A stretch of DNA of 64,000 nt from contig JBAYKO010000001.1 in the NCBI GenBank assembly GCA_041664605.1, forward strand, positions 9,220-73,219. Direction: 5' to 3'. The notes under the pieces are model-generated. The model made no database searches. It was not told the origin of the DNA and saw only the letters and a list, made by a program, of their open reading frames with translations. This stretch comes from Minisyncoccota bacterium (GTDB taxonomy: Bacteria; Patescibacteriota; Minisyncoccia; Phycocordibacterales; UBA9973). The translations under genes were made by a program, and so were the position numbers. Each line of letters opens with the position of its first letter. Position 1 is the stretch's first letter. Shown here in pieces: positions 1 to 64,000 of this stretch.

Positions 1-2
1 CA

Positions 3-1052
3 GCACTGATTCAAAATCCCGATATCCTACTTTTAGATGAACCAACAAATAATCTTGATACTGCAGGTATTGCCCATCTTACTGAATTTCTTATTTCTTA
101 CCCAAAGACTGTGATTGTTATTTCCCATGATTCAGATTTTTTAAATGCATTTAGTGATGGAGTTTTGTATTTAGATATATATAAACAAAAAATTGAACAG
201 TATGTTGGGAATTATAAAAATGTAGTAAAAGAAATTTCCACTAGAGTAGAAAAAGAAAATATGAAAAATGCTCAACTTGCTAAAGAAATCCAAGCCAAAA
301 AAGAAAAATCGAATGAATTTGCCCACAAAGGTGGAAGGCTTCGTCTTGTTGCAAAACGCATGAGAGAAAAAGCAGAAGAGCTTGAAGATTCTATGGTTGG
401 TGTTCGTAAAGAAGATAAAACAATTAAACCATTTATTATTCCTTGCCAAGAAGATTTGGTTGGTGAAATTATAAAAATAGATTCATTTACTACTTTTCAT
501 TCTAAAACAGGTAAAATTTCTAAACATAAAACTTCTATAAAATTAAAGAAAAATCAACATCTTTTATTGAAAGGTCCAAATGGTATTGGGAAAAGCACTC
601 TACTTGAACATCTCGCTGATTTTTCTAAAGAAGGATCATTTATATCTCCGAACATTAGAGTTGGATATTATCGTCAAGATTTTTCAACATTAAATTTCAA
701 TGATACAGTTTATGATTCACTTGCAGGCGCAATGCTTTCGAGTGGAGCAAGTCTCAATGAAGAACATTTGCGAGCAACTGCTGCTAGTTTTTTGATTACA
801 GGTGAAATTATTAGAACAAAAATTGGGGATCTTTCCGAAGGCCAAAAAGGACTTGTGGCTTTTGCATGTTTGGTCCTAGAGCGTCCTGGATTAATTATTC
901 TAGATGAACCTACAAATCATATTAATTTTCGTCATATTCCAATTATTGCTGAAGCAATTAATAAATATCAAGGGGCACTGATCCTTGTATCTCACATTCC
1001 AGAATTTGTTAAAAAAATTCGAATAGATGAAATACTTGATTTAGAAAAATAA
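3..1052 (+). CDS. ABC-F family ATPase (EttA/Uup-like translation factor), 5' end cut by the window edge
   Basis: The frame is open from the window start (ALIQNPDILLLDEPTNNLD is the Walker B of NBD1). A charged inter-domain linker follows. NBD2 carries Walker A LLLKGPNGIGKST, the signature LSEGQKG and Walker B LIILDEPTNHI. Confidence 0.85.
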   Translation, partial: ALIQNPDILLLDEPTNNLDTAGIAHLTEFLISYPKTVIVISHDSDFLNAFSDGVLYLDIYKQKIEQYVGNYKNVVKEISTRVEKENMKNAQLAKEIQAKKEKSNEFAHKGGRLRLVAKRMREKAEELEDSMVGVRKEDKTIKPFIIPCQEDLVGEIIKIDSFTTFHSKTGKISKHKTSIKLKKNQHLLLKGPNGIGKSTLLEHLADFSKEGSFISPNIRVGYYRQDFSTLNFNDTVYDSLAGAMLSSGASLNEEHLRATAASFLITGEIIRTKIGDLSEGQKGLVAFACLVLERPGLIILDEPTNHINFRHIPIIAEAINKYQGALILVSHIPEFVKKIRIDEILDLEK

Positions 1053-1075
1053 TTTTTCTTGTAATTTTGCGTAAT

Positions 1076-1105
1076 TAAAAAAGGAGCCAGTTGGCTCCTT
1101 TTTTA
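1076..1105 (+). terminator. intrinsic terminator after the ABC-F gene
   Basis: GC hairpin ggagccagttggctcc followed by a T-run. Confidence 0.7.
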
Positions 1106-1308
1106 ATTTGAAATTTTTTAATAATCTAAAACTCCCAATATGTACCTTTTAAATTTATTGTTAAAATACAACCAAATAAGTATTTTTATTATAAATCTAA
1201 AAACTGACAAGAAAGTTTTTGGGGTTTATTTTTGTGGATAACTGTACTATAATTTAGTTATAAAAATGGTGGTTTTTATGTTTTCTAAAGAAATTAAATA
1301 AAAAATAA

Positions 1309-4300
1309 ATGAATCCCGTGAAATTAACTAAACACATATTTCAAAAGCACAAATTAGAATTTATGTGTGTTTTAGTGTTAGTTTTTTTTATTAGTATTTA
1401 TTCTTTATATAAATCTAATGCCTCTGGTATTATTTTAACTCATACAGGTAAAATTTATGATAATAGTGTAGATGGAAGTGGTGCAGCTTTAAATTATCCT
1501 GAAAGTGTTTTTGTTTTAGATAACTACGCTTATATTGTTTCATCTACTAGTAAGTCTCTTGAAATAATTAATATTACAAACAAATCAGCTCCAGTTCACA
1601 CTGGTACAATTTATGATAATAGTATAGATGGAAGTGGTGCGGTATTGCTTTATCCAAGGGATGTTTTTGTTCAAGGAAATTATGCTTATATTGCTTCATC
1701 TGGTAGCCATGCTCTTGAAATAATTGATATTACAAACAAAGCAACTCCTATTCACACTGGTGTAATTTATAGTGATTTTTTAAGTGGAAGCGGTGCAACA
1801 TTAAATTCTCCTAGTAGTGTTTTTGTTTTAGATAATTATGCATATCTTACTTCAGGAACTCCTGGATCTTTGGAAATTATAGATATTACAAACAAAGCAA
1901 CTCCAGTTCATATGGGGGTAGTTAATGATGCAGATTTAGCTGATGGTCCTACTGATCTTTTTGTTCAAGGGAATTACGCATATATTCCTTCATATTATAG
2001 TGATGCTCTTGTAATTATAGATATTACAAACAAAGCAGCTCCAGTTCATGCTGGTACAATTTATGATAATAGTATAGATGGAAGTGGTGCAGCGTTAAAT
2101 TCACCTGTTAGTGTTTTTGTTTTAGATAACTACGCTTATGTTACTTCGCTTGATAGTCTGTCTCTTGAAATAATCAATATTACAAACAAATCAGCTCCAG
2201 TTCACACTGGTACAATTTATGATAATAGTATAGATGGAAGTGGTGCATTTATTGCTTTTCCAAATGATGTTTTTGTCCAAGGGAATTATGCTTATATAGT
2301 TTCTTCTTTTTATGATGTTCCACCAGATATTTCTGGTAATGGTGTTCTTGAAGTAGTAGATATTTCTATTCCAACTGCTCCAGTTCATTTAAATAAAATA
2401 TTTGATATTGATGGTGGTGCAGCATTAGACGGTCCTTCTTCTGTTTTTATACAAGAAAATTATGCTTATATAGTTTCTAATCTTAGTAATTCTTTTGAAA
2501 TAATAAATATTTCTGAAAATAATCCTCCTGTTATTACCCGTCTTGGAACAACTCCTATTACTTTAAATGTTGGTGATTCTTATACTGACGCTGGTGCAAC
2601 TGCTTTTGATGATGTTGGTGGAAATATAACAGCAGATATTATTACTGTTAATCCCGTAGATATAAATACTCCTGGAACTTATACAGTTACTTACAATGTG
2701 ACAGATAATGAAGGAAATTCTGCTACTGAAGTTACTAGAACAGTGAATGTAGAAGATAATCCTCCCGTTATAACATTACTTGGAACAACCCCTGTAACTA
2801 TTCATCAAGGAGACACATATACTGATGCAGGAGCTACAGCATTAGATGACGTAGATTTAGATATTACTGCAAGTATAGTTACTGTAAATCCAGTTGATAT
2901 AAATACTCTTGGAACTTACACAATTACTTACAATGTTACAGATAGTGGTTTAAATAATGCAACTGAAGTTACTAGAATAGTAAATGTAGTTGATGTAACT
3001 ATTCCTCTTATTACTTTGGTAGGAGATAATCCATCGACAGTTATTAAAGGACAAACTTATACTGATGCTGGAGCAACAGCAGTAGATGATACAGATGGAG
3101 ATATCACAGCTAGTATAATAATTACTGGTTTAGATACAATTGATACAAATACTGTTGGAAGTTACACGGTTTATTATAATGTCAGTGACTTAGCATTAAA
3201 CCCAGCCCTCGAAGTAACTCGAACAGTAAATGTAGTAGATAATTCTCCAGTGATTACTTTAGTTGGGGATGCTTCTGTTACTATTGATGAAGGAACTTCA
3301 TATACTGACGCTGGGGCGACTGCATTAGATGACGTAGATTTAAATATTACTGCAAGTATAGTTACAGTAAATCCAGTTGATATAAATACCCCAGGAACTT
3401 ATACAGTTACTTACAATATTACTGACAGTGGAGGAAATCCTGCAACTGAAGTTACTAGAATAGTAATTGTTTCTGAAGTTATTTCTAGTTGTGTTGGATG
3501 CGCTTGTGGTGGTTGTGGATATAGTCTTCTTCCAGTTGCTGGTGGTTGGAGTGATTGGACTCCAGTTAATGATGGCGTTTGTGGAACAATCATAGAGCAA
3601 ATTCGTACTTGTACAAATCCAACTCCAGCTTACAATGGGGCAGATTGTAGTTTATTAGATGGTGGAAATAATTCTCGAAATTTTTCAAATCCAGATTGTA
3701 CAATAGTTCCAACTTGTACTGATCAAATTAAAAATGGAACAGAAACTGAGATAGACTGTGGTGGTTCTTGTCCAATTTGTTTAATTTCAATTCCTTTCTG
3801 TATAGAATTTCCAGAAAAATGTATTCCACCACCAGATCCAATTTTAACTTGTGAAGAACTTGGAAATTGTCCAATTACTACTGATTCAATAAATCCCGAA
3901 AATCCTACTGATCCAATAAATCCCGAAAATCCGAGTCTTCTATCAATAAATAACATAACTTCAGAAAATTTAATTTCACAAAATTCAAATCTAGTTTCAG
4001 TTTCAACAATATCCTCTCCAATAATTCACCCAGAAATTGATTCAATTTTTCGAATTATTTCAGGATTATCTCTAATATTAGCTGTAGCCACAGCTTCAGA
4101 ACTAGCACCAATTTTATTCCGAATGTGGTCCCTCTTCCTAACCGCCCTCGGCCTCCGCAAAAAAGTAAAACCCTGGGGCGTAGTCTTTGATGCAATAACT
4201 AAACAACCATTGGATCCTGTTTATGTATCATTACAGAACATGGATGGAACAGAAGTAACATCATGTATTACAGACCTAGATGGTAGATATGGCTTCCTAG

Positions 4301-4938
4301 TACCACCAGGACTCTACAAGATAGTTCCAAATAAAACAAACTATTTCTTTCCATCTAAAACATTATCTGAACACATAGATGAACTATACCCAGATCTATA
4401 TTTTGGAGAAGAAATCAAAGTTTCTGATGGTGAAGTGATTGCTAATAATATACCAATGGATCCAGAACACTTTGATTGGAATGAATTCCAAAAGAACAAA
4501 CAAAAACTATTTAAATTCTATTCTAAAAAACAAAAAATATTAACTCAAATTTCTGCTTTCTTCTTTACGATAGGTATGATACTAGCAACCATTGCATTGA
4601 TTACTTTCACTAAACCTTACAATATAATTATCTTTGCTCTATATATCATAGTATTCATACTACAACGCACAGTTATCAAAAAAAGAGTAAGAGGTAAGAT
4701 TATAAAGGGAGAAGATCCATTATCATTTGCTATCATTCGCATATTCTCTAGTGCAACTGATGTAGAAATCTCCCATAAAGTAGCAGACAATATGGGAAGA
4801 TACTTTGCTCTAGTACCTAATGGAAACTACTATGTTCAAATTGAAGAAAAGAAATCTGACGGAACTTATTCTTTGGTTTACAAGTCTGAACCGATTGAGG
4901 TGAAGGGTGGAATTTTGAATAAAGGATTTGTTGTTTAA
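1309..4938 (+). CDS. large surface/adhesin-like protein: N-terminal TM/signal, about 8 LVIVD repeats, 4 DUF5011 Ig-like domains, a Cys-rich TSP1-like module, C-terminal TM helices and two carboxypeptidase-regulatory-like beta-sandwich domains
   Basis: Repeated units ...NYAYI.S....LEIIDITNKA.PVH.G.IYD... (literal LVIID). Four units PPVIT..G..P.TI..G..YTDAGATA.DD.D..IT..I....VDINT.GTYT.TYNVTD..N.ATEVTR.V.V.D. A WSDW..C...R.C motif. Hydrophobic helices near residues 1000-1090. Confidence 0.7.
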   Translation: MNPVKLTKHIFQKHKLEFMCVLVLVFFISIYSLYKSNASGIILTHTGKIYDNSVDGSGAALNYPESVFVLDNYAYIVSSTSKSLEIINITNKSAPVHTGTIYDNSIDGSGAVLLYPRDVFVQGNYAYIASSGSHALEIIDITNKATPIHTGVIYSDFLSGSGATLNSPSSVFVLDNYAYLTSGTPGSLEIIDITNKATPVHMGVVNDADLADGPTDLFVQGNYAYIPSYYSDALVIIDITNKAAPVHAGTIYDNSIDGSGAALNSPVSVFVLDNYAYVTSLDSLSLEIINITNKSAPVHTGTIYDNSIDGSGAFIAFPNDVFVQGNYAYIVSSFYDVPPDISGNGVLEVVDISIPTAPVHLNKIFDIDGGAALDGPSSVFIQENYAYIVSNLSNSFEIINISENNPPVITRLGTTPITLNVGDSYTDAGATAFDDVGGNITADIITVNPVDINTPGTYTVTYNVTDNEGNSATEVTRTVNVEDNPPVITLLGTTPVTIHQGDTYTDAGATALDDVDLDITASIVTVNPVDINTLGTYTITYNVTDSGLNNATEVTRIVNVVDVTIPLITLVGDNPSTVIKGQTYTDAGATAVDDTDGDITASIIITGLDTIDTNTVGSYTVYYNVSDLALNPALEVTRTVNVVDNSPVITLVGDASVTIDEGTSYTDAGATALDDVDLNITASIVTVNPVDINTPGTYTVTYNITDSGGNPATEVTRIVIVSEVISSCVGCACGGCGYSLLPVAGGWSDWTPVNDGVCGTIIEQIRTCTNPTPAYNGADCSLLDGGNNSRNFSNPDCTIVPTCTDQIKNGTETEIDCGGSCPICLISIPFCIEFPEKCIPPPDPILTCEELGNCPITTDSINPENPTDPINPENPSLLSINNITSENLISQNSNLVSVSTISSPIIHPEIDSIFRIISGLSLILAVATASELAPILFRMWSLFLTALGLRKKVKPWGVVFDAITKQPLDPVYVSLQNMDGTEVTSCITDLDGRYGFLVPPGLYKIVPNKTNYFFPSKTLSEHIDELYPDLYFGEEIKVSDGEVIANNIPMDPEHFDWNEFQKNKQKLFKFYSKKQKILTQISAFFFTIGMILATIALITFTKPYNIIIFALYIIVFILQRTVIKKRVRGKIIKGEDPLSFAIIRIFSSATDVEISHKVADNMGRYFALVPNGNYYVQIEEKKSDGTYSLVYKSEPIEVKGGILNKGFVV
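1438..2520. repeat. tandem LVIVD-type repeat-coding region (about 8 units)
   Basis: periodic, roughly 130-bp repeats at both the nucleotide and protein level. Confidence 0.6.
2521..3480. repeat. four tandem ~240-bp repeats encoding DUF5011-like Ig domains
   Basis: near-identical stretches such as tatactgacgctgg...gttactagaa recur four times. Confidence 0.75.
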
Positions 4939-4978
4939 ATAATTTGAAAATATCCTTATTTTCTGATATCTTTTAAAG

Positions 4979-5004
4979 ATGTCTTTATCAATCGGAATGG
5001 AGTG
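4979..5004 (+). other. attL-like remnant: duplicated ychF 5' end (encodes MSLSIGME then stop)
   Basis: Shared blocks ATGTCTT / TCAATCGG / AT.G.G with the true ychF start at 20701. Confidence 0.55.
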
Positions 5005-5369
5005 AACACACCACGACATTCTATAGAAAATAAGCTTAAATCTATTCCTTTTGAATTCTCTATAAAGATCCCAACTCCCATGCAAAGGGGAATTGATTAC
5101 GGATTTATCTCATCTAAAATAATTACTAATAAATAAAACCATCACTAGGAGGGTAGGGGCACACCCTTGTGGTAAAAACTGTGTTTATTATATAGATAGA
5201 TGTATTATGAATACGGTTTTTTGAAAGACCGCCCCCGCGGGTAGGAGTGCATGTTAATTAATTTAGAGGGATGCTTATGATATTTAAAAAAATTATAAAA
5301 AAAATAAAAATTTAAAAAAATTAAAATTCACTTCTGGTAAAATTACTAAAAATATGTTATAATAATATT

Positions 5370-5696
5370 ATGGAATTACAAGAAATAAACACAAAGGAAA
5401 TTGAAAAAAGAGAAAAGATATATTCAGCTTTACCTCATGAAAAAGCTCGTGAAATTTTAGTTACAAAATTGCAAACAGAATTTGGATATATAGTAGATAA
5501 AGCAATTAAACAAGCTAAGGATGGCGATTCTGAAGCTCGTAGGTGGCTCACAGATAGAGCGTGGGGCAAAGCTAAAGAAAGTATTGATATGAATGTACGA
5601 CCAGTATTTTCTCTAAAAGCATTATCTGAAAGTGCAGATAGAATGGAAAGAGAAGATAAAATGCCACCACCTATTCCCTTGGAACAACTTATTTAA
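5370..5696 (+). CDS. hypothetical protein (first gene of the element)
   Basis: 108-aa ORF with no recognisable motif. Confidence 0.4.
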   Translation: MELQEINTKEIEKREKIYSALPHEKAREILVTKLQTEFGYIVDKAIKQAKDGDSEARRWLTDRAWGKAKESIDMNVRPVFSLKALSESADRMEREDKMPPPIPLEQLI

Positions 5697-5739
5697 ACTA
5701 ATTTAAAATTATTTTTAACATTTTTTAAACTATTTAAGC

Positions 5740-7890
5740 TTGAGAAATAGGGTCTTTTGTGGCATTATTAATAATATGTCATTAAATCTTTCAAACAACG
5801 AAAAACGAGATGTTATAAAGTTTTTAGAAGCTGGTGAACCTTTGCCAGAAAAGTATCGCTTTTTGCTATTTAAGGATGACAGAGAAGTGGAGCTTGTGTG
5901 GAATGGAAAGACTGAGGAGGTGACAAATGTTGTCCTTCCATTTCAGACCATTGAGCAGATTGATGAACCAAGAGAAGGAAAAGAATTTGGTGATGGTGGA
6001 ACTCTTTTTGATATGTCAGGGAAACAAATAACTGGCTGGACAAATAAACTTATCTGGGGAGATAATAAACTTATTCTTTCTTCTCTAAAAAATGGACCAC
6101 TTCGTAAGGAGATAGAAGCTCAGGGGGGCTTGAAATTAATCTACATAGACCCCCCATTTGATGTTGGAGCTGATTTCTCGATGGATATAAAAATTGGTGA
6201 TGGTGAAGATGAAGAAAGTTTTACTAAAAAGCCCTCAGTTATTGAAGAAATTGCTTTTCGTGATACTTGGGGTAATGGAGTAGATAGTTTTATTGCAATG
6301 ATTTATGAGCGTTTGAAATTAATGCATGATTTACTTGCAGAAGATGGAAGTATTTATGTACATTGCGATTGGAGACTTAATAGTTGTATGCGTTTAATCT
6401 TAGATGAGATTTTTGGAAAAGATAATTTTACAAATGAAATTATCTGGAAATATTTTGGACCAAACAGCTCAAAGAAAAATTATCCTAAAAAACATGATAC
6501 AATTTTATTTTATTCAAAAACAGATTCAAAAATATTTAATTTTGATGCGTGTTTGGTAGATTATGACGAAAAAGCAATTGCTAGATATGATAAAACTGAT
6601 AAAGATGGAAAAAAATATAAAATTTATTTTGATAAAGATGGAAAGGAAATAAGGGCTTATTTAAAAGAAGGAACCCCAACAGAGATATTTGAAATACCAT
6701 TTATTCAAGGAATAGAAACACAAAAAACTGATTATCCAACTCAAAAACCAGAAAAATTGCTAGAAAGAATTATAAAAGCATCTTCAAATGATGGTGACCT
6801 CATTGCTGATTTTTTCTGTGGCTCAGGGACAACACTTGCTGTTGCTGAAAAATTAAATAGAAAATGGATTGGTTCTGATTTGGGTAAATTTGGAATTCAT
6901 TCTACTCGTAAAAGAATGATAGGAATCCAAAGAGAACTCAAAAAAGCAGGAAAAGATTTTCGAGCATTTGAGATTCTTAATGTTGGTAAATATGAAAGAG
7001 AAAATTTCTTGAACATAAATGAAGATTTGAGAGCTGAACAGAAAGCTAAACAAGCAGAAAGAAAAGAAAAGGAATTTGTTAAACTGATTTTATCTGCTTA
7101 TAAAGCTGAGGCTGTAGAATCTTTTATAAATATTGTTGGTAAAAAACGGGATAGATTAATTGCAGTAGGACCAATAAATACTCCCGTATCTTCTGAATTA
7201 ATAAGACAAATAGTTTCTGAGTGTAAAGAAAAAAATATTACTAAAATTGATGTGCTAGGTTTTGATTATGAGATGGGATTAGATTTTTCTCAATACAAAG
7301 ATCAAAATATAGATATATTATTTAAAAAAATTCCAAGAGAAGTATTTGATAAAAAGGCTGTAGAAAAAGGACAAGTAAAATTCTATGACGTAGCTTTTCT
7401 TGAAGTTGAAGCAATTATTTCTGGTAAAGGAAATAGTAAAGAGCTTTCCATTAAATTGACTGATTTTTCTGTTTTTTATAATCAAGATAATGATGGGGAA
7501 ATAGAAGAAGCACTAAAACCGGGAAGTTCAAAAATTGTTGTTAAAAATGGACAAGTAATAAAAATAAACAAAGATAAACAAACTGAAAATGTTTCTGAAG
7601 AAATTTTAACAAAAAAATGGAGTGATTGGGTTGATTATTGGGCAATAGATTATGATTTTACAGACAGAAAAGAAATCATAAAAGTAATTAAAGATGGAAC
7701 AGAAAAAGAAGTTTGGACTGGAAGTTATATTTTTGATAATGAATGGCAGGAATTTAGAACAAAAAAGAAAAGAAGTCTTGAGTTGGTTTCTGCTCCCAAA
7801 GAATTACCCAAGGGAACTTATAAGGTAGCTGTAAAAATCGTCGACATTTTTGGTAATGATACTACAAGAGTAATTGATGTTAAGATATAA
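5740..7890 (+). CDS. mod: Type III restriction-modification methyltransferase (Mod), N6-adenine specific
   Basis: LIYIDPPFDVGADFSM (DPPF motif IV) and DFFCGSGTTLAVAEKLNRKWIGSDL (FxGxG motif I); the order motif IV before motif I is beta-class; 716 aa. Confidence 0.8.
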   Translation: MRNRVFCGIINNMSLNLSNNEKRDVIKFLEAGEPLPEKYRFLLFKDDREVELVWNGKTEEVTNVVLPFQTIEQIDEPREGKEFGDGGTLFDMSGKQITGWTNKLIWGDNKLILSSLKNGPLRKEIEAQGGLKLIYIDPPFDVGADFSMDIKIGDGEDEESFTKKPSVIEEIAFRDTWGNGVDSFIAMIYERLKLMHDLLAEDGSIYVHCDWRLNSCMRLILDEIFGKDNFTNEIIWKYFGPNSSKKNYPKKHDTILFYSKTDSKIFNFDACLVDYDEKAIARYDKTDKDGKKYKIYFDKDGKEIRAYLKEGTPTEIFEIPFIQGIETQKTDYPTQKPEKLLERIIKASSNDGDLIADFFCGSGTTLAVAEKLNRKWIGSDLGKFGIHSTRKRMIGIQRELKKAGKDFRAFEILNVGKYERENFLNINEDLRAEQKAKQAERKEKEFVKLILSAYKAEAVESFINIVGKKRDRLIAVGPINTPVSSELIRQIVSECKEKNITKIDVLGFDYEMGLDFSQYKDQNIDILFKKIPREVFDKKAVEKGQVKFYDVAFLEVEAIISGKGNSKELSIKLTDFSVFYNQDNDGEIEEALKPGSSKIVVKNGQVIKINKDKQTENVSEEILTKKWSDWVDYWAIDYDFTDRKEIIKVIKDGTEKEVWTGSYIFDNEWQEFRTKKKRSLELVSAPKELPKGTYKVAVKIVDIFGNDTTRVIDVKI

Positions 7891-7895
7891 AAACT

Positions 7896-8720
7896 ATGAG
7901 CTTTTTTAAAAACAATAAAGAAATAAAGACGGAAGATCTTAAGCTTTCAGATTATGATCAAATTTGGACCAAATTTTGTTTTCTTGATGAAACAGGAAGT
8001 TTAAATAATAATACAGACCCATTTTTTACTGTTGGAATAATAAAAATGAGCCAACCTTATTATTTGATGAATAAATTACTTTACGAAAGAAATAAAAGAA
8101 ATTTTTATGATGAGATGCATTTCAATAAACTTTCAAGAAAAAACATTGGTTTTGCAAAATTTGCACTGGAATCATTTTTTGATACAAAGGGTACTTATTT
8201 TTATTCTTATTCAGTTGACAAAGACGGAAGATATTTTAAAAAAGAATTTGGAGAAGACCCATGGAAAGCCTATGAGCAACTCACCACTCGTTTACTTGAG
8301 GCAGTTTTATCAGAGAAAGAAATTTTAGTTTTATTAGCTGATCATGTTACTGTTCCAAAAGAGATAAGATTTGAGGTTAATGTAAAAAAAAATATGAATA
8401 GCAAACTTGGTAGACTAGCAATTGCAGGGGTATGTCGCTTAGATTCTAGATCAAATGATTTATTACAAGTAGTTGATTTAATTATTGGGGCAATTAGTTA
8501 TGATTTAAAAGTAAAAGTAGGTGCAATAAAAGGAAATAGTGAATGCAAAATGGAGTTTCTTAAACTTTTAAAAGAAAACTTAGGATCAGATGATTTATTG
8601 AATGGATTTAGAAATAGAAATTTTAACATTTTTGTAGACAAAGATATGAAAACTAGATTACCCTTAGAAAACAATGATAATTTAGAAGATGAGGTAAATG
8701 AAAAAGGGCCATCATCCTAA
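7896..8720 (+). CDS. hypothetical protein, possibly DUF3800-like, sitting between mod and res
   Basis: N-terminal CFLDETGS resembles the DUF3800 IYIDESG start; no other motif recognised. Confidence 0.4.
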   Translation: MSFFKNNKEIKTEDLKLSDYDQIWTKFCFLDETGSLNNNTDPFFTVGIIKMSQPYYLMNKLLYERNKRNFYDEMHFNKLSRKNIGFAKFALESFFDTKGTYFYSYSVDKDGRYFKKEFGEDPWKAYEQLTTRLLEAVLSEKEILVLLADHVTVPKEIRFEVNVKKNMNSKLGRLAIAGVCRLDSRSNDLLQVVDLIIGAISYDLKVKVGAIKGNSECKMEFLKLLKENLGSDDLLNGFRNRNFNIFVDKDMKTRLPLENNDNLEDEVNEKGPSS

Positions 8721-8812
8721 CGGTTGACGCCCTTTTTCGGTACATTTGTATTATACATTAGACACCGGTGTAATACAAGTACAAATAAAAGTTATCCACA
8801 ATAAACAAATTT

Positions 8813-11500
8813 ATGGCATTACACAAAAATTTTCCAAAAGACCCATACGTAATTTTAGACCCTAGTATTAGGTGGTTTCCTGCTGATGAAGATTTGCGAG
8901 AAAAAGGGTTTGAAAAATTAATACCTCCACTTGTTGCTAGTTTAAGAAAGGAAATAAAAAAATGGAGAGATTCTAATTATGATGGAGCTAGTGATACTTC
9001 TAAGGCACTTTTAAATTTTTGGTTTAAAGAAGATCATATCTTGCAAAATAAAGATGGTTCAACTTATAACTTTAGATATTATTTTGCACAAAGAGAAGCA
9101 CTGGAAACTATTATTTGGCTTTACGAAGTTGCAAAAGTAAAAGATAAATATGATTTACTGAGATACAATTCTACTGGTGTATTAAGTGCAGATATGTTTA
9201 CTGAGGACTGGCTTCGTTTTGTAGTTAAAATGGCAACAGGTGCTGGCAAAACTAAAGTAATGAGCTTGGTTATTGCTTGGGCATATTTCCATAAAAAATA
9301 TGAAGAAGGTTCTGAGTTGGCTAAAAACTTCCTTTTAATAACACCAAACGTTATTGTTTTTGAAAGAATAAAAAATGATTTTGAAGGATTGAAGATTTTT
9401 TACGATGATCCTGTATTACCTGAGAATGGTTATGAAGGACAGAATTGGAATGATGATTTTCAAATAACATTACATTTACAAGATGAATTAAAAAACGTTT
9501 CAAATACAGGAAATATTTTTTTAACAAATATACACAGAGTTTATGAAAGCGACGTTTCTATTTTAAGTGCTGATGATGAAGATACAAGTGAGTATTTTCT
9601 TGGAGAAAAACCTGTTGTAAAAACAAATGATTCCAAAGTTGATTTGGGAATAATTATTCGTGATATAGAAGAATTAATAATTATTAACGATGAAGCTCAC
9701 CATATTCATGACGAAAAGATGGCTTGGTTTAAGTCTATTCAAGATATACACAATAAACTAAAAGCAAAAAATACAAAATTAGCTTTACAAATAGACATGA
9801 CTGCTACTCCGAAAAAGAATGATGGATCTATTTTTGTGCAGACAATATCAGATTACCCTTTAGTTGAGGCTATACATCAAAGAATTGTTAAAAATCCTGT
9901 AGTGCCAGATGAAGCAAGTTGTGGGAAATTAAAAGAGAATCAAAGCTCGTTATTTAGTGAAAAATATCGTGATTATATAAACTTGGGAGTAGAAGAATGG
10001 AGAAAGACATATGAATATTTAAAACCAACAGGAAAGAAATCTATTCTTTTTATAATGACTGACGATACTAAAAATTGTGATGACGTAGCTGAATATATTA
10101 GAGGAAACTTTTCTGATTTAAAAGATGCAGTTTTAACTATTCATACAAACAAAAGTGGTGAAATTTCAGAAAGTGTGACAGGTAAAAGCAAAGAAGAATT
10201 AGATATATTACGAAAACAAGCAAATGAAATAGATAGTTTAGAAAGTAAATTTAAAGTTATTGTTTCAGTTTTAATGCTTAAAGAAGGTTGGGATGTAAAA
10301 AATGTAACTACTATTGTTGGTCTTCGCCCATATACATCTGATGCAAAAATCTTACCAGAGCAGACACTTGGAAGAGGACTTAGGAGAATGTATTTTGGTG
10401 ATGAGAGTATAAAGGAATATGTGAGTGTTATAGGAACACCTGCTTTTATGGATTTTGTTAAATCTATCAAAGGTGAAGGAGTATTGCTTGAGAAAAGACT
10501 AATGGGAACTGGAGCAAAACCAATTACCCCGATGGTGATTGAAGTTGATAAAGATAATCCTAAAAAAGATATTGAGAAGCTTGATATTGAGATACCAGCA
10601 ATGTCTGCAAGAATACAAAGAGAGTATAAAAATCTTGGAGATTTGGATGTTTCTAAATTTGAAAATAGAAAATTTAAGATAAAAATATTTAGTGAGCAGG
10701 AAAAAAGAGAAATAAGATTCAATGATGTGGTGGGAGAACAATTTCACCATAGTACTGAGTTGAGTGGAAATATAAATATAGACTACCAGCGGGTTGTTGG
10801 ATTTTTTACCCAAGTGATAATGGGGGACCTTCGTCTTTTCGGTTGTTATGATGTTTTGTATGGGAAAATGAAAGAGTTTATTCAAAAATATCTTTTTGAA
10901 AAAGAAGTAGATTTAAATGATTTAAATATATTAACAAATCTTTCTGAAATAGAAGTTAGAAAAGAAATAAAAGATTCTTTTAAGAAAGCTATTAATGATT
11001 TAACTATTAAAGATAAAGGAGATACTGAAATAAAAAATTATATCAAAGTTAGTGAATCAAGACCTTTTGTTGTTAATGATAAGTCTTTTTTGATACCAAA
11101 AAAATCAGTGTTCAATCGAATTACTGGTGATAGTAATTTTGAATTGACTTTTGCTGAATTTTTGGAAAATTGTGATGATGTTATTTCTTTTGCAAAAAAC
11201 TTTATGAATAAAGAAGCAAGCGCTTTGCGAATTGAATATAAAAATACTGAAGGATTAATAGCAATATACTATCCTGATTTTTTTGTTAAAATTAATGACA
11301 AAATAATTTATATTATTGAGACAAAAGGAAGAGAAGAAGAGGATGATAAAATAAAATTTGAAAGACTTCAGCTATGGTGTGAAGATGTAAATTCTCGACA
11401 AACTAGAGCTGTATATAAAGCATTGTATATAAAACAAGAAATTTGGGAAGAAAACAAAGCTAAAAATTTTGATGAAATTATAAGACTTTTTAGTAAATAA
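8813..11500 (+). CDS. res: Type III restriction enzyme Res subunit (SF2 helicase plus C-terminal PD-(D/E)xK nuclease)
   Basis: Walker A MATGAGKTKV, DEAH box IINDEAHHI, C-terminal IIYIIETKGRE endonuclease motif; 895 aa, immediately downstream of mod. Confidence 0.8.
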   Translation: MALHKNFPKDPYVILDPSIRWFPADEDLREKGFEKLIPPLVASLRKEIKKWRDSNYDGASDTSKALLNFWFKEDHILQNKDGSTYNFRYYFAQREALETIIWLYEVAKVKDKYDLLRYNSTGVLSADMFTEDWLRFVVKMATGAGKTKVMSLVIAWAYFHKKYEEGSELAKNFLLITPNVIVFERIKNDFEGLKIFYDDPVLPENGYEGQNWNDDFQITLHLQDELKNVSNTGNIFLTNIHRVYESDVSILSADDEDTSEYFLGEKPVVKTNDSKVDLGIIIRDIEELIIINDEAHHIHDEKMAWFKSIQDIHNKLKAKNTKLALQIDMTATPKKNDGSIFVQTISDYPLVEAIHQRIVKNPVVPDEASCGKLKENQSSLFSEKYRDYINLGVEEWRKTYEYLKPTGKKSILFIMTDDTKNCDDVAEYIRGNFSDLKDAVLTIHTNKSGEISESVTGKSKEELDILRKQANEIDSLESKFKVIVSVLMLKEGWDVKNVTTIVGLRPYTSDAKILPEQTLGRGLRRMYFGDESIKEYVSVIGTPAFMDFVKSIKGEGVLLEKRLMGTGAKPITPMVIEVDKDNPKKDIEKLDIEIPAMSARIQREYKNLGDLDVSKFENRKFKIKIFSEQEKREIRFNDVVGEQFHHSTELSGNINIDYQRVVGFFTQVIMGDLRLFGCYDVLYGKMKEFIQKYLFEKEVDLNDLNILTNLSEIEVRKEIKDSFKKAINDLTIKDKGDTEIKNYIKVSESRPFVVNDKSFLIPKKSVFNRITGDSNFELTFAEFLENCDDVISFAKNFMNKEASALRIEYKNTEGLIAIYYPDFFVKINDKIIYIIETKGREEEDDKIKFERLQLWCEDVNSRQTRAVYKALYIKQEIWEENKAKNFDEIIRLFSK

Positions 11501-11504
11501 AAAT

Positions 11505-12710
11505 ATGATAACAAATATAATACTCGCAATATTAGTAGTCGGAGTTGTTTATTTAATTTTTAAGAAAGAAGATATAAATTTAAATGACGATGGAAAAATT
11601 ATTGAAGAAAATGCTCGTTTAAAAGCAGAGGTAAGTCAAAAAGATAAAAACATTGGACAGATAGCAATGGAACTTCAATCAGAAAAAACTCAAAAAGATG
11701 AATTATCTGGTAAGAATAAACGAATGTTTGTTGAAATTACAAACTTAAAAGCTAAAAATACTAGCATACTAACTGAAAAGGAAGATTTAGTAAAAGAAGT
11801 CAGCAATTTTAAGGCCACGGAAGAAAGAAAAAACAAAGAATTTGATGACAAAATTCAAAAATTAGAAGAAGCAAAACTTGCTCTTGAGGACGAAAGGAAA
11901 AGGGTTAGAAGAGAAGATGAGGAAAAGATTCAAAGTGAAAAAGAAGAAAGGAATCGAATGTGGGCTGAGCACGAAGAAGTTGTAAAGGTTAAGTTAACAG
12001 AATTATGTAAAACCCCTCAATATGCCTTTCAATATTATGACAACAATAATTTACCAAATGGTTTTGGAGGGAAATTTAAACCTGATTTTTTGATTGAATT
12101 TCTTGAACAATATGTAATTTTTGATGCTAAAGTTTCGGAGTCTGATTTACAGGGTTATATCAATAATAATGTAAAATCAACTGTAGAAAAAATAAATAAT
12201 AATCCAAATATTTATCCGATGGTATTTTTTATAGTACCAACCGATACAATAAAATCTTTAAAAAAGACCCATTTTTATGAACAAGGTTATAATTTTTTCG
12301 TTATTTCACCAGAAGCAATTGAAATTATTCTTGCTTCTTTAAAAAAAATTACTTCTTATGAATTAGCTGAACAATTAGATCCAAGGGATAGAGAGAATAT
12401 TGTTAATTTAATAGCAGAATTTGATTATCATATAAACATGAGAAATGCTTTAGATATTTTAGCATCAGAAAGTGGTGTTTCTGTTTTGAAAAAAGCGGAT
12501 TCACTTAGAAATGATATTAAGGAAGAAATTTTTCAAAAAAAGGGAAAAATGCGGTTACAACAATTTACTCCTACTGATATTAAAACTCTAATGGTTAGTA
12601 CTGAAACTCAACGAGAAAAAATAGACGAGCTGGTCTCTCCTAAAGTAGCTATTTCTGAAGATACTTTAAAAAAAGTAAGACCTGTTTTAGGAAAAAAGAA
12701 TAAAAAATAA
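11505..12710 (+). CDS. RmuC-family protein (N-terminal TM helix, long coiled coil, C-terminal restriction-endonuclease-like domain)
   Basis: TM helix ILAILVVGVVYLIF; K/E-rich coiled coil; KPDFLIEFLEQYVIFDAKVSE matches the RmuC pattern KPDF.I.....V.IDAK. Confidence 0.55.
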   Translation: MITNIILAILVVGVVYLIFKKEDINLNDDGKIIEENARLKAEVSQKDKNIGQIAMELQSEKTQKDELSGKNKRMFVEITNLKAKNTSILTEKEDLVKEVSNFKATEERKNKEFDDKIQKLEEAKLALEDERKRVRREDEEKIQSEKEERNRMWAEHEEVVKVKLTELCKTPQYAFQYYDNNNLPNGFGGKFKPDFLIEFLEQYVIFDAKVSESDLQGYINNNVKSTVEKINNNPNIYPMVFFIVPTDTIKSLKKTHFYEQGYNFFVISPEAIEIILASLKKITSYELAEQLDPRDRENIVNLIAEFDYHINMRNALDILASESGVSVLKKADSLRNDIKEEIFQKKGKMRLQQFTPTDIKTLMVSTETQREKIDELVSPKVAISEDTLKKVRPVLGKKNKK

Positions 12711-12715
12711 ATTTT

Positions 12716-13390
12716 ATGGAAGAAAAAAAATACAAACTAAGCCCGTCAGATTTTGCTTACCTCTATGAAGAGTGTAAATGCTGTTATTATTTAAAAATAA
12801 AGCATGGTATACAACGACCATCCTTACCATTTCCAGCTGTATTTGGTGCCATAAATACTCGCATTCAAGGAACATTGATTGGAAAAAATCTTCAAGAACT
12901 TTCTCCGGACTTGCCGGAAGGATTAGTTGAAAGCCAAGAAAAATTTGTTGAGTCAAAAGTAATTCCGGGTACCAATTTATATATTAAGGGTAAATATGAT
13001 CTTTTGGTTAAACAAGACGATGGAACTTATATAGTTGTTGATTTTAAAATAACTTCTCCGGATGATGACAAAATTATTAAATATCAAACACAGCTTCAAG
13101 CATATCATTATGCTTTTGAATTTTCAGAAAAAGGAGAATCTAAGGAAGTTTCAAAATTAGGTTTAATCGTTGTATATCCAGATCAAGTTAAATTTGCTAA
13201 AGGAGAAGCATTTTTAAGTTTTCCTCCGAAATGGCTTGAAATAGAAATTAAGAGAGATTCCTTTTTAAAATTTATGAAAGAGGTGAATTATCTACTTGAG
13301 GGCCCAACTCCTCCAGAAAATCCAAATTGTAAATGGTGTGAATATCGTCATTATGGAGAAAAGTATGCCCATTTGTTTGAAAATAAATAA
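12716..13390 (+). CDS. Cas4/RecB-like PD-(D/E)xK nuclease (DUF83-like) with Cys cluster
   Basis: N-terminal CKCC, core VVDFKIT, QhxxY motif TQLQAYHYAF, C-terminal CKWCEY. Confidence 0.6.
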   Translation: MEEKKYKLSPSDFAYLYEECKCCYYLKIKHGIQRPSLPFPAVFGAINTRIQGTLIGKNLQELSPDLPEGLVESQEKFVESKVIPGTNLYIKGKYDLLVKQDDGTYIVVDFKITSPDDDKIIKYQTQLQAYHYAFEFSEKGESKEVSKLGLIVVYPDQVKFAKGEAFLSFPPKWLEIEIKRDSFLKFMKEVNYLLEGPTPPENPNCKWCEYRHYGEKYAHLFENK

Positions 13391-13392
13391 AT

Positions 13393-13614
13393 TTATTCCG
13401 TTGGGTATCCTGTGGTGTTTCCGGGACACTCAAATTCACCACATTTTTCTAGAGCATTTATTCTGGATTCCTTAGCACTTTCCCTATATATCCATGTTAA
13501 TAAAATAAATCCAATCAATAAAATAATTACGATAGTACATCGATGAATTTTTTTATCTTTTTCATCTATTTCTTCACGAAGAGATTGAACTTTATCTTCT
13601 AAAATTTTTTTCAT
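13393..13614 (-). CDS. small membrane protein, hypothetical
   Basis: 73 aa with one TM helix. Confidence 0.35.
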   Translation of the reverse strand: MKKILEDKVQSLREEIDEKDKKIHRCTIVIILLIGFILLTWIYRESAKESRINALEKCGEFECPGNTTGYPTE

Positions 13615-13617
13615 AAA

Positions 13618-13911
13618 TTATTCTTGTTCATATTTATAATCTAATGGTATAGTCTCGTAATCTATATCTAGCTCTTCAATAATAATACCTTTCTTAGAAC
13701 AAAATTCTTTAAAATCTGATGGAACAAAAAAACTTTCTGGATATATGTAAGAATTAGCTTGTTCTTCATAACATGTAATAATTTTTTTATTGTCCTGATA
13801 CATATATAAAAAAAATACTACAAGAAAAAATAAAATAAATGGATATATTTCTTTCCATAATTTTTTATTTCTCTCAGATCTTTTTATGTTTTCTTCAAGT
13901 TTATTGAACAT
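13618..13911 (-). CDS. small membrane protein, hypothetical
   Basis: 97 aa with one TM helix; stacked 3 bp from the neighbouring ORF. Confidence 0.35.
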   Translation of the reverse strand: MFNKLEENIKRSERNKKLWKEIYPFILFFLVVFFLYMYQDNKKIITCYEEQANSYIYPESFFVPSDFKEFCSKKGIIIEELDIDYETIPLDYKYEQE

Positions 13912-13917
13912 TGTTTT

Positions 13918-14520
13918 TTAATTATTAAGATCAGCGATTGAAATGGAAAATGAAATAAAAGGTTTTGGTTTTTTACTAAAATATAAGGAAATAGCATATC
14001 TACCGTCTTTTTCTTTTAAAAACCAACAATTAGTTTCTATATTAAAGTTTTGGTAAAGGATGTTTGCTTGACTGATGGACTCTGTAGAACTATTTGGTAA
14101 TCCATATAGTTTAATAATATATCCTAATATTTCTTTAAACCTTCTTTTTAGTTGAATTCTTGGAAATAATCCGTTACAAAATAATTGCACTCTATAATTA
14201 GCTAGCCATGTCGAGGTTTTTATTTCACCTAACTCATTTTTTAATAAATTATCAATATTCACCGGTAAATAATCTAACTCAAGTTCTCCAAAAAAAATAT
14301 TATTTTCATTAAATTTAAAAACAAAATTTTTTTGTCCGGGATATAAATCCCAACCCATGGCATATGACATACTGGCATATTGTTTACGGGTTTCCTCCGT
14401 TATGTTTTCTATAGAGTCTTTAAAATTAGAAGTTATTTTTTCTAATCCTTGAATTTCACCTATGTTTTCTATCCCATACTTAATAAGTGAAAAATATTTT
14501 GAATTATTTTCGTTTTTCAT
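13918..14520 (-). CDS. hypothetical protein
   Basis: 200-aa ORF in an operon-like stack with the two small membrane genes. Confidence 0.4.
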   Translation of the reverse strand: MKNENNSKYFSLIKYGIENIGEIQGLEKITSNFKDSIENITEETRKQYASMSYAMGWDLYPGQKNFVFKFNENNIFFGELELDYLPVNIDNLLKNELGEIKTSTWLANYRVQLFCNGLFPRIQLKRRFKEILGYIIKLYGLPNSSTESISQANILYQNFNIETNCWFLKEKDGRYAISLYFSKKPKPFISFSISIADLNN

Positions 14521-14713
14521 ATTTTTATAGTTAATTTAATAATTGACAAACAAAAAGCCCATCACGGGTAGAGACCGAAATCTCTCATATTGGTTTCCCA
14601 ATATGGCGTATGAAGCGACCCCATGACGGGTTTTTTATGCTTCATACGACTTATTCACCATGCCCTTATTACTAAAGGTTTAGGCTACTTGTTTATTTGG
14701 TTGTATTGATATT

Positions 14714-15724
14714 ATGGCAAAAAACAGTAATATTAACAATATGCGTCTAGAAGAAATAGAAAATATCACAAAAAAAATAAGAGCTATTCCAATTGATTTA
14801 AAATCTGACCAAAATAGTCTGTCTACTTTTTTAGAAATAATGATTAATTACGGTTCTCAATTAGATTATTTGTTTTCTAGCTGGGATACAACAAACCCAA
14901 TTTGGGAAATTCACGAAGACTTACTTTTTGCATATGAAAAATTTAAACTGCGTTGTGTTCACTCATTAATAAAATCAAAGTTTGGAATACAAAATAAAAT
15001 TAAAAGTAAATACCCCTCACTTACTGAAGATGATGGGGTTACTGATTTATCTTTACCTCTTATTCATCCAGATCTTACAGATGGTAGAGTATTACTTAAT
15101 AATAAAATAATTCGCGTGGGGGTAATATATGGAGAAGAAGACGTTACAAGACCAACCCCTGAAGGAATAAAGCAATTTAAACTAGCCCATGAATCCCTTA
15201 AGAAAAAAATAGAAGCGCTCTCTTTAATTTTACGAAATGAAATTAATATTAAAGAAATTAAATCAGAAAAATCAAAATTAAAATTTAAACATAAATTACC
15301 CGCCGGAACAATGTGGGAAAGTTTTTTGTTTGTTTTTGTAGATTCAGAAAATGTCCAAATTATTATTGGAAATAAAAATGAGATTTTGAATTTTAAAGAA
15401 TTAGGGCTTGATAGTAAAAAAAATGGTAAACCTACTTTGCCTTGGATATTTTTTCATATTCTTGCTCAAAACAATGGGGAACTAAAACCAAATTCTAAAG
15501 ATAAAAATGATTCATATAAAAAAGCAAAACAAGCACTCATTGCTACTTTAGAGAACTTCTTTTCAATAGATTTTGACCCATTTTTTCCTTATCATACTTC
15601 CCCTGAAAAAGTTGGTAATTCTTACAGAACTAAATTTAAAATATGTTGTGAAAATCAAGTTAATAATAAAGAAACAGAAGATGTAGAAAAATCGTTTTTT
15701 GATCAATGTATTGAATCTATTTGA
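14714..15724 (+). CDS. hypothetical protein
   Basis: 336-aa ORF, divergent from 13918..14520. Confidence 0.45.
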   Translation: MAKNSNINNMRLEEIENITKKIRAIPIDLKSDQNSLSTFLEIMINYGSQLDYLFSSWDTTNPIWEIHEDLLFAYEKFKLRCVHSLIKSKFGIQNKIKSKYPSLTEDDGVTDLSLPLIHPDLTDGRVLLNNKIIRVGVIYGEEDVTRPTPEGIKQFKLAHESLKKKIEALSLILRNEINIKEIKSEKSKLKFKHKLPAGTMWESFLFVFVDSENVQIIIGNKNEILNFKELGLDSKKNGKPTLPWIFFHILAQNNGELKPNSKDKNDSYKKAKQALIATLENFFSIDFDPFFPYHTSPEKVGNSYRTKFKICCENQVNNKETEDVEKSFFDQCIESI

Positions 15725-15746
15725 GTGATATATAGAGTTAAAATAC

Positions 15747-15773
15747 AAAACCTCCTTTTCAGGAGGTTTTTTT
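15747..15773 (+). terminator. intrinsic terminator
   Basis: aaaacctcc ttttca ggaggttttttt. Confidence 0.7.
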
Positions 15774-15813
15774 GGGCGAAATTTCGCCATTAGTCTATAA
15801 GAAAGGGTAAATT

Positions 15814-15881
15814 GCGCCTGCAAATACTCATGATTAAGGATTGAATCGCAGGCGCAGTTCAATCCTTAATCATGAGTATTT
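15814..15881. repeat. interleaved inverted repeats: a 24-bp perfect inverted repeat around a 12-bp core, plus an 8-bp inverted repeat A/A'
   Basis: gcgcctgc-aaatactcatgattaaggattgaa-tc-gcaggcgc-ag-ttcaatccttaatcatgagtattt followed by a T-rich tail. Confidence 0.8.
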
Positions 15882-15887
15882 TATTTT

Positions 15888-16085
15888 ATGACAGACAAAA
15901 ATTTATACAAAAGAGAATATGTTGAATATATATATCAATTATTATCAAAAAATTTTTTTGATGATGGATCATGTACTTATTGTAAAAAGTTGATTTACTT
16001 TAAGAAATTTAAAAATAATTTAAGTTTAAAAGAATTTACCATCTCCGGTCTTTGTCAAAAGTGTCAAGATTTAACTTCTAAATAA
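15888..16085 (+). CDS. small zinc-ribbon protein
   Basis: CTYCKK...CQKCQ; 65 aa; translationally coupled to the primase gene. Confidence 0.45.
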   Translation: MTDKNLYKREYVEYIYQLLSKNFFDDGSCTYCKKLIYFKKFKNNLSLKEFTISGLCQKCQDLTSK

Positions 16086-16087
16086 TT

Positions 16088-18292
16088 ATGGAAACAGAAA
16101 ACGAACAATTTAAAAAAAATTCATTACCTACTATATTGGAAGAGGCTTTGAGATATATTTCTATTGGTTTTTCTCCAATTCCTCTTGGACTAATTACAAA
16201 AAATTCTGATAATAAAAAAACAATTGAATATCCTATTAAATGGAAAGAATTTCAATACAAACAAGCTACACCAGAACAAATAAAAAAATGGGATTGTAAA
16301 AATCTTGGAATCGTTACTGGTGAAGTGTCTGGCGTTTTAGTTCTCGATGCTGATTCTTATAAAAAAAGTTTTGATTCCGAGCTTTTAAGATCTTTTAGAT
16401 TACCAATAACACCCGTGCAACAAACAGCCAGTGGTGGCACTCAATATTTTTTTAAATTACCAAAAGGACTAATTATAAAAAATGATGTTTGTATTGGACA
16501 TAAAGAATCTGGTATTGATATTCGTGCAAGTGGAGGAATGGTAATAGTTCCACCATCAAACACTCCATATGGAGAATATATTTGGCTTATAAGCCCTTTT
16601 GATACGCCATTGGCGGATATACCACAAAATTTACTAGAACTACTTAAAGATGATTCTGAAAATGAATATAAAACTAGAAAAACATTACCAGATCTTGTTG
16701 GGCTTAAAGAAGGAGAAGGTAGAAATAATGCAATGGCTTCATTTATTGGGAAATTATTAAACGCAACTCCGAAAGAGAATTGGGATAAGGAGGTTTGGGT
16801 TATGGCTCAAGAAGTAAATTTAACTTATAAACCGCCATTACAAAATAATGAACTCCGCAGTATATATGAATCTATAACAAAAATTGCAAACGAGAACATA
16901 AGTAAGCTAAGTATTGAAAATGAAAAAGAAACTGACCCTGAATCTTCTATAAAAAACAATTTAAGAAAAATTTTAAAAAAGAATCAACCTCAAGGTATAT
17001 GGGAGATATCAGAGTATTTGATAAATCGTCATAATATAAAAACAATTGGTAATAGAGATAATACAAAAGACATTTACCTCTATAAGAATGGAGTATACAA
17101 AATTGATTATGGTTTAATAAAGGAAGAAATTGTGCACATAACTCAAGACCTAGTGAAAAGTACTTTTAGGGAAGAAGTTATAAAAATGATAAAAGAAAAA
17201 ACTTACAAAGATAGAGAATGTTTTATTATTGATCGAAATCTCATTAACTTTAAAAATGGAATATACAATATTAAAAGCAAGGAACTTATCGTACATAAAC
17301 CAGAATATTTATTTTTACATCAACTTCCAATAAATTACAATCCGAGTGCAGATTGTCCAAAATTAAAAGAATTCTTAAATCAAATACTTGATGAAGAGTC
17401 CGTAAAAGTAATTCAGGAATGGTTTGGGTATTGCTTATACAGAAGCTATTTTATTAAAAAAGCAATTATTTTACTTGGCGAAAGAGATACTGGTAAAACA
17501 ACCTTATTAAAAATACTGACAAAATTTTTAGGGATAGAAAATATATCAAGTGTTAGTCTTCAAAAACTTAGTTCAGATAAATTTGCCATTTCAAACCTGT
17601 TTCAAAAACAAGCAAATATTTATGATGACCTATCTTTTAAAGACATAAATGACAACGGAATATTTAAAATGCTTACTGGTGGAGGTTCTGTAACTGGAGA
17701 AAGGAAGTTCGGAGACTTGTTTCCATTCAACAATTACGCAAAACTAACTTTTTCCTGTAATAAAATCCCAAACATTAAAGATACAAACGATGATGCGTAT
17801 TTTAGCAGGTGGATCTTATTAAGGTTTGAATATAAATCTGATAATCCCGATAAGTTTTTATTTGAAAAAATAAGCACTGACATAGAAATGTCTGGGTTAT
17901 TAAACTTTGTCTTAGAAGGACTTTATCGCATATTAGATACTCAAGATTTTAACTACAAGAAAACACCGGAAGAAATAAAATTAGAAATGACGATGTCTGC
18001 ATCATCGTTGGCACAATTTGTTAATGATGAACTAGAGGTAGTGTCAGACCCTAACATTTTTATAACCAAGGATGATATATATCAAGAATTTATAAATTAT
18101 GTCAAAAAACATTCTCTACCAGTCGCTTCCAAGGAAGCAATTGGTAAAAATCTTCATAGATTTATAACAGTTAATACTGGAAAGAAAAGTATTAAAAACG
18201 ATGAAACTGGAAAGATGGAACAGGTAAATTCATGGCTGGGACTAAAGTTTAAGAATTTTAAATCTAAAAACAACGAAATACCTTCGGGGTAG
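16088..18292 (+). CDS. bifunctional primase-polymerase plus D5/P4-type SF3 helicase (replication protein of the element)
   Basis: N-terminal Prim-Pol with VLVLDAD; Walker A LLGERDTGKTTLLKIL; 734 aa. Confidence 0.75.
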   Translation: METENEQFKKNSLPTILEEALRYISIGFSPIPLGLITKNSDNKKTIEYPIKWKEFQYKQATPEQIKKWDCKNLGIVTGEVSGVLVLDADSYKKSFDSELLRSFRLPITPVQQTASGGTQYFFKLPKGLIIKNDVCIGHKESGIDIRASGGMVIVPPSNTPYGEYIWLISPFDTPLADIPQNLLELLKDDSENEYKTRKTLPDLVGLKEGEGRNNAMASFIGKLLNATPKENWDKEVWVMAQEVNLTYKPPLQNNELRSIYESITKIANENISKLSIENEKETDPESSIKNNLRKILKKNQPQGIWEISEYLINRHNIKTIGNRDNTKDIYLYKNGVYKIDYGLIKEEIVHITQDLVKSTFREEVIKMIKEKTYKDRECFIIDRNLINFKNGIYNIKSKELIVHKPEYLFLHQLPINYNPSADCPKLKEFLNQILDEESVKVIQEWFGYCLYRSYFIKKAIILLGERDTGKTTLLKILTKFLGIENISSVSLQKLSSDKFAISNLFQKQANIYDDLSFKDINDNGIFKMLTGGGSVTGERKFGDLFPFNNYAKLTFSCNKIPNIKDTNDDAYFSRWILLRFEYKSDNPDKFLFEKISTDIEMSGLLNFVLEGLYRILDTQDFNYKKTPEEIKLEMTMSASSLAQFVNDELEVVSDPNIFITKDDIYQEFINYVKKHSLPVASKEAIGKNLHRFITVNTGKKSIKNDETGKMEQVNSWLGLKFKNFKSKNNEIPSG

Positions 18293-18409
18293 GTAAGATA
18301 TGCTAGTTAATTTTAACAATTATAATTATTTTTTGATTTTATATTTATTTAAGTAATCAATAACAACTATGATATCTAGTATAAATTTGGAAAACTAATA
18401 ATCAAAACT

Positions 18410-18898
18410 ATGAAAATAAACAAAAATAAAAACAAAATAAAAACTATTAAAAGCACGCAAGATAAGAATAAGAGCTCTTATGATAGCCTTAACCCCTTAA
18501 TTTTAGCTAAACAGATTCTAATAAAAGGTGAATCAAGGCGAGAATTCGTTGATTTTGTTGAGCAATTACGCGTCTCGCTGGGTATAAACACACCAGTTGA
18601 AGCAGAAATATTCAAAAAATATATTTTTTCTTCGTGGAAATTGAGGAGAATGAGAGAAATGGAAAAAAATATTTTGAATAGTCAACAAATATTCCAAGAG
18701 AAAAAAGAATACGATTATTTTGGAGACGTTATCTCTAAAAAAACACCTTCCAAAAAAAGAAGGGTTAGGAATATAAGCATGATTTACATAAATGATGAGA
18801 TACAGAAAGTATTAAATTTTCAGGACAAACTAGAAAAACAAACAACCAAAATTCTTAGACAACTAAGAGAAGAACAAAATTTAAATAAAATTGATTAA
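18410..18898 (+). CDS. hypothetical basic protein
   Basis: 162-aa K/R-rich ORF. Confidence 0.4.
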   Translation: MKINKNKNKIKTIKSTQDKNKSSYDSLNPLILAKQILIKGESRREFVDFVEQLRVSLGINTPVEAEIFKKYIFSSWKLRRMREMEKNILNSQQIFQEKKEYDYFGDVISKKTPSKKRRVRNISMIYINDEIQKVLNFQDKLEKQTTKILRQLREEQNLNKID

Positions 18899-18918
18899 TA
18901 ATATTTGAAGATGATATA

Positions 18919-19116
18919 ATGAATGAGCTACGTAAAAGTTTAATAAGTTATCAAAATTTTGAACCTAAAGAGGGGCAACGAAAGCTTTTACGTAGCAGTA
19001 AAGACTTAATTCGTTGTCCCTCTTTAGATTATAAATACGTTGTTTCTTCGGAGCTTGAGGTCGATCGAGCTTTTGATATTCTTTTTGAGGAGACAATGAA
19101 ACTAAATGAAAAATAG
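18919..19116 (+). CDS. hypothetical small protein
   Basis: 65-aa ORF located 3 bp upstream of the recombinase gene. Confidence 0.35.
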   Translation: MNELRKSLISYQNFEPKEGQRKLLRSSKDLIRCPSLDYKYVVSSELEVDRAFDILFEETMKLNEK

Positions 19117-19118
19117 TT

Positions 19119-20738
19119 ATGGAAAAAAATAAATTAATTGCAGTTTATGGAAGAGTATCAACTTCAAACCAAGAAAATGAGGGGACTATCGAAACACAAC
19201 TTTCTGCTGTAAATAAATTTACTATGGATAATGGTTTTATTATTGTTAAACAATATATTGATAATGGCTGGTCAGGTGATTCTTTGGCTCGTCCAGCTTT
19301 AGATCAACTTAGAATGGATGCTAAAAATAAAAACTGGGAATCAGTTTTGATTTATGATCCAGACAGATTAGCTCGGCGTGGAGCTTGGCAAGAAGTTGTA
19401 ATAGAAGAGTTAAAGGAACTGGAGATAGATGTTCTTTTTGTTACTATTCCAAAACCCAAAACCGATGAAGACATTATCATGTATAAAATGAGAGGAGTTT
19501 TTACTGAGTATGAAAGAATGAAAATAAAAGAAAGATTTAGACTTGGTAAGGTTCGTAAAGCGAATGAAAATAATATTATTTTAACGGAAGCACCTTATGG
19601 TTATAATTTCATAGTAAAAAAAGGGAAGAGAGGGGATGTTGATTTTAAGCAAGGATACTTGGAGATAAATGAAAGAGAATCACAAATTGTTAAGAATATA
19701 TTTTCTTGGGTAGACGAAGATGGTTTGAGATTGAGAGGCATAGTTAGAAAGCTTCAAAAATTAGGAGTACCTCCTCGCAAAAGTAAGCGTGGCGTTTGGA
19801 ATACAAGTACGTTGAGTACTTTATTAAGAAATAAAACATATATCGGTGAGGGTCATTATGGAGCCTCGTACGCTACCGTACCAGTTAATCCTCTTAAGAA
19901 AGAAACTTACAAAAAGATTAAAAAAACCAGCAGACGAATGAAACCAGAAAGTGAATGGATTAAAATTACTACTCCTAAAATTATTGATGAAGATTTATTT
20001 TATAGAGTTGGAGAAAAGTTAAAATCTAATTTTATAATGTCAGAAAGAAATACTAAGAATGAATATCTTCTTACTGGTAAGATTTGGTGTAATTGTGGAA
20101 AGAGACGAGCTGGAGAAGGCCCACAACGAGGCAAACATCTTTATTACAGATGCACTGATCGAATTAAAAGTTTTCCTTTACAACCTACATGTAAAGAAAA
20201 AGCTTGGAATGCTAGAATTGTGGATCCGTTGGTATGGAAAAAGATTACAGAAATTATGAGTTCTCCTCAATTATTATCTAAACAAGTTGAGCGCTGGATC
20301 AGTAATCAAAATAAAGGGATTTGTACTTCGACTATAAATACTGAAGAAACAAAAAAGGAGATAATTAAACTTGAAGATCAGGAAGATCGATATACTAAAG
20401 CTTATGGTGCCGGCGTAATTACAATCGATCAATTAAAAGAATACATTACTCCTGTTAAGGAAAAGATATTATCTTTTAATAATCAAATAACCAACGCTCA
20501 ATTAGAAAGCCAACAGGTTGATCAAAAAACATTTCCAGAGTTTAGTCAGTTAGAGATCTTTGCCAAAAAGGCTTCAGAGGCTCTTAATAACTTGAATTTT
20601 AACGCCAAAAAAGCCATAATCAGAGGTATTATAGATAAAGTGGTCGGAAACAAACAAGAATTACAAGTTTATGGAAGAATTCCAATAGAATCAAATATCA
20701 ATGTCTTCTCTTTCAATCGGGATTGTGGGATTACCTAA
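19119..20738 (+). CDS. large serine recombinase (integrase)
   Basis: N-terminal resolvase domain AVYGRVSTSNQ (catalytic Ser); recombinase domain; C-terminal zinc ribbon CNCGKRRAG...YYRCTD; 539 aa; the 3' end overlaps ychF by 38 nt. Confidence 0.85.
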   Translation: MEKNKLIAVYGRVSTSNQENEGTIETQLSAVNKFTMDNGFIIVKQYIDNGWSGDSLARPALDQLRMDAKNKNWESVLIYDPDRLARRGAWQEVVIEELKELEIDVLFVTIPKPKTDEDIIMYKMRGVFTEYERMKIKERFRLGKVRKANENNIILTEAPYGYNFIVKKGKRGDVDFKQGYLEINERESQIVKNIFSWVDEDGLRLRGIVRKLQKLGVPPRKSKRGVWNTSTLSTLLRNKTYIGEGHYGASYATVPVNPLKKETYKKIKKTSRRMKPESEWIKITTPKIIDEDLFYRVGEKLKSNFIMSERNTKNEYLLTGKIWCNCGKRRAGEGPQRGKHLYYRCTDRIKSFPLQPTCKEKAWNARIVDPLVWKKITEIMSSPQLLSKQVERWISNQNKGICTSTINTEETKKEIIKLEDQEDRYTKAYGAGVITIDQLKEYITPVKEKILSFNNQITNAQLESQQVDQKTFPEFSQLEIFAKKASEALNNLNFNAKKAIIRGIIDKVVGNKQELQVYGRIPIESNINVFSFNRDCGIT

Positions 20739-21714
20739 TGTTGGAAAATCCACACTCTTTAATGCATTAACAAAAAAATCTGTACCGGCGGAAAATTATC
20801 CATTCTGTACCATTGATCCATCAGTGGGCATTGTTCCCGTGCCTGATGAAAGATTACAAATCTTATCTCTATTTTCTAAGTCAGTAAAAACAATTCCGGC
20901 TATTATTGAATTCGTTGATATTGCAGGATTAGTTGCTGGTGCGTCAAAAGGAGAGGGACTTGGAAATAAATTTCTTTCTAATATTAGAGAAGTGGATGCA
21001 ATTGCCCATGTGGTTCGTACATTTCAAGATGATTTAGTTATTCATGTTGCAAATAAAATTGATCCATTAAATGATATTGGTGTCATAAATTTAGAATTGA
21101 TTTTATCTGATATGGAAGTTGTTTCTAAAAGAATTGCTAATTTGCAAAAAGATGTAAAAAAGAATGACAAGGAAGCGATTTTAGAAGAAGCCTTTTTAAA
21201 GAGAATTGAAAAAGCACTAGAAGAAGGAAAATTAGCAACTGAAGTTGATTTGACAGATGAAGAAAAATCTAAGATAAAATCTCTGAATCTTTTGAGTTTA
21301 AAACCAATGATTTATGTGATGAATGTTTCTGAGGCGACCGAAAATACTGAAATAGAAATTCCAAAAGAAGCAGATGGAAAAGAAGCAATTTTTGTAAAAA
21401 TTGACCCAGTTTTTGAAAAAGGATTTGATGATTTGATAAAAAAAAGTTATGAGCTTTTAGGACTTGAGACTTACTTTACAACAGGAGAAGATGAGACTAG
21501 AGCTTGGACTATCAAAAAGGGAAGTACAGCACCAATTGCCGGTATGGCGATTCACACAGATTTTCGAGATAAATTTATTCGAGCTGAAGTGGTATATTGG
21601 AAAGATTTAATTGATTCAGGATCATATACAAATGCTCGATCTAAAGGATTAGTAAGAACAGAAGGGAAGGAATATGTGGTAAAAGATGGGGATGTAATTG
21701 AGTTTAAAATATAA
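20701..21714 (+). CDS. ychF: ribosome-binding ATPase YchF
   Basis: GIVGLPNVGKSTLFNALT P-loop and a C-terminal TGS domain. Confidence 0.85.
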   Translation: MSSLSIGIVGLPNVGKSTLFNALTKKSVPAENYPFCTIDPSVGIVPVPDERLQILSLFSKSVKTIPAIIEFVDIAGLVAGASKGEGLGNKFLSNIREVDAIAHVVRTFQDDLVIHVANKIDPLNDIGVINLELILSDMEVVSKRIANLQKDVKKNDKEAILEEAFLKRIEKALEEGKLATEVDLTDEEKSKIKSLNLLSLKPMIYVMNVSEATENTEIEIPKEADGKEAIFVKIDPVFEKGFDDLIKKSYELLGLETYFTTGEDETRAWTIKKGSTAPIAGMAIHTDFRDKFIRAEVVYWKDLIDSGSYTNARSKGLVRTEGKEYVVKDGDVIEFKI

Positions 21715-21750
21715 AACCCCCTATAAAAATATAAGGGGTTTTAAAATATC
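21715..21750 (+). terminator. intrinsic terminator
   Basis: aaaaccccc...aaggggtttt. Confidence 0.7.
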
Positions 21751-21759
21751 AATATTGTT

Positions 21760-22236
21760 TTACCGGACATTAAAATAGCGGTAATACAATTTTGTAAGAG
21801 CTGGTTCGAACAAGTGATACATTTGTTTTACAATGGAATTTCCGTTGTCAGATAAATAAATTTTATCTTTCAGAACATCTTCGGCTGAAAAGGAGTGCAT
21901 AGATTTTCTTTTCTTTGAATTTAAGATGTCAACAATAATTCCATATTTTCCAAACATATCAATACTTTCTTGTGTTAATCCAATAATAGATAAAAATTCT
22001 TGCTTATCAGTCTCACTGTAAACAGAAGAATATGAATTTTTATTTAACATCTTCTTTGTATCACTTTCAATAAAACCGAGTTTTGAAAGGAATCTTTCCG
22101 GGTCTTCCTCGGTTAATTTTCTCTTTTCTAAATCATGAAGAATTTCCATAATTATGAGAACAGCTTTGATTAGTGGGTGCCGTTGTCCCTGAAAGTTTAG
22201 GAATTTAGCATGTTTTATTAAATTATTACTTAACAT
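21760..22236 (-). CDS. hypothetical protein
   Basis: 158-aa ORF. Confidence 0.4.
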   Translation of the reverse strand: MLSNNLIKHAKFLNFQGQRHPLIKAVLIIMEILHDLEKRKLTEEDPERFLSKLGFIESDTKKMLNKNSYSSVYSETDKQEFLSIIGLTQESIDMFGKYGIIVDILNSKKRKSMHSFSAEDVLKDKIYLSDNGNSIVKQMYHLFEPALTKLYYRYFNVR

Positions 22237-22350
22237 TTCCTTGTTTTTTAAAATTACTCTAAAACAATTCTATAACATACTTACATAAATGTCAATACAT
22301 ATTAATTATTGTTTCCATCCAAATTTTTAAGGTGATATAATATAAACACT

Positions 22351-23415
22351 ATGGAAAAACAAAAATTAAATGTAGGTTATTTCTTTTTATCAGCCGGAGT
22401 TTTAATTTCTCTTATTGTTTCAGTTACTTCATTTCTTAATCTTGCTTTTGAAGTTTTAAATAAACAATTTCCTGATGTTTTAAATGCGACCTATCAATAT
22501 GGTTACAATACATCTCAATTTGAAGGAATTAGAATCTTCTTGGCAATGCTTATTATAGTATTTCCAACCTTTTTGATTCTTACTTACTTTTGGAAGAAAA
22601 ATGAAAAGAATGGATTAGGAGAATATGACCAAATTCTTCATCGTTGGCTTTCTTATATAGTTATTTTTCTTTCCTCAATCATTATTTTGGTTGATTTAAT
22701 TACTCTAGTCCAATATTTTGTTTCTGGAGGAATTACTATTCGATTTATTTTGAAAGTGCTGATAGCTTTAGCTACGGCCAAAATGATTCTTCTTTATTTC
22801 ACTTCTGAACTTTGGGATCTTAAATTCTGGGGAATTAAATGGAGAAAATGTTTTAGAATATGTTCAACTTATTTCTCAATGATACTTGTCTTGGCACTTA
22901 TTGTTTGGAGTTTTTGTGTGATTGGTAGTCCATTTAAACAAAGACAATTACAACTTGATGAAAAAAGGGTTCAAGATTTACAAAATATTCAAGGGCAAGT
23001 AATTAGTTATTGGCAACAGAAAGAAAAATTACCAGCAAGTATTGATGATCTTAAAAACCCACTTTCTGGATATTCTTTGCCTGTAGATCCAGAGTTTGAA
23101 AAAGGAAAAACTTATGAATATATTGTAACCGACAAAACAAGACTTAAATTTGAAGTTTGTGCTGATTTTTCACTACCTATGCCAAAAGGTTGGCAAGAAT
23201 ACCAAAATTATTACGACAAAGGAATTAGGCCAATGGCGGTTTCTGGAACAGCTGGAATTGATACCACCAATCCTGTAACAAATGAAATTTATCCCATCCC
23301 ATATCCATCTGGAACAAATGATTCATGGGACCACCAAATTGGACGAACTTGTTTTGAAAGAACTATAGACAAAGATCTATACCCTCCTTATCCAAAAGTT
23401 TGGAAAAATCAATAA
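22351..23415 (+). CDS. polytopic membrane protein with a C-terminal extracytoplasmic domain, hypothetical
   Basis: about 6 TM helices followed by a soluble domain. Confidence 0.45.
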   Translation: MEKQKLNVGYFFLSAGVLISLIVSVTSFLNLAFEVLNKQFPDVLNATYQYGYNTSQFEGIRIFLAMLIIVFPTFLILTYFWKKNEKNGLGEYDQILHRWLSYIVIFLSSIIILVDLITLVQYFVSGGITIRFILKVLIALATAKMILLYFTSELWDLKFWGIKWRKCFRICSTYFSMILVLALIVWSFCVIGSPFKQRQLQLDEKRVQDLQNIQGQVISYWQQKEKLPASIDDLKNPLSGYSLPVDPEFEKGKTYEYIVTDKTRLKFEVCADFSLPMPKGWQEYQNYYDKGIRPMAVSGTAGIDTTNPVTNEIYPIPYPSGTNDSWDHQIGRTCFERTIDKDLYPPYPKVWKNQ

Positions 23416-23527
23416 ATAAAAAATACCACTCCGGTCTAGGTCGGAGCGGTATTTTAAAAGTTATAAACATATACGATGTTAAATTTTTAGTATAATTAAA
23501 CTAGAAGAACTTTTAATACTAAAAAAT

Positions 23528-23962
23528 TTGAGAAGGAAATCGAATAAGAAACTTATTGGATTTAATGAGTTTCAGATTAAAGCCGAAAATGGTGGAGTGC
23601 GTCTTGCTATTTTGAAATTAGAAAGCAGACTTCGGAAAGATGTTTTTAATAATTTCTCTATCGGAGAATTAGTTGATTTTTACTTAATGGACTTGGAAAC
23701 AAGGACAAAAGAAGCAATTGTGCGTGCTATAAGTAAAAAACAAAAAACAGATTTTGCTACAATTCTTGTCAAAAATGGTCATTATGAAAGTGTAATGAAT
23801 ATTATTCTACCCATCTTATTAAAGAAGGATAGAGAATTTCTGCACTTTATATGTGAGAAAGAGATAAAATCTGAGACAAGGGATATTATTGTAAGGGAAA
23901 TGTTTTCAGAAGCACAAAAGAGAGGAGGCTCAAATTATATTATAAAAATAAAAACGGCATGA
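23528..23962 (+). CDS. hypothetical protein (TTG start as called in the ORF track)
   Basis: 144-aa ORF with terminator hairpins on both sides. Confidence 0.35.
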   Translation: MRRKSNKKLIGFNEFQIKAENGGVRLAILKLESRLRKDVFNNFSIGELVDFYLMDLETRTKEAIVRAISKKQKTDFATILVKNGHYESVMNIILPILLKKDREFLHFICEKEIKSETRDIIVREMFSEAQKRGGSNYIIKIKTA

Positions 23963-24054
23963 TTATGCCAAGTGTTAACCAAACCCCGTCTTTACGGGGT
24001 TTAAATTTTACTAATTAATTATTTTAAAAAACAAAAACCGCCAACTCTGGCGGT

Positions 24055-24267
24055 TTAAAAAATACTTTCATAAATCAGTTCCAAGGTTAAAATAATCAAA
24101 AAAGATAATCCCATAGTTTCTACATAATAGAAAATAAAATGGGGTATTAAAATTTTTGGAAATGAAAAGCTTAGAACAATCCCTAATATTAAAAGTATTA
24201 ATATTGAGGTTGCGTATTTAACCCTATTTTTGTGAGTGAAGTCCAATATTTTTTTTATTACTCTCAT
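24055..24267 (-). CDS. small two-TM membrane protein, hypothetical
   Basis: 70 aa, hydrophobic, with its own terminator at 24033..24056. Confidence 0.3.
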   Translation of the reverse strand: MRVIKKILDFTHKNRVKYATSILILLILGIVLSFSFPKILIPHFIFYYVETMGLSFLIILTLELIYESIF

Positions 24268-24400
24268 ACTGAAATATCTAATTTTTTCTAAATAAAATTT
24301 AATATATTACAGTTATTTTGTCAAGCTTAAAGAATTTATTTGAATATCATAAATTATCTATAAAAACAGGGTTATTTTTATGAATAATTTATGATAGAAT

Positions 24401-27301
24401 ATGAATATTATGAAAATCTACGACCATAAAAAAATAGAAAAGAAGTGGCAAAAAGAATGGGAAAAGAAAAAAATTTACCAAACTTCTGATGATATAAAAA
24501 AATCAAAATTTTATATTTTAGATATGTTTCCTTACCCATCAGGCGAAGGGCTTCATGTTGGGCATCCGCGTGGTTATATAGGAACAGATATTTATTCTCG
24601 TTATAAAAGAATGAAAGGTTGTAATGTACTTCATCCGATGGGATGGGATGCTTTTGGTTTACCAGCAGAACAATTTGCTATAAAAAATAAGATTCATCCA
24701 GAAGTTGCTGTTAAAAAAAATATAAAAAGATATAAAGAACAATTATCAATGATCGGTTTTGATTATGATTGGTCAAGAGAAATTAATACAACAGATCCGG
24801 AATATTATAAATGGACACAATGGTGTTTTTTAAAGTTTTACGAAAAAGGTTTAGCTTATGAATCTTCTGAACCAATAAACTGGTGTTCTGTGTGTAAAAC
24901 TGGTTTAGCTAATGAAGACCTAGAGGGAAATACTTGTGAGCGTTGCGGGACTGTTGTTGAAAAAAGACCAATGCGTCAATGGGTTTTAAAGATTACAGAT
25001 TATGCAGAAAGATTACTTGATGACTTAAATGATTTAAATTGGCCAGAATCAATAAAAATTTCTCAAAGAAATTGGATAGGGAAATCAGAAGGATCAGAAA
25101 TTGATTTTAAAATAAAAAATAGTGAACTAAAAATAAAAGTATTTACAACAAGAGCAGATACTTTATTTGGTGCTACTTATTTGGTTTTAGCCCCGGAACA
25201 TAAACTGATTGAAGACTTACGATCAGAAATAATAAATTTTAAAGAAGTTAAAAAATATATTCATGAATCAGAAAATAAATCAGAGATTGAAAGAATGTCA
25301 GAAGACAAAGCAAAGACGGGAATAAAATTAGAAGGAGTTTCGGCGGTCAATCCAGTAAACGGAGAAGAAATTCCAGTTTGGGTGGCTGATTATGTGTTGG
25401 GACATTACGGCACAGGAGCAATTATGGCAGTTCCAGCTCACGATGAAAGAGATTTTTCTTTTGCTCAAAAATATAACATTCCCATTAAAGAAGTTGTTGT
25501 TCCAGAAAGGATTGACAAAAGAAACCCACCTATTACAGGTAAAAATAAAATTGAAAGACAAAATGTTCAGGTTGTTGTTAGGAATCCTAAAGATGGAAAG
25601 ATTCTTTATCTAAGGTCAGATAAACATAACTGGAATACATTTCCCATGGGAGGAATAGAAAAAGGTGAAGATGTTTTAGAAGCCGGAATAAGAGAAGTTT
25701 TAGAAGAAACAGGTTATAAAAATTTAACAAATGGAAAAATTTTAGGAGGGCAAGTTCGTGCGGAATATTTTGCAAGCCATAAAGATGAAAATCGTATATC
25801 TTATACGACCCTAGTTTCCTTCGATTTAATAGATGAAGAAAAAGAGGAAGTTTCAAAAAAAGAAAAAGATGAACATAAACCTCGCTGGGCAGACTTAAAA
25901 GATTTAACTACCACTTTTATGGTTCATGCAGAAATGGATATTTGGCTTGAAAAAATTGCTGGCAAAATTGGAACTTTTAAAGATGAGGGCGTTTTAATTA
26001 ATTCTGGGAAATTTAATGGGATGGAAAGTGTTAAAGCTCAAAAAGAAATTACAGAATTTGTCGGAGGTAAAATTACTACAAAATATAAACTTCAAGATTG
26101 GACTTTTTCGCGACAACGATATTGGGGAGAACCGATTCCACTTATACATTGTGAAAAATGTGGAATTGTTCCTGTTCCTGAAAAAGATCTCCCAGTTTTA
26201 TTACCAAAAGTAAAATCATATGAAGTTTCAGAAACAGGAGAGTCCCCACTTGCAAAAATTGAAAGTTTTGTGAATACAACTTGCCCAAAATGTGGAGGTG
26301 AGGCCAAAAGAGAAACAAATACTATGCCCCAATGGGCCGGTTCTTCATGGTATTATCTTCGCTATATTGATCCAGAAAATAAAAAAGTTTTTGTCGATAA
26401 AGATAAAGAAAAATATTTTTCCCCAGTTGATTTTTATGTTGGGGGGACTGAGCATGCGACAAGACATTTGATCTATGTTCGTTTTTGGCATAAAGTTCTT
26501 TTTGATTTAGGTTTTGTAAATTACAAAGAGCCATTTTTAAAATTAAAAAACCAAGGGTTAATAATTGCATCTGATGGAAGAAAAATGAGTAAGCGTTGGG
26601 GGAATGTGGTTAATCCAGATGAAATGGTAAAAACTTATGGTGCAGACACACTTCGGGTTTACGAAATGTTTATGGGGCCATTTGATCAAATGGTTGCATG
26701 GAACACAGAAAGTGTTATGGGAGCAAGAAGATTTATAGAAAAAATTTGGCGTTTACAAGAAAAAGTTTCTAAAGAAAAAAGTAATCCTGAAATAAAAAAA
26801 CTTTTACATAAAACAATAAAAAAAGTAACTGATGATATTGAGAATATGAGCTATAACACAGCAATATCTTCAATGATGATTTTGGCGGGAGCAATGGAAA
26901 AAGAAGAAAAAATTAATGAAAATGATTATAAAAATTTACTACAGATTTTAGCGCCTTTTGCTCCATATATAACTGAAGAAATTTGGTTTGAATTAGGAAA
27001 TAAGAAAAATATTCATTTAAGTGATTGGCCAGAACATGATAAAAATATAATTATTGATGATAAATTTATAATTGTTATCCAAATAAACGGAAAAGTTAGG
27101 ACTGAAATTGAAATAAATGCAGACGAAACAGAAGAAGAAATAAAAAATAAAACTCTACAAAATGATATTGTAAAAAACTGGCTAAAACTTTCGCAAGGCG
27201 AAGGTTCGCCCGGCCAGAAAACTGGCTTAGGGACAGAAGATAAAGAAATAAAGAAATTTATTTATATCAAAAACAGATTAGTTAATATAGTGACAGGTTA
27301 G
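24401..27301 (+). CDS. leuS: leucyl-tRNA synthetase with an inserted Nudix hydrolase domain
   Basis: HIGH motif HVGHPRGY; CP1 editing domain TRADTLFGATYLV; KMSKS motif GRKMSKRWGN; an embedded Nudix box at about 25645..25716. Confidence 0.9.
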   Translation: MNIMKIYDHKKIEKKWQKEWEKKKIYQTSDDIKKSKFYILDMFPYPSGEGLHVGHPRGYIGTDIYSRYKRMKGCNVLHPMGWDAFGLPAEQFAIKNKIHPEVAVKKNIKRYKEQLSMIGFDYDWSREINTTDPEYYKWTQWCFLKFYEKGLAYESSEPINWCSVCKTGLANEDLEGNTCERCGTVVEKRPMRQWVLKITDYAERLLDDLNDLNWPESIKISQRNWIGKSEGSEIDFKIKNSELKIKVFTTRADTLFGATYLVLAPEHKLIEDLRSEIINFKEVKKYIHESENKSEIERMSEDKAKTGIKLEGVSAVNPVNGEEIPVWVADYVLGHYGTGAIMAVPAHDERDFSFAQKYNIPIKEVVVPERIDKRNPPITGKNKIERQNVQVVVRNPKDGKILYLRSDKHNWNTFPMGGIEKGEDVLEAGIREVLEETGYKNLTNGKILGGQVRAEYFASHKDENRISYTTLVSFDLIDEEKEEVSKKEKDEHKPRWADLKDLTTTFMVHAEMDIWLEKIAGKIGTFKDEGVLINSGKFNGMESVKAQKEITEFVGGKITTKYKLQDWTFSRQRYWGEPIPLIHCEKCGIVPVPEKDLPVLLPKVKSYEVSETGESPLAKIESFVNTTCPKCGGEAKRETNTMPQWAGSSWYYLRYIDPENKKVFVDKDKEKYFSPVDFYVGGTEHATRHLIYVRFWHKVLFDLGFVNYKEPFLKLKNQGLIIASDGRKMSKRWGNVVNPDEMVKTYGADTLRVYEMFMGPFDQMVAWNTESVMGARRFIEKIWRLQEKVSKEKSNPEIKKLLHKTIKKVTDDIENMSYNTAISSMMILAGAMEKEEKINENDYKNLLQILAPFAPYITEEIWFELGNKKNIHLSDWPEHDKNIIIDDKFIIVIQINGKVRTEIEINADETEEEIKNKTLQNDIVKNWLKLSQGEGSPGQKTGLGTEDKEIKKFIYIKNRLVNIVTG

Positions 27302-27352
27302 TTATAAAGTTCATAAAGTTCATAGAGTTATAGAGTTTATAAAGTATTAAGA

Positions 27353-27386
27353 GTGTAAATTTTTTATGAAATAAAAAATTTACACC
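27353..27386. terminator. AT-rich perfect hairpin after leuS (terminator-like)
   Basis: gtgtaaatttttt atgaaat aaaaaatttacac. Confidence 0.4.
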
Positions 27387-27403
27387 AAGATTTTACTTGT
27401 GGG

Positions 27404-29116
27404 ATGGTAAAAAAAATATTAAACATATTTAATAAAGAAACTAGTGGTATAAATGAGGCAGCTTTTTTACTTGGTCTTTTTGCTTTTGTTTCTCAACTGC
27501 TTGGATTATTTAGAGATAGGGCACTGGCTCATTATCTTGGACCATCAAAACCTCTTGATGTTTATTATGCAGCTTTTCGTGTTCCTGATTTTCTTTTTAT
27601 TTCAATAGCTTCAATAGTTTCTATTACGGTTTTAATTCCCTTTTTGATAAATAAATTAAGTAAAGGAGAAGGTGAAGAAAAAAAAGAAGCAAAAAAATTC
27701 TTCAATGATATTTTTACGGCATTCTTTTTTGGGATGATTTTTATTTGTTTTATAGCCTTTCTTTTAATGCCTTATATTGCACCCTACATAGCTCCAGGTT
27801 TTGGCGCGTCAGAATTACATGATTTGGTCGTAGCCAGTAGAATAATGCTTTTGTCCCCAATTTTACTTGGCCTCTCTAACCTTTTTGGAACTATTACCCA
27901 AGTCAATAAAAAGTTCTTAATTTTCTCTCTCAGCCCTGTTTTTTACAACCTAGGTATAATTATCGGAATCTTCTTCTTCTACCCAATTTGGGGCGTTTAT
28001 GGGCTTATAGTGGGGGTTGTTTTTGGTGCATTACTTCATTTACTTATTCAATTACCGATTGCCTTTAAACATGGTTTCCGGCCTAGTTTTTCTAGAAAAA
28101 TAGACTGGGTTCAAATGAAGAAAGTTGTTCTAACTTCTTTTCCAAGAACCATTGCTTTGTCACTTTATAATATTTCTATAATTACAATTATTGCCTTCGC
28201 TTCAACTATTAAAGAGGGTTCAATTTCTATTTTTAATTTTGCTTTCAATCTTGAATCTGTGCCGGTTGGGATAATCGGGATAAGTTATTCTGTGGCAGCT
28301 TTTCCAACACTGGCAAAAACTTTCTCTCTTGGTGATAGGGAAAAATTTGTAAAACAAATTACAGCTTCACTTAAACAAATTATTTTTTGGTCACTACCAG
28401 TTGTATTTTTATTTGTAGTTTTGCGTGCGCAGATAGTCAGAGTGATTTTAGGGTCAGGATCTTTTACTTGGGATGATACAAGACTGACTGCAGCGTGTCT
28501 CGCAATTTTTTCTTTTTCTATTATTGCTCAAAATCTTTTGCAACTTTTCACAAGAGGGTATTATGCGGCAGGAAAAACAAAAAGACCACTTATCATTAAT
28601 CTTATTTTTTATTTTTTAATTATTGCACTTTGTTATATTCTTCTTAGAGCATTTAATAATTTTCCATATTTTAAATATTTTATGGAATCTATTTTAAGGG
28701 TTGAAGATATAAAAGGAACAGCTTTACTTGTATTACCACTTGCTTATACTATTGGGACACTTCTAAATCTCACTGCTATGTGGATTTCATTTAAGAATGA
28801 TTTTTTTAAAGAATTTTCTCTCTCAATTTCTAAAACATTTTTTCAAAGTTTTTCCGCATCTTTTATAATGGGTACAGTGGCTTATCAATTTCTTTCTGTT
28901 TTTGATAATGTTTTTGATATAAATAGATTTTGGGGAGTTTTATTACAAGGACTGTGTTCTGGACTTATTGGAATCATTGTGGGGGTAATAATGTTAAAAC
29001 TTTTGAAAAATGAAGAACTAGAAAGTATAATCAAAACACTCAAAAGTAAGTTTTGGAAAACCAAAATTACAGTTTCACCACAAGATGATTTACAAGGAAT
29101 TTCTGGTAATATATAG
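27404..29116 (+). CDS. murJ: lipid II flippase MurJ
   Basis: MurJ/MviN N-terminus LLGLFRDRALAHYLG with about 14 TM helices; 570 aa. Confidence 0.8.
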   Translation: MVKKILNIFNKETSGINEAAFLLGLFAFVSQLLGLFRDRALAHYLGPSKPLDVYYAAFRVPDFLFISIASIVSITVLIPFLINKLSKGEGEEKKEAKKFFNDIFTAFFFGMIFICFIAFLLMPYIAPYIAPGFGASELHDLVVASRIMLLSPILLGLSNLFGTITQVNKKFLIFSLSPVFYNLGIIIGIFFFYPIWGVYGLIVGVVFGALLHLLIQLPIAFKHGFRPSFSRKIDWVQMKKVVLTSFPRTIALSLYNISIITIIAFASTIKEGSISIFNFAFNLESVPVGIIGISYSVAAFPTLAKTFSLGDREKFVKQITASLKQIIFWSLPVVFLFVVLRAQIVRVILGSGSFTWDDTRLTAACLAIFSFSIIAQNLLQLFTRGYYAAGKTKRPLIINLIFYFLIIALCYILLRAFNNFPYFKYFMESILRVEDIKGTALLVLPLAYTIGTLLNLTAMWISFKNDFFKEFSLSISKTFFQSFSASFIMGTVAYQFLSVFDNVFDINRFWGVLLQGLCSGLIGIIVGVIMLKLLKNEELESIIKTLKSKFWKTKITVSPQDDLQGISGNI

Positions 29117-29177
29117 CGTTTGACAAAATTTCCATAAAGGTGTATTTTAAGGGCAGAAAAGATCCTAAAAATATATT

Positions 29178-29453
29178 ATGGGAAAAGTTTACAAACAATG
29201 TAAAAATCGTCAGGAACTTATAGATCATCTTGGTATAGACGAAAAGACCTTTTTAAAAGGTAAAAAAAACGTTTTAAAGATGTTCCGTGGAATAAAAAAC
29301 AAGAAGACTAAAATGTATATTGGTCGTGACACAAAAACAGTTGAGGAATTGATTATCTGTATTGATAATGAAGATTATAATGGAATCGATAATATCATGG
29401 CAGAAATTGAGGCTTGGCCTGAAAAATATGGAGAGACAAAGAATAACGACTAG
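29178..29453 (+). CDS. hypothetical protein
   Basis: 91-aa ORF followed by a terminator. Confidence 0.4.
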   Translation: MGKVYKQCKNRQELIDHLGIDEKTFLKGKKNVLKMFRGIKNKKTKMYIGRDTKTVEELIICIDNEDYNGIDNIMAEIEAWPEKYGETKNND

Positions 29454-29467
29454 GATTTTCCTAATAT

Positions 29468-29495
29468 AAAAACCCGCCAGATGTGGCGGGTTTTG
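29468..29495 (+). terminator. intrinsic terminator
   Basis: aaaacccgccagatgtggcgggtttt. Confidence 0.7.
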
Positions 29496-29565
29496 TTGTA
29501 TTGACAAAAATGATTAATGATATAGACTCTGTTTAGAAAATAGTTCTTATTTAAATTTTGAATAT

Positions 29566-29949
29566 ATGAAGAATGTTTTTGTTGAAGACTACTCTAGTCG
29601 TCATAGCCTTGACGCAATGATTGTATTAACCAAAGTTTATAAAGATAAAGCAATTGTCTTTGGGGGATCATACCTGCCCGAAATAATAGGAAAATGGGAT
29701 TTAATTTTTGTTAATGTCCATAAGATAGTTGATGAAAACAAACCATTTGATCTTGAAGAAGTTGCAACGATGTGTGGAAAAGAAGATTGCAAAAAGATTA
29801 TTTTTTCATCAAACAAAGTGCTTCTTGATGAAATGCGGAATCGTTATGGTTCTAAAGATAATTTTTTCTTTCTTAATAATTCTGTTCTTATGTATGCATT
29901 CGGTGATGATAAAACTGCTATTGATCAACTTCTATCATTTTTGTTATAG
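29566..29949 (+). CDS. hypothetical protein
   Basis: 127-aa ORF with a terminator at 29958..29993. Confidence 0.4.
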   Translation: MKNVFVEDYSSRHSLDAMIVLTKVYKDKAIVFGGSYLPEIIGKWDLIFVNVHKIVDENKPFDLEEVATMCGKEDCKKIIFSSNKVLLDEMRNRYGSKDNFFFLNNSVLMYAFGDDKTAIDQLLSFLL

Positions 29950-30033
29950 ATAATATTAACCCCGTTCCGGCCAAAGTCGGAACGGGGTTTGTTTTTTACT
30001 GGAATTTTAATGATTTTTTGGTAAGATGATTCT

Positions 30034-31860
30034 ATGGCGAATTTAAGCAATATAAGAAATTTTAGTATTATAGCTCACATTGATCACGGTAAGTCAACTT
30101 TGGCTGACCGGATGTTAGAAATTACTCACACTATTGAAGCAAGAAAAATGCGAGATCAGGTGCTAGACAATATGGAACTTGAAAGAGAAAGAGGAATAAC
30201 TATTAAAATGCAACCTGTCAGAATGGATTATGAGACAGGTGGGAAAAAATATATTTTAAATTTAATTGATACTCCGGGGCATATAGATTTCTCTTATGAG
30301 GTTTCGCGTGCCCTAAAGGCTGTAGAAGGCTCAATTCTTTTAATTGATGCAACTCAAGGGGTTCAAGCCCAAACATTAACCACGCTTAATATGGCTCGTG
30401 AGAGTGGTCTTGTGCTTATTCCTGTACTTTCTAAAGTTGATTCACCACTAGCTAGAATTGATGAAATAAAAATGGAAGTAGCTTTGCTTTTAGATATTGA
30501 TCCAGACGAAATTTTGGAAGTTTCAGGAAAAACAGGCGAGGGAGTAGAGAATTTACTTAAAGCAATTATTGAAAAAATTCCCGAGCCCAAATTAATTCAA
30601 GAAATAAAAGATAGTAGTCAAGCACTAGTTTTTGATTTTAAATACGATAGCCATAGAGGAGTTATTGTTTATGTGCGTGTTTTTGCTGGTTCAATAAAAA
30701 AAGGGGACTCACTTTTGTTTTGTGTTTCAAGAGAAAAATTTATTTCTCTTGAAGTCGGTATATTTTCTCCTGAAGAAAATCCGAAAGACTCCATTGATGT
30801 CGGGGAGATTGGATATATTGTGACAGGAATCAAAAGACCAGGAATCGCTTCTGTTGGAGATACTATTACTCATAATAAAAAACCACTTAAAGCATTGCCG
30901 GGTTATATGAATCCAAAGCCGGTTGTTTGGGCATCAGTTTATCCTGAAGACTCAGATCAATTTCCTGATTTAAAACTCGCACTTTCAAGACTTCGTTTAT
31001 CTGACTCAGCTTTTTCTTATGAGGAAGAATCATCTGGAACACTTGGAAAAGGTTTTCGTTGTGGATTTTTGGGAATGTTACATTTGGAAATAATCACAGA
31101 AAGATTAAGAAGGGAATTTAATCTGGAGTTGGTGGTAACCACGCCGTCTATTACATACAAGGTAATTTTAAAAAATGGAAAAGAGCAGATTGTTTATTCA
31201 CCTCACTTTTTTCCAGAAGATGGACAAATAGTGAAAGTTTATGAGCCGTGGGTTTCAGTAAAAATTATTACTCCTCAAATATATTCAGGACAACTAATGC
31301 CGTTTCTTTTTGACCATGAAGCAGAAGTTCACACAACAGAAAATTTCGGAGATAATCGTTCGGCCATAAGTTTTGAAATGCCACTTCGTGAATTGATGAG
31401 AAACTTTTTTGATGATTTAAAAAGTCTGACTTCTGGTTATGGATCTATTTCTTATGAAATTGGAGAATATAGAGAGGCTGATGTTGTTAGACTAGATATC
31501 TTAGTAGCAGATGAGTCAATGTTGGCTTTTTGTAGAGTAGTTTCAAGAAGGAGAGTTGAAGAAGAAGCTCGAAGCCAAGTAGAAAAACTAAAAGGAATAA
31601 TTCCGCGCCAGCAATTTGCTTTTAAAATCCAAGGGAAAGCATTAGGCAGAATTATTGCTTCTGAATCAGTTTCAGCCTTTAGAAAAGATGTTTTGATGCA
31701 CGGAAGTAAGGTTGTGGGTGGTGGAGATGTTACTCGAAAGAAGAAACTTCTAGAAAAACAAAAAAGAGGAAAAGCTAAAATGAAAGAGCACGCAAGAGTG
31801 AACATTACGCAAGATGTATTTTTGAAAATGATGAGAAATAGTGGAAATGGGAAAAAATAG
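30034..31860 (+). CDS. lepA: elongation factor 4 (LepA)
   Basis: G1 motif IIAHIDHGKSTLADRML, the DTPGH motif and the LepA C-terminal domain; 608 aa. Confidence 0.9.
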   Translation: MANLSNIRNFSIIAHIDHGKSTLADRMLEITHTIEARKMRDQVLDNMELERERGITIKMQPVRMDYETGGKKYILNLIDTPGHIDFSYEVSRALKAVEGSILLIDATQGVQAQTLTTLNMARESGLVLIPVLSKVDSPLARIDEIKMEVALLLDIDPDEILEVSGKTGEGVENLLKAIIEKIPEPKLIQEIKDSSQALVFDFKYDSHRGVIVYVRVFAGSIKKGDSLLFCVSREKFISLEVGIFSPEENPKDSIDVGEIGYIVTGIKRPGIASVGDTITHNKKPLKALPGYMNPKPVVWASVYPEDSDQFPDLKLALSRLRLSDSAFSYEEESSGTLGKGFRCGFLGMLHLEIITERLRREFNLELVVTTPSITYKVILKNGKEQIVYSPHFFPEDGQIVKVYEPWVSVKIITPQIYSGQLMPFLFDHEAEVHTTENFGDNRSAISFEMPLRELMRNFFDDLKSLTSGYGSISYEIGEYREADVVRLDILVADESMLAFCRVVSRRRVEEEARSQVEKLKGIIPRQQFAFKIQGKALGRIIASESVSAFRKDVLMHGSKVVGGGDVTRKKKLLEKQKRGKAKMKEHARVNITQDVFLKMMRNSGNGKK

Positions 31861-32099
31861 ACTAGATATTTATTGCACAGCGTAAAGCATTACCATGCTG
31901 ATAATAACTAGAATACAAACCACTGACCATATAATCTGAACTTTTTTCTGATGTTTTTTATTGAAAAGCATTATTTTTTAATAAGCCATATTTAGGCTAT
32001 AATTAATTTCGTAACAAATTTATCCAGCACTAAATTATTAAATTGAACCTCAATAATTTATAAAACCACTATTTAGTGCTGGATAAACTATATCAAAAG

Positions 32100-32480
32100 A
32101 TGGCTAATTTTCAAAGAAAAAACAAATATAAAAATGTTTTATATTCTAAAGTTTCCATAGTTATTTTAGGGTTACTTACTCTTTTTCTTTTAGTTGGCGT
32201 TATAAGTATGATAAGAAAGACAAGAGAAGCTTATATAAATAAAGAAGTTACAAAAGAAAAATTGGCTGAATTGAAAGATCAAAAAGGATTATTAGAAAAT
32301 GAAACAGCTAAATTAAAAACTGAGGAAGGGGTTGAAGAAAGTATTAGGGAAAAATTTAGAGTGGTAAAAGATGGTGAAGGGTTAGTAGTTATTACAGATG
32401 AAAAACCAAAAAAAGAAGAAATAGATAGTAGTAGAAAAGATGGTGGTTTTTGGCAATTTATAAAAAATATATTCAATTGA
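32100..32480 (+). CDS. FtsB/DivIC-like septum formation initiator (single TM plus coiled coil)
   Basis: TM helix VSIVILGLLTLFLLVGVI followed by a leucine-zipper-like coiled coil; ends at TGA. Confidence 0.45.
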   Translation: MANFQRKNKYKNVLYSKVSIVILGLLTLFLLVGVISMIRKTREAYINKEVTKEKLAELKDQKGLLENETAKLKTEEGVEESIREKFRVVKDGEGLVVITDEKPKKEEIDSSRKDGGFWQFIKNIFN

Positions 32481-32517
32481 CATTCCAACATTCTGTAGAA
32501 TGTTGGAATGTGAAATT

Positions 32518-32589
32518 GCGGGATTGGTTTAGTGGTAGAACGAGTCCTTCCCAAGGATTAGACACGAGTTCGATTCTCGTATCCCGCAC
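32518..32589 (+). tRNA. tRNA-Gly (anticodon CCC)
   Basis: GCGGGAT acceptor; anticodon stem agtcc/ggatt with loop ttCCCaa; T-arm GAGTTCGATTCTC. Confidence 0.8.
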
Positions 32590-32687
32590 AAATTTTAGAT
32601 ATTTTCCTTACTTTAAAAATTCATGTATAATAGTTTTGTTAATAATTAAAAAAGATGATCTACGCCGTTGGCGGGATAAAAAATTAT

Positions 32688-32921
32688 ATGAAAAAAGTCC
32701 AAATTTTTAGTACACCGTCCTGTGTATATTGTGTAGCAGCCAAAAATTTCTTTAAAGAAAATCATATCGAATATGAGGAATTTAATGTTGCAGAAGATAT
32801 GGAAAAAAGAACAGAAATGATAAAAAGAAGCGGTCAAATGGGTGTTCCTGTAATTATTATAGAAAATGACATTGTAGTTGGATTCAATAAAGATAAAGTT
32901 GCTAATTTACTAGGATTATAA
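32688..32921 (+). CDS. glutaredoxin-like protein (NrdH/YruB type)
   Basis: CVYC active site and a GVPVIII thioredoxin fold. Confidence 0.7.
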   Translation: MKKVQIFSTPSCVYCVAAKNFFKENHIEYEEFNVAEDMEKRTEMIKRSGQMGVPVIIIENDIVVGFNKDKVANLLGL

Positions 32922-32980
32922 AAATTCCCCACTTTGGTGGGGTTTTTACATTGTGTTATATTAATTCTATTGTCCTCGTA

Positions 32981-33048
32981 GTTCAATGGACCCCAGCACT
33001 AAAATTTTAAATCGAATGTACTTAAAATTTAGTGCGGGGCGAGAAGTG
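32981..33048 (+). other. duplicated 5' fragment of tRNA-Arg (19 nt) fused to a GC-clamped hairpin
   Basis: gtcctcgtagttcaatgga is identical to nt 1-19 of the tRNA-Arg at 33100; then ccccagcact...agtgcgggg inverted repeat. Confidence 0.6.
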
Positions 33049-33099
33049 ATTATGTCATGATTTTTGTAATTAAATTCGGTTATATAAAAATAAAAGTAT

Positions 33100-33171
33100 G
33101 TCCTCGTAGTTCAATGGATAGAACAGCTCCGTCCTAAGGAGTAGATATAGGTTCGATTCCTGTCGAGGACA
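33100..33171 (+). tRNA. tRNA-Arg (anticodon CCT)
   Basis: GTCCTCG acceptor; anticodon loop gtCCTaa; T-loop TTCGATT. Confidence 0.8.
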
Positions 33172-33278
33172 CAAATGTTGTTTGTGTTCGAGAAAGAATA
33201 AATTTATTTATTCTTGTGCAGGAATCGAAAGGATTTTCCATGTCGCAGATGGGAAAATCACCCGCGACAGTAGGGCGA

Positions 33279-33295
33279 GATTCCTGTCGAGGACA
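33279..33295 (+). other. duplicated 3' fragment of tRNA-Arg (17 nt)
   Basis: gattcctgtcgaggaca is identical to the 3' end of the tRNA-Arg. Confidence 0.55.
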
Positions 33296-33297
33296 CA

Positions 33298-33627
33298 TTG
33301 GTATTTTCTGTTATTTTTGATAATATAAGCTATATGGATCCTGAAATAAAAGCTCTTTTTGAAGAGAACCTTAAGGTTAATAAAGAGAACAATGTAATAC
33401 TTAAAAAAATGCGAAGGTCTCAAAAAAGATCAGATTATTTGAGACTTTTTTATTGGCTGGTAATTATCGGTATAACAGCGGGTGCTTTTTATTTTATAAA
33501 TCCCTTTATTGGGAAAATTACTTCAATTCTTAGTAGTGGGACACAAATACAAGGTGCTCAAAATTTAAGTGGAAATTTATATGATTTGAATAAGATTAAG
33601 GATTTAATGAATCAAGTAAAAAAATAA
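33298..33627 (+). CDS. hypothetical membrane protein
   Basis: 109 aa with one TM helix. Confidence 0.35.
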   Translation: MVFSVIFDNISYMDPEIKALFEENLKVNKENNVILKKMRRSQKRSDYLRLFYWLVIIGITAGAFYFINPFIGKITSILSSGTQIQGAQNLSGNLYDLNKIKDLMNQVKK

Positions 33628-33678
33628 AAGGGTTATCTTTTAACTTTATAACTTTATGAACTTTTAACTTATGTATAT

Positions 33679-33755
33679 GCCCAAGTAGCTCAGTTGGTTA
33701 GAGCATTCGCCTGAAGAGCGAGGGGTCGGCAGTTCGAATCTGCCCTTGGGCACCA
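33679..33755 (+). tRNA. tRNA-Phe (anticodon GAA), CCA encoded
   Basis: GCCCAAGTAGCTCAGTTGG...; anticodon loop ctGAAga; ends GGGCACCA. Confidence 0.9.
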
Positions 33756-33816
33756 AATAAAAAAAACATCTTCTTTGAAATTTGAGCAGAAGAGATTAAA
33801 GAAATATAAATAATAA

Positions 33817-33852
33817 AAACCCCGCTCCGATTTTGGTCGGAGCGGGGTTTTT
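33817..33852. terminator. bidirectional terminator
   Basis: aaaaccccgctccgattttggtcggagcggggttttt. Confidence 0.7.
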
Positions 33853-33853
33853 A

Positions 33854-34345
33854 TTATACTGATTTTACTTTTAGATTTGTTTGTTTATTCTTGTCTATTT
33901 TCGGAAGTTTTATTATTAGAAGTCCGTGTTTTTCCATAGCCTCAGCATCTTCTGGTTCAATCTCTTGGGGAAGTAGGATTGATCGCGAGAATGATCCCCA
34001 ATATAATTCTTTTACAAAATAATTGTCATCGTTTATTGTCCTATTTACCTCTCTCCTTCCTTTGAGGTTTACCATGTCTCTTGTGATGTTTATACTTAAA
34101 TCTTCTGGTCTTACTCCTGCTACCATAGTTTGAATTACAATATCGGTTGGCGTCTGATATACATCAACAGAAAGTTGTCCGTCTTCCTCCTCTTCATTAA
34201 ATTCCTCCTCGTCGAAATCACCTGTAGTTGATTTTACAGAAAGTTTTCTCTTTTTGCTGGTTTCTTCTTCAATCCCTCTTTCATCTTCTTCGTCTAATCT
34301 AACACCTCCGGTTAATCTTTCAAAAAATGATCTTTTTTTTGCCAT
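33854..34345 (-). CDS. Hsp20/alpha-crystallin small heat-shock protein
   Basis: alpha-crystallin core ...VKELYWGSFSRSILLP...; 163 aa. Confidence 0.75.
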   Translation of the reverse strand: MAKKRSFFERLTGGVRLDEEDERGIEEETSKKRKLSVKSTTGDFDEEEFNEEEEDGQLSVDVYQTPTDIVIQTMVAGVRPEDLSINITRDMVNLKGRREVNRTINDDNYFVKELYWGSFSRSILLPQEIEPEDAEAMEKHGLLIIKLPKIDKNKQTNLKVKSV

Positions 34346-34463
34346 CCCAATTAGAAATTAAAAACTTTTACTTAATATTATCTTAAATTTATAAAAGTAA
34401 TTAATTGTGATTATGTTTTTAAATTTTCCCATCAGTATATTTTTAATGGGACACGTAAATTTT

Positions 34464-35171
34464 TTAACGAACCCTAATTCTTAAATCTGGATCCATTCTT
34501 CTTAGTTTTTCAAAAAGTAACATTATAATAATAGTAATGACCCACAAGAATGAGAAAATATTTATAAGATTCCCCTTGTTGTTATTCATTATAAAAAAAT
34601 TAAAAATACTATGCAAGGAAATCGCAGCAATTATTCCACAAAATAAATAAATTCTTTTAACATAAACCTTTTTATAATAAAAAGCTAGTCCCAGTGATAT
34701 TCCAATTAAGGCACTAGATGAAGAATGAAGTAGTGTTGCACCCAAAAATCTTAAGTTTCCTGTAATTAAACTAACTGTTGTTTCATTTAGAAGTATTGGT
34801 TTTATTAAAAACATTGTATTTTCAAGAGCAGCAAAACCAAGAGCGGCAGTTATAAAATATATAGGATAGTCCACTGGTTCATCAAGGGAACTACTCTTTA
34901 ACGCGATTACAGCTACAGCTAAATATTTCATTATTTCTTCTAACATTGCCCAGATTACTGTTAAGTAATTTTTGTCAGTGATATTTGCGTTAGCCCATTT
35001 TTCAAGAGGTAAAACCAGTGCAACGGCAACCATCCCCAAAATAAAAGTAAGAAATAATAATCCTTTTGGTTCAGGTTCTTCTTTGTCTTGTTTTAACCAA
35101 AACCAAAGCCAAATCAAGGCCGGGATTGTTCCTGCAACCAATGCTATTATTAATATTTTTGGATTTTGCAT
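34464..35171 (-). CDS. PrsW-like intramembrane protease family protein
   Basis: Membrane protein with EEIMK (EExxK), FAALE (FxxxE) and HSIFN (HxxxN) motifs. Confidence 0.45.
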   Translation of the reverse strand: MQNPKILIIALVAGTIPALIWLWFWLKQDKEEPEPKGLLFLTFILGMVAVALVLPLEKWANANITDKNYLTVIWAMLEEIMKYLAVAVIALKSSSLDEPVDYPIYFITAALGFAALENTMFLIKPILLNETTVSLITGNLRFLGATLLHSSSSALIGISLGLAFYYKKVYVKRIYLFCGIIAAISLHSIFNFFIMNNNKGNLINIFSFLWVITIIIMLLFEKLRRMDPDLRIRVR

Positions 35172-35259
35172 AGATTAGGTTTTAGATAAGAATTTTCATT
35201 TTTTACTTTATAACCCCAGTAGTAGAGCAAAGCTCACTACGGGGCATGCTTTATAAACT

Positions 35260-37458
35260 TTATAACTTTCTACTTATTTGGGGCCAGGGTTCTACTATTA
35301 ATAAATTTTTATTTTTTTCTGGTAATAATCCCCAAATTTCTTCCGTAATAAAAGGCATAAAGGGATGAAGACAAACTAAAATTTTATTAAGTGTGTGTAA
35401 TAAAAACTGTCTCCTTGATAATTTTTCTTCTTCTGTTCCATTTTCAAATATTTTTTTACTATCTTCTAAAATTATATCTGCAAATTGGTGCCATGTATAA
35501 TGGTAAATTTTTTCAGAAGCAATATAGAATTTATAGTCGTCCATATCTTTAGTTATATCAACTATTAAATCATGTCTTTCTTTTTGTAAATCTAAATCTT
35601 TTTCCGAATAATTTTCAAAATTTTTGTCATATTTTATTTCTTTTGTGTTATCTAAAACAAATCTTGTTATATTCCAAATTTTATTTGCAAAGTGTTTATA
35701 TCCTTTTATTTCTTCTTCTGCTATTCTCATATCTATTCCAGGGCTTTTTGAAACAATAAGAGACATTCTAACAGCATCAGCTCCGTATTTTTCTATAACT
35801 TCAATAGGATTTATTCCATTGCCGAGTGATTTACTCATTTTCCTTCCTTGTTTATCTTTTACCATTCCATGGAGATAAACAGTGTTAAAAGGTTTTTCTC
35901 CTAAAATATATTCTGACATTAAAATCATTCTAGCTACCCAAAAGAAAAGTATGTCATACATTGTCTCTAGTACATTTGTTGGATGATAAGTTTTTAAATC
36001 TTCGGTTTTTTCCGGCCATCCCAAAGTTGAGAATGTCCAAAGACCAGATGAAAACCAAGTATCAAGTGTATCTTCATCTTGAATCCAGCCATCTTCTTTA
36101 GGTGCTTCTGTATTGCAATAAATTTCTTCACCCTTGTACCAAACAGGAATTCTGTGACCATACCAAATTTGTCTTGAAATACACCAATCACGCAGATTTT
36201 CAATCCAGTGAAAATAAGTTTTATCAAAATAATTAGGAATTAATTTGATTTCTTTATCACGAATTGGTTCCAACATTAATTCTTTAAGACTTTTGTCCCC
36301 GCGATTTTTAATTTTTTTATTAACATCAATAAACCATTGAAGTTTTGGCAATGGTTCAATTGTCCCACCAGTTCTATCCGCAACAGAAATGTTTTGTTCA
36401 ATTTCTTCTTCTTTTTCTAATAACCCTTCTTTTTTTAACCACTCAACAATAATTTCTCTAGCCTCAGTAGTTTTTTTGCCTTTCAAATTTTCGTTATCAA
36501 TCATCATTCGGGCTTTTTCATCAATAACTTGAATAATCGGTAAATTATTTTTTTGCGCCATTTCCCAGTCAATTACACTGTGAGCAGGGGTAACTCCAAG
36601 AGCGCCAGTTCCAAAACCTTTATCAACTTCATAGTCTGCAATTATTTTTATTTCTAATTTAACTCCGCAAAAATTATCTATAGTGTAAGTTTTACCAACA
36701 AATTCTTTGTAACGAGGATCGTCGGGGTGAACAGCAACAGCGGTATCACCAACCTTCGTTTCAGGCCTTGTTGTGGAAATTGAAATAGGGAAGTCTTTCG
36801 AATATTTAAAAGTATAAAATTTTGCTTTATTTGGTTTATGATCAACTTCATCATCAGAAACAACCGTTTGACCTTTGGGATCCCAGTTTACAATTCTAAG
36901 TCCTCTATAAATTAAACCGTCTTCATACATTTGTTTAAATGCTGTGCGAACGGCCAAGTTTCTTTTTTCATCAAATGTAAATGCTTCACGAGACCAATCC
37001 ATAGAAGAGCCCATTTTTTTTAATTGACCGATTATAGTGTTATGACTTTCGTCTGCGAATTTTTCAACTCTTTTTAAAAATTCCTCTCTTCCTAAATCAT
37101 ATCTTGATTTATTTTCTTTTTTTAACAGTTCTTTTTCAACAACTGATTGAGTTGCAATAGCAGCATGGTCAGTTCCTGGAACCCATAAAGTTCTTTTACC
37201 CCTCATTCTATTATAACGGATCATTATATCTTCAATTGTAGTACCTAATGCGTGACCCATGTGTAAAATTCCAGTTACATTAGCTGGGGGAAATGAAATA
37301 CAAAAAGATTCGGCGTTTTTTTCTGTAAAACCTTTTTCTATACAAATATCAGGATTAAAAAGCCCACTTTCTTCCCAAAGTTTATAAATACGAGACTCAG
37401 TTTCTTTTGGGTCATAAGGTTTTAAAAGTTTTTCATTTATATTATTTTCTAGTGCCAT
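35260..37458 (-). CDS. valS: valyl-tRNA synthetase (compact, no C-terminal coiled coil)
   Basis: HIGH motif PPANVTGILHMGHAL; KMSKS motif GRKMSKSLGN; editing domain present; 732 aa. Confidence 0.9.
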   Translation of the reverse strand: MALENNINEKLLKPYDPKETESRIYKLWEESGLFNPDICIEKGFTEKNAESFCISFPPANVTGILHMGHALGTTIEDIMIRYNRMRGKRTLWVPGTDHAAIATQSVVEKELLKKENKSRYDLGREEFLKRVEKFADESHNTIIGQLKKMGSSMDWSREAFTFDEKRNLAVRTAFKQMYEDGLIYRGLRIVNWDPKGQTVVSDDEVDHKPNKAKFYTFKYSKDFPISISTTRPETKVGDTAVAVHPDDPRYKEFVGKTYTIDNFCGVKLEIKIIADYEVDKGFGTGALGVTPAHSVIDWEMAQKNNLPIIQVIDEKARMMIDNENLKGKKTTEAREIIVEWLKKEGLLEKEEEIEQNISVADRTGGTIEPLPKLQWFIDVNKKIKNRGDKSLKELMLEPIRDKEIKLIPNYFDKTYFHWIENLRDWCISRQIWYGHRIPVWYKGEEIYCNTEAPKEDGWIQDEDTLDTWFSSGLWTFSTLGWPEKTEDLKTYHPTNVLETMYDILFFWVARMILMSEYILGEKPFNTVYLHGMVKDKQGRKMSKSLGNGINPIEVIEKYGADAVRMSLIVSKSPGIDMRIAEEEIKGYKHFANKIWNITRFVLDNTKEIKYDKNFENYSEKDLDLQKERHDLIVDITKDMDDYKFYIASEKIYHYTWHQFADIILEDSKKIFENGTEEEKLSRRQFLLHTLNKILVCLHPFMPFITEEIWGLLPEKNKNLLIVEPWPQISRKL

Positions 37459-37543
37459 ATATGGGTATAATATAACATTTTAAAGGGATTTTTGAAATAA
37501 TTTTTGAAACTACACCCGCACACTTAGAATTAAGTGTGCGGGG

Positions 37544-37578
37544 TTGACAAAAAAACTAGGTTTGTTATACTGTATGCA
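37544..37578 (+). promoter_or_regulatory. sigma70-like promoter candidate (TTGACA, about 16 nt, TATACT)
   Basis: ttgacaaaaaaactaggtttgttatact. Confidence 0.4.
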
Positions 37579-37584
37579 GATTTG

Positions 37585-38086
37585 ATGGTCGTTTTATTAA
37601 ACTCTCTTTAAACAGTAGTTGGCTAGCGCAGGCCCATCCCGCGGAAACATTAGGGTGAGACTCCCTATAGAAAACGAGCTAGCCAATTGCTGATGGATTT
37701 TAATAAACACTTTAGTTTTTTAAATAATATAAATTTATAAAGATAGTAGTTGGTCACCATAGGCTGTGACAACTCAGGCATTGTTAGTTTGATTCTTAAT
37801 AACTTTGCCAACATGGATTATCTGATGATCAGGGATCCAGTGTCTTTCAGACAAACAAAGGTTCATCTTTCATTTTTAAGAATCCGAAAGAAATCCACGA
37901 TGGAATTCTTCTCGTCATTAAATTTGGATCTTTGTTTTTCTTTTTTAAATATATTTTCCAGACAAGGTTTTACCTTGAAAGGACTTTGTGGGAAGACCCA
38001 CTGTTACTAAAAAGAAAAGCCTCCAGAATGGAAGGAGAAACGGCTTTTAGAGACACACACGCGAGTAATCGCGTGTTTTTGTTTTT
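37585..38086 (+). ncRNA. candidate structured non-coding RNA, family unidentified
   Basis: No plausible ORF. A 10-bp long-range helix gttggctagc/gctagccaat encloses a GC-rich core. Several further hairpins follow. The stretch ends at the intrinsic terminator 38057..38086. Confidence 0.35.
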
Positions 38087-38157
38087 ATTGACAAAAACAT
38101 TTAATATGATAAATTATCAAACAGATAAATAAGTTATTCACGTTAAATATTCTGTGT

Positions 38158-38370
38158 ATGGAAAATTTCAAAACTCCCAAAATAAGTATTAATTTTATCC
38201 CATGGCTTTTGTTTGTGGGAATATGGACTGCATCACTCTTTATGAATGTATTTGTGTTTAGAACAGATACTTATCTGTATGTGAACGTAGTAGTTTCGAT
38301 TCCCCTCACTATTTGGGGAATTGCGTTGTGGATAAAAGATCACAGAATGAAACATTATCGTTTGTCGTGA
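38158..38370 (+). CDS. small two-TM membrane protein, hypothetical
   Basis: 70-aa ORF preceded by a promoter-like TTGACA. Confidence 0.3.
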   Translation: MENFKTPKISINFIPWLLFVGIWTASLFMNVFVFRTDTYLYVNVVVSIPLTIWGIALWIKDHRMKHYRLS

Positions 38371-38459
38371 TTTTTAAACATTAAATTATTAAAAACACCC
38401 TTTCATGGGTGTTTTTGTTTTTATTCCTCACAATTTTAATTTTTAAAATAGTGAGGGGT

Positions 38460-39653
38460 TTACAATTCCAAATTTCCCTGAGCTCTCAAGGTTTTTGAAC
38501 TTACATTTTTAGATTTACTTCTAAAAAATCCGGCGATTGCTATCATTATAGAATTATCGGTTGATAGATCTTTGGCAGGGAAGTAGACTTTTAATTTTTT
38601 TGTATTTTTACAAACTTCTGTAAATGTTTCTCGAATTTTTTGATTAGCTGAAACTCCACCCCCAATAATTAAAGTTTTTGCTTTGTATTTTTCTACAGCA
38701 CCCATAGTTTTTTTAATCAAAACTTCTACAACGGAATCTTCAAACTCTTTTGCAATGTCTTTTTTCATTTGGTCATTTTGCAAAATGTTTGAATGTTGTT
38801 TCTCAAGATTGCGAATTAAATAAAAAACTGCAGTTTTTAATCCGGAAAAAGAAAAATCAAAATCTTTGGAATTTATCATAGGTCGGGGGAGCTTAATCAA
38901 ATCATTTTGTTTTCCGTTTTTTGCTAATTTTGAAATTTGTGGGCCACCAGGATAAGGAAGTCCAAGCATTCTAGCAACCTTGTCAAAAGCTTCACCAACT
39001 GCGTCGTCTCTCGTTTTTCCAATAACTTTATATTTTAACCAGTCTTTCATCAAAACAATTTCTGTATGCCCACCACTTATAAGTAGAGCCATAGCAGGGA
39101 ATTGAACTTTATTAATTTTTTTATCATCAATTAAAGTAGAAACCATATGACCTTCCATATGATTTACTGGGATTAATTTTTTTTTCCAAACAAAAGATAA
39201 AGCTTTTGCAAAATTCAGTCCAACCCAAAGTGCTGGCTCAAGTCCTGGTCCATAAGTAACAGCAATTGCATCAATTTTTGGAATTTTGATTTTGGGAATA
39301 AGATTTAAAAATTTTTCTAATAGTTCTGGTTCTCTTTCTAATATTTTATTTATTTTGTCATTTTGCAAAATGTTTGAATGTTGTTTTCGAAGAACTAAAA
39401 GTCTTGCTTCTTTTAAGACTCTTTCTAAAATAGGTATGATATTTTTTGAGTGTTCTCTTTTTGCCATCATAGGAAAAACACCCCCATACTTTTCATGGAT
39501 TTTAATTTGTGAAGCCACTTCATTCCCAAGAATTTTAAATTTTGCCTGCCCGCCAAAGCCTTGGCGACGGCGGGGATGTTTAATTGTCCCCGAAGCTTCT
39601 ATTATACTTATTGCTGTTTCATCACATGATGTCTCGATACTTAAAATTTTCAT
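38460..39653 (-). CDS. tsaD: tRNA N6-adenosine threonylcarbamoyltransferase TsaD (carries two short duplicated insertions)
   Basis: MKILSIETSCDETA..., HMEGH metal site, GGVSAN; 397 aa versus about 340 typical. Confidence 0.85.
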   Translation of the reverse strand: MKILSIETSCDETAISIIEASGTIKHPRRRQGFGGQAKFKILGNEVASQIKIHEKYGGVFPMMAKREHSKNIIPILERVLKEARLLVLRKQHSNILQNDKINKILEREPELLEKFLNLIPKIKIPKIDAIAVTYGPGLEPALWVGLNFAKALSFVWKKKLIPVNHMEGHMVSTLIDDKKINKVQFPAMALLISGGHTEIVLMKDWLKYKVIGKTRDDAVGEAFDKVARMLGLPYPGGPQISKLAKNGKQNDLIKLPRPMINSKDFDFSFSGLKTAVFYLIRNLEKQHSNILQNDQMKKDIAKEFEDSVVEVLIKKTMGAVEKYKAKTLIIGGGVSANQKIRETFTEVCKNTKKLKVYFPAKDLSTDNSIMIAIAGFFRSKSKNVSSKTLRAQGNLEL

Positions 39654-39831
39654 AATTAAAATCTAACGTATTTTTAATAAAAATACTATATCTGTTGTGG
39701 CTAGAAATAATTTTGTCGCCGTCGCTCAAAAATTTTTCCAGCCCTGACTCGTCTGTTTTTTCTACTGAAAAAACATGACTCCGTCTCTCACAGCTAAAAA
39801 ATTCAAAGTAGTTTGAATTTTTCTTTACGCT

Positions 39832-39905
39832 GTGAGCGGTAGAAGGATCGGACTTCTGACCTCTTCGATGTCAACGAAGCGCTCTACCACTGAGCTAACC
39901 GCTCC
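39832..39905 (-). tRNA. tRNA-Val (anticodon GAC), with a non-canonical T-loop and a G1-A72 mismatch
   Basis: The reverse complement reads GGAGCGGTTAGCTCAGTGGTAGAGCGCTTCGTTGACATCGAAG...CTTCTACCGCTCA, with the anticodon loop ttGACat. Confidence 0.6.
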
Positions 39906-39920
39906 AAAATTAAACACAAA

Positions 39921-39968
39921 CGCTCTACTTCACCCCGCCATGGCGGGGCAGGCTGAGCTAACCGCTCA
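39921..39968 (-). other. duplicated 5' fragment of tRNA-Val (16 nt, with a T at position 1) plus a GC hairpin insertion
   Basis: minus strand tgagcggttagctcag-cctgccccgccatggcggggtgaag-tagagcg. Confidence 0.6.
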
Positions 39969-40050
39969 TATTTTATAAGATTACATTATTTTTTTTAAAA
40001 AACAAATTTGATGTATAATCAAAGTAGATGATCTTAAAAAGGATATAATT

Positions 40051-40542
40051 ATGAAAAAGAGAGTTTACTTCATTGCTTTTGATAATCCTCTCGTCAAGGT
40101 TTGTACAAGTGGAGTTTTTCCTTTAGAAATAGTTGTAGATTTGACAAGACTTTATGATAATGGAGATTTAAAAAGAGAAATGAGATGGCAATTTTTTGGT
40201 GAATTAGAAGATGGTTCTTTTGATTTAATAATAATTAAAGAAGATATTTTTCAAGCTATTGAGGAGTTTTTTGCTTCTGAATTCAAAACTTTGATACTTT
40301 TTTTTAATAATAAATATTTGTCTTATTTTAAAGAAGTGACAAAAGAACAAGAAGAATATATATTACAGACGACAGAAATAATTTTTTGTGATGATGTTCT
40401 TAATCTAAACTTGGGGGAATATTTAAAAAAGAAAAAGATTCTCTGCACTCTTAATTTTGAAGGAGAAAGACTCAGTATTAATAGAATTTCTACTGAAGAC
40501 ATACCAAATTCTTTTTCAAAAAAATTTATTCCATTAAATTAA
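40051..40542 (+). CDS. hypothetical protein
   Basis: 163-aa ORF followed by a terminator hairpin. Confidence 0.4.
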   Translation: MKKRVYFIAFDNPLVKVCTSGVFPLEIVVDLTRLYDNGDLKREMRWQFFGELEDGSFDLIIIKEDIFQAIEEFFASEFKTLILFFNNKYLSYFKEVTKEQEEYILQTTEIIFCDDVLNLNLGEYLKKKKILCTLNFEGERLSINRISTEDIPNSFSKKFIPLN

Positions 40543-40631
40543 AAAAATCCGCCACAAGCGGATTTTTCTTATTCTTGATATTTTTATATTTTATGGTAAT
40601 ATTAAATCAGATGTTTTAAAAAGTTATTTTT

Positions 40632-40982
40632 ATGGATACTCCAACGATAATTTCTTTATTACTTATTTTTATAATAATAAGTAGTCTTATTGTAAGAATT
40701 GTTGATGAAATATTTGGGAGAACAACCCTCATAGAAGGAGAGGTTTATTACAAAAAAGAGGAAACTTTTTCCTCGAGTATTAATGACGACAGTGGTTTAC
40801 CCATTATTTGTCAAAATATGAAATCATTTTTCCTTTACTTGAAAGTAAAGGAAAAGAAGAGAAAAATTTCTGTTGATTTACAAGATTTTAATAAGGTTAT
40901 AAATGGAACATATAAATTTTCCTTTAAAGAAGGGCTTGTCTCCAAAAAACTTTATTATCAAAAGATTCTCTTTAATGATTAA
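40632..40982 (+). CDS. hypothetical protein with an N-terminal TM helix
   Basis: 116-aa ORF. Confidence 0.35.
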   Translation: MDTPTIISLLLIFIIISSLIVRIVDEIFGRTTLIEGEVYYKKEETFSSSINDDSGLPIICQNMKSFFLYLKVKEKKRKISVDLQDFNKVINGTYKFSFKEGLVSKKLYYQKILFND

Positions 40983-41037
40983 TAAAAAGACATAAAGATG
41001 TTACCTAAAACCCCGCACAATGCGGGGTTTAACTTTG

Positions 41038-41124
41038 CGGAGGTGGGAGGATTTGAACCTCCGATCCACTTGCGCGGATTCCGCGTTTCGAGTGCGGTGC
41101 CTTCAACCACTCAGCCACACCTCC
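41038..41124 (-). tRNA. tRNA-Ser (anticodon CGA), type II with a long variable arm
   Basis: reverse complement GGAGGTGTGGCTGAGTGGTTGAAGGC...ctCGAaa...GGTTCAAATCCTCCCACCTCCG. Confidence 0.75.
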
Positions 41125-41215
41125 GTGAACTTTTCTACTATAACATTTTTGCTATTTTTATTAAAAATGTTATTATATTTTCTAGTTTTTAAAAATCAAA
41201 AATAAAATATTATTT

Positions 41216-41275
41216 GGCCCTATCGTCCCTGCCAGCCCTCACGATAGTTCGGGAGCAGGCTGGTAACGGTTAGGA
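41216..41275 (+). other. duplicated 5' fragment of tRNA-Glu interrupted by a 36-nt GC-rich hairpin
   Basis: ggccctatcgtc-[cctgccagccctcacgatagttcgggagcaggctgg]-taacggttagga, compared with the intact ggccctatcgtctaacggttagga at 41526. Confidence 0.65.
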
Positions 41276-41285
41276 TATAAAAATT

Positions 41286-41540
41286 ATGTATTTTGTGTAT
41301 GTTTTAAAAAGCAAAATTGATAATAAACTTTATTATGGTTTTACTAATGATTTAGAAAGAAGAGTTAGAGAACATAATAATAAAGAAGTGAGAGCAACAA
41401 GGCCTAGAGTTCCTCTTGAATTGATTTACTTTGAAAATGTAGATAATATAGAAAAAGCAAGAAAAAGAGAAAAATATTTTAAAAGTGGTTTTGGAAGAAA
41501 ATATATAAAAAACAAAATATTATTTGGCCCTATCGTCTAA
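41286..41540 (+). CDS. GIY-YIG nuclease family protein (YhbQ/UPF0213-like)
   Basis: YFVYVLKS...LYYGFTNDLERRVREHN; 84 aa; the stop codon lies inside the 5' end of tRNA-Glu. Confidence 0.7.
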   Translation: MYFVYVLKSKIDNKLYYGFTNDLERRVREHNNKEVRATRPRVPLELIYFENVDNIEKARKREKYFKSGFGRKYIKNKILFGPIV

Positions 41541-41597
41541 CGGTTAGGACATCGGCTTTTCAAGCCGGTAATCCGGGTTCGATTCCCGGTAGGGTCA
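41526..41597 (+). tRNA. tRNA-Glu (anticodon TTC)
   Basis: GGCCCTATCGTCTAACGGTTAGGAC; anticodon loop ttTTCaa; T-arm GGGTTCGATTCCC. Confidence 0.85.
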
Positions 41598-41699
41598 CAG
41601 CTTATTTTAACCTTATTATGTAAGGGGTATTTTTTGTTGACAAAAGATGGATAATTTGATATCTTGTGAATAGAAAAAGTTATTTTAAATGATGAAAGT

Positions 41700-42149
41700 A
41701 TGGTAGTTTCAAGAAAAAGTTGGCATTTTAATTTAGTAAAACACAAAAGTTTTGTTTCGGAATCCAAGTGTGATAACAAAGATGCAACTAATTATATTGC
41801 AGAAGTAATATTAAGTCTCTGGCTTATCACAGTTTTTGGCTTAATGATTTTTACTACTTTAATTGGGATTGCTTCAGCTCAACCTGGTTCAGGTTTTGGA
41901 GCTTTTATTATAGAATACAAAAAAATCGTAGTGATTATTTTTGCTATTTTTATAACCCTTCCTATTTGGAGTTGTATTTTTTTAATAATAATTGAACCCC
42001 TTACGAAAAAGTCTTGGAGAAGATTAAGAATTACAGGAAGAACATGGGATGAATATTTTACAAATCTTAGAAGCTTAAGAAATGTAAAAACTCCCGAAAA
42101 AGAAGCGGAGTCTTTTAAATCTGAATCTTCCATTGTTCCTACTAATTAA
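41700..42149 (+). CDS. hypothetical membrane protein
   Basis: 149 aa with about 3 TM helices. Confidence 0.4.
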   Translation: MVVSRKSWHFNLVKHKSFVSESKCDNKDATNYIAEVILSLWLITVFGLMIFTTLIGIASAQPGSGFGAFIIEYKKIVVIIFAIFITLPIWSCIFLIIIEPLTKKSWRRLRITGRTWDEYFTNLRSLRNVKTPEKEAESFKSESSIVPTN

Positions 42150-42224
42150 AAACATCATTATTTCCCAACCCCCAGAAATGGGGGTTTTGGTTTTCCTTAG
42201 AGATGTTGTCAAATAGTTTTAATT

Positions 42225-42629
42225 ATGCTAATTTTAAGGCAGAAAAGTTGTTTAAAATTAGTAAAAATGCAAAAGATCATCAATAAAATAGAGGGTCTTT
42301 TTAAGATACCTTTTTGGCATGTCATTTTATTTTCTTTATTATTTTTAACTATTGCGTTAAATTCAGTTCTTGGAGTTATAAAAGCTGAAACAATAACAGA
42401 GAAATTTTTTCAAGGATTTTATTATATTCACAATATTGATTATCCCAGAATTCTTATTCAATGTGTGGTTGTGCCTTTTATTTTCTTTTCTCTTGTTTGG
42501 ATTATTTTAAAAAAAATTAATAATAAACAGACAAAAGAAAATGATTATTTAATGGTTCTTTTCCAGCTTTATATTTATAATCTATTAGCAGGAGCAATAA
42601 CTATGCTGATACTAGCTTTCGTACATTAA
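42225..42629 (+). CDS. hypothetical membrane protein
   Basis: 134 aa with about 3 TM helices; flanked by mirror-image terminator hairpins ccccc-agaaat-ggggg and ccccc-atttct-ggggg. Confidence 0.4.
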   Translation: MLILRQKSCLKLVKMQKIINKIEGLFKIPFWHVILFSLLFLTIALNSVLGVIKAETITEKFFQGFYYIHNIDYPRILIQCVVVPFIFFSLVWIILKKINNKQTKENDYLMVLFQLYIYNLLAGAITMLILAFVH

Positions 42630-42915
42630 ATTTTTTAAAAAGAAAATTAATTTTTGTTTTAAAACCCCCCATTTCTGGGGGTTTTAGTTTTTCATGTATA
42701 AGAGATTGAGTAATTTTTCCCCATATATACAAAATTACACCCTGTGATATTATTTACATTATGTTTAGAATAATCGCCTATATCTTATTTTTTCCGCTGA
42801 TGTTTCTCCATGCTGGTCTTGGATGGGTGGTTGAACAACTTTCTGAACACATAGATTAAATATTTGAAATTAAAAAATCCCCTTCTGTTTACACCGAAGG
42901 GGATTTTTTTAAAGT

Positions 42916-43842
42916 TTATTTATTATGAAGATAAATATAAATATTTTCTAGTGCCTTTATTGCATCTCCAGCAGCAATCATGTTTTGGTGATATATTCCA
43001 TCAGAACAATCTCCAGCTGCCCAAATTCCTGGGACAGAGGCCGTTTGAGTTTTAGGGTCAACTATGATTTTTCCATAGGCATCAAGGATTACTAAATCTT
43101 TTACAAAATCGGTATTTGCAATTTGTCCGATTTCAACAAATATTCCTGTGGTATTTATTTCGTGGTTTTCTCCCGTCTTTAAATCTTTGTAAACCAAACT
43201 TTTTACGAAATCGTCACCTTTAACCTCAACTGTCTCTGCACTTGTTATGGTTTTAGCTTTTGGATTATTTAAAACTTTTTCAACTGTAATTTTATCTGCT
43301 TTAAAATCTGGGCTATGGTGAATAATTGTTACGCTTTTTGAGTAAGCTAAGAGTTGAGCAGCTGATTCAAAACCAGCATTACCTCCACCAATTACAACAA
43401 CATCTTGATCTGAAAACATTGGACCATCACAAGTAGCACAATAGGTGAGTCCTTTGTGTTCAAATTTGTCGGCTCCAGGGACTTCTAATTTTCTTCGTCC
43501 ACTGCCGGTTACTACAAGAATAGCTTTTGCTTCATAAACATTTTTTCCATCAGTTTCAATGGAAAAATTTTCTCCGCTCTTTTTAATAGATAAAACTTTT
43601 TCTCCTTCCTTTATCTCTAAAACATCACTTTTGTATGCCTCAACATGTTTTTTAAAATTTTCAGCTAAATCAGTCCCGCTTATAGAAATATTTCCTGTCC
43701 AATTTTGAATATTAGGAGAAACAATAGATTGTCCTCCGAAATCAGGAGTAATAAGGATAGTTTTTATTTTTTTTCTGGCTGCGTAAACCGAAGCAGAAGC
43801 TCCAGCTGGACCGCCACCGATTATTGCAAGTTCGTATAACAT
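42916..43842 (-). CDS. trxB: thioredoxin reductase
   Basis: FAD-binding motif IIGGGPAG, redox-active CATCDG, NAD(P)-binding motif VVIGGGNAG. Confidence 0.85.
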   Translation of the reverse strand: MLYELAIIGGGPAGASASVYAARKKIKTILITPDFGGQSIVSPNIQNWTGNISISGTDLAENFKKHVEAYKSDVLEIKEGEKVLSIKKSGENFSIETDGKNVYEAKAILVVTGSGRRKLEVPGADKFEHKGLTYCATCDGPMFSDQDVVVIGGGNAGFESAAQLLAYSKSVTIIHHSPDFKADKITVEKVLNNPKAKTITSAETVEVKGDDFVKSLVYKDLKTGENHEINTTGIFVEIGQIANTDFVKDLVILDAYGKIIVDPKTQTASVPGIWAAGDCSDGIYHQNMIAAGDAIKALENIYIYLHNK

Positions 43843-43912
43843 AAATTTTATTCTATCAAAAAACACACAAAAACAAAACACCCAGATTTGGGTGTTTTGT
43901 TTTTGTGTGTTT

Positions 43913-45082
43913 TTACTTTTTTCTTCTTAAAAAAGCGGGGACAGCGTTCCAATCATCTTGGTCGTCTTCAACTATTTCTGCCTCATCTTCTATTTTTATT
44001 TCGATTTTTTTAGGAAATTCAGGTGTTTCTGGTAGGGAATTATGAATTTCCTTTTTTTCTTCTCTCGTAATACTAGTAGGAGATTGATATTGTTGGAATA
44101 GAGTTTTTTTAGGTAATTCATCTGGAGTAAATCCAAACCCAGTAGCAATAACTGTAACTTTAACTTCACCCTTTTTTAGTCTATCATCTTTTATTGTTCC
44201 AAAAATAACTTTTGCATCTTTGTCGATTGATTCTGTAATAATTTTTGCGATATCCTGAATTTCGTGAATTGTTAAATCTTCACCACCAGAAATGGCAAAT
44301 AAAACTCCTTTCGCACCGTTTATGGATATTTCAAGCAGGGGAGAATTAATTGCTTGTAAGGCAGCCTTTTCAGCTCTATTTTCTCCTGCTCCATAACCAA
44401 TTCCCATTAAAGCAGATCCAGCATTAGACATAATTGCTTTTATATCAGCGAAGTCAACATTGATTATTCCCGGCATAGTTATCAAATCAGAAATTCCTTC
44501 AACTGCTTGTTTTAAAATTTCATCACACATTGCGAAAGCATCACCGAAACTTGTTTGTTTGTCTGCAACAGAAAGAAGTCTGTCATTTGGTATAACAATA
44601 ATAGCATCAACTTCATTTCGTAATTCATCTAATCCTTGTTCAGCTAGTTTCATTCTTTGTGATCCCTCAAAAAAGAATGGTTTTGTGATTACTGCAACAG
44701 TTAGAATTCCTTGTTCTTTGGCTAATTTTGCCACAACAGGAGTAGCACCAGTTCCAGTACCTCCACCCATACCACAAGTTATAAAAACCATATCTGCACC
44801 TTTTACTGCATCTTGAATTTCAGCTTTGGTTTCTTCCGCTGCCTTTTTTCCTGTTTCTGGATTCATTCCAGTACCAAGACCTTTTGTTAGGTTTTTTCCT
44901 ATGTGAATTTTTTTATCTGCAAGAGAGTGATGTAAGTCTTGAGTGTCAGTATTCATTACAATGAATTCAACACCTTTAACTTTTGCGCTGACCATGTGGT
45001 TTGTAGCATTCTTTCCTGAACCTCCAACACCAATAACCTTGATTCGTGCAAATGATTCTATTTCTGGATTTACTTTAGGCAT
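43913..45082 (-). CDS. ftsZ: cell division GTPase FtsZ
   Basis: IKVIGVGGSGKN and the GGGTGTG tubulin signature. Confidence 0.9.
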   Translation of the reverse strand: MPKVNPEIESFARIKVIGVGGSGKNATNHMVSAKVKGVEFIVMNTDTQDLHHSLADKKIHIGKNLTKGLGTGMNPETGKKAAEETKAEIQDAVKGADMVFITCGMGGGTGTGATPVVAKLAKEQGILTVAVITKPFFFEGSQRMKLAEQGLDELRNEVDAIIVIPNDRLLSVADKQTSFGDAFAMCDEILKQAVEGISDLITMPGIINVDFADIKAIMSNAGSALMGIGYGAGENRAEKAALQAINSPLLEISINGAKGVLFAISGGEDLTIHEIQDIAKIITESIDKDAKVIFGTIKDDRLKKGEVKVTVIATGFGFTPDELPKKTLFQQYQSPTSITREEKKEIHNSLPETPEFPKKIEIKIEDEAEIVEDDQDDWNAVPAFLRRKK

Positions 45083-45175
45083 AATGTTTTAGCTTTAGAG
45101 CTAAAAAGCTTGGGAGCTTTAAAGCTTCTTTATAATAAATAATACACAATCATAATAACAGAAACAAAAAAAAAG

Positions 45176-45197
45176 AAAACCCCCGAAAAAGGGGGTT
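45176..45197 (-). terminator. intrinsic terminator for ftsZ
   Basis: cccccgaaaaaggggg with a minus-strand U-tail. Confidence 0.65.
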
Positions 45198-45239
45198 AAA
45201 TAGGGGAGTTTTTAGCTAGGTTTTTAGACAAAAAAATCA

Positions 45240-45268
45240 AAACCCCGCGAATGCGGGGTTTTTGTCAA
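45240..45268. terminator. bidirectional terminator hairpin
   Basis: aaaaccccgcgaatgcggggttttt. Confidence 0.65.
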
Positions 45269-45284
45269 ATGTGGTTAATCTTAT

Positions 45285-45716
45285 TTAGTCAGATATTCTA
45301 TACAGACTATTTGAAACTTTTCTGTATCTTCCGACAGGTGAACTTCCGAATTCACTGAAAAAATCTGAGGGCAAAATCCACATAAATATGTCGTGATCTT
45401 TTTCTCCGATTTTTACGACACACAACATCTCTTTGGTCTTTGAATTAGGATCTTCTTTTGTTTTAAGATGATACTTGATCCTTAAAAAAATATTATCGTT
45501 AATGTCAGAGACCAAATAATATTCTTTTTTTCTTTCCCAAAATGATCCCCCAATGGCAGCACTAAAAATGCCCAATATGCAAATAACTAACATTACATCT
45601 CTGTTGATTGTTATCAATTCGCAAAGATAACAGTAAATAAAAATTATAATCAATAAGGCCACTAAAAGAAGGACTAATCCTACTTTCTTTTCTTTTGTTA
45701 ATTTCATAGAACTCAT
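45285..45716 (-). CDS. hypothetical membrane protein
   Basis: 143 aa with two N-terminal TM helices. Confidence 0.4.
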   Translation of the reverse strand: MSSMKLTKEKKVGLVLLLVALLIIIFIYCYLCELITINRDVMLVICILGIFSAAIGGSFWERKKEYYLVSDINDNIFLRIKYHLKTKEDPNSKTKEMLCVVKIGEKDHDIFMWILPSDFFSEFGSSPVGRYRKVSNSLYRISD

Positions 45717-45865
45717 ATTAAAAATTTTCTGCCTTAGTTATATCAGATTATTAAAATTTGTCAATCCGACACACCAAGTAAACTAAGTGTGTGAATAATA
45801 AATAAAAAACACCTCTTTTAAAGGTATTTTCACTAGAACCTAACCCCTAGAAACTACAACCTAAT

Positions 45866-47035
45866 TTATGGCATCAATTGTTGAAAAATCGAGTTGAAGA
45901 ATTTTTTTGTTTTTCTTATAACTTCATTTGCGCCACCACCAGAAATTTCTTTATCAGAAATATCTCCACCCTCAGCAACACATAATCCATAAGCAACAAA
46001 CCAAGAAGTGTCTTTGAGTTTATTTTTTGAATAACCATCTTCAACACCACCAATTCTTGAAGGAAGTTTTAACATACTCTTTGAGAGTTCTTCAATTGTT
46101 GAAATATGTGAACCTCCACCCGTGATAATAATTCCAGCTGGCAAGAGCCCATTTCTTTTTAGCTTCTTTAAATGAATTTCTACTAATTCAAATATATCTG
46201 ACAAACGAGCGTCTATTATTTCGGTAAGTTTTTTTCTAGGGAAATCACCAATAATACTTCCAATTTTTAAACTCTCAGCTTCTTCAAGAGGAATTTTAAA
46301 ACCAAGAGCAATGTCGTTTGTTATTTGAGTTGATCCTACATTAAAAACATAGAGAGAAATTAAATTATTATTTTCAAAAACAGCCAAGGAGACAGTCTCA
46401 GCTCCTATGTCTATCAAGGCACAACCAGCTGTTTTTTGTCTTTCACTTAAAACAACAGCACTAGAGGCAAGAGGGGATGCGATTATGTCTCCGACTTCAA
46501 CTCCCGCTTCTCTGACAGCTAAAATAAGATTTTCTAAGTGTTGTTCAAGACATGTTACAAAAAGTGTTTTAACTTCAAGTTTTAAACCTTTCATTCCTTC
46601 AGGCTTTCCGAGAATTTCTTTTCCGTCCAATTTATATTCAATAGGAATGTTGTGGATTATTTTTTTATTTGGAATTTTAAGATTTTCTTCGCTTAGATTT
46701 ATAGCTTTTATAATATCAAGAGTAGTAACTTCGTCATTAGCTTTCGATATAACTGCATCCCCAGTACTTGTTTCAGAACTTAAGCTTATTCCGCCTATGG
46801 AAACAACAGCCCTCTTAATCTTTATTCCTGAATTTTTCTCCGCTTCGTTAACAGCTTTTTTTATACCTTTTGAAGCTTCAGTATGATTTGTAACATAACC
46901 ATGGCGAAGACCTCTCGATGGGCTTATTCCCGTGCCAATTACTTTCGGTACAGATTCATTTTTTAGATATTCACAAACAACAACTCTTGTTGAGTATGTT
47001 CCAACATCTATTCCAACTGATATTTTTCTTATCAT
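45866..47035 (-). CDS. ftsA: cell division protein FtsA
   Basis: actin-like fold GIDVGTYSTRVVV ... IIITGGGSH. Confidence 0.85.
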   Translation of the reverse strand: MIRKISVGIDVGTYSTRVVVCEYLKNESVPKVIGTGISPSRGLRHGYVTNHTEASKGIKKAVNEAEKNSGIKIKRAVVSIGGISLSSETSTGDAVISKANDEVTTLDIIKAINLSEENLKIPNKKIIHNIPIEYKLDGKEILGKPEGMKGLKLEVKTLFVTCLEQHLENLILAVREAGVEVGDIIASPLASSAVVLSERQKTAGCALIDIGAETVSLAVFENNNLISLYVFNVGSTQITNDIALGFKIPLEEAESLKIGSIIGDFPRKKLTEIIDARLSDIFELVEIHLKKLKRNGLLPAGIIITGGGSHISTIEELSKSMLKLPSRIGGVEDGYSKNKLKDTSWFVAYGLCVAEGGDISDKEISGGGANEVIRKTKKFFNSIFQQLMP

Positions 47036-47077
47036 GACTGATTTTCTTATGAGTGGAACGATTTAGAAAATCGTCAC

Positions 47078-47181
47078 CCAGCACATAAATTTATTTGTTG
47101 TTATTTAATTTTATAATACCACTAAAATGATTTAGACTCTTGTACATAAATTTCATATAGTACATAAATTTATGTGCTGGG
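47078..47181. promoter_or_regulatory. operator-like repeats of the palindrome ACATAAATTTATGT upstream of ftsA
   Basis: cacccagcacataaatttat at 47078..47098, gtacataaattt twice, and the inverted copy acataaatttatgtgctgggt at 47162..47182. Confidence 0.45.
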
Positions 47182-47218
47182 TTAAGAAAAATATATTTCG
47201 CTTCGCTTCATTATTTTT

Positions 47219-47617
47219 CTAAACTTTAAGAATTTTTCCAAATTTTTCTTCCTCACTTTCCATTTTACTACTATGTTTGAATCCTTTCAAATGCAGTAAA
47301 CCGTGGATAAGTAAAAATTGAAGAAAATTTGTCGAAGTGCGGTTGAAATCTTTTGCTTGCCTTTTGACTTCTTGCATACAAAAAATAATTTCCCCGTCTT
47401 TTTTTGAAAGAGGGAAGCTTAATATATCTGTTGGTTCATTTTTTTTACAATAAGTTTTGTTTAATTCACAAATCACTTTTGGAGACACGAAAGCAACACT
47501 TAATTCATATTCTTTCCCTAAAATAGTGTCTTTAAATTTAGAAAAAGACAAGCGTGGTAGCTTGCCTTTTGTCGTATTTTTTATAAAAACCTTTTTTTGA
47601 TTTTTGGGGTTGGTCAT
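47219..47617 (-). CDS. ybeY: rRNA maturation endoribonuclease YbeY
   Basis: HGLLHLKGFKH zinc-binding H3xH5xH motif. Confidence 0.8.
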   Translation of the reverse strand: MTNPKNQKKVFIKNTTKGKLPRLSFSKFKDTILGKEYELSVAFVSPKVICELNKTYCKKNEPTDILSFPLSKKDGEIIFCMQEVKRQAKDFNRTSTNFLQFLLIHGLLHLKGFKHSSKMESEEEKFGKILKV

Positions 47618-47623
47618 TTATGT

Positions 47624-47851
47624 TTAAGCGATTTTTCCCATTTTTCTCAATTTTTCATTCACCTTTCTTTTTGCTAGTCTCTTTAATGCGCCCTTTTTGA
47701 GTGTAAGTTTTGATTCAGCTCTTTCATTGTATCTTTTTGATCTAGCCTTTTGTAAAACTTGGGATTCTTGAACACGCTTTGAGAATCTTCTAATAAGACT
47801 CGCATTGTTTTCATTTTGGTTTTTCTTTACTTCAATGTTTATGTTTTTCAT
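47624..47851 (-). CDS. rpsU: 30S ribosomal protein bS21
   Basis: SLIRRFSKRVQESQVLQKARSKRYNE...LKRLAKRK follows the S21 pattern. Confidence 0.7.
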   Translation of the reverse strand: MKNINIEVKKNQNENNASLIRRFSKRVQESQVLQKARSKRYNERAESKLTLKKGALKRLAKRKVNEKLRKMGKIA

Positions 47852-48400
47852 ACAAGGGAAATCTTATCATGAAATATGAAAATAGGCAACAAAAAGGGCT
47901 ACATCGTAGCCCTTTAATCTTATTAAGGATTTTTTACACCTTTGCGAAAGTCTTGCTTTCGCAAAGGTAGTAGGTGATATAAAAACACGGATGGCCTTAA
48001 TAGAAGTTTGCGAAAGCAAGACTTTCGCAGACTTTAAATTTTAATATATTGATATAAAAATAGAAAAAAGACTGCAATGCAGTCTTTTTCAATGAACCGA
48101 CAGAAAGCTATCTTTTAAGTGATTTAATAAAATCATTAAGTGATATCAGTGTGTCAATTGTGGTAGCACAACCCAGATTTTCTGTTAAATTTTTAACCTT
48201 CTTTTGCCCCTTTTCTGCTTCTTGGGGAGAAAATGGACCAATAACTATTATTTTGCCGTTTGGCATGGAGAACAAAAGAACTTTGTTTTTCATAAGATAT
48301 GAATTTAAAAAATCTAAATACATTGTATCACATAGAATATATTTGTCAATATTAAAGAAAAGGACCGACCTTTATACAAAGGTCGGCCCTCTGTATTCTT

Positions 48401-50317
48401 CTAAAGAATATCTTCCGGATCCACTTGAATACTAAAAGCAGGGGGTAGGGAATTTAATTTTTCCCATAAATTTTCATCAAAATTGCCTTTTCTTAATGAT
48501 TCAAGAGTCCAAAGGTTTCTGTCTATTTTTATAACCATATTTATAATGTGAAGTCCTTTAATTTTAGCGACGAAAGCGTGAAAGATGTCTGGTTTATATT
48601 CTTCAAACATTTCTTTCAAAATAATTTTTTCCTTTTCAACAGCTTCCTTTTTTCCGCGATAACTAACTTTTATAATTGTTTTAAATGGTGGATAACCAAA
48701 CTTTTGTCTTTCTTCGATTTCGTCTCTGTAAACTTGGCTTAAATTTCCACTCATAATGTGTCTCAATATTTTTTCATCAGCATTTCTGGTTTGGATCAAT
48801 AGTTTTTTGTCAGTATGAAGAATCAAAGATGAGACAAGATTTAATATTTTTTCATTCATTTTAAAATTAGGAATACTAAAAAGAGAATCAAAAGAAATGA
48901 TGGCTGTGTAATCGATTTCATTTAAATAAAATAAAGCCATTTCTGTACCAACCAAAACTCCACCTTTAGTTTTATAAAACTGATCAATTATTTTTTCCGC
49001 CTGTAAACTTGTTTTAGCCTTTTCTTTATCCAAGCGAAAGGCTTTTATACTCTTAAATTTCTTTTTTATTTCCTCAAAGACGAGCTCAGTTCCAATTCCA
49101 AGTGGTGTCATATTCCAACTTCCGCAATTTACACAGCTAGTATCAGAAGCTTTTTGTTTTTTACATTTATTGCAATAAAATATTCGTCCATTTTTTTCTG
49201 TATTTTTAAGAACAAGTGGAGTTTGGCAAAAATCACAAAAAAGAGGATTACTGCAATCATGGCAGACTGTTATTGGGGCTAAACCCTTTCTTAAAGTGAA
49301 TAAGAATATTTTTTTATTTTCTTTTATTGATTTTGAGATTAAGTCTATAACTTCATTGCTTAAAATAGAAAATTTAGTATCCTCATCTTTTTTCATATCA
49401 ATAATTTCTAAATCTGAATTTTGGGGAACTCTAAAAGAAATAGGAGAAATTTCATTAAATTCAAAATTATCATGTCTCCAAATAGTTTCCATTCTAAGAA
49501 ATGTATCAGCAAGTATTAATTTTACTTTTAGTTTGTAAGATAAAAATTCTACAAAAGTTCGTGTGTCTATAAATGGTCGTGTCAGTGATTTGTGAGAAGG
49601 GGAACTTTCTCGCTCTAGAACAATAGCCCCGATATCATTTCTTGGAATAAATAAGAATTGACTAGTAGCGATAATGAGTACAGGATGATCTTCTTTGATA
49701 ACTTTATTATATTTTTCTAGAAGTTTTTTATCTGGAACATCACTATGAAATACATAAACATAATTTTCTATTCCTTTCTGAATATTTTCGGCAAAAAATT
49801 CGATATCACTAATCGTTGGTAAACATAAAAATACAGAAGTTTTTTTAGCGAATGATTCACGGATAAAAGTTTTATAAAAAGAAATACGATCTTCAAGAGG
49901 AGCTTGGAAAATTAATTTTTCTTGCTTTAAAATAGCCCTATCCCTTTGTATTTCTTTATATTCGAGTTTTTGGAGTTTGTCATAATTTTTTAAATAAATC
50001 GCCGGAAGAAAAGAGTTTATTATTTGACCAGTTTGTCCAATAAAATATTTTTTTGTTTCTTCGCAGGCTTTAAAAAATTCTGGTAAGAAAAAAGATGGGC
50101 CAATAATTTTTTCAATTTTCTTTAAATTATATGTTGCGGTTTTAACTTCAGATTTTGATTTACTAGCATCTTCAACAGAAACAACCAATGCATTAACTAA
50201 TTTATTGCGAATTTTAATAGATACGATCATACCCACCTCTATTTCTAGAGCACTGAAATATGTGAGGGTTTCTTTTTGAATTCCCTTTGTGAGAGGTGTG
50301 ATTGTGACGATTTTCAT
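48401..50317 (-). CDS. priA: primosomal protein N' (PriA) homolog with degenerate helicase motifs
   Basis: N-terminal 3'-DNA-binding domain; zinc region CHDCSNPLFCDFC...CNKC...CVNC aligns with PriA. At the Walker A position it has LEDRISFY instead of GSGKT. At the Walker B position it has IVLERES instead of IVIDEEH. Confidence 0.65.
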   Translation of the reverse strand: MKIVTITPLTKGIQKETLTYFSALEIEVGMIVSIKIRNKLVNALVVSVEDASKSKSEVKTATYNLKKIEKIIGPSFFLPEFFKACEETKKYFIGQTGQIINSFLPAIYLKNYDKLQKLEYKEIQRDRAILKQEKLIFQAPLEDRISFYKTFIRESFAKKTSVFLCLPTISDIEFFAENIQKGIENYVYVFHSDVPDKKLLEKYNKVIKEDHPVLIIATSQFLFIPRNDIGAIVLERESSPSHKSLTRPFIDTRTFVEFLSYKLKVKLILADTFLRMETIWRHDNFEFNEISPISFRVPQNSDLEIIDMKKDEDTKFSILSNEVIDLISKSIKENKKIFLFTLRKGLAPITVCHDCSNPLFCDFCQTPLVLKNTEKNGRIFYCNKCKKQKASDTSCVNCGSWNMTPLGIGTELVFEEIKKKFKSIKAFRLDKEKAKTSLQAEKIIDQFYKTKGGVLVGTEMALFYLNEIDYTAIISFDSLFSIPNFKMNEKILNLVSSLILHTDKKLLIQTRNADEKILRHIMSGNLSQVYRDEIEERQKFGYPPFKTIIKVSYRGKKEAVEKEKIILKEMFEEYKPDIFHAFVAKIKGLHIINMVIKIDRNLWTLESLRKGNFDENLWEKLNSLPPAFSIQVDPEDIL

Positions 50318-50498
50318 CCCGTTAGAAATAGGAAATGCCTAAACAAGTAGCTGTTTTGGCATTTCCAAAGTTTATTAATGGTTCTGTTAAATTTATTGAT
50401 TTCATTTTAATTTTAATGTTTATATAAATATATCAACTGATTGATTTCTAACGGGATTCATTATTTATAGATTAGCATAATAAAAAGAAGCTTTTTAC

Positions 50499-51056
50499 TT
50501 GACTTTTAGGTTTATTGTGATAGAATCTGGTCAGAGTTATTTTAAAAGTCTGTATATGAAAATATCAAAACAAATTTTGGTTTCAATTGCCCAAATCTTT
50601 ATGATCTCAGGATACTGGTTGGGTATTATGAGTATTAAAATTGGTAAATTTTTTGCCAAGCAATGGGATAAGTGGATAAAGATTACTCTAATTTTTACTT
50701 CAGCCATTGTGTGTATCCTTACTCCTCTATCTTTTTTTATAGAGGGGTTAGATCATCTATTCATACTTATTGAAAAAGGAGAAATGGACATGGGTATTTA
50801 TGTTAATGCAAGAGTATTTTTACTTGTTGCTGTTTTTTTAATTTTTACACTTTTATCTTTCCGTAGAGAATACGGGAAACTAATTTTGTTTTTCTTTGCG
50901 TCAATGTTTGTTAGTCTTCTTTTGGGGTTTATCTTAATAAACCTTTTTGAGATTAAAGATATTTTCACATTTTGGAAATTTGGTTTTCTAATATTTTCGA
51001 CGTTTGGGATGATTATCCCTACGATATGTGAAGCAAAAAGAGCGAATATAAGATGA
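50499..51056 (+). CDS. hypothetical membrane protein
   Basis: 185 aa with about 5 TM helices. Confidence 0.4.
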   Translation: MTFRFIVIESGQSYFKSLYMKISKQILVSIAQIFMISGYWLGIMSIKIGKFFAKQWDKWIKITLIFTSAIVCILTPLSFFIEGLDHLFILIEKGEMDMGIYVNARVFLLVAVFLIFTLLSFRREYGKLILFFFASMFVSLLLGFILINLFEIKDIFTFWKFGFLIFSTFGMIIPTICEAKRANIR

Positions 51057-51096
51057 AAGACTTTTTTACAGAAAACCCGCCATACGGCGGGTTTTG

Positions 51097-51735
51097 TTAT
51101 ATCATTTTTAACCAACATTTTAACCAACAAAAGAACATAGAATATAAATTTTCTACCGTTCCCATTTCATAACAGACTGCAATGAATGGGTTTTCTTCCC
51201 AGCAGTCATCCATGGATACAAACCGCAAAAATTTTGCGTGATCACTCTTTTTTTCACCCTCTTTCATTCTGTTTCTGTCGAAGAAATTTACACAAGGAAA
51301 AGAATCTCCCCTGAATGTATTCTTAATAGAATAATTCATTGTGATAATTTTTTTATCAGGAGTTGTTTTTTGATCACAGAAAATTAGAAATTCTAACAAA
51401 TTAAGATTTCTGTATCCCTTCTTAAATATTCTTTGATTAATCAGGGGTGGTTTTTCTCTATACTTAGCAACTTCTTTAAAAGGGATTAATTCTACCAGCA
51501 AAAACTTCTTTGCCGATAGTTTTTTCCATTTTTGTTCATTTTCAAAACCTGAAGGAATGTGTCCATTGTTTATTTTTTCAATGAGTTCTATAACCCCCAT
51601 TTTTTTTGTGGTAAACATTATAAAATCTTCTGTCCTTTCTTTTGTTTTTATTACTAGAAGTCTTTTGTAATAAAAATAACCAGCCGTAATAGTCCAAGTT
51701 AAAGTAATTGCTATAAGTATTATTAGTACATTCAT
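51097..51735 (-). CDS. hypothetical protein with an N-terminal TM anchor
   Basis: 212-aa ORF. Confidence 0.4.
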   Translation of the reverse strand: MNVLIILIAITLTWTITAGYFYYKRLLVIKTKERTEDFIMFTTKKMGVIELIEKINNGHIPSGFENEQKWKKLSAKKFLLVELIPFKEVAKYREKPPLINQRIFKKGYRNLNLLEFLIFCDQKTTPDKKIITMNYSIKNTFRGDSFPCVNFFDRNRMKEGEKKSDHAKFLRFVSMDDCWEENPFIAVCYEMGTVENLYSMFFCWLKCWLKMI

Positions 51736-51870
51736 GGTTTTTAAGATCTTTTTATTTTCTGCCTCAATTATACATTTTTAAAATAAAAAACAAGTCAAAA
51801 GGCCGTTTGGTTTGTACGTTTTCTTTTGGATTTTTTATGGTATAATCGCTTTGATAAAACTATTAAATTT

Positions 51871-52884
51871 ATGGGAATTTTTGTTAAAAAACTAGGAATA
51901 GATTTAGGCACTGCAAACACCCTCGTTTTCGTTCCGGGAAAGGGGATAATTTTAAACGAACCATCCGTGGTGGCTGTTTCAGAACAAGATAATAAAATTT
52001 TGGCTATTGGAGTTGAAGCAAAAGAAATGATTGGAAAAACCCCCGACAGTATTATTGCTTATCGTCCAATGAAAGATGGAGTGATTGCAGATTATAGAGT
52101 TACAGAAGCGATGCTTCGATATTTTATAAACAAAGCGCTCGGCTCATTTAACATTTTTAGACCAGATGTAATGATTTCAGTTCCAGCTGGAGTTACTTCA
52201 ACAGAAAGAAGAGCGGTTGTGGAGGCAGCAATTAAAGCTGGAGCAAAGAATGCTTATGTCGTTAAAGAACCAATTTTGGCAGCAATCGGTGCGGGTATTC
52301 CAATTCATGAATCAAAAGGCCACATGGTGGTAGATATTGGTGGTGGAACAACAGATGTTGCAGTGATTTCATTGGGAGGAATTGTAGCTTGTACTTCTGT
52401 TAAGTGTGCTGGAAATAAAGTTGATCAAGCTATCGCGGATTATATAAAGAAAAATTTCAACTTAGCAATTGGAGACAAAACTGCCGAAGAAGTAAAAATA
52501 AAAATTGGTGCCGCTATTCCACTTGAAGAAGAACTTGCACTAACTATAAAAGGTAGAGATTTTATTCATGGTCTTCCAAGGTCTGCCAGAATCACAACTA
52601 ACGAAATTGTTAAGGCTATTAATCAAGAACTTAATCAAATGATAAAAGCCATAAAAGATGTGTTACAAGAAACTCCACCCGAACTCGCATCAGACATTAT
52701 TGATCACGGAATAATCATGACAGGTGGTTCATCTCAAATAAGGAATCTATGTGATCTTGTTTATAGAAAAACGGGGGTTAAGGCATATCTTGCTGAAGAC
52801 CCGTTATATTGTGTAGTAAAGGGAACAGGTATTGCCTTAAATCACCTAGATGTTTACAAAAAAACAATAATAAGTAAAAAATAA
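51871..52884 (+). CDS. mreB: rod shape-determining protein MreB
   Basis: LGIDLGTANTLVF and the actin-like ATPase motifs. Confidence 0.85.
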   Translation: MGIFVKKLGIDLGTANTLVFVPGKGIILNEPSVVAVSEQDNKILAIGVEAKEMIGKTPDSIIAYRPMKDGVIADYRVTEAMLRYFINKALGSFNIFRPDVMISVPAGVTSTERRAVVEAAIKAGAKNAYVVKEPILAAIGAGIPIHESKGHMVVDIGGGTTDVAVISLGGIVACTSVKCAGNKVDQAIADYIKKNFNLAIGDKTAEEVKIKIGAAIPLEEELALTIKGRDFIHGLPRSARITTNEIVKAINQELNQMIKAIKDVLQETPPELASDIIDHGIIMTGGSSQIRNLCDLVYRKTGVKAYLAEDPLYCVVKGTGIALNHLDVYKKTIISKK

Positions 52885-52931
52885 TCTATTCTACAATTCT
52901 ATAGAATTATAGAATAGATTTGAAATTTTAA

Positions 52932-53654
52932 ATGCAATTAAATTTAGAAGAAAATAATCTTCATCATGCTTATCTTATAGAAGGGGATAAGAATTCTATT
53001 ATTCCACTTATTTTTGATTTTATAAAAAGTATGGGAATTGAAACAGAAGGAAATGGAGATATTTGGTATCAAGAAATAAAAACTTTAAACATAGAAGGTA
53101 GTCACCAAATAAAAGCAAGACAAATAGAAAGAGGTTTGATGGGTGGTAAAAAGTTTTTTATTTTTGCTATTGATTTTTTTACCAGAGATGCAGAACAAGC
53201 ATTACTAAAGGTTTTTGAGGAACCAGCAGAAAATGTTCACTTTTTCATAATTACTCCGACGACTGACTTTCTTTTAGAGACATTAAAATCTAGATTTGTT
53301 TTAATAAAATCAGATGAAGAAAAATTTATTTCGGACGATATAAAAAATTTAGCAAAAAAAATAATTGAATCTTCTCAAAAAGAAAGACTTGATTTAGTAG
53401 GAAAATTTATTAAGAAATATGAAGAAGAAGAAATCCACGCGTATATGAGAAGTGATTCTACTAACCTTTTAAATATGATTGAAAAAGAATATTACGAAAA
53501 ATCTGACCCACGCCAAGGCGGGGCAGGCAAAAATTTTTCAAAAGACCAGATTTTTCTTTTTGATGAATTAATTAAGGTAAAAAATTATTTAAATGATAAA
53601 GGTTCATCAGCTAAAATGCTTTTAGAACATATTGTTTTAATTTTACCTAAATAA
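52932..53654 (+). CDS. holB: DNA polymerase III delta'-like clamp-loader subunit
   Basis: HHAYLIEG, ALLKVFEEP and SRF-like TLKSRF motifs. Confidence 0.6.
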   Translation: MQLNLEENNLHHAYLIEGDKNSIIPLIFDFIKSMGIETEGNGDIWYQEIKTLNIEGSHQIKARQIERGLMGGKKFFIFAIDFFTRDAEQALLKVFEEPAENVHFFIITPTTDFLLETLKSRFVLIKSDEEKFISDDIKNLAKKIIESSQKERLDLVGKFIKKYEEEEIHAYMRSDSTNLLNMIEKEYYEKSDPRQGGAGKNFSKDQIFLFDELIKVKNYLNDKGSSAKMLLEHIVLILPK

Positions 53655-53803
53655 AAGAATAAAAACAGAAATTTATAAAAACAGAAGGGCTAATTCCCTC
53701 CAAAGGCGGGCAGGCGCTCTAATTAGCCCACCTGTTTTTACTTGACAAATAGTTTATTGTCTGATAAGATTTAGGCAGAAAAAATGTTCTAAATATATTT
53801 AAT

Positions 53804-54565
53804 ATGAAAGTCAAAAAAATGATTACTCTTTCGGATAGAGAGGTTATAGAACTTATTATGTCTACGGATGATGGATGTAAAGTTTTAGCTTATTTAGTTA
53901 AAGCAAATTACAGCAATAACGAAGCAAGAATTCGTAATTCAATTTATTATGGTCTTAAAAGTAAAGGCATTGTTGCTGATATAAATACTTTTGACAGTAA
54001 TAAATTTAATGTTTTTCTCTCTGAAGTTGAGGAAATTATCGAAAAGAAGGAAGAAACTATCGACAAAGTTGATTTGAGTGAAATTTTGATTACAAGAATT
54101 GATTTTTCGGTTTTGGGATTTAATGCACTAAGGTTTGATTTAAAGATTACAAATCTAAAAGAGCTTGAAGATTATTTAGTTGCGGAACATAATAAATCTG
54201 GTGAAGACGCAGAAAATTGTCTCAAGCGGGGAAAAGTAAGTTTGTTTGGAAAAAAATCTTTTCAAGAACTAATAGCTCTTTTAAGAAAGCACAAACTTCA
54301 AATAAATCCAGATGGGAGAATTATTCCAATAGAGAAAGATCCAACCCTAAATTGGCATAAAATAAAAGATATTGATATGACCGTAAGATCCTCTAATCTG
54401 CTAAAAAGTAGCAATTTTCTTGCGAAAGAAGGATTCACTTTTCTTGAAGAATTGCAACAGTATTCTAAGGAGGATTTGATGAGAATCCGGAATATGGGAG
54501 AAAAGAGCGTAATCGAAATTAATAATTTGATGAAGGAAAAAAAATTATCACTTCGTCAAGAATAA
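53804..54565 (+). CDS. protein with tandem RNA polymerase alpha-subunit C-terminal-domain-like modules
   Basis: MTVRSSNLLKSSNFLAKEGFTFLEELQQYSKEDLMRIRNMGEKSVIEINNLMKEKKLSL resembles the RpoA alpha-CTD (LTVRSANCLK...LLKTPNLGKKSLTEIKDVL). Confidence 0.5.
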   Translation: MKVKKMITLSDREVIELIMSTDDGCKVLAYLVKANYSNNEARIRNSIYYGLKSKGIVADINTFDSNKFNVFLSEVEEIIEKKEETIDKVDLSEILITRIDFSVLGFNALRFDLKITNLKELEDYLVAEHNKSGEDAENCLKRGKVSLFGKKSFQELIALLRKHKLQINPDGRIIPIEKDPTLNWHKIKDIDMTVRSSNLLKSSNFLAKEGFTFLEELQQYSKEDLMRIRNMGEKSVIEINNLMKEKKLSLRQE

Positions 54566-54716
54566 AGAATAGTCCTTTTGTAAAAGCGGACAGAGAAATC
54601 TGTCCGCTTTTTGATTTTGTTATTTTCATTTTGAATGTTATTATTATATTTGAATCAAGTATTTATTTTAGTCTTTTTACTAGAACCTAGCCCCTAGAAC
54701 CTAACACCTAATTCAT

Positions 54717-55271
54717 ATGGCATACAATCTTTCAAATTTTAAAAACGAAATAAAGAAAGTTGAAGAATGGCTTTCTAAAGAGTATTCTCAAATTCACACA
54801 GGGAGAGCATCTCCAATATTTTTAGATTCCGTTTTTGTAGAATCTTATGGGACATTGATGGCTATAAAAAATATTGGCTCAGTTTCTATCGAAGATCCAA
54901 AGACACTTCGAGTTTCTCCGTGGGATAAAAGTCAGATTAAGGCTGTTGAAAAAGCTATAATCTCTGCTAATCTAGGACTTTCTGTTGTGCCTGATGAAGC
55001 TGGCCTTCGAGTAATATTTCCAATGTTAACCACAGAAAATAGAACATCGATTGTTAAAATTTTAAAAGAAAGATTAGAAGACGCTAGAATTTCTGTTAGA
55101 AAAGAAAGAGAAAAAGTTTGGAATGATATTCAAGATAAAGAGACGGCCGGGTCTATTTCTGAAGATGATAAATTTATGGCGAAAGACGAACTTCAAAAAA
55201 TAATAGATGAAACGAATGCTAATCTTGAAGTAATTTTTGATAAAAAAGAAAAAGAAGTAATGAATCAATAA
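54717..55271 (+). CDS. frr: ribosome recycling factor
   Basis: typical RRF sequence across the full 184 aa. Confidence 0.85.
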   Translation: MAYNLSNFKNEIKKVEEWLSKEYSQIHTGRASPIFLDSVFVESYGTLMAIKNIGSVSIEDPKTLRVSPWDKSQIKAVEKAIISANLGLSVVPDEAGLRVIFPMLTTENRTSIVKILKERLEDARISVRKEREKVWNDIQDKETAGSISEDDKFMAKDELQKIIDETNANLEVIFDKKEKEVMNQ

Positions 55272-55272
55272 T

Positions 55273-56367
55273 ATGAGTGTAATAATTTTTATAATCGTAC
55301 TTGCAATATTAATCTTAGCTCATGAATTGGGGCATTTTCTTACTGCCAAAAAATTTGGTATTAAAGTGGAAGAATTTGGCTTTGGATATCCGCCTAAAAT
55401 TTATGGAATTAAAAGAGGTGAAACAACATATTCTATCAACTGGCTTCCTTTTGGTGGTTTTGTAAAAATCTTTGGACAAGATCCCGACGAAGAATCAACT
55501 CATGGTCATGACAGTAAGAGAAGTTTTGTTCATAAACCAAAAAGTGTTCAAGCTATTGTTTTATCTGCTGGAATTATTGCAAATATTTTACTTGCGTGGC
55601 TTTTGTTTTCTGTCGGGTTTATTTCTGGTCTTCCAGTTTCTATTGCGGGGCCATCTTTACAAAATGAAGCAAAAGATAAAGCGCTCATTGTCTCAAGTGT
55701 TTTAAAAGATTCTCCAGCTTATATATCGGGACTAGAACAAGGTGATAAAATTATTTCCCTTTCTCAAAAAGAAAATGTTTTAACAGATGTAAACACAGAA
55801 GGTGTGCAAGAATTTATTTCTTCAAGTAATGGAAAAGAAATTAATATTTCTCTAATAAGAAATGGCGAAGAAAAAACTATTTCAGTTTTACCAAAAGAAG
55901 GAATTGCAAAAGGTAAATATGCGATAGGAATTTCTATGGATATGATAGGGAAAGTTAAACTTTCAGTTCCGAGAGCTTTTTACGAAGGAGCAAAATTAAC
56001 TGGTTTTGTTATTAAAGAAACAGTCGTGGCACTATATGATTTGATTAAAGGTGCATTTATTGGGAAAGCAGACTTCTCGTCTGTTACTGGGCCTATTGGT
56101 ATTATTGGTGTAGTAGGGAATGCCTATAGTTTTGGTTTTATTTATCTTATTTCTTTTATGGCATTTATCTCTATTAACTTGGCGATTATAAACTTAATAC
56201 CATTTCCAGCGCTTGATGGGGGTAGATTGTTTTTCCTTCTCATAGAGAAGATAAAAGGCTCTCCAATTAACCCTAAAATCGCAAATACCCTTAATTCTAT
56301 TGGTTTTATTCTACTTGTAATACTTATGGTTGTTGTCACATACCATGATGTAATTAAGTTGTTCTAA
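55273..56367 (+). CDS. rseP: site-2 protease RseP family zinc metalloprotease
   Basis: HELGHFLTAK (HExxH), a PDZ domain and the NLIPFPALDGG motif. Confidence 0.85.
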   Translation: MSVIIFIIVLAILILAHELGHFLTAKKFGIKVEEFGFGYPPKIYGIKRGETTYSINWLPFGGFVKIFGQDPDEESTHGHDSKRSFVHKPKSVQAIVLSAGIIANILLAWLLFSVGFISGLPVSIAGPSLQNEAKDKALIVSSVLKDSPAYISGLEQGDKIISLSQKENVLTDVNTEGVQEFISSSNGKEINISLIRNGEEKTISVLPKEGIAKGKYAIGISMDMIGKVKLSVPRAFYEGAKLTGFVIKETVVALYDLIKGAFIGKADFSSVTGPIGIIGVVGNAYSFGFIYLISFMAFISINLAIINLIPFPALDGGRLFFLLIEKIKGSPINPKIANTLNSIGFILLVILMVVVTYHDVIKLF

Positions 56368-56608
56368 AGAAAAAAGGTCATTCTCTTGCATTTATTTTAA
56401 ATTTATGGTTTAATAGAAAGTAATAGATGACCAAAAAAGTACCGGTTTGACAGAGTTTAAAAGTTTAGACATCTCTAATTTGTAGAAAAATTTGACTTTT
56501 TATACTATAGTGATAGAATAATTTTTAGGCATTTAAATAATCTTTAGAAGTTAAATTAATAACCCGCCTGAGGCGGAAAAATTCTGCGAAAAGCAGAATA
56601 AAAAATAT

Positions 56609-57640
56609 ATGACAACAGCAGTTAAATTTAAACCAAAGCAAGTGACAAAGAAGATGCTCGGAGTATTACAAGAAAGAGCACATGATATTATTTCAAATAG
56701 ATTTGGACTAGGAGAAGACGCTGAAAGAAAAACTTTAGAGTCTATCGGTCAGATTTATGGAATTACAAGAGAGCGTGTTCGTCAAATTGAGAATGCGGCA
56801 CTAAACGCTATCAAAAAATCAGAAGCTTTCAAAAAAGAGCAAGCTGTACTAGACGAACTTAAAGAAATAATTGATTCACTAGGTGCTGTTGTTGTTGAAG
56901 ATGACTTATTGTCACATATTTCTAAAGATGCCTCTACTCAAAATCACATTCATTTCTATTTAGTACTAGGAGATGAATTTACAAAACACAAAGAAGATGA
57001 ACATTTTAATTCAAGATGGAGTATTGACTCTGATGTAACAGATGAAATTCATACTTCTTTAAAAAATCTTTACGAAAGTCTAGAAGCTGATGAGATAGTT
57101 CCTGAAGCTGAAATCATTGCAAGATTTTTGAATAATATAAAAAATGTTTCTGAAGATTATAAAAATGATGAGATTGCAAAAAGATGGTTGGGTCTATCAA
57201 AAAGAATTACAAAAAACCCACTTGGTGAATGGGGTAAATCAGAATCTTCAAATGTTAATATCAGAGGTATTAAGGATTATGCTTTCTTAATGATGAGAAA
57301 ACATGGATCACCTATGCACTTCAGAGAAGTTGCAAAAGCTATAACGAATACTTTTGGGAAGAAAACACACACTGCAACTTGTCACAACGAACTTATAAAA
57401 GATAAAAGATTTGTTCTTGTTGGTCGCGGAATGTATGCTCTAACAGAATGGGGATATAAGGGTGGTGTAGCAAAAGAAGTTATTGCTGATATCCTAAAGA
57501 AAGAAGGCCCAATGTCAAAAGATGACATAATTGAAAAAGTTCTAAAAGAAAGATATCTAAAACCAAACACTATTTTAGTAAATCTACAAAATCCTAAATA
57601 TTTTAAAAAGAATAAAAACGGACTATACTCAGTAGCTTAA
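56609..57640 (+). CDS. protein with an N-terminal sigma-70 region-4-like HTH and an unknown C-terminal domain
   Basis: RFGLGEDAERKTLESIGQIYGITRERVRQIENAALNAIKK is a sigma70 region 4.2 pattern; no regions 2 or 3. Confidence 0.5.
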   Translation: MTTAVKFKPKQVTKKMLGVLQERAHDIISNRFGLGEDAERKTLESIGQIYGITRERVRQIENAALNAIKKSEAFKKEQAVLDELKEIIDSLGAVVVEDDLLSHISKDASTQNHIHFYLVLGDEFTKHKEDEHFNSRWSIDSDVTDEIHTSLKNLYESLEADEIVPEAEIIARFLNNIKNVSEDYKNDEIAKRWLGLSKRITKNPLGEWGKSESSNVNIRGIKDYAFLMMRKHGSPMHFREVAKAITNTFGKKTHTATCHNELIKDKRFVLVGRGMYALTEWGYKGGVAKEVIADILKKEGPMSKDDIIEKVLKERYLKPNTILVNLQNPKYFKKNKNGLYSVA

Positions 57641-57720
57641 AAAATATTAAAAATCCCCCGATTCAGGTCGGGGGATTTTTAATATTTGGCTTTACTTTTA
57701 AAACATACTAAAATATAGAC

Positions 57721-58230
57721 ATGAATAAAATAAATAGACAAAAGGGGATAGCCCATGTAATACTTATTTTTATAGGCCTATTTCTTATTCTGGTTGTTTT
57801 TGGATATTTTTCTATGAATTACACAATGGCTCCAATTGATAATAATTTTATCAATCAAAATCAGAATAATAATAATAATCAGAATCCCAATAATACCCCT
57901 TTGGTTTGTGGGCTTAATTTAATTTTTCCCAAAGAAAATACGAAAATTTCTTTTCCTATGATAATAAAAGGTGTGGCTAATGGTTGCGGGTGGGTGGCGT
58001 TTGAAGGGCAAATAGGGACAGTTGAAATTGTCGATAATTCAGGGATTAGTGTGACAGCGCTCACACCAATAATGGTTAAAGAGACTAATTGGATGCAATT
58101 GCCCGTAACCTTTGAGACAATTGTTAATTTGAAAAATGTTCCTATTAGTAAAGCAGGTTTTCTAATTTTTAGAAATGATGATCCGTCTGGGGCTAATCCA
58201 AAAGTCGTAACTTTGCCGATTAAATTTTAA
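57721..58230 (+). CDS. hypothetical secreted/anchored protein
   Basis: N-terminal TM helix, N/Q-rich linker, then a beta-rich domain. Confidence 0.4.
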   Translation: MNKINRQKGIAHVILIFIGLFLILVVFGYFSMNYTMAPIDNNFINQNQNNNNNQNPNNTPLVCGLNLIFPKENTKISFPMIIKGVANGCGWVAFEGQIGTVEIVDNSGISVTALTPIMVKETNWMQLPVTFETIVNLKNVPISKAGFLIFRNDDPSGANPKVVTLPIKF

Positions 58231-58306
58231 AAAATACTTAATAATAAACAGTCCCAGTTTTACGGGGCTGTTTTTTTATATTGTTTAGTGTAAAATAGTA
58301 AGTGAT

Positions 58307-59548
58307 ATGAATAATTCTATTGGTGAATTTTTAAATTTAATTTTTACTAACCTTTTCCAATTTCTTGGAGACTCTGCTATTTTTTGGGCGCCACCGGTTT
58401 TGATTTTTGTTGGTTGGGAATTATGGCTTCGTTATAAAAACATGCTTTTCATTTCAAAGATGAAATGGTCACTCTTAGAAATTCGAGTTCCTAAGGATGT
58501 TTTTAAATCTCCGCTTGCAATGGAAATAATGCTCGCAAATGCTTTTTATCAAACAGGAGGGACGGGAACATGGTACGACAAATATTGGTTAGGAAAAGTT
58601 AGAATGTGGTTTTCTTTGGAAATAATTTCTCTTGGTGGAAAAGTTTATTTTTTAATGAAAATACCATCCCAGTTTAGAAACATTGTTGAGACACAAATTT
58701 ATGCTCAATATCCACAAGCTGAAATAAATGAAATAGATGATTACACTGACATGATACCACCATATGAAGATAAGTCTGGTGAATGGCTTATGTTTGGAAC
58801 AGAATTTACTTTAACTAAGGCAGATCCTTATCCAATTAGAACTTATATTGATTATGGATTAGATAGATCAGTCGGCCAAGAAGAAGAACAAAAAATTGAT
58901 CCAATCACTCCTTTAATTGAAAATCTAGGTTCAATAGGGAAAGATGAACAAATTTGGTTTCAAATTATAATTCGTGCTGCTACAAATCGCTATCCCAAAA
59001 AAGATGGAAAATTTAATCAAAAACAGGGTTGGGTAGATGAAGCAAAAGCTCTTGTTAAGGAATTGAAAGATAAGGGTAGACCAAAAGAAAAAGGAGAAAT
59101 GCCAACACCTCTGACTAAGGGTGAAAATGAAGTTATTTCTGCAATTGAAAGAAGTATGGATAAGATGGCATTTGATTGTGGTATGAGGGCTATTTATTTA
59201 GGAAAGAAAGATGTTTTCGCCAAAGCCAATAATATAACTGCTCTTACGGGTATGTTTAAACAATTTAATTCAGCTAGTTTGAATGGTTTTAAACCTAAAA
59301 ATGTAACAGGCTTTGATTATCCATGGCAAGACCCAGGTGGATCGAGAACTGATCATTTAAAAAGAGAAATATTTGAACAATATAAAGCAAGATCATATTT
59401 TTATCATCCCCACAAAAAACAACCGTTTTTGTTAACTAGTGAAGAATTAGCAACCATTTACCACTTTCCTGGAAGAGTTCTTGAAACACCAACATTTAAG
59501 CGTCTTGAATCTAAAAAATCTGAACCACCTTATAATTTGCCTGTATAA
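58307..59548 (+). CDS. hypothetical protein
   Basis: 413-aa ORF with an N-terminal hydrophobic segment. Confidence 0.45.
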   Translation: MNNSIGEFLNLIFTNLFQFLGDSAIFWAPPVLIFVGWELWLRYKNMLFISKMKWSLLEIRVPKDVFKSPLAMEIMLANAFYQTGGTGTWYDKYWLGKVRMWFSLEIISLGGKVYFLMKIPSQFRNIVETQIYAQYPQAEINEIDDYTDMIPPYEDKSGEWLMFGTEFTLTKADPYPIRTYIDYGLDRSVGQEEEQKIDPITPLIENLGSIGKDEQIWFQIIIRAATNRYPKKDGKFNQKQGWVDEAKALVKELKDKGRPKEKGEMPTPLTKGENEVISAIERSMDKMAFDCGMRAIYLGKKDVFAKANNITALTGMFKQFNSASLNGFKPKNVTGFDYPWQDPGGSRTDHLKREIFEQYKARSYFYHPHKKQPFLLTSEELATIYHFPGRVLETPTFKRLESKKSEPPYNLPV

Positions 59549-59553
59549 TTTTT

Positions 59554-60579
59554 ATGGACGAACAGAACCAAGACACTTCAGAATTTTTTCCTCAAGAAAA
59601 TTCAACCAAAGAGAAAATTTTTAAAATTTTCAATAAAACCAAAAAAATTATTTTGGTTTTATTGGTTTTATTAATTTTTTTAGTAACATCTTTTCGTTTT
59701 TTAATAAGTGCTCCGTCTAATTTTCCTATTGATAAAATTTATACAGTGGAAGAAGGAAGCTCTTTGACTAAGGCTTCTAATGATTTAAGAGAAAGCAATA
59801 TTATTAGAAATAAAAATGCTTTTCAATTTTTCTCTATCTTATTTGGTGATGATAAAAATATAATTGCTGGGGATTATTTTTTTGATAAAAAAATGAATGT
59901 CATTGAGATTGCACTTCGAATTTCAAAAGGTTATAGAAATCTTAACGAAATTAAAATAACAATTCCCGAAGGTTATAGTGTTAAAGAGATGTCTGAAACT
60001 CTTTCAGAAAAATTACCATATTTTAACAAAGAAGAATTTATGAATATGGCAAAAGATAAAGAAGGCTATTTATTTCCAGATACATATTTTCTTTATCCAA
60101 AATCAAAAACTAGTGAAATAATAAAAATTTTTGAAGACAATTTTGATAAAAAAATTAAGTCTATTAATGATGATTTAGAAAAAACTGATAAAAATCTTAA
60201 GCAAATAATTACGATGGCTTCTATTATAGAAAAAGAAGCTAACAAAGATGGAGATAGGGAAGTTGTCTCGGGTATTTTATGGAAAAGAATTAAAATAGGA
60301 CTTCCTCTTCAAGTTGATGCTACTTTTCTATATATAAACGGAAAGGGTTCGTCAGATCTTACTGTCGACGATTTAAAAATTGATTCACTTTATAACACTT
60401 ATAAATACAAAGGACTTCCGCCGGGACCAATATGTAATCCTGGAATAAAATCTATATTGGCTGCTATTTATCCAGAATCTTCTCCGTACTTATATTACCT
60501 TCATGATAAGGATGGGAACATCCATTATGCTAAAACTTTTGCGGAGCATAAAAAGAACAAAAGCCTTTATTTGAAATAA
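59554..60579 (+). CDS. mltG: endolytic murein transglycosylase MltG (YceG-like)
   Basis: N-terminal TM helix; YceG domain LPLQVDATFLY...YNTYKYKGLPPGPICNPG. Confidence 0.8.
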   Translation: MDEQNQDTSEFFPQENSTKEKIFKIFNKTKKIILVLLVLLIFLVTSFRFLISAPSNFPIDKIYTVEEGSSLTKASNDLRESNIIRNKNAFQFFSILFGDDKNIIAGDYFFDKKMNVIEIALRISKGYRNLNEIKITIPEGYSVKEMSETLSEKLPYFNKEEFMNMAKDKEGYLFPDTYFLYPKSKTSEIIKIFEDNFDKKIKSINDDLEKTDKNLKQIITMASIIEKEANKDGDREVVSGILWKRIKIGLPLQVDATFLYINGKGSSDLTVDDLKIDSLYNTYKYKGLPPGPICNPGIKSILAAIYPESSPYLYYLHDKDGNIHYAKTFAEHKKNKSLYLK

Positions 60580-60589
60580 AAAATCTTTA

Positions 60590-61318
60590 TTGACCACTAT
60601 ATTAGAATATGGTAGTATCTTTTTAGATGTAAATTTTAAAGTTTTGATAATGGGCAAAAGAAAACGAAAAAATATCAAAGAAAAAGATCGCTTTAAGGGG
60701 AGTATCTTCAATATTTTCCACCACCTCAAAAAAGAAAGGTTAATAGAATCTTTTGAAAAAAATGGAAGTAATATTTCGTCAGAAGTTTTTTCTTTTAAGG
60801 TAATTTTAAAAAAGGGATTATCTCAGACGATCTCTTTGTATAAAACTAAGATTGAAGAAAACTGCAATCAAGTTTCAGAAAAAAGTAAGGAGGTAAAAAT
60901 TTTAATAGGTGATAAACTCAATATTAATGACCTTGCTCATATAATTAAGAAGGCTCTCACTCATAGAATAAACGGAGATGAAATTGAGAAAGATTTTTTC
61001 CAGTTTGTTTTGTGTAAAATAGTGAATAAAGGTAAATCTCTTTCAGATATCGAAAAAACCGATGACAAAACGGATTGTCTGCAAGGAATTGATTATTTTT
61101 TGATTTTTTGTGGGAAGAAAATTCCAATTCAGATAAAATCAGCCACAAGAGAGCAGGAAAAACATACTAAAACTTTTCCTAAAATTCCTTCCCTTGTATG
61201 GAAAAAATTTGTTCCAGAAGAAACTAAGGAGCAAGTTGAGAAAAGGAAAGATAGTATTTTTGCCATTTGTACAGGATATATAGATGGGAAGATAAAACAT
61301 TTACAGATAACATTTTAA
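60590..61318 (+). CDS. hypothetical protein
   Basis: 242-aa ORF. Confidence 0.4.
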   Translation: MTTILEYGSIFLDVNFKVLIMGKRKRKNIKEKDRFKGSIFNIFHHLKKERLIESFEKNGSNISSEVFSFKVILKKGLSQTISLYKTKIEENCNQVSEKSKEVKILIGDKLNINDLAHIIKKALTHRINGDEIEKDFFQFVLCKIVNKGKSLSDIEKTDDKTDCLQGIDYFLIFCGKKIPIQIKSATREQEKHTKTFPKIPSLVWKKFVPEETKEQVEKRKDSIFAICTGYIDGKIKHLQITF

Positions 61319-61478
61319 AAAAGAGCGCCGATAATGGCGCTCTTCTGTTTTTTGTGTATACTAATTAAAAACCTGTCCCGTACTAAATTTTTGATTATTA
61401 TGTATAAAAATAAAAATTTAAGTCGAGATAGGGATAAAAAGTTAAATTCATTATTAAATATAAAATTTTAGTACTGGG

Positions 61479-62579
61479 ATGACTAAAAATAAAAATAAAA
61501 ATAAAATAAATAAGACAGTTTTTGTTGGAGTTTCAGGAGGAGTTGATTCCGCTGTTTCTTTGGCATTACTCAAACAAACTGGTTTTAATGTTGTCGGGGT
61601 TTTTATAAAAGTTTGGCAACCACCATTTTTGACTTGCTCGTGGAGAGAAGAAAGACGCGATGCAATGAGAGTTTGTGCGCATTTGGATGTTCCTTTTTTA
61701 ATGTTTGATTTTGAAAAAGAATATAAAAAAGAAGTGGCTGACTATATGATAAGAGAATATAGAGAAGGAAGAACTCCAAACCCTGATGTAATGTGTAATA
61801 AATATGTTAAATTCGGTGCGTTTTTAGATAAAGCGGTTTCTATGGGGGCAGATTATGTAGCTACTGGGCACTATAGTATTAGAAAAGAAATTTCTGGAAA
61901 AATACAAATGTTAGCTGGAAAAGATAAGAATAAAGACCAAAGTTATTTTCTTTGGACATTAAATCAAAAACAATTATCAAAAATTTTATTTCCAATAGGT
62001 GGATATAAAAAAGATCAGGTTAGAAAATTAGCTAAGAAATTTAATTTACCAAACGCAGAAAAAAAGGATAGCCAAGGAGTTTGTTTTGTTGGTAAATTAG
62101 ATGTAAAAGATTTTCTTAAAAATTATATAAAAGAAAAAAGTGGTAGTGTTTTAAATGAAAAAGGTAATGTGATAGGGAAACATGGTGGGGTTAATTTTTA
62201 CACAATAGGAGAGAGACATGGCTTTGTGATAAATAAAAAAACTGAAAAAGATAAACCATATTATGTGATTGCAAAAGATTTTAAGAAAAATACTATCACT
62301 GTCTCTCAAGATCTTTCTAAACTTAAAAAAACTGAAAAAGAAAAACAATTTATTAAAATAGAAAAAACAAATTGGATTTCTGGAACTCTACCATCTTTGA
62401 ATAAAAATTATCAAGCTAGAATTAGATACAGGCAAAAATTAGAAGATTGTGTTGTCAATTTTATGGACAGAAATAAGGCAATAGTAAAATTTGAAAATCC
62501 ACAAATCACAGCTACTTCGGGGCAATCTTTGGTTTTATATGACAAAGAGATTTGTTTGGGTGGTGGAATAATTATCTAA
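61479..62579 (+). CDS. mnmA: tRNA-specific 2-thiouridylase MnmA
   Basis: PP-loop VGVSGGVDSAV; catalytic Cys regions. Confidence 0.85.
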   Translation: MTKNKNKNKINKTVFVGVSGGVDSAVSLALLKQTGFNVVGVFIKVWQPPFLTCSWREERRDAMRVCAHLDVPFLMFDFEKEYKKEVADYMIREYREGRTPNPDVMCNKYVKFGAFLDKAVSMGADYVATGHYSIRKEISGKIQMLAGKDKNKDQSYFLWTLNQKQLSKILFPIGGYKKDQVRKLAKKFNLPNAEKKDSQGVCFVGKLDVKDFLKNYIKEKSGSVLNEKGNVIGKHGGVNFYTIGERHGFVINKKTEKDKPYYVIAKDFKKNTITVSQDLSKLKKTEKEKQFIKIEKTNWISGTLPSLNKNYQARIRYRQKLEDCVVNFMDRNKAIVKFENPQITATSGQSLVLYDKEICLGGGIII

Positions 62580-62881
62580 TTTCCCCAAAAAAGTTTTTGC
62601 TTCCTTTCTATCTTGTTGATATAATTATCTACAGATTTTTTAAATAGTTCTATATGAAAAAGAGAATTCTAGTGAAAGTCTCTTTAAGACAGATATCATT
62701 TAAAATGGTTTCTATTTTTTCCACCCTACTGATTGTGAGTTATGGAGAAATAATCAAAATCTATGTTAAATTTTCAGATCTTATAAGACTTCTAACATCT
62801 TAAAAAATTCCACCAAGTCAATAGGTGGGATTTTTGTTTTTTGGTATAATATAGTCAATATTATTATTTAATTTTTACACT

Positions 62882-63361
62882 ATGCAATTATTTATTTTAC
62901 AAAATAGTGACATTTTCTTAAGCCTTGTCATTGCCATGCTTTTAGGCCTAGTTATTGGAACAGAACGTTTATTTGCTAGAAAAAGTGCCAACATGAGGAC
63001 TTTTGCCCTTGTTAGTATGGGTTCAGCTTTGTTTGTGATTATCTCCAAAATGATGACAGATCAACTTGCTCCTGGGGTTTCTGATCCTTTGCGTATAGCT
63101 TCTCAGATTGTAGTAGGTATCGGTTTTCTTGGTGCGGGTTTAATTATTTTTGAAAAAGGAAAAATTACAGGATTAACAACCGCTACTGGACTTTGGGTAG
63201 TAGCTGGAATAGGAATGGCTTGTGGTTTTGGTTTATACAACCTTGCTGTAATTGCCACTGTCTTGACGCTTTTTATTTTTATAATTCTTTGGTTTGTAGA
63301 AGAACAACTTAAAAAAATATCTGACTTATCAGAAGATGAAGGAAAAGACAATCACGACTAA
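62882..63361 (+). CDS. MgtC/SapB family membrane protein
   Basis: GLVIGTERLFARKSANMRTFALV signature. Confidence 0.7.
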   Translation: MQLFILQNSDIFLSLVIAMLLGLVIGTERLFARKSANMRTFALVSMGSALFVIISKMMTDQLAPGVSDPLRIASQIVVGIGFLGAGLIIFEKGKITGLTTATGLWVVAGIGMACGFGLYNLAVIATVLTLFIFIILWFVEEQLKKISDLSEDEGKDNHD

Positions 63362-63368
63362 ATATAAT

Positions 63369-64000
63369 ATGTTATCAGGTGAAATCAGAAATAAATTTCT
63401 AAAATTTTTTGAAGAAAGGGGGCATAAAATAATCGCCTCGTCTTCTCTTGTGCCTGAAAATGATACATCAGTTCTTTTTACTACTGCTGGAATGCAACAA
63501 TTTAAAAAATATTATTCAAACGAAGAATTAGCGGAAAAAGATTTTGGAACAAAAAATGTTGTAACGGTTCAAAAATGTATTCGCACTAGTGATATAGATG
63601 AAGTTGGAGATAATACTCACCTAACTTTTTTTGAAATGCTAGGAAATTTTTCCTTCGGTGGTTATGGGAGAGATGAAGCTATTAAATATGCTTATGAATT
63701 TATTACCAAAGAAATGGGTTTAGAAATCTCTTATGTAACAATATACAAAGGGTCTGAAAATGTTCCAAAAGATGAAGAATCAGAAAAAATTTGGAGAGAA
63801 ATTGGTATTGAAAATATAAAAGAAGAAGGGGATGATGTTTTTTGGGGGCCAACAGGAGATAGTGGTCCATGCGGGAGAACTACAGAAATTTATTGTAAAA
63901 ACGCAACAGGAAAGATGTTGAAGTTTGGAATATTGTTTTTAATGAATATTTCTGTAATGGTTCTCGTGGTCAATTAGATAAAGGTGAAATAAAACTTGAG
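63369..64000 (+). CDS. alaS: alanyl-tRNA synthetase N-terminal part, with an apparent +1 frameshift near 63909..63913; runs off the window
   Basis: FTTAGMQQFK, GPCGRTTEIY in frame 1, then DVEVWNIVFNEYFCNG in the next frame. Confidence 0.8.

Follow-up and report, generated by a model that had tools for sequence, protein, structure and literature searches.

How did a complete nuclease gene come to be wedged between a broken copy of the beginning of a tRNA gene and that same tRNA gene in intact form, and what does such an arrangement represent? The question is raised by a locus in the stretch of DNA analyzed here (64,000 nucleotides in full, called the window below), where positions 1–12 of tRNA-Glu, a 36-nt GC-rich hairpin, tRNA positions 13–24, an 84-codon GIY-YIG open reading frame (ORF), and an intact tRNA-Glu(UUC) follow one another. 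An initial annotation had taken the locus for a mobile GIY-YIG cassette that inserts in the D-loop region of tRNA-Glu and leaves a target-site duplication; the variable insertion and its membership in a family found at many tRNA genes are retained here, whereas the target-site duplication has become doubtful and the D-loop is given up as the site. The same three-part design is met at many tRNA genes of various kinds across hundreds of uncultured bacteria and looks like a tRNA-specialized family of selfish DNA, undescribed so far: a literature search, with most subscription journals beyond its reach, returned no description of an architecture that combines a tRNA fragment, a palindrome (PAL), and a GIY-YIG gene.

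Organization of the tRNA-Glu Locus

Positions 41216–41525 of the window are a 310-bp insertion in a tRNA-Glu(UUC) locus (Table 1), and every element described by the initial annotation, namely the split tRNA-Glu pseudo-copy, the 36-nt hairpin, the 84-residue ORF, and the intact tRNA-Glu, was found where it had been placed. The 36-nt insert CCTGCCAGCCCTCACGATAGTTCGGGAGCAGGCTGG, which splits tRNA positions 12 and 13, is unique in the window; as single-stranded DNA it folds with −10.6 kcal/mol (z = −3.8), and homologous PALs occupy the same place at L003, L004, L005, L007, and L009. It shares its CCTGCC start, as had been noticed, with an insertion adjacent to the tRNA-Val gene (39929–39952, − strand). 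The block said to be duplicated on both sides of the ORF is likewise present: AAAATATTATTTGGCCCTATCGTC has exactly two copies in the 64 kb (41204–41227 and 41514–41537; 0 matches in 100 shuffles), which can be extended to 33 nt at 94% identity (41195–41227 versus 41505–41537), and TAACGGTTAGGA stands at 41264–41275 and 41538–41549. A chance repeat or an assembly artifact is ruled out by the shuffles and by an independent ENA assembly (L081) that is identical across the region.

Table 1. Features of the cassette locus in window coordinates
Feature	Position	Strand	Supporting match
Promoter-like site: TTGCTA, 16 nt, TATTAT, preceded by TG	41149..41176	+	
21-nt stretch, 19/21 identical to the ORF 3′ end (41505–41525), reading IKNKILF in frame	41195..41215	+	
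Displaced tRNA-Glu 5′ fragment, segment a (tRNA positions 1–12)	41216..41227	+	
PAL, 36-nt GC-rich imperfect palindrome of the tRNA-Glu-clade type, CCYGCCAGCCCTCCCG..CGGGAGCRGGCTGG	41228..41263	.	
Segment b, where tRNA-Glu resumes (positions 13–24 exact, 13–27 with one mismatch)	41264..41278	+	
Stand-alone GIY-YIG nuclease gene, UPF0213/Slx1 type, 84 codons	41286..41540	+	
Second repeat copy, uninterrupted (ORF 3′ end and tRNA positions 1–24)	41505..41549	+	
Intact tRNA-Glu(UUC), presumably functional	41526..41598	+	ARAGORN; Rfam tRNA, 65.5 bits

The nuclease ORF has no stop codon of its own; its last four codons and TAA are tRNA-Glu positions 1–15, and the closing ILFGPIV with its TAA is read from the second copy of the repeat, just as the initial annotation had it. 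No splicing is needed, since the downstream tRNA is complete, and a catalogued RNA family or a tRNA intron (for example, group I) was set aside: searched against Rfam at gathering thresholds, the window gave six tRNAs and a LOOT RNA elsewhere and no match in the insert.

The promoter-like site at the head of Table 1 would be the native tRNA-Glu promoter, now standing upstream of the displaced 5′ fragment, and it probably drives both the nuclease ORF and the tRNA. Besides this site, promoter-like matches on the plus strand ahead of the tRNA amount to two, both weak (9 of 12) and both within the ORF (41351–41381), and a scan of the locus found no terminator-like site before the tRNA. The −10 box lies about 13 nt from the tRNA in empty sites such as L158 and 39 nt in the window. 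The 21-nt stretch within this interval is probably what remains of an earlier cassette generation; alternatively, it extends the repeat. The AGGA in segment b may serve as the ribosome-binding site of the nuclease ORF. Elsewhere in the window, the units beside the tRNA-Val and tRNA-Arg genes appear to be solo fragment–PAL relics. At some loci 3′ tRNA fragments are also found downstream, an example in the window being that of tRNA-Arg (33279–33296). The 149-residue neighbor protein has no homologue besides itself, strain-level presence or absence is uninformative for the source organism, and four assemblies either match the window or break within the tRNA, probably owing to the shared 3′ half of the tRNA.

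The Nuclease

The 84-residue product matches the Pfam GIY-YIG family (PF01541) over residues 1–72 with 56.2 bits (cutoff 22.6; E = 4.4e-15), and a profile of 40 homologues matches the UPF0213/YhbQ-type proteins BH0048 (1zg2; E = 3e-8) and EF2693 (1ywl; E = 3.2e-8), in agreement with the YhbQ-type assignment made at the outset. The catalytic set, consisting of the Tyr of "GIY", the Tyr and Gly of "YIG", an Arg, a His, and the metal-binding Glu (Y5, Y16, G18, R26, H30, and E62), is invariant in 81 of 81 family members, and we take the first four catalytic residues to be spaced as Y6, Y17, R27, and H31 of I-TevI. The AlphaFold2 model (pLDDT 93.7) has the GIY-YIG α/β fold with the topology β-β-α-α-β-α-α, and its Foldseek matches are UPF0213 BH0048 (1zg2), Slx1 (7cq2, 6sei, and 4xlg; TM about 0.65), and the I-TevI catalytic domain (1ln0), the fold being closest to the structure-specific nuclease Slx1.

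Family ORFs are 77–87 codons long, and the window protein is a catalytic domain alone, with the Pfam match and the structure model spanning its whole length; the DNA-binding module that I-TevI and the Seg proteins possess besides their catalytic domain, and that would be looked for in a homing endonuclease, is lacking. From residues and predicted fold, the family protein looks active as a nuclease. No NCBIfam model scored above its own cutoff for the protein, and an anti-phage defense system was discarded, PADLOC having returned no family at E ≤ 0.01. The literature search found no established function or genomic linkage for UPF0213.

A Family of Cassettes at Many tRNA Genes

The window cassette is one of a GIY-YIG family that is found, with the same design, at many tRNA genes. 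In 63 of 80 related loci the ORF match is followed, at most 450 nt downstream, by a tRNA on the same strand; about 40 of these 63 tRNAs begin no more than 20 nt from the ORF stop, and 11 amino-acid identities are represented among the 63. Where boundaries were measured (44 loci), the displaced fragment starts at tRNA +1. The hosts include Patescibacteria and also Bacteroidota. tRNA identity is scattered across the largest nuclease clade, within which ORFs at different tRNAs are 74–79% identical, the same as those at the same tRNA.

Signs of recent activity are seen in identical tandem units (two of 358 nt at L076; L018 has three units), a PAL nested in a PAL (L002), units that have no ORF (L023, L012, and L069), and contig breaks, which are frequent directly 3′ of the ORF. 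Two different GIY-YIG genes are stacked at one tRNA at L071 and L036, the latter locus also having a mirrored, 3′ arrangement. Among 2.9 million viral contigs in IMG/VR there was a single relative, and a phage-borne homing gene was rejected on this count.

tRNA genes are classic integration sites and are left flanked by partial tRNA repeats, which favors the view that the repeats are attachment sites left over from integrase-type elements or prophages formerly integrated in the tRNA gene, with an unrelated nuclease gene staying behind; the 3′ tRNA fragments seen downstream at some loci speak for it as well. We nevertheless hold this origin to be very improbable. No integrase was found among the ORFs of at least 80 residues between 30000 and 48000, of which only a part was identified. 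What is repeated is the 5′ portion of the gene, the unit is no longer than about 300 bp, and 11 tRNA species share this PAL, ORF, and geometry; the family is also essentially absent from viral contigs. In place of a recombinase, a 3′ tRNA repeat, and a kilobase scale, the sole gene of the unit is the GIY-YIG ORF.

Presence and Absence at tRNA-Glu Sites

The insertion was compared with 72 metagenomic tRNA-Glu genes identical over their first 43 nt, and the cassette is absent, with neither ORF nor fragment, from 54 of them. GIY-YIG ORFs are found in 4, with three further PAL types, all at position 11–12, and 14 hold candidate relics, which are sequence-pattern matches that include at least two false positives within the neighboring tRNA. 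tRNA-Ser(CGA) is the neighbor in 32 of the 72, and 14 of these 32 loci have a spacer of 51–111 nt with no copy, as against 401 nt in the window; many orthologous empty sites bear the promoter motif aacatttttgcgattttttcaaaaatgttatgat 10–15 nt upstream of tRNA-Glu +1. Occupied tRNA-Ser/tRNA-Glu loci are those of the window, L122, and L010, and presence and absence at one and the same site are thus both found, as for a homing endonuclease gene. Because 54 of the 72 genes lack the cassette and 14 orthologous sites with the same first 43 nt are empty, the window arrangement is an insertion and not an ancient fixed order. The initial annotation had regarded an identical arrangement in all relatives as the mark of such an order; what is seen instead is variation in PAL position, PAL subtype, the end of the pseudo-copy, and copy number.

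The occupied orthologous locus L010 encodes a protein of only 62% identity, from which it follows that vertical persistence is substantial and the association old within the tRNA-Glu clade. This is one of several observations that agree with a domesticated, vertically inherited gene, whose nuclease would have a cellular role (repair, or RNA or DNA processing linked to tRNA genes) and be co-transcribed with the tRNA, the fragments and palindromes being leader structures or by-products of local rearrangement. The ORFs are intact in 80 of 80 loci, a sample picked as best matches, and their catalytic residues are invariant; the association with tRNA-Glu runs throughout one protein clade, the ORF reading into tRNA-Glu at its end in 62 of 120 homologues; viral contigs yielded the single relative mentioned above; and at least 10 metagenomic loci share a conserved tRNA-Glu-like leader without an ORF. 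We still consider domestication distinctly unlikely, given the patchy distribution just described, the tandem arrays, ORF-less relics, nested PALs, and stacked GIY-YIG genes, the scattered tRNA identities in the main clade, and the occurrence of the PAL either upstream or downstream of the ORF, which indicates that it tracks tRNA sequence and not ORF expression.

The Palindrome

The hairpin, which the initial annotation described as interrupting the pseudo-copy, is a conserved element and no incidental interruption. The PAL type tracks the nuclease clade, the PAL termini are conserved though the ORFs diverge to about 50% identity, and a spacing of about 10 nt between PAL and cassette is constant wherever the PAL sits, the mirrored case of L036 included. 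This intervening segment b is 5–16 nt long across the family (median 10), and a further 1–27 nt separate it from the ATG in the 44 measured loci. The PAL lies no more than 45 nt upstream of the ATG in 56 of the 80 loci and between ORF and tRNA in 14 further ones, in most of which it is found in the first 2–4 nt of the working tRNA, with a GGG end that mimics the tRNA 5′ end. In the measured loci it follows tRNA position 5–22, beside a TA, a placement compatible with a 2-nt staggered cut. The insertion points of the whole family extend from tRNA position 2 to 22 and include the anticodon loop, and that of the window (12/13) is in the D-stem, not in the D-loop. The PAL occurs in both orientations and may be nested in itself or enclose cargo (L002 and L060), and at L071 the duplicated fragment takes in the PAL itself. 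Stem complementarity of the termini is perfect in 30 of 54 cases and "swapped" in 11, the covariation support being mixed.

Other identities for the PAL were considered and dismissed. An intrinsic terminator or 5′-UTR regulator does not agree with the missing T-run or with a placement that is upstream in 56 loci, downstream in 14, and mirrored in one case, within tRNA sequence in all three settings alike. A genome-wide miniature repeat is unlikely, as almost all PALs in about 440 kb of related loci are in or beside tRNA sequence; when perfect GC-rich stems were sought in the window under strict settings, mostly ordinary terminator-like hairpins came up. A repair scar derived from the flanks is at odds with the PAL sequence, which is kept from genome to genome and bears no relation to the flanks.

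A speculative proposal, to which we give little credence, is that a minimal Slx1-like nuclease is targeted by a programmable module made up of the PAL and its two tRNA flanks. The flanks, as an extruded DNA hairpin or a leader RNA, would pair with the tRNA gene and leave the PAL protruding as a branch, which the nuclease would recognize and cut at a fixed distance of about 10 nt, and every PAL insertion would automatically yield a new guide for its own site. Such a module would explain the constant 10-nt segment, the co-variation of PAL and nuclease, and the easy switching between tRNA species; guidance by nucleic acid plus structure is, to our knowledge, not known for GIY-YIG enzymes.

Models for Insertion and Spread

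The reading that we favor, and regard as reasonably probable, is that of a selfish cassette of the homing type, equipped with a substitute for the 5′ part of the tRNA. Such a cassette comprises a displaced tRNA piece (positions 1–24 in the window) split by a conserved GC-rich PAL; a minimal GIY-YIG gene of about 80 codons, set off from the PAL by about 10 nt of tRNA sequence and a short spacer; and a replacement copy of the tRNA 5′ end that abuts or overlaps the end of the ORF and restores an intact tRNA. The nuclease would break tRNA-gene DNA beside a TA in the 5′ third of the gene, and repair off the cassette-bearing allele would amount to homing-type gene conversion, the tRNA-derived sequences on either side of the ORF acting as portable homology arms, by virtue of which the cassette could enter the same conserved tRNA gene in unrelated genomes harmlessly. 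The PAL would be selected in cis, either as a recognition or ruler site for the nuclease or as an insertion that renders the relic copy uncleavable. With later decay the ORF would be lost and solo fragment–PAL relics would remain, and re-invasion would produce tandem arrays.

Several points weigh against homing. It is the displaced fragment that the PAL disrupts, and the working tRNA copy has the uninterrupted site; a nuclease aimed at the PAL position should cut its own host too. The protein lacks the DNA-binding domain of the known site-specific GIY-YIG homing enzymes. Homing accounts for spread to the same tRNA elsewhere, but not for the fine geometry remade at a new tRNA species, where both PAL flanks match the local tRNA. 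The intactness of all sampled ORFs, chosen as best matches, fits a host-beneficial function too.

A rival that we judge rather unlikely is PAL-centered transposition with a true target duplication, according to which PAL and ORF are the mobile parts and the GIY-YIG protein is a structure-specific nuclease or "transposase". The nuclease would bind the PAL as a hairpin or cruciform and cut about one helical turn away, and insertion would duplicate the stretch from about tRNA +1 to the cut, with only those products surviving in which the tRNA is intact. The fixed spacing and its persistence in the mirrored L036, the conserved PAL termini and their match to nuclease clade, the two orientations, the self-nesting and the enclosed cargo, the 14 loci with the PAL between ORF and tRNA, the PAL-containing duplicate of L071, the structural proximity to Slx1, and the PAL flanks, which nearly always match the local tRNA at 11 tRNA species, all speak for such a process. 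So does the repeat, which reaches a few nucleotides (2–5) upstream of +1 beyond chance (median 2 versus 0), an extension that fits a true target duplication better than it fits homing.

Against transposition, the PAL is inserted without a target-site duplication of its own and lies inside the left repeat copy, not at its end, an outcome that no simple staggered-cut scheme yields, and we know of no GIY-YIG transposase, which likewise counts against it. The same holds for the repeat, and here the target-site duplication proposed at first loses ground: the left repeat usually starts at tRNA +1 or a few nucleotides away, and its length is highly variable (7–34 nt, and up to 77 nt with shared upstream flank included). 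Moreover, the two tRNA 5′ copies, identical at most loci, differ in the acceptor stem at L073 and partly at L008; at L073 the fragment has the acceptor strand GGATCCG, unlike the GGGCAAT of the adjacent tRNA-Val, and an identical D-arm. Either of the differing copies at L073 and L008 may be the foreign one. The arrangement is better matched by an element that, like the fungal mobile endonuclease ORFs, introduces a substitute 5′ gene segment than by a staggered-cut duplication. As single mechanisms for the integration chemistry and the origin of the duplication, simple staggered-cut duplication, Campbell-type circle integration, and synthesis-dependent repair from a donor at another tRNA were each rejected on at least one point.

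Implications

If the homing-type reading is correct, miniature selfish elements dedicated to tRNA genes make up an abundant class of their own, among whose hosts the Patescibacteria form a very large and poorly understood bacterial radiation. These elements would spare an essential single-copy gene by supplying it with a replacement 5′ end and not by splicing, which is how introns and inteins avoid harm to genes, and they would account for the tRNA fragments, GC-rich palindromes, and frequent contig breaks at tRNA loci. They would further provide the first genomic context that hints at a function for the widespread UPF0213/YhbQ-type proteins, together with dozens of natural nuclease–palindrome pairs that differ in their tRNA targets and are candidates for compact site- or structure-specific nucleases. 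With its fixed 10-nt geometry the family raises a mechanistic question that is clear and testable.

Comparison with Known Systems

Elements with tyrosine integrases land in a conserved tRNA gene and bring a partial copy of it, by which the tRNA is kept intact and a partial duplicate is left; it is the 3′ part that they replace, they extend over kilobases, and a recombinase is among their genes, whereas the cassette is about 300 bp long, replaces mostly the 5′ part, and has a nuclease only. Hairpin-dependent mobile DNA, represented by the ends of IS200/IS605, the 3′ ends of Helitrons, and mitochondrial GC clusters or double-hairpin elements, has in common with the cassettes a subterminal hairpin about 10 nt off the element boundary, precise insertion of the hairpin element without target duplication, and GC-rich palindromes in AT-rich genomes, sometimes beside tRNA genes. 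It works with HUH enzymes or with no known enzyme, and we know of no such system described with a GIY-YIG partner, with specificity for tRNA, or with duplication of half a gene. For the protein, UPF0213/YhbQ (COG2827) and the nuclease domain of Slx1 are the best matches in sequence and structure and have the same pattern of catalytic residues. Slx1 needs Slx4 and a RING domain and cuts branched DNA in repair; we know of no link of either UPF0213 or Slx1 to tRNA genes or palindromes.

The closest analogues appear to be SegB of phage T4 and the mobile endonuclease ORFs (mORFs) of fungal mitochondria. SegB, like the cassette nuclease a GIY-YIG protein encoded among tRNA genes, is a free-standing homing endonuclease in a tRNA gene cluster that cleaves the tRNA gene region of a relative lacking SegB, mostly with 2-nt 3′ overhangs, and is inherited preferentially along with the flanking tRNA sequence (PMC2330249). 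In contrast to the cassettes, SegB is a phage protein with additional DNA-binding regions and is accompanied by neither a tRNA fragment duplication nor a palindrome, and the cassette family is, unlike SegB, essentially absent from viral contigs.

The fungal mORFs supply the host gene with a substitute end, by which the native end is displaced, as in the gene hybrids of Allomyces macrogynus (atp6) and Glomus (atp6, atp9, cox2, and nad3) (PMC3630166). They share with the cassettes a free-standing endonuclease ORF in an essential gene together with a replacement terminal segment (the mORF in atp9 being of the GIY-YIG type), a displaced native segment that stays as a non-functional duplicate, an ORF that may have no stop or start of its own and share the reading frame of the host gene, and a presence or absence that differs between related genomes (PMC3630166). 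An endonuclease ORF, a duplicated terminal segment, and a displaced native one are found together in the window and in the 44 measured loci. The cassettes differ from the mORFs in that they reside in bacterial chromosomes (Patescibacteria and Bacteroidota) and target a tRNA gene, not a protein gene; they usually replace the 5′ end, with the mirrored 3′ case of L036; their nuclease is an 80-residue catalytic domain only; a conserved palindrome always splits the displaced fragment, at a distance of about 10 nt from the cassette; and many tRNA species are used, all with the same geometry.

The cassette at tRNA-Glu

The feature order that the initial annotation had described at tRNA-Glu proved exactly right, including the exact repeat copy on each side of a GIY-YIG open reading frame (ORF). 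The 24-nt block involved occurs precisely twice in the 64 kb and in none of 100 shuffles, and the repeat lengthens to 33 nt at 94% identity. As DNA, the 36-nt insert forms a stable hairpin (-10.6 kcal/mol, z = -3.8); ten nucleotides then separate TAACGGTTAGGA from the ORF, which matches the Pfam GIY-YIG domain (E = 4e-15) and whose end (ILFGPIV, then TAA) is read from the second block copy and the tRNA-Glu D-loop. The arrangement is no assembly artefact, because the cassette region is identical throughout in an independent ENA assembly of this organism (Candidatus Paceibacterota, Patescibacteria; genome G+C 31%). Contigs of two Logan assemblies of this organism (L082, L083) both begin at window position 41571, within tRNA-Glu, likely because the 3' half of this tRNA is common to another tRNA gene in the genome.

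Coordinates of the tRNA-associated features in the window
Feature	Position	Strand	Remark
Copy of tRNA-Arg positions 1-19	32972-32990
Hairpin after tRNA-Arg 5' copy, 49 nt	32991-33039		z = -5.3
tRNA-Arg(CCU)	33100-33172
Copy of tRNA-Arg 3' end, positions 56-73	33279-33296		downstream of gene
tRNA-Val(GAC)	39832-39904	-
Spacer, ~16 nt, tRNA-Val unit to real gene	39905-39920	-
tRNA-Val positions 19-26, eight nt	39921-39928	-	after palindrome
tRNA-Val-side palindrome CCTGCCCCGCCATGGCGGGG(TGAA)	39929-39952	-	CCTGCC start
tRNA-Val 5' fragment, positions about 2-16	39953-39967	-
Promoter-like site TTGCTA, 16 nt, TATTAT	41149-41176		precedes displaced fragment
24-nt block AAAATATTATTTGGCCCTATCGTC	41204-41227		first copy
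GC-rich insert, 36 nt	41228-41263		single occurrence in window
TAACGGTTAGGA	41264-41275		after 36-nt insert
GIY-YIG ORF, 84 codons	41286-41540
24-nt block	41514-41537		second exact copy
tRNA-Glu(UUC), intact	41526-41598		ARAGORN and Rfam

Occupied and empty sites

When metagenomes were scanned with the initial 43 nt of the window tRNA-Glu, 82 gene copies were recovered; the 72 that have 330 nt or more of sequence upstream form the basis of the following counts. Neither ORF nor fragment is present in 54 copies, and 4 carry a GIY-YIG ORF; the remaining 14 hold candidate relic fragments or palindromes without an ORF, which are pattern matches that include at least two false positives (L114 and L149, within the neighbouring tRNA). 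The four loci with an ORF encode proteins that share 70%, 47%, 42% and 42% identity with that of the window, and their palindromes represent three further types in total, all at tRNA position 11-12. In 32 copies the upstream neighbour is tRNA-Ser(CGA) on the opposite strand, as in the window, and in 14 of these 32 the Ser-Glu spacer measures 51-111 nt and lacks a tRNA 5' copy, compared with 401 nt in the window. The promoter motif recurs in many of the tRNA-Ser-neighbour copies listed. Because it directly precedes tRNA-Glu itself in many empty sites and the displaced fragment in the window, block 41216-41525 is an insertion relative to these relatives. An identical arrangement in all relatives, which the initial annotation had said would indicate an ancient fixed gene order, was not what we found, since orthologous empty sites exist. 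Occupation can also be old: an orthologous occupied locus (L010) has its palindrome at the same position, with a different palindrome subtype and a protein 62% identical.

A leader without an ORF, GGCCCTATCGTCTAACCAAGTTAGAATATAGCGGACATCGGCTTTTTGAAAAGCC, lies 45-60 nt upstream of tRNA-Glu in many metagenome loci (L093, L098, L100, L121, L126, L154, L156, L092 and others) and resembles the tRNA-Glu 5' half, apart from small insertions and an 'anticodon' loop that is palindromic; that many contigs conserve it points either to an old relic common to them or to a leader RNA with a function.

A family of tRNA-associated cassettes

Searching with the window protein yielded 175 homologues at E <= 1e-5. 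Among the best 120 of these, every homologue with a named source is from Patescibacteria, and in 62 the C-terminal residues are encoded by the tRNA-Glu 5' end, as an ending of the A-L-S-S-N-G type (58) or GPIV (4), which are one tRNA sequence in two reading frames. Scanning one genome per species gave at least 525 relatives, whose best 80 loci were fetched. In 63 of the 80, the ORF match is followed within 450 nt by a same-strand tRNA (Glu, Lys, Arg, Thr, Asn, Met, Gln, His, Pro, Val or Phe), which starts within 20 nt of the stop codon in about 40 of the 63. A GC-rich imperfect palindrome (PAL) stands within 45 nt upstream of the ATG in 56 loci and between ORF and tRNA in 14 more, mostly at tRNA-Lys; in most of these 14 it falls inside the first 2-4 nt of the working tRNA, whose 5' end the GGG end of the PAL can replace. 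Contigs of the fetched loci often end just past the ORF, as expected where cassette DNA is repeated.

The geometry of the upstream unit was measurable in 44 loci: tRNA positions 1 to x, with x = 5 to 22 and adjoining a TA, are followed by the PAL, by a further tRNA segment of 5-16 nt (median 10) and, after another 1-27 nt, by the ATG. As a rule the repeat begins at tRNA +1, and it takes in a few additional upstream nucleotides at a frequency above chance (median 2 versus 0 in a control). PAL termini follow the pattern (CCNG)2CC...GG(CNGG)2 around an interior variable in sequence and length, and PALs occur in both orientations, nested in one locus (L002) and in tandem in another (L140).

Units may also be multiplied, reduced or inverted. 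Two identical 358-nt units (fragment, PAL, ORF and spacer) lie 5' of tRNA-Arg in L076, and L018 has three units, its two readable ORFs visibly diverged; units without an ORF occur in L023, L012 and L069, and two different GIY-YIG genes are stacked at one tRNA in L071 and L036, the latter also holding a mirror image (tRNA, ORF, about 10 nt of tRNA, PAL, tRNA 3' part). In a Parcubacteria genome (L060, 4450-4700), two successive PALs break up the anticodon loop of one tRNA-Thr copy, and between the arms of the second lies another tRNA-Thr gene, complete and different from the first; PAL arms are therefore able to carry cargo and to lengthen the acceptor stem of a tRNA that they enclose. In two metagenome loci (L105, L162), a GC-rich stretch of ~130 nt is inserted into a tRNA-Glu copy after about position 46; the repeated units in which this copy lies also include PAL-interrupted fragments.

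Nuclease clades and their palindromes

A neighbour-joining tree of the ORFs resolves three clades: a Bacteroidota clade at tRNA-Arg(ACG) with a 20-nt PAL, CCTGCCTGCCGGCAGGCAGG; the tRNA-Glu clade, which includes the window and has PALs containing CTCCCG..CGGGAG; and a large clade with PAL CCCGCCCGCAACGCC..GCGATGGCGGGCGGG, distributed among ten tRNA species. Large-clade ORFs at different tRNAs are 74-79% identical, as similar as those at the same tRNA, which implies that this clade has switched repeatedly among tRNA species. Since PAL termini are conserved although the proteins diverge to about 50% identity, the PAL appears to be under selection. In large-clade ORFs such as those of L030, L033, L039, L060, L061, L026 and L068, the final codons with the stop read ..AGA ATA TAA T and so create a TATAAT box that precedes tRNA +1 by 2-10 nt, through which the cassette may provide a -10 element to the downstream tRNA.

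All 80 ORFs are intact (77-87 codons), and all 81 sequences compared have the residues Y5, Y16, G18, R26, H30, E50, E62 and K66. The AlphaFold2 model of the window protein is confident (pLDDT 93.7). By sequence and fold, its nearest solved proteins are UPF0213 BH0048 and EF2693, then the Slx1 nuclease domain and the I-TevI catalytic domain; an extra DNA-binding domain is absent. The PADLOC defence models gave no match to the window nuclease, PHROGs gave a weak match to a GIY-YIG homing endonuclease family, and 2.9 million viral contigs contain a single relative. That the nuclease is a domesticated host function seems to us improbable, and that the loci are relics of integrase-type elements more improbable by far.

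Related units elsewhere in the window

The CCTGCC-initiated palindrome that the initial annotation had placed beside tRNA-Val is indeed there, in a unit (39905-39967) designed like the tRNA-Glu cassette except that it lacks an ORF. Over 6.4 kb the window differs from the independent ENA assembly (L081) at just two positions, 39906 and 39918, both in the spacer of this unit. At tRNA-Arg, the 49-nt hairpin has CCCC/GGGG ends and an AT-rich interior, and a structured stretch with an inverted T-loop copy (about 33218-33230) lies 5' of the 3'-end copy; the gene looks nested between both ends of an older copy (32972-33296).

The TsaD gene (38460-39653, - strand) contains an in-frame GC-rich palindromic insert (39545-39575) that starts CCTGCC and encodes roughly HPRRRQGFGGQA, in a region that we take to be longer than in other TsaD proteins, judging by that of E. 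coli. A 49-nt AT-rich repeat occurs in frame twice in the same gene (38760-38808 and 39345-39393, 88% identical), encoding the repeated peptide QHSNILQND. Elsewhere, an Rfam LOOT RNA match lies at 14570-14686 (- strand; 80.9 bits versus a gathering score of 46.4), and 1440-3477 holds several diverged tandem DNA repeat families (period about 156 or about 237-246 nt), presumably a gene for a repetitive domain protein.

Probable mode of spread and comparison with known systems

We consider it probable that these are selfish cassettes at tRNA genes, which bring a substitute for the gene part that they displace and so leave the tRNA intact; our confidence in the individual steps is lower. The nuclease would start gene conversion at a tRNA gene, with the flanking tRNA-derived sequences serving as portable homology. 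In one locus (L073) the upstream fragment and the adjacent tRNA-Val have identical D-arms but different acceptor strands, which fits horizontal arrival better than local duplication; this fragment and published designs are why we favour gene conversion with portable homology. Four features are left unaccounted for by such a homing-type reading: the constant segment of about 10 nt from PAL to cassette, the fact that the PAL is conserved and matched to nuclease clades, the same geometry re-created at new tRNA species with flanks matching the local gene, and the uninterrupted site surviving in the working tRNA. All four speak for the PAL being the recognition or ruler element of the nuclease, with insertion truly duplicating target sequence, which we nonetheless regard as rather unlikely.

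Our full-text literature search, whose coverage was incomplete so that an earlier description is possible, found no account of this architecture. The closest published design to the proposed selfish tRNA cassette is a mobile endonuclease ORF of fungal mitochondria, which inserts into atp6, atp9, cox2 or nad3 and brings a replacement gene end, leaving the native end as a duplicate (PMC3630166); the GIY-YIG enzyme SegB of phage T4 can, moreover, drive inheritance of a tRNA gene region (PMC2330249). We rate the cassette as belonging with the known free-standing homing-endonuclease cassettes that form gene hybrids, among which it is distinguished by its targets, tRNA genes in bacterial chromosomes, by the part of the gene that is replaced, the 5' one, by a domain-only, Slx1-like nuclease, and by a cognate palindrome that is obligatory and keeps a fixed spacing to the cassette.
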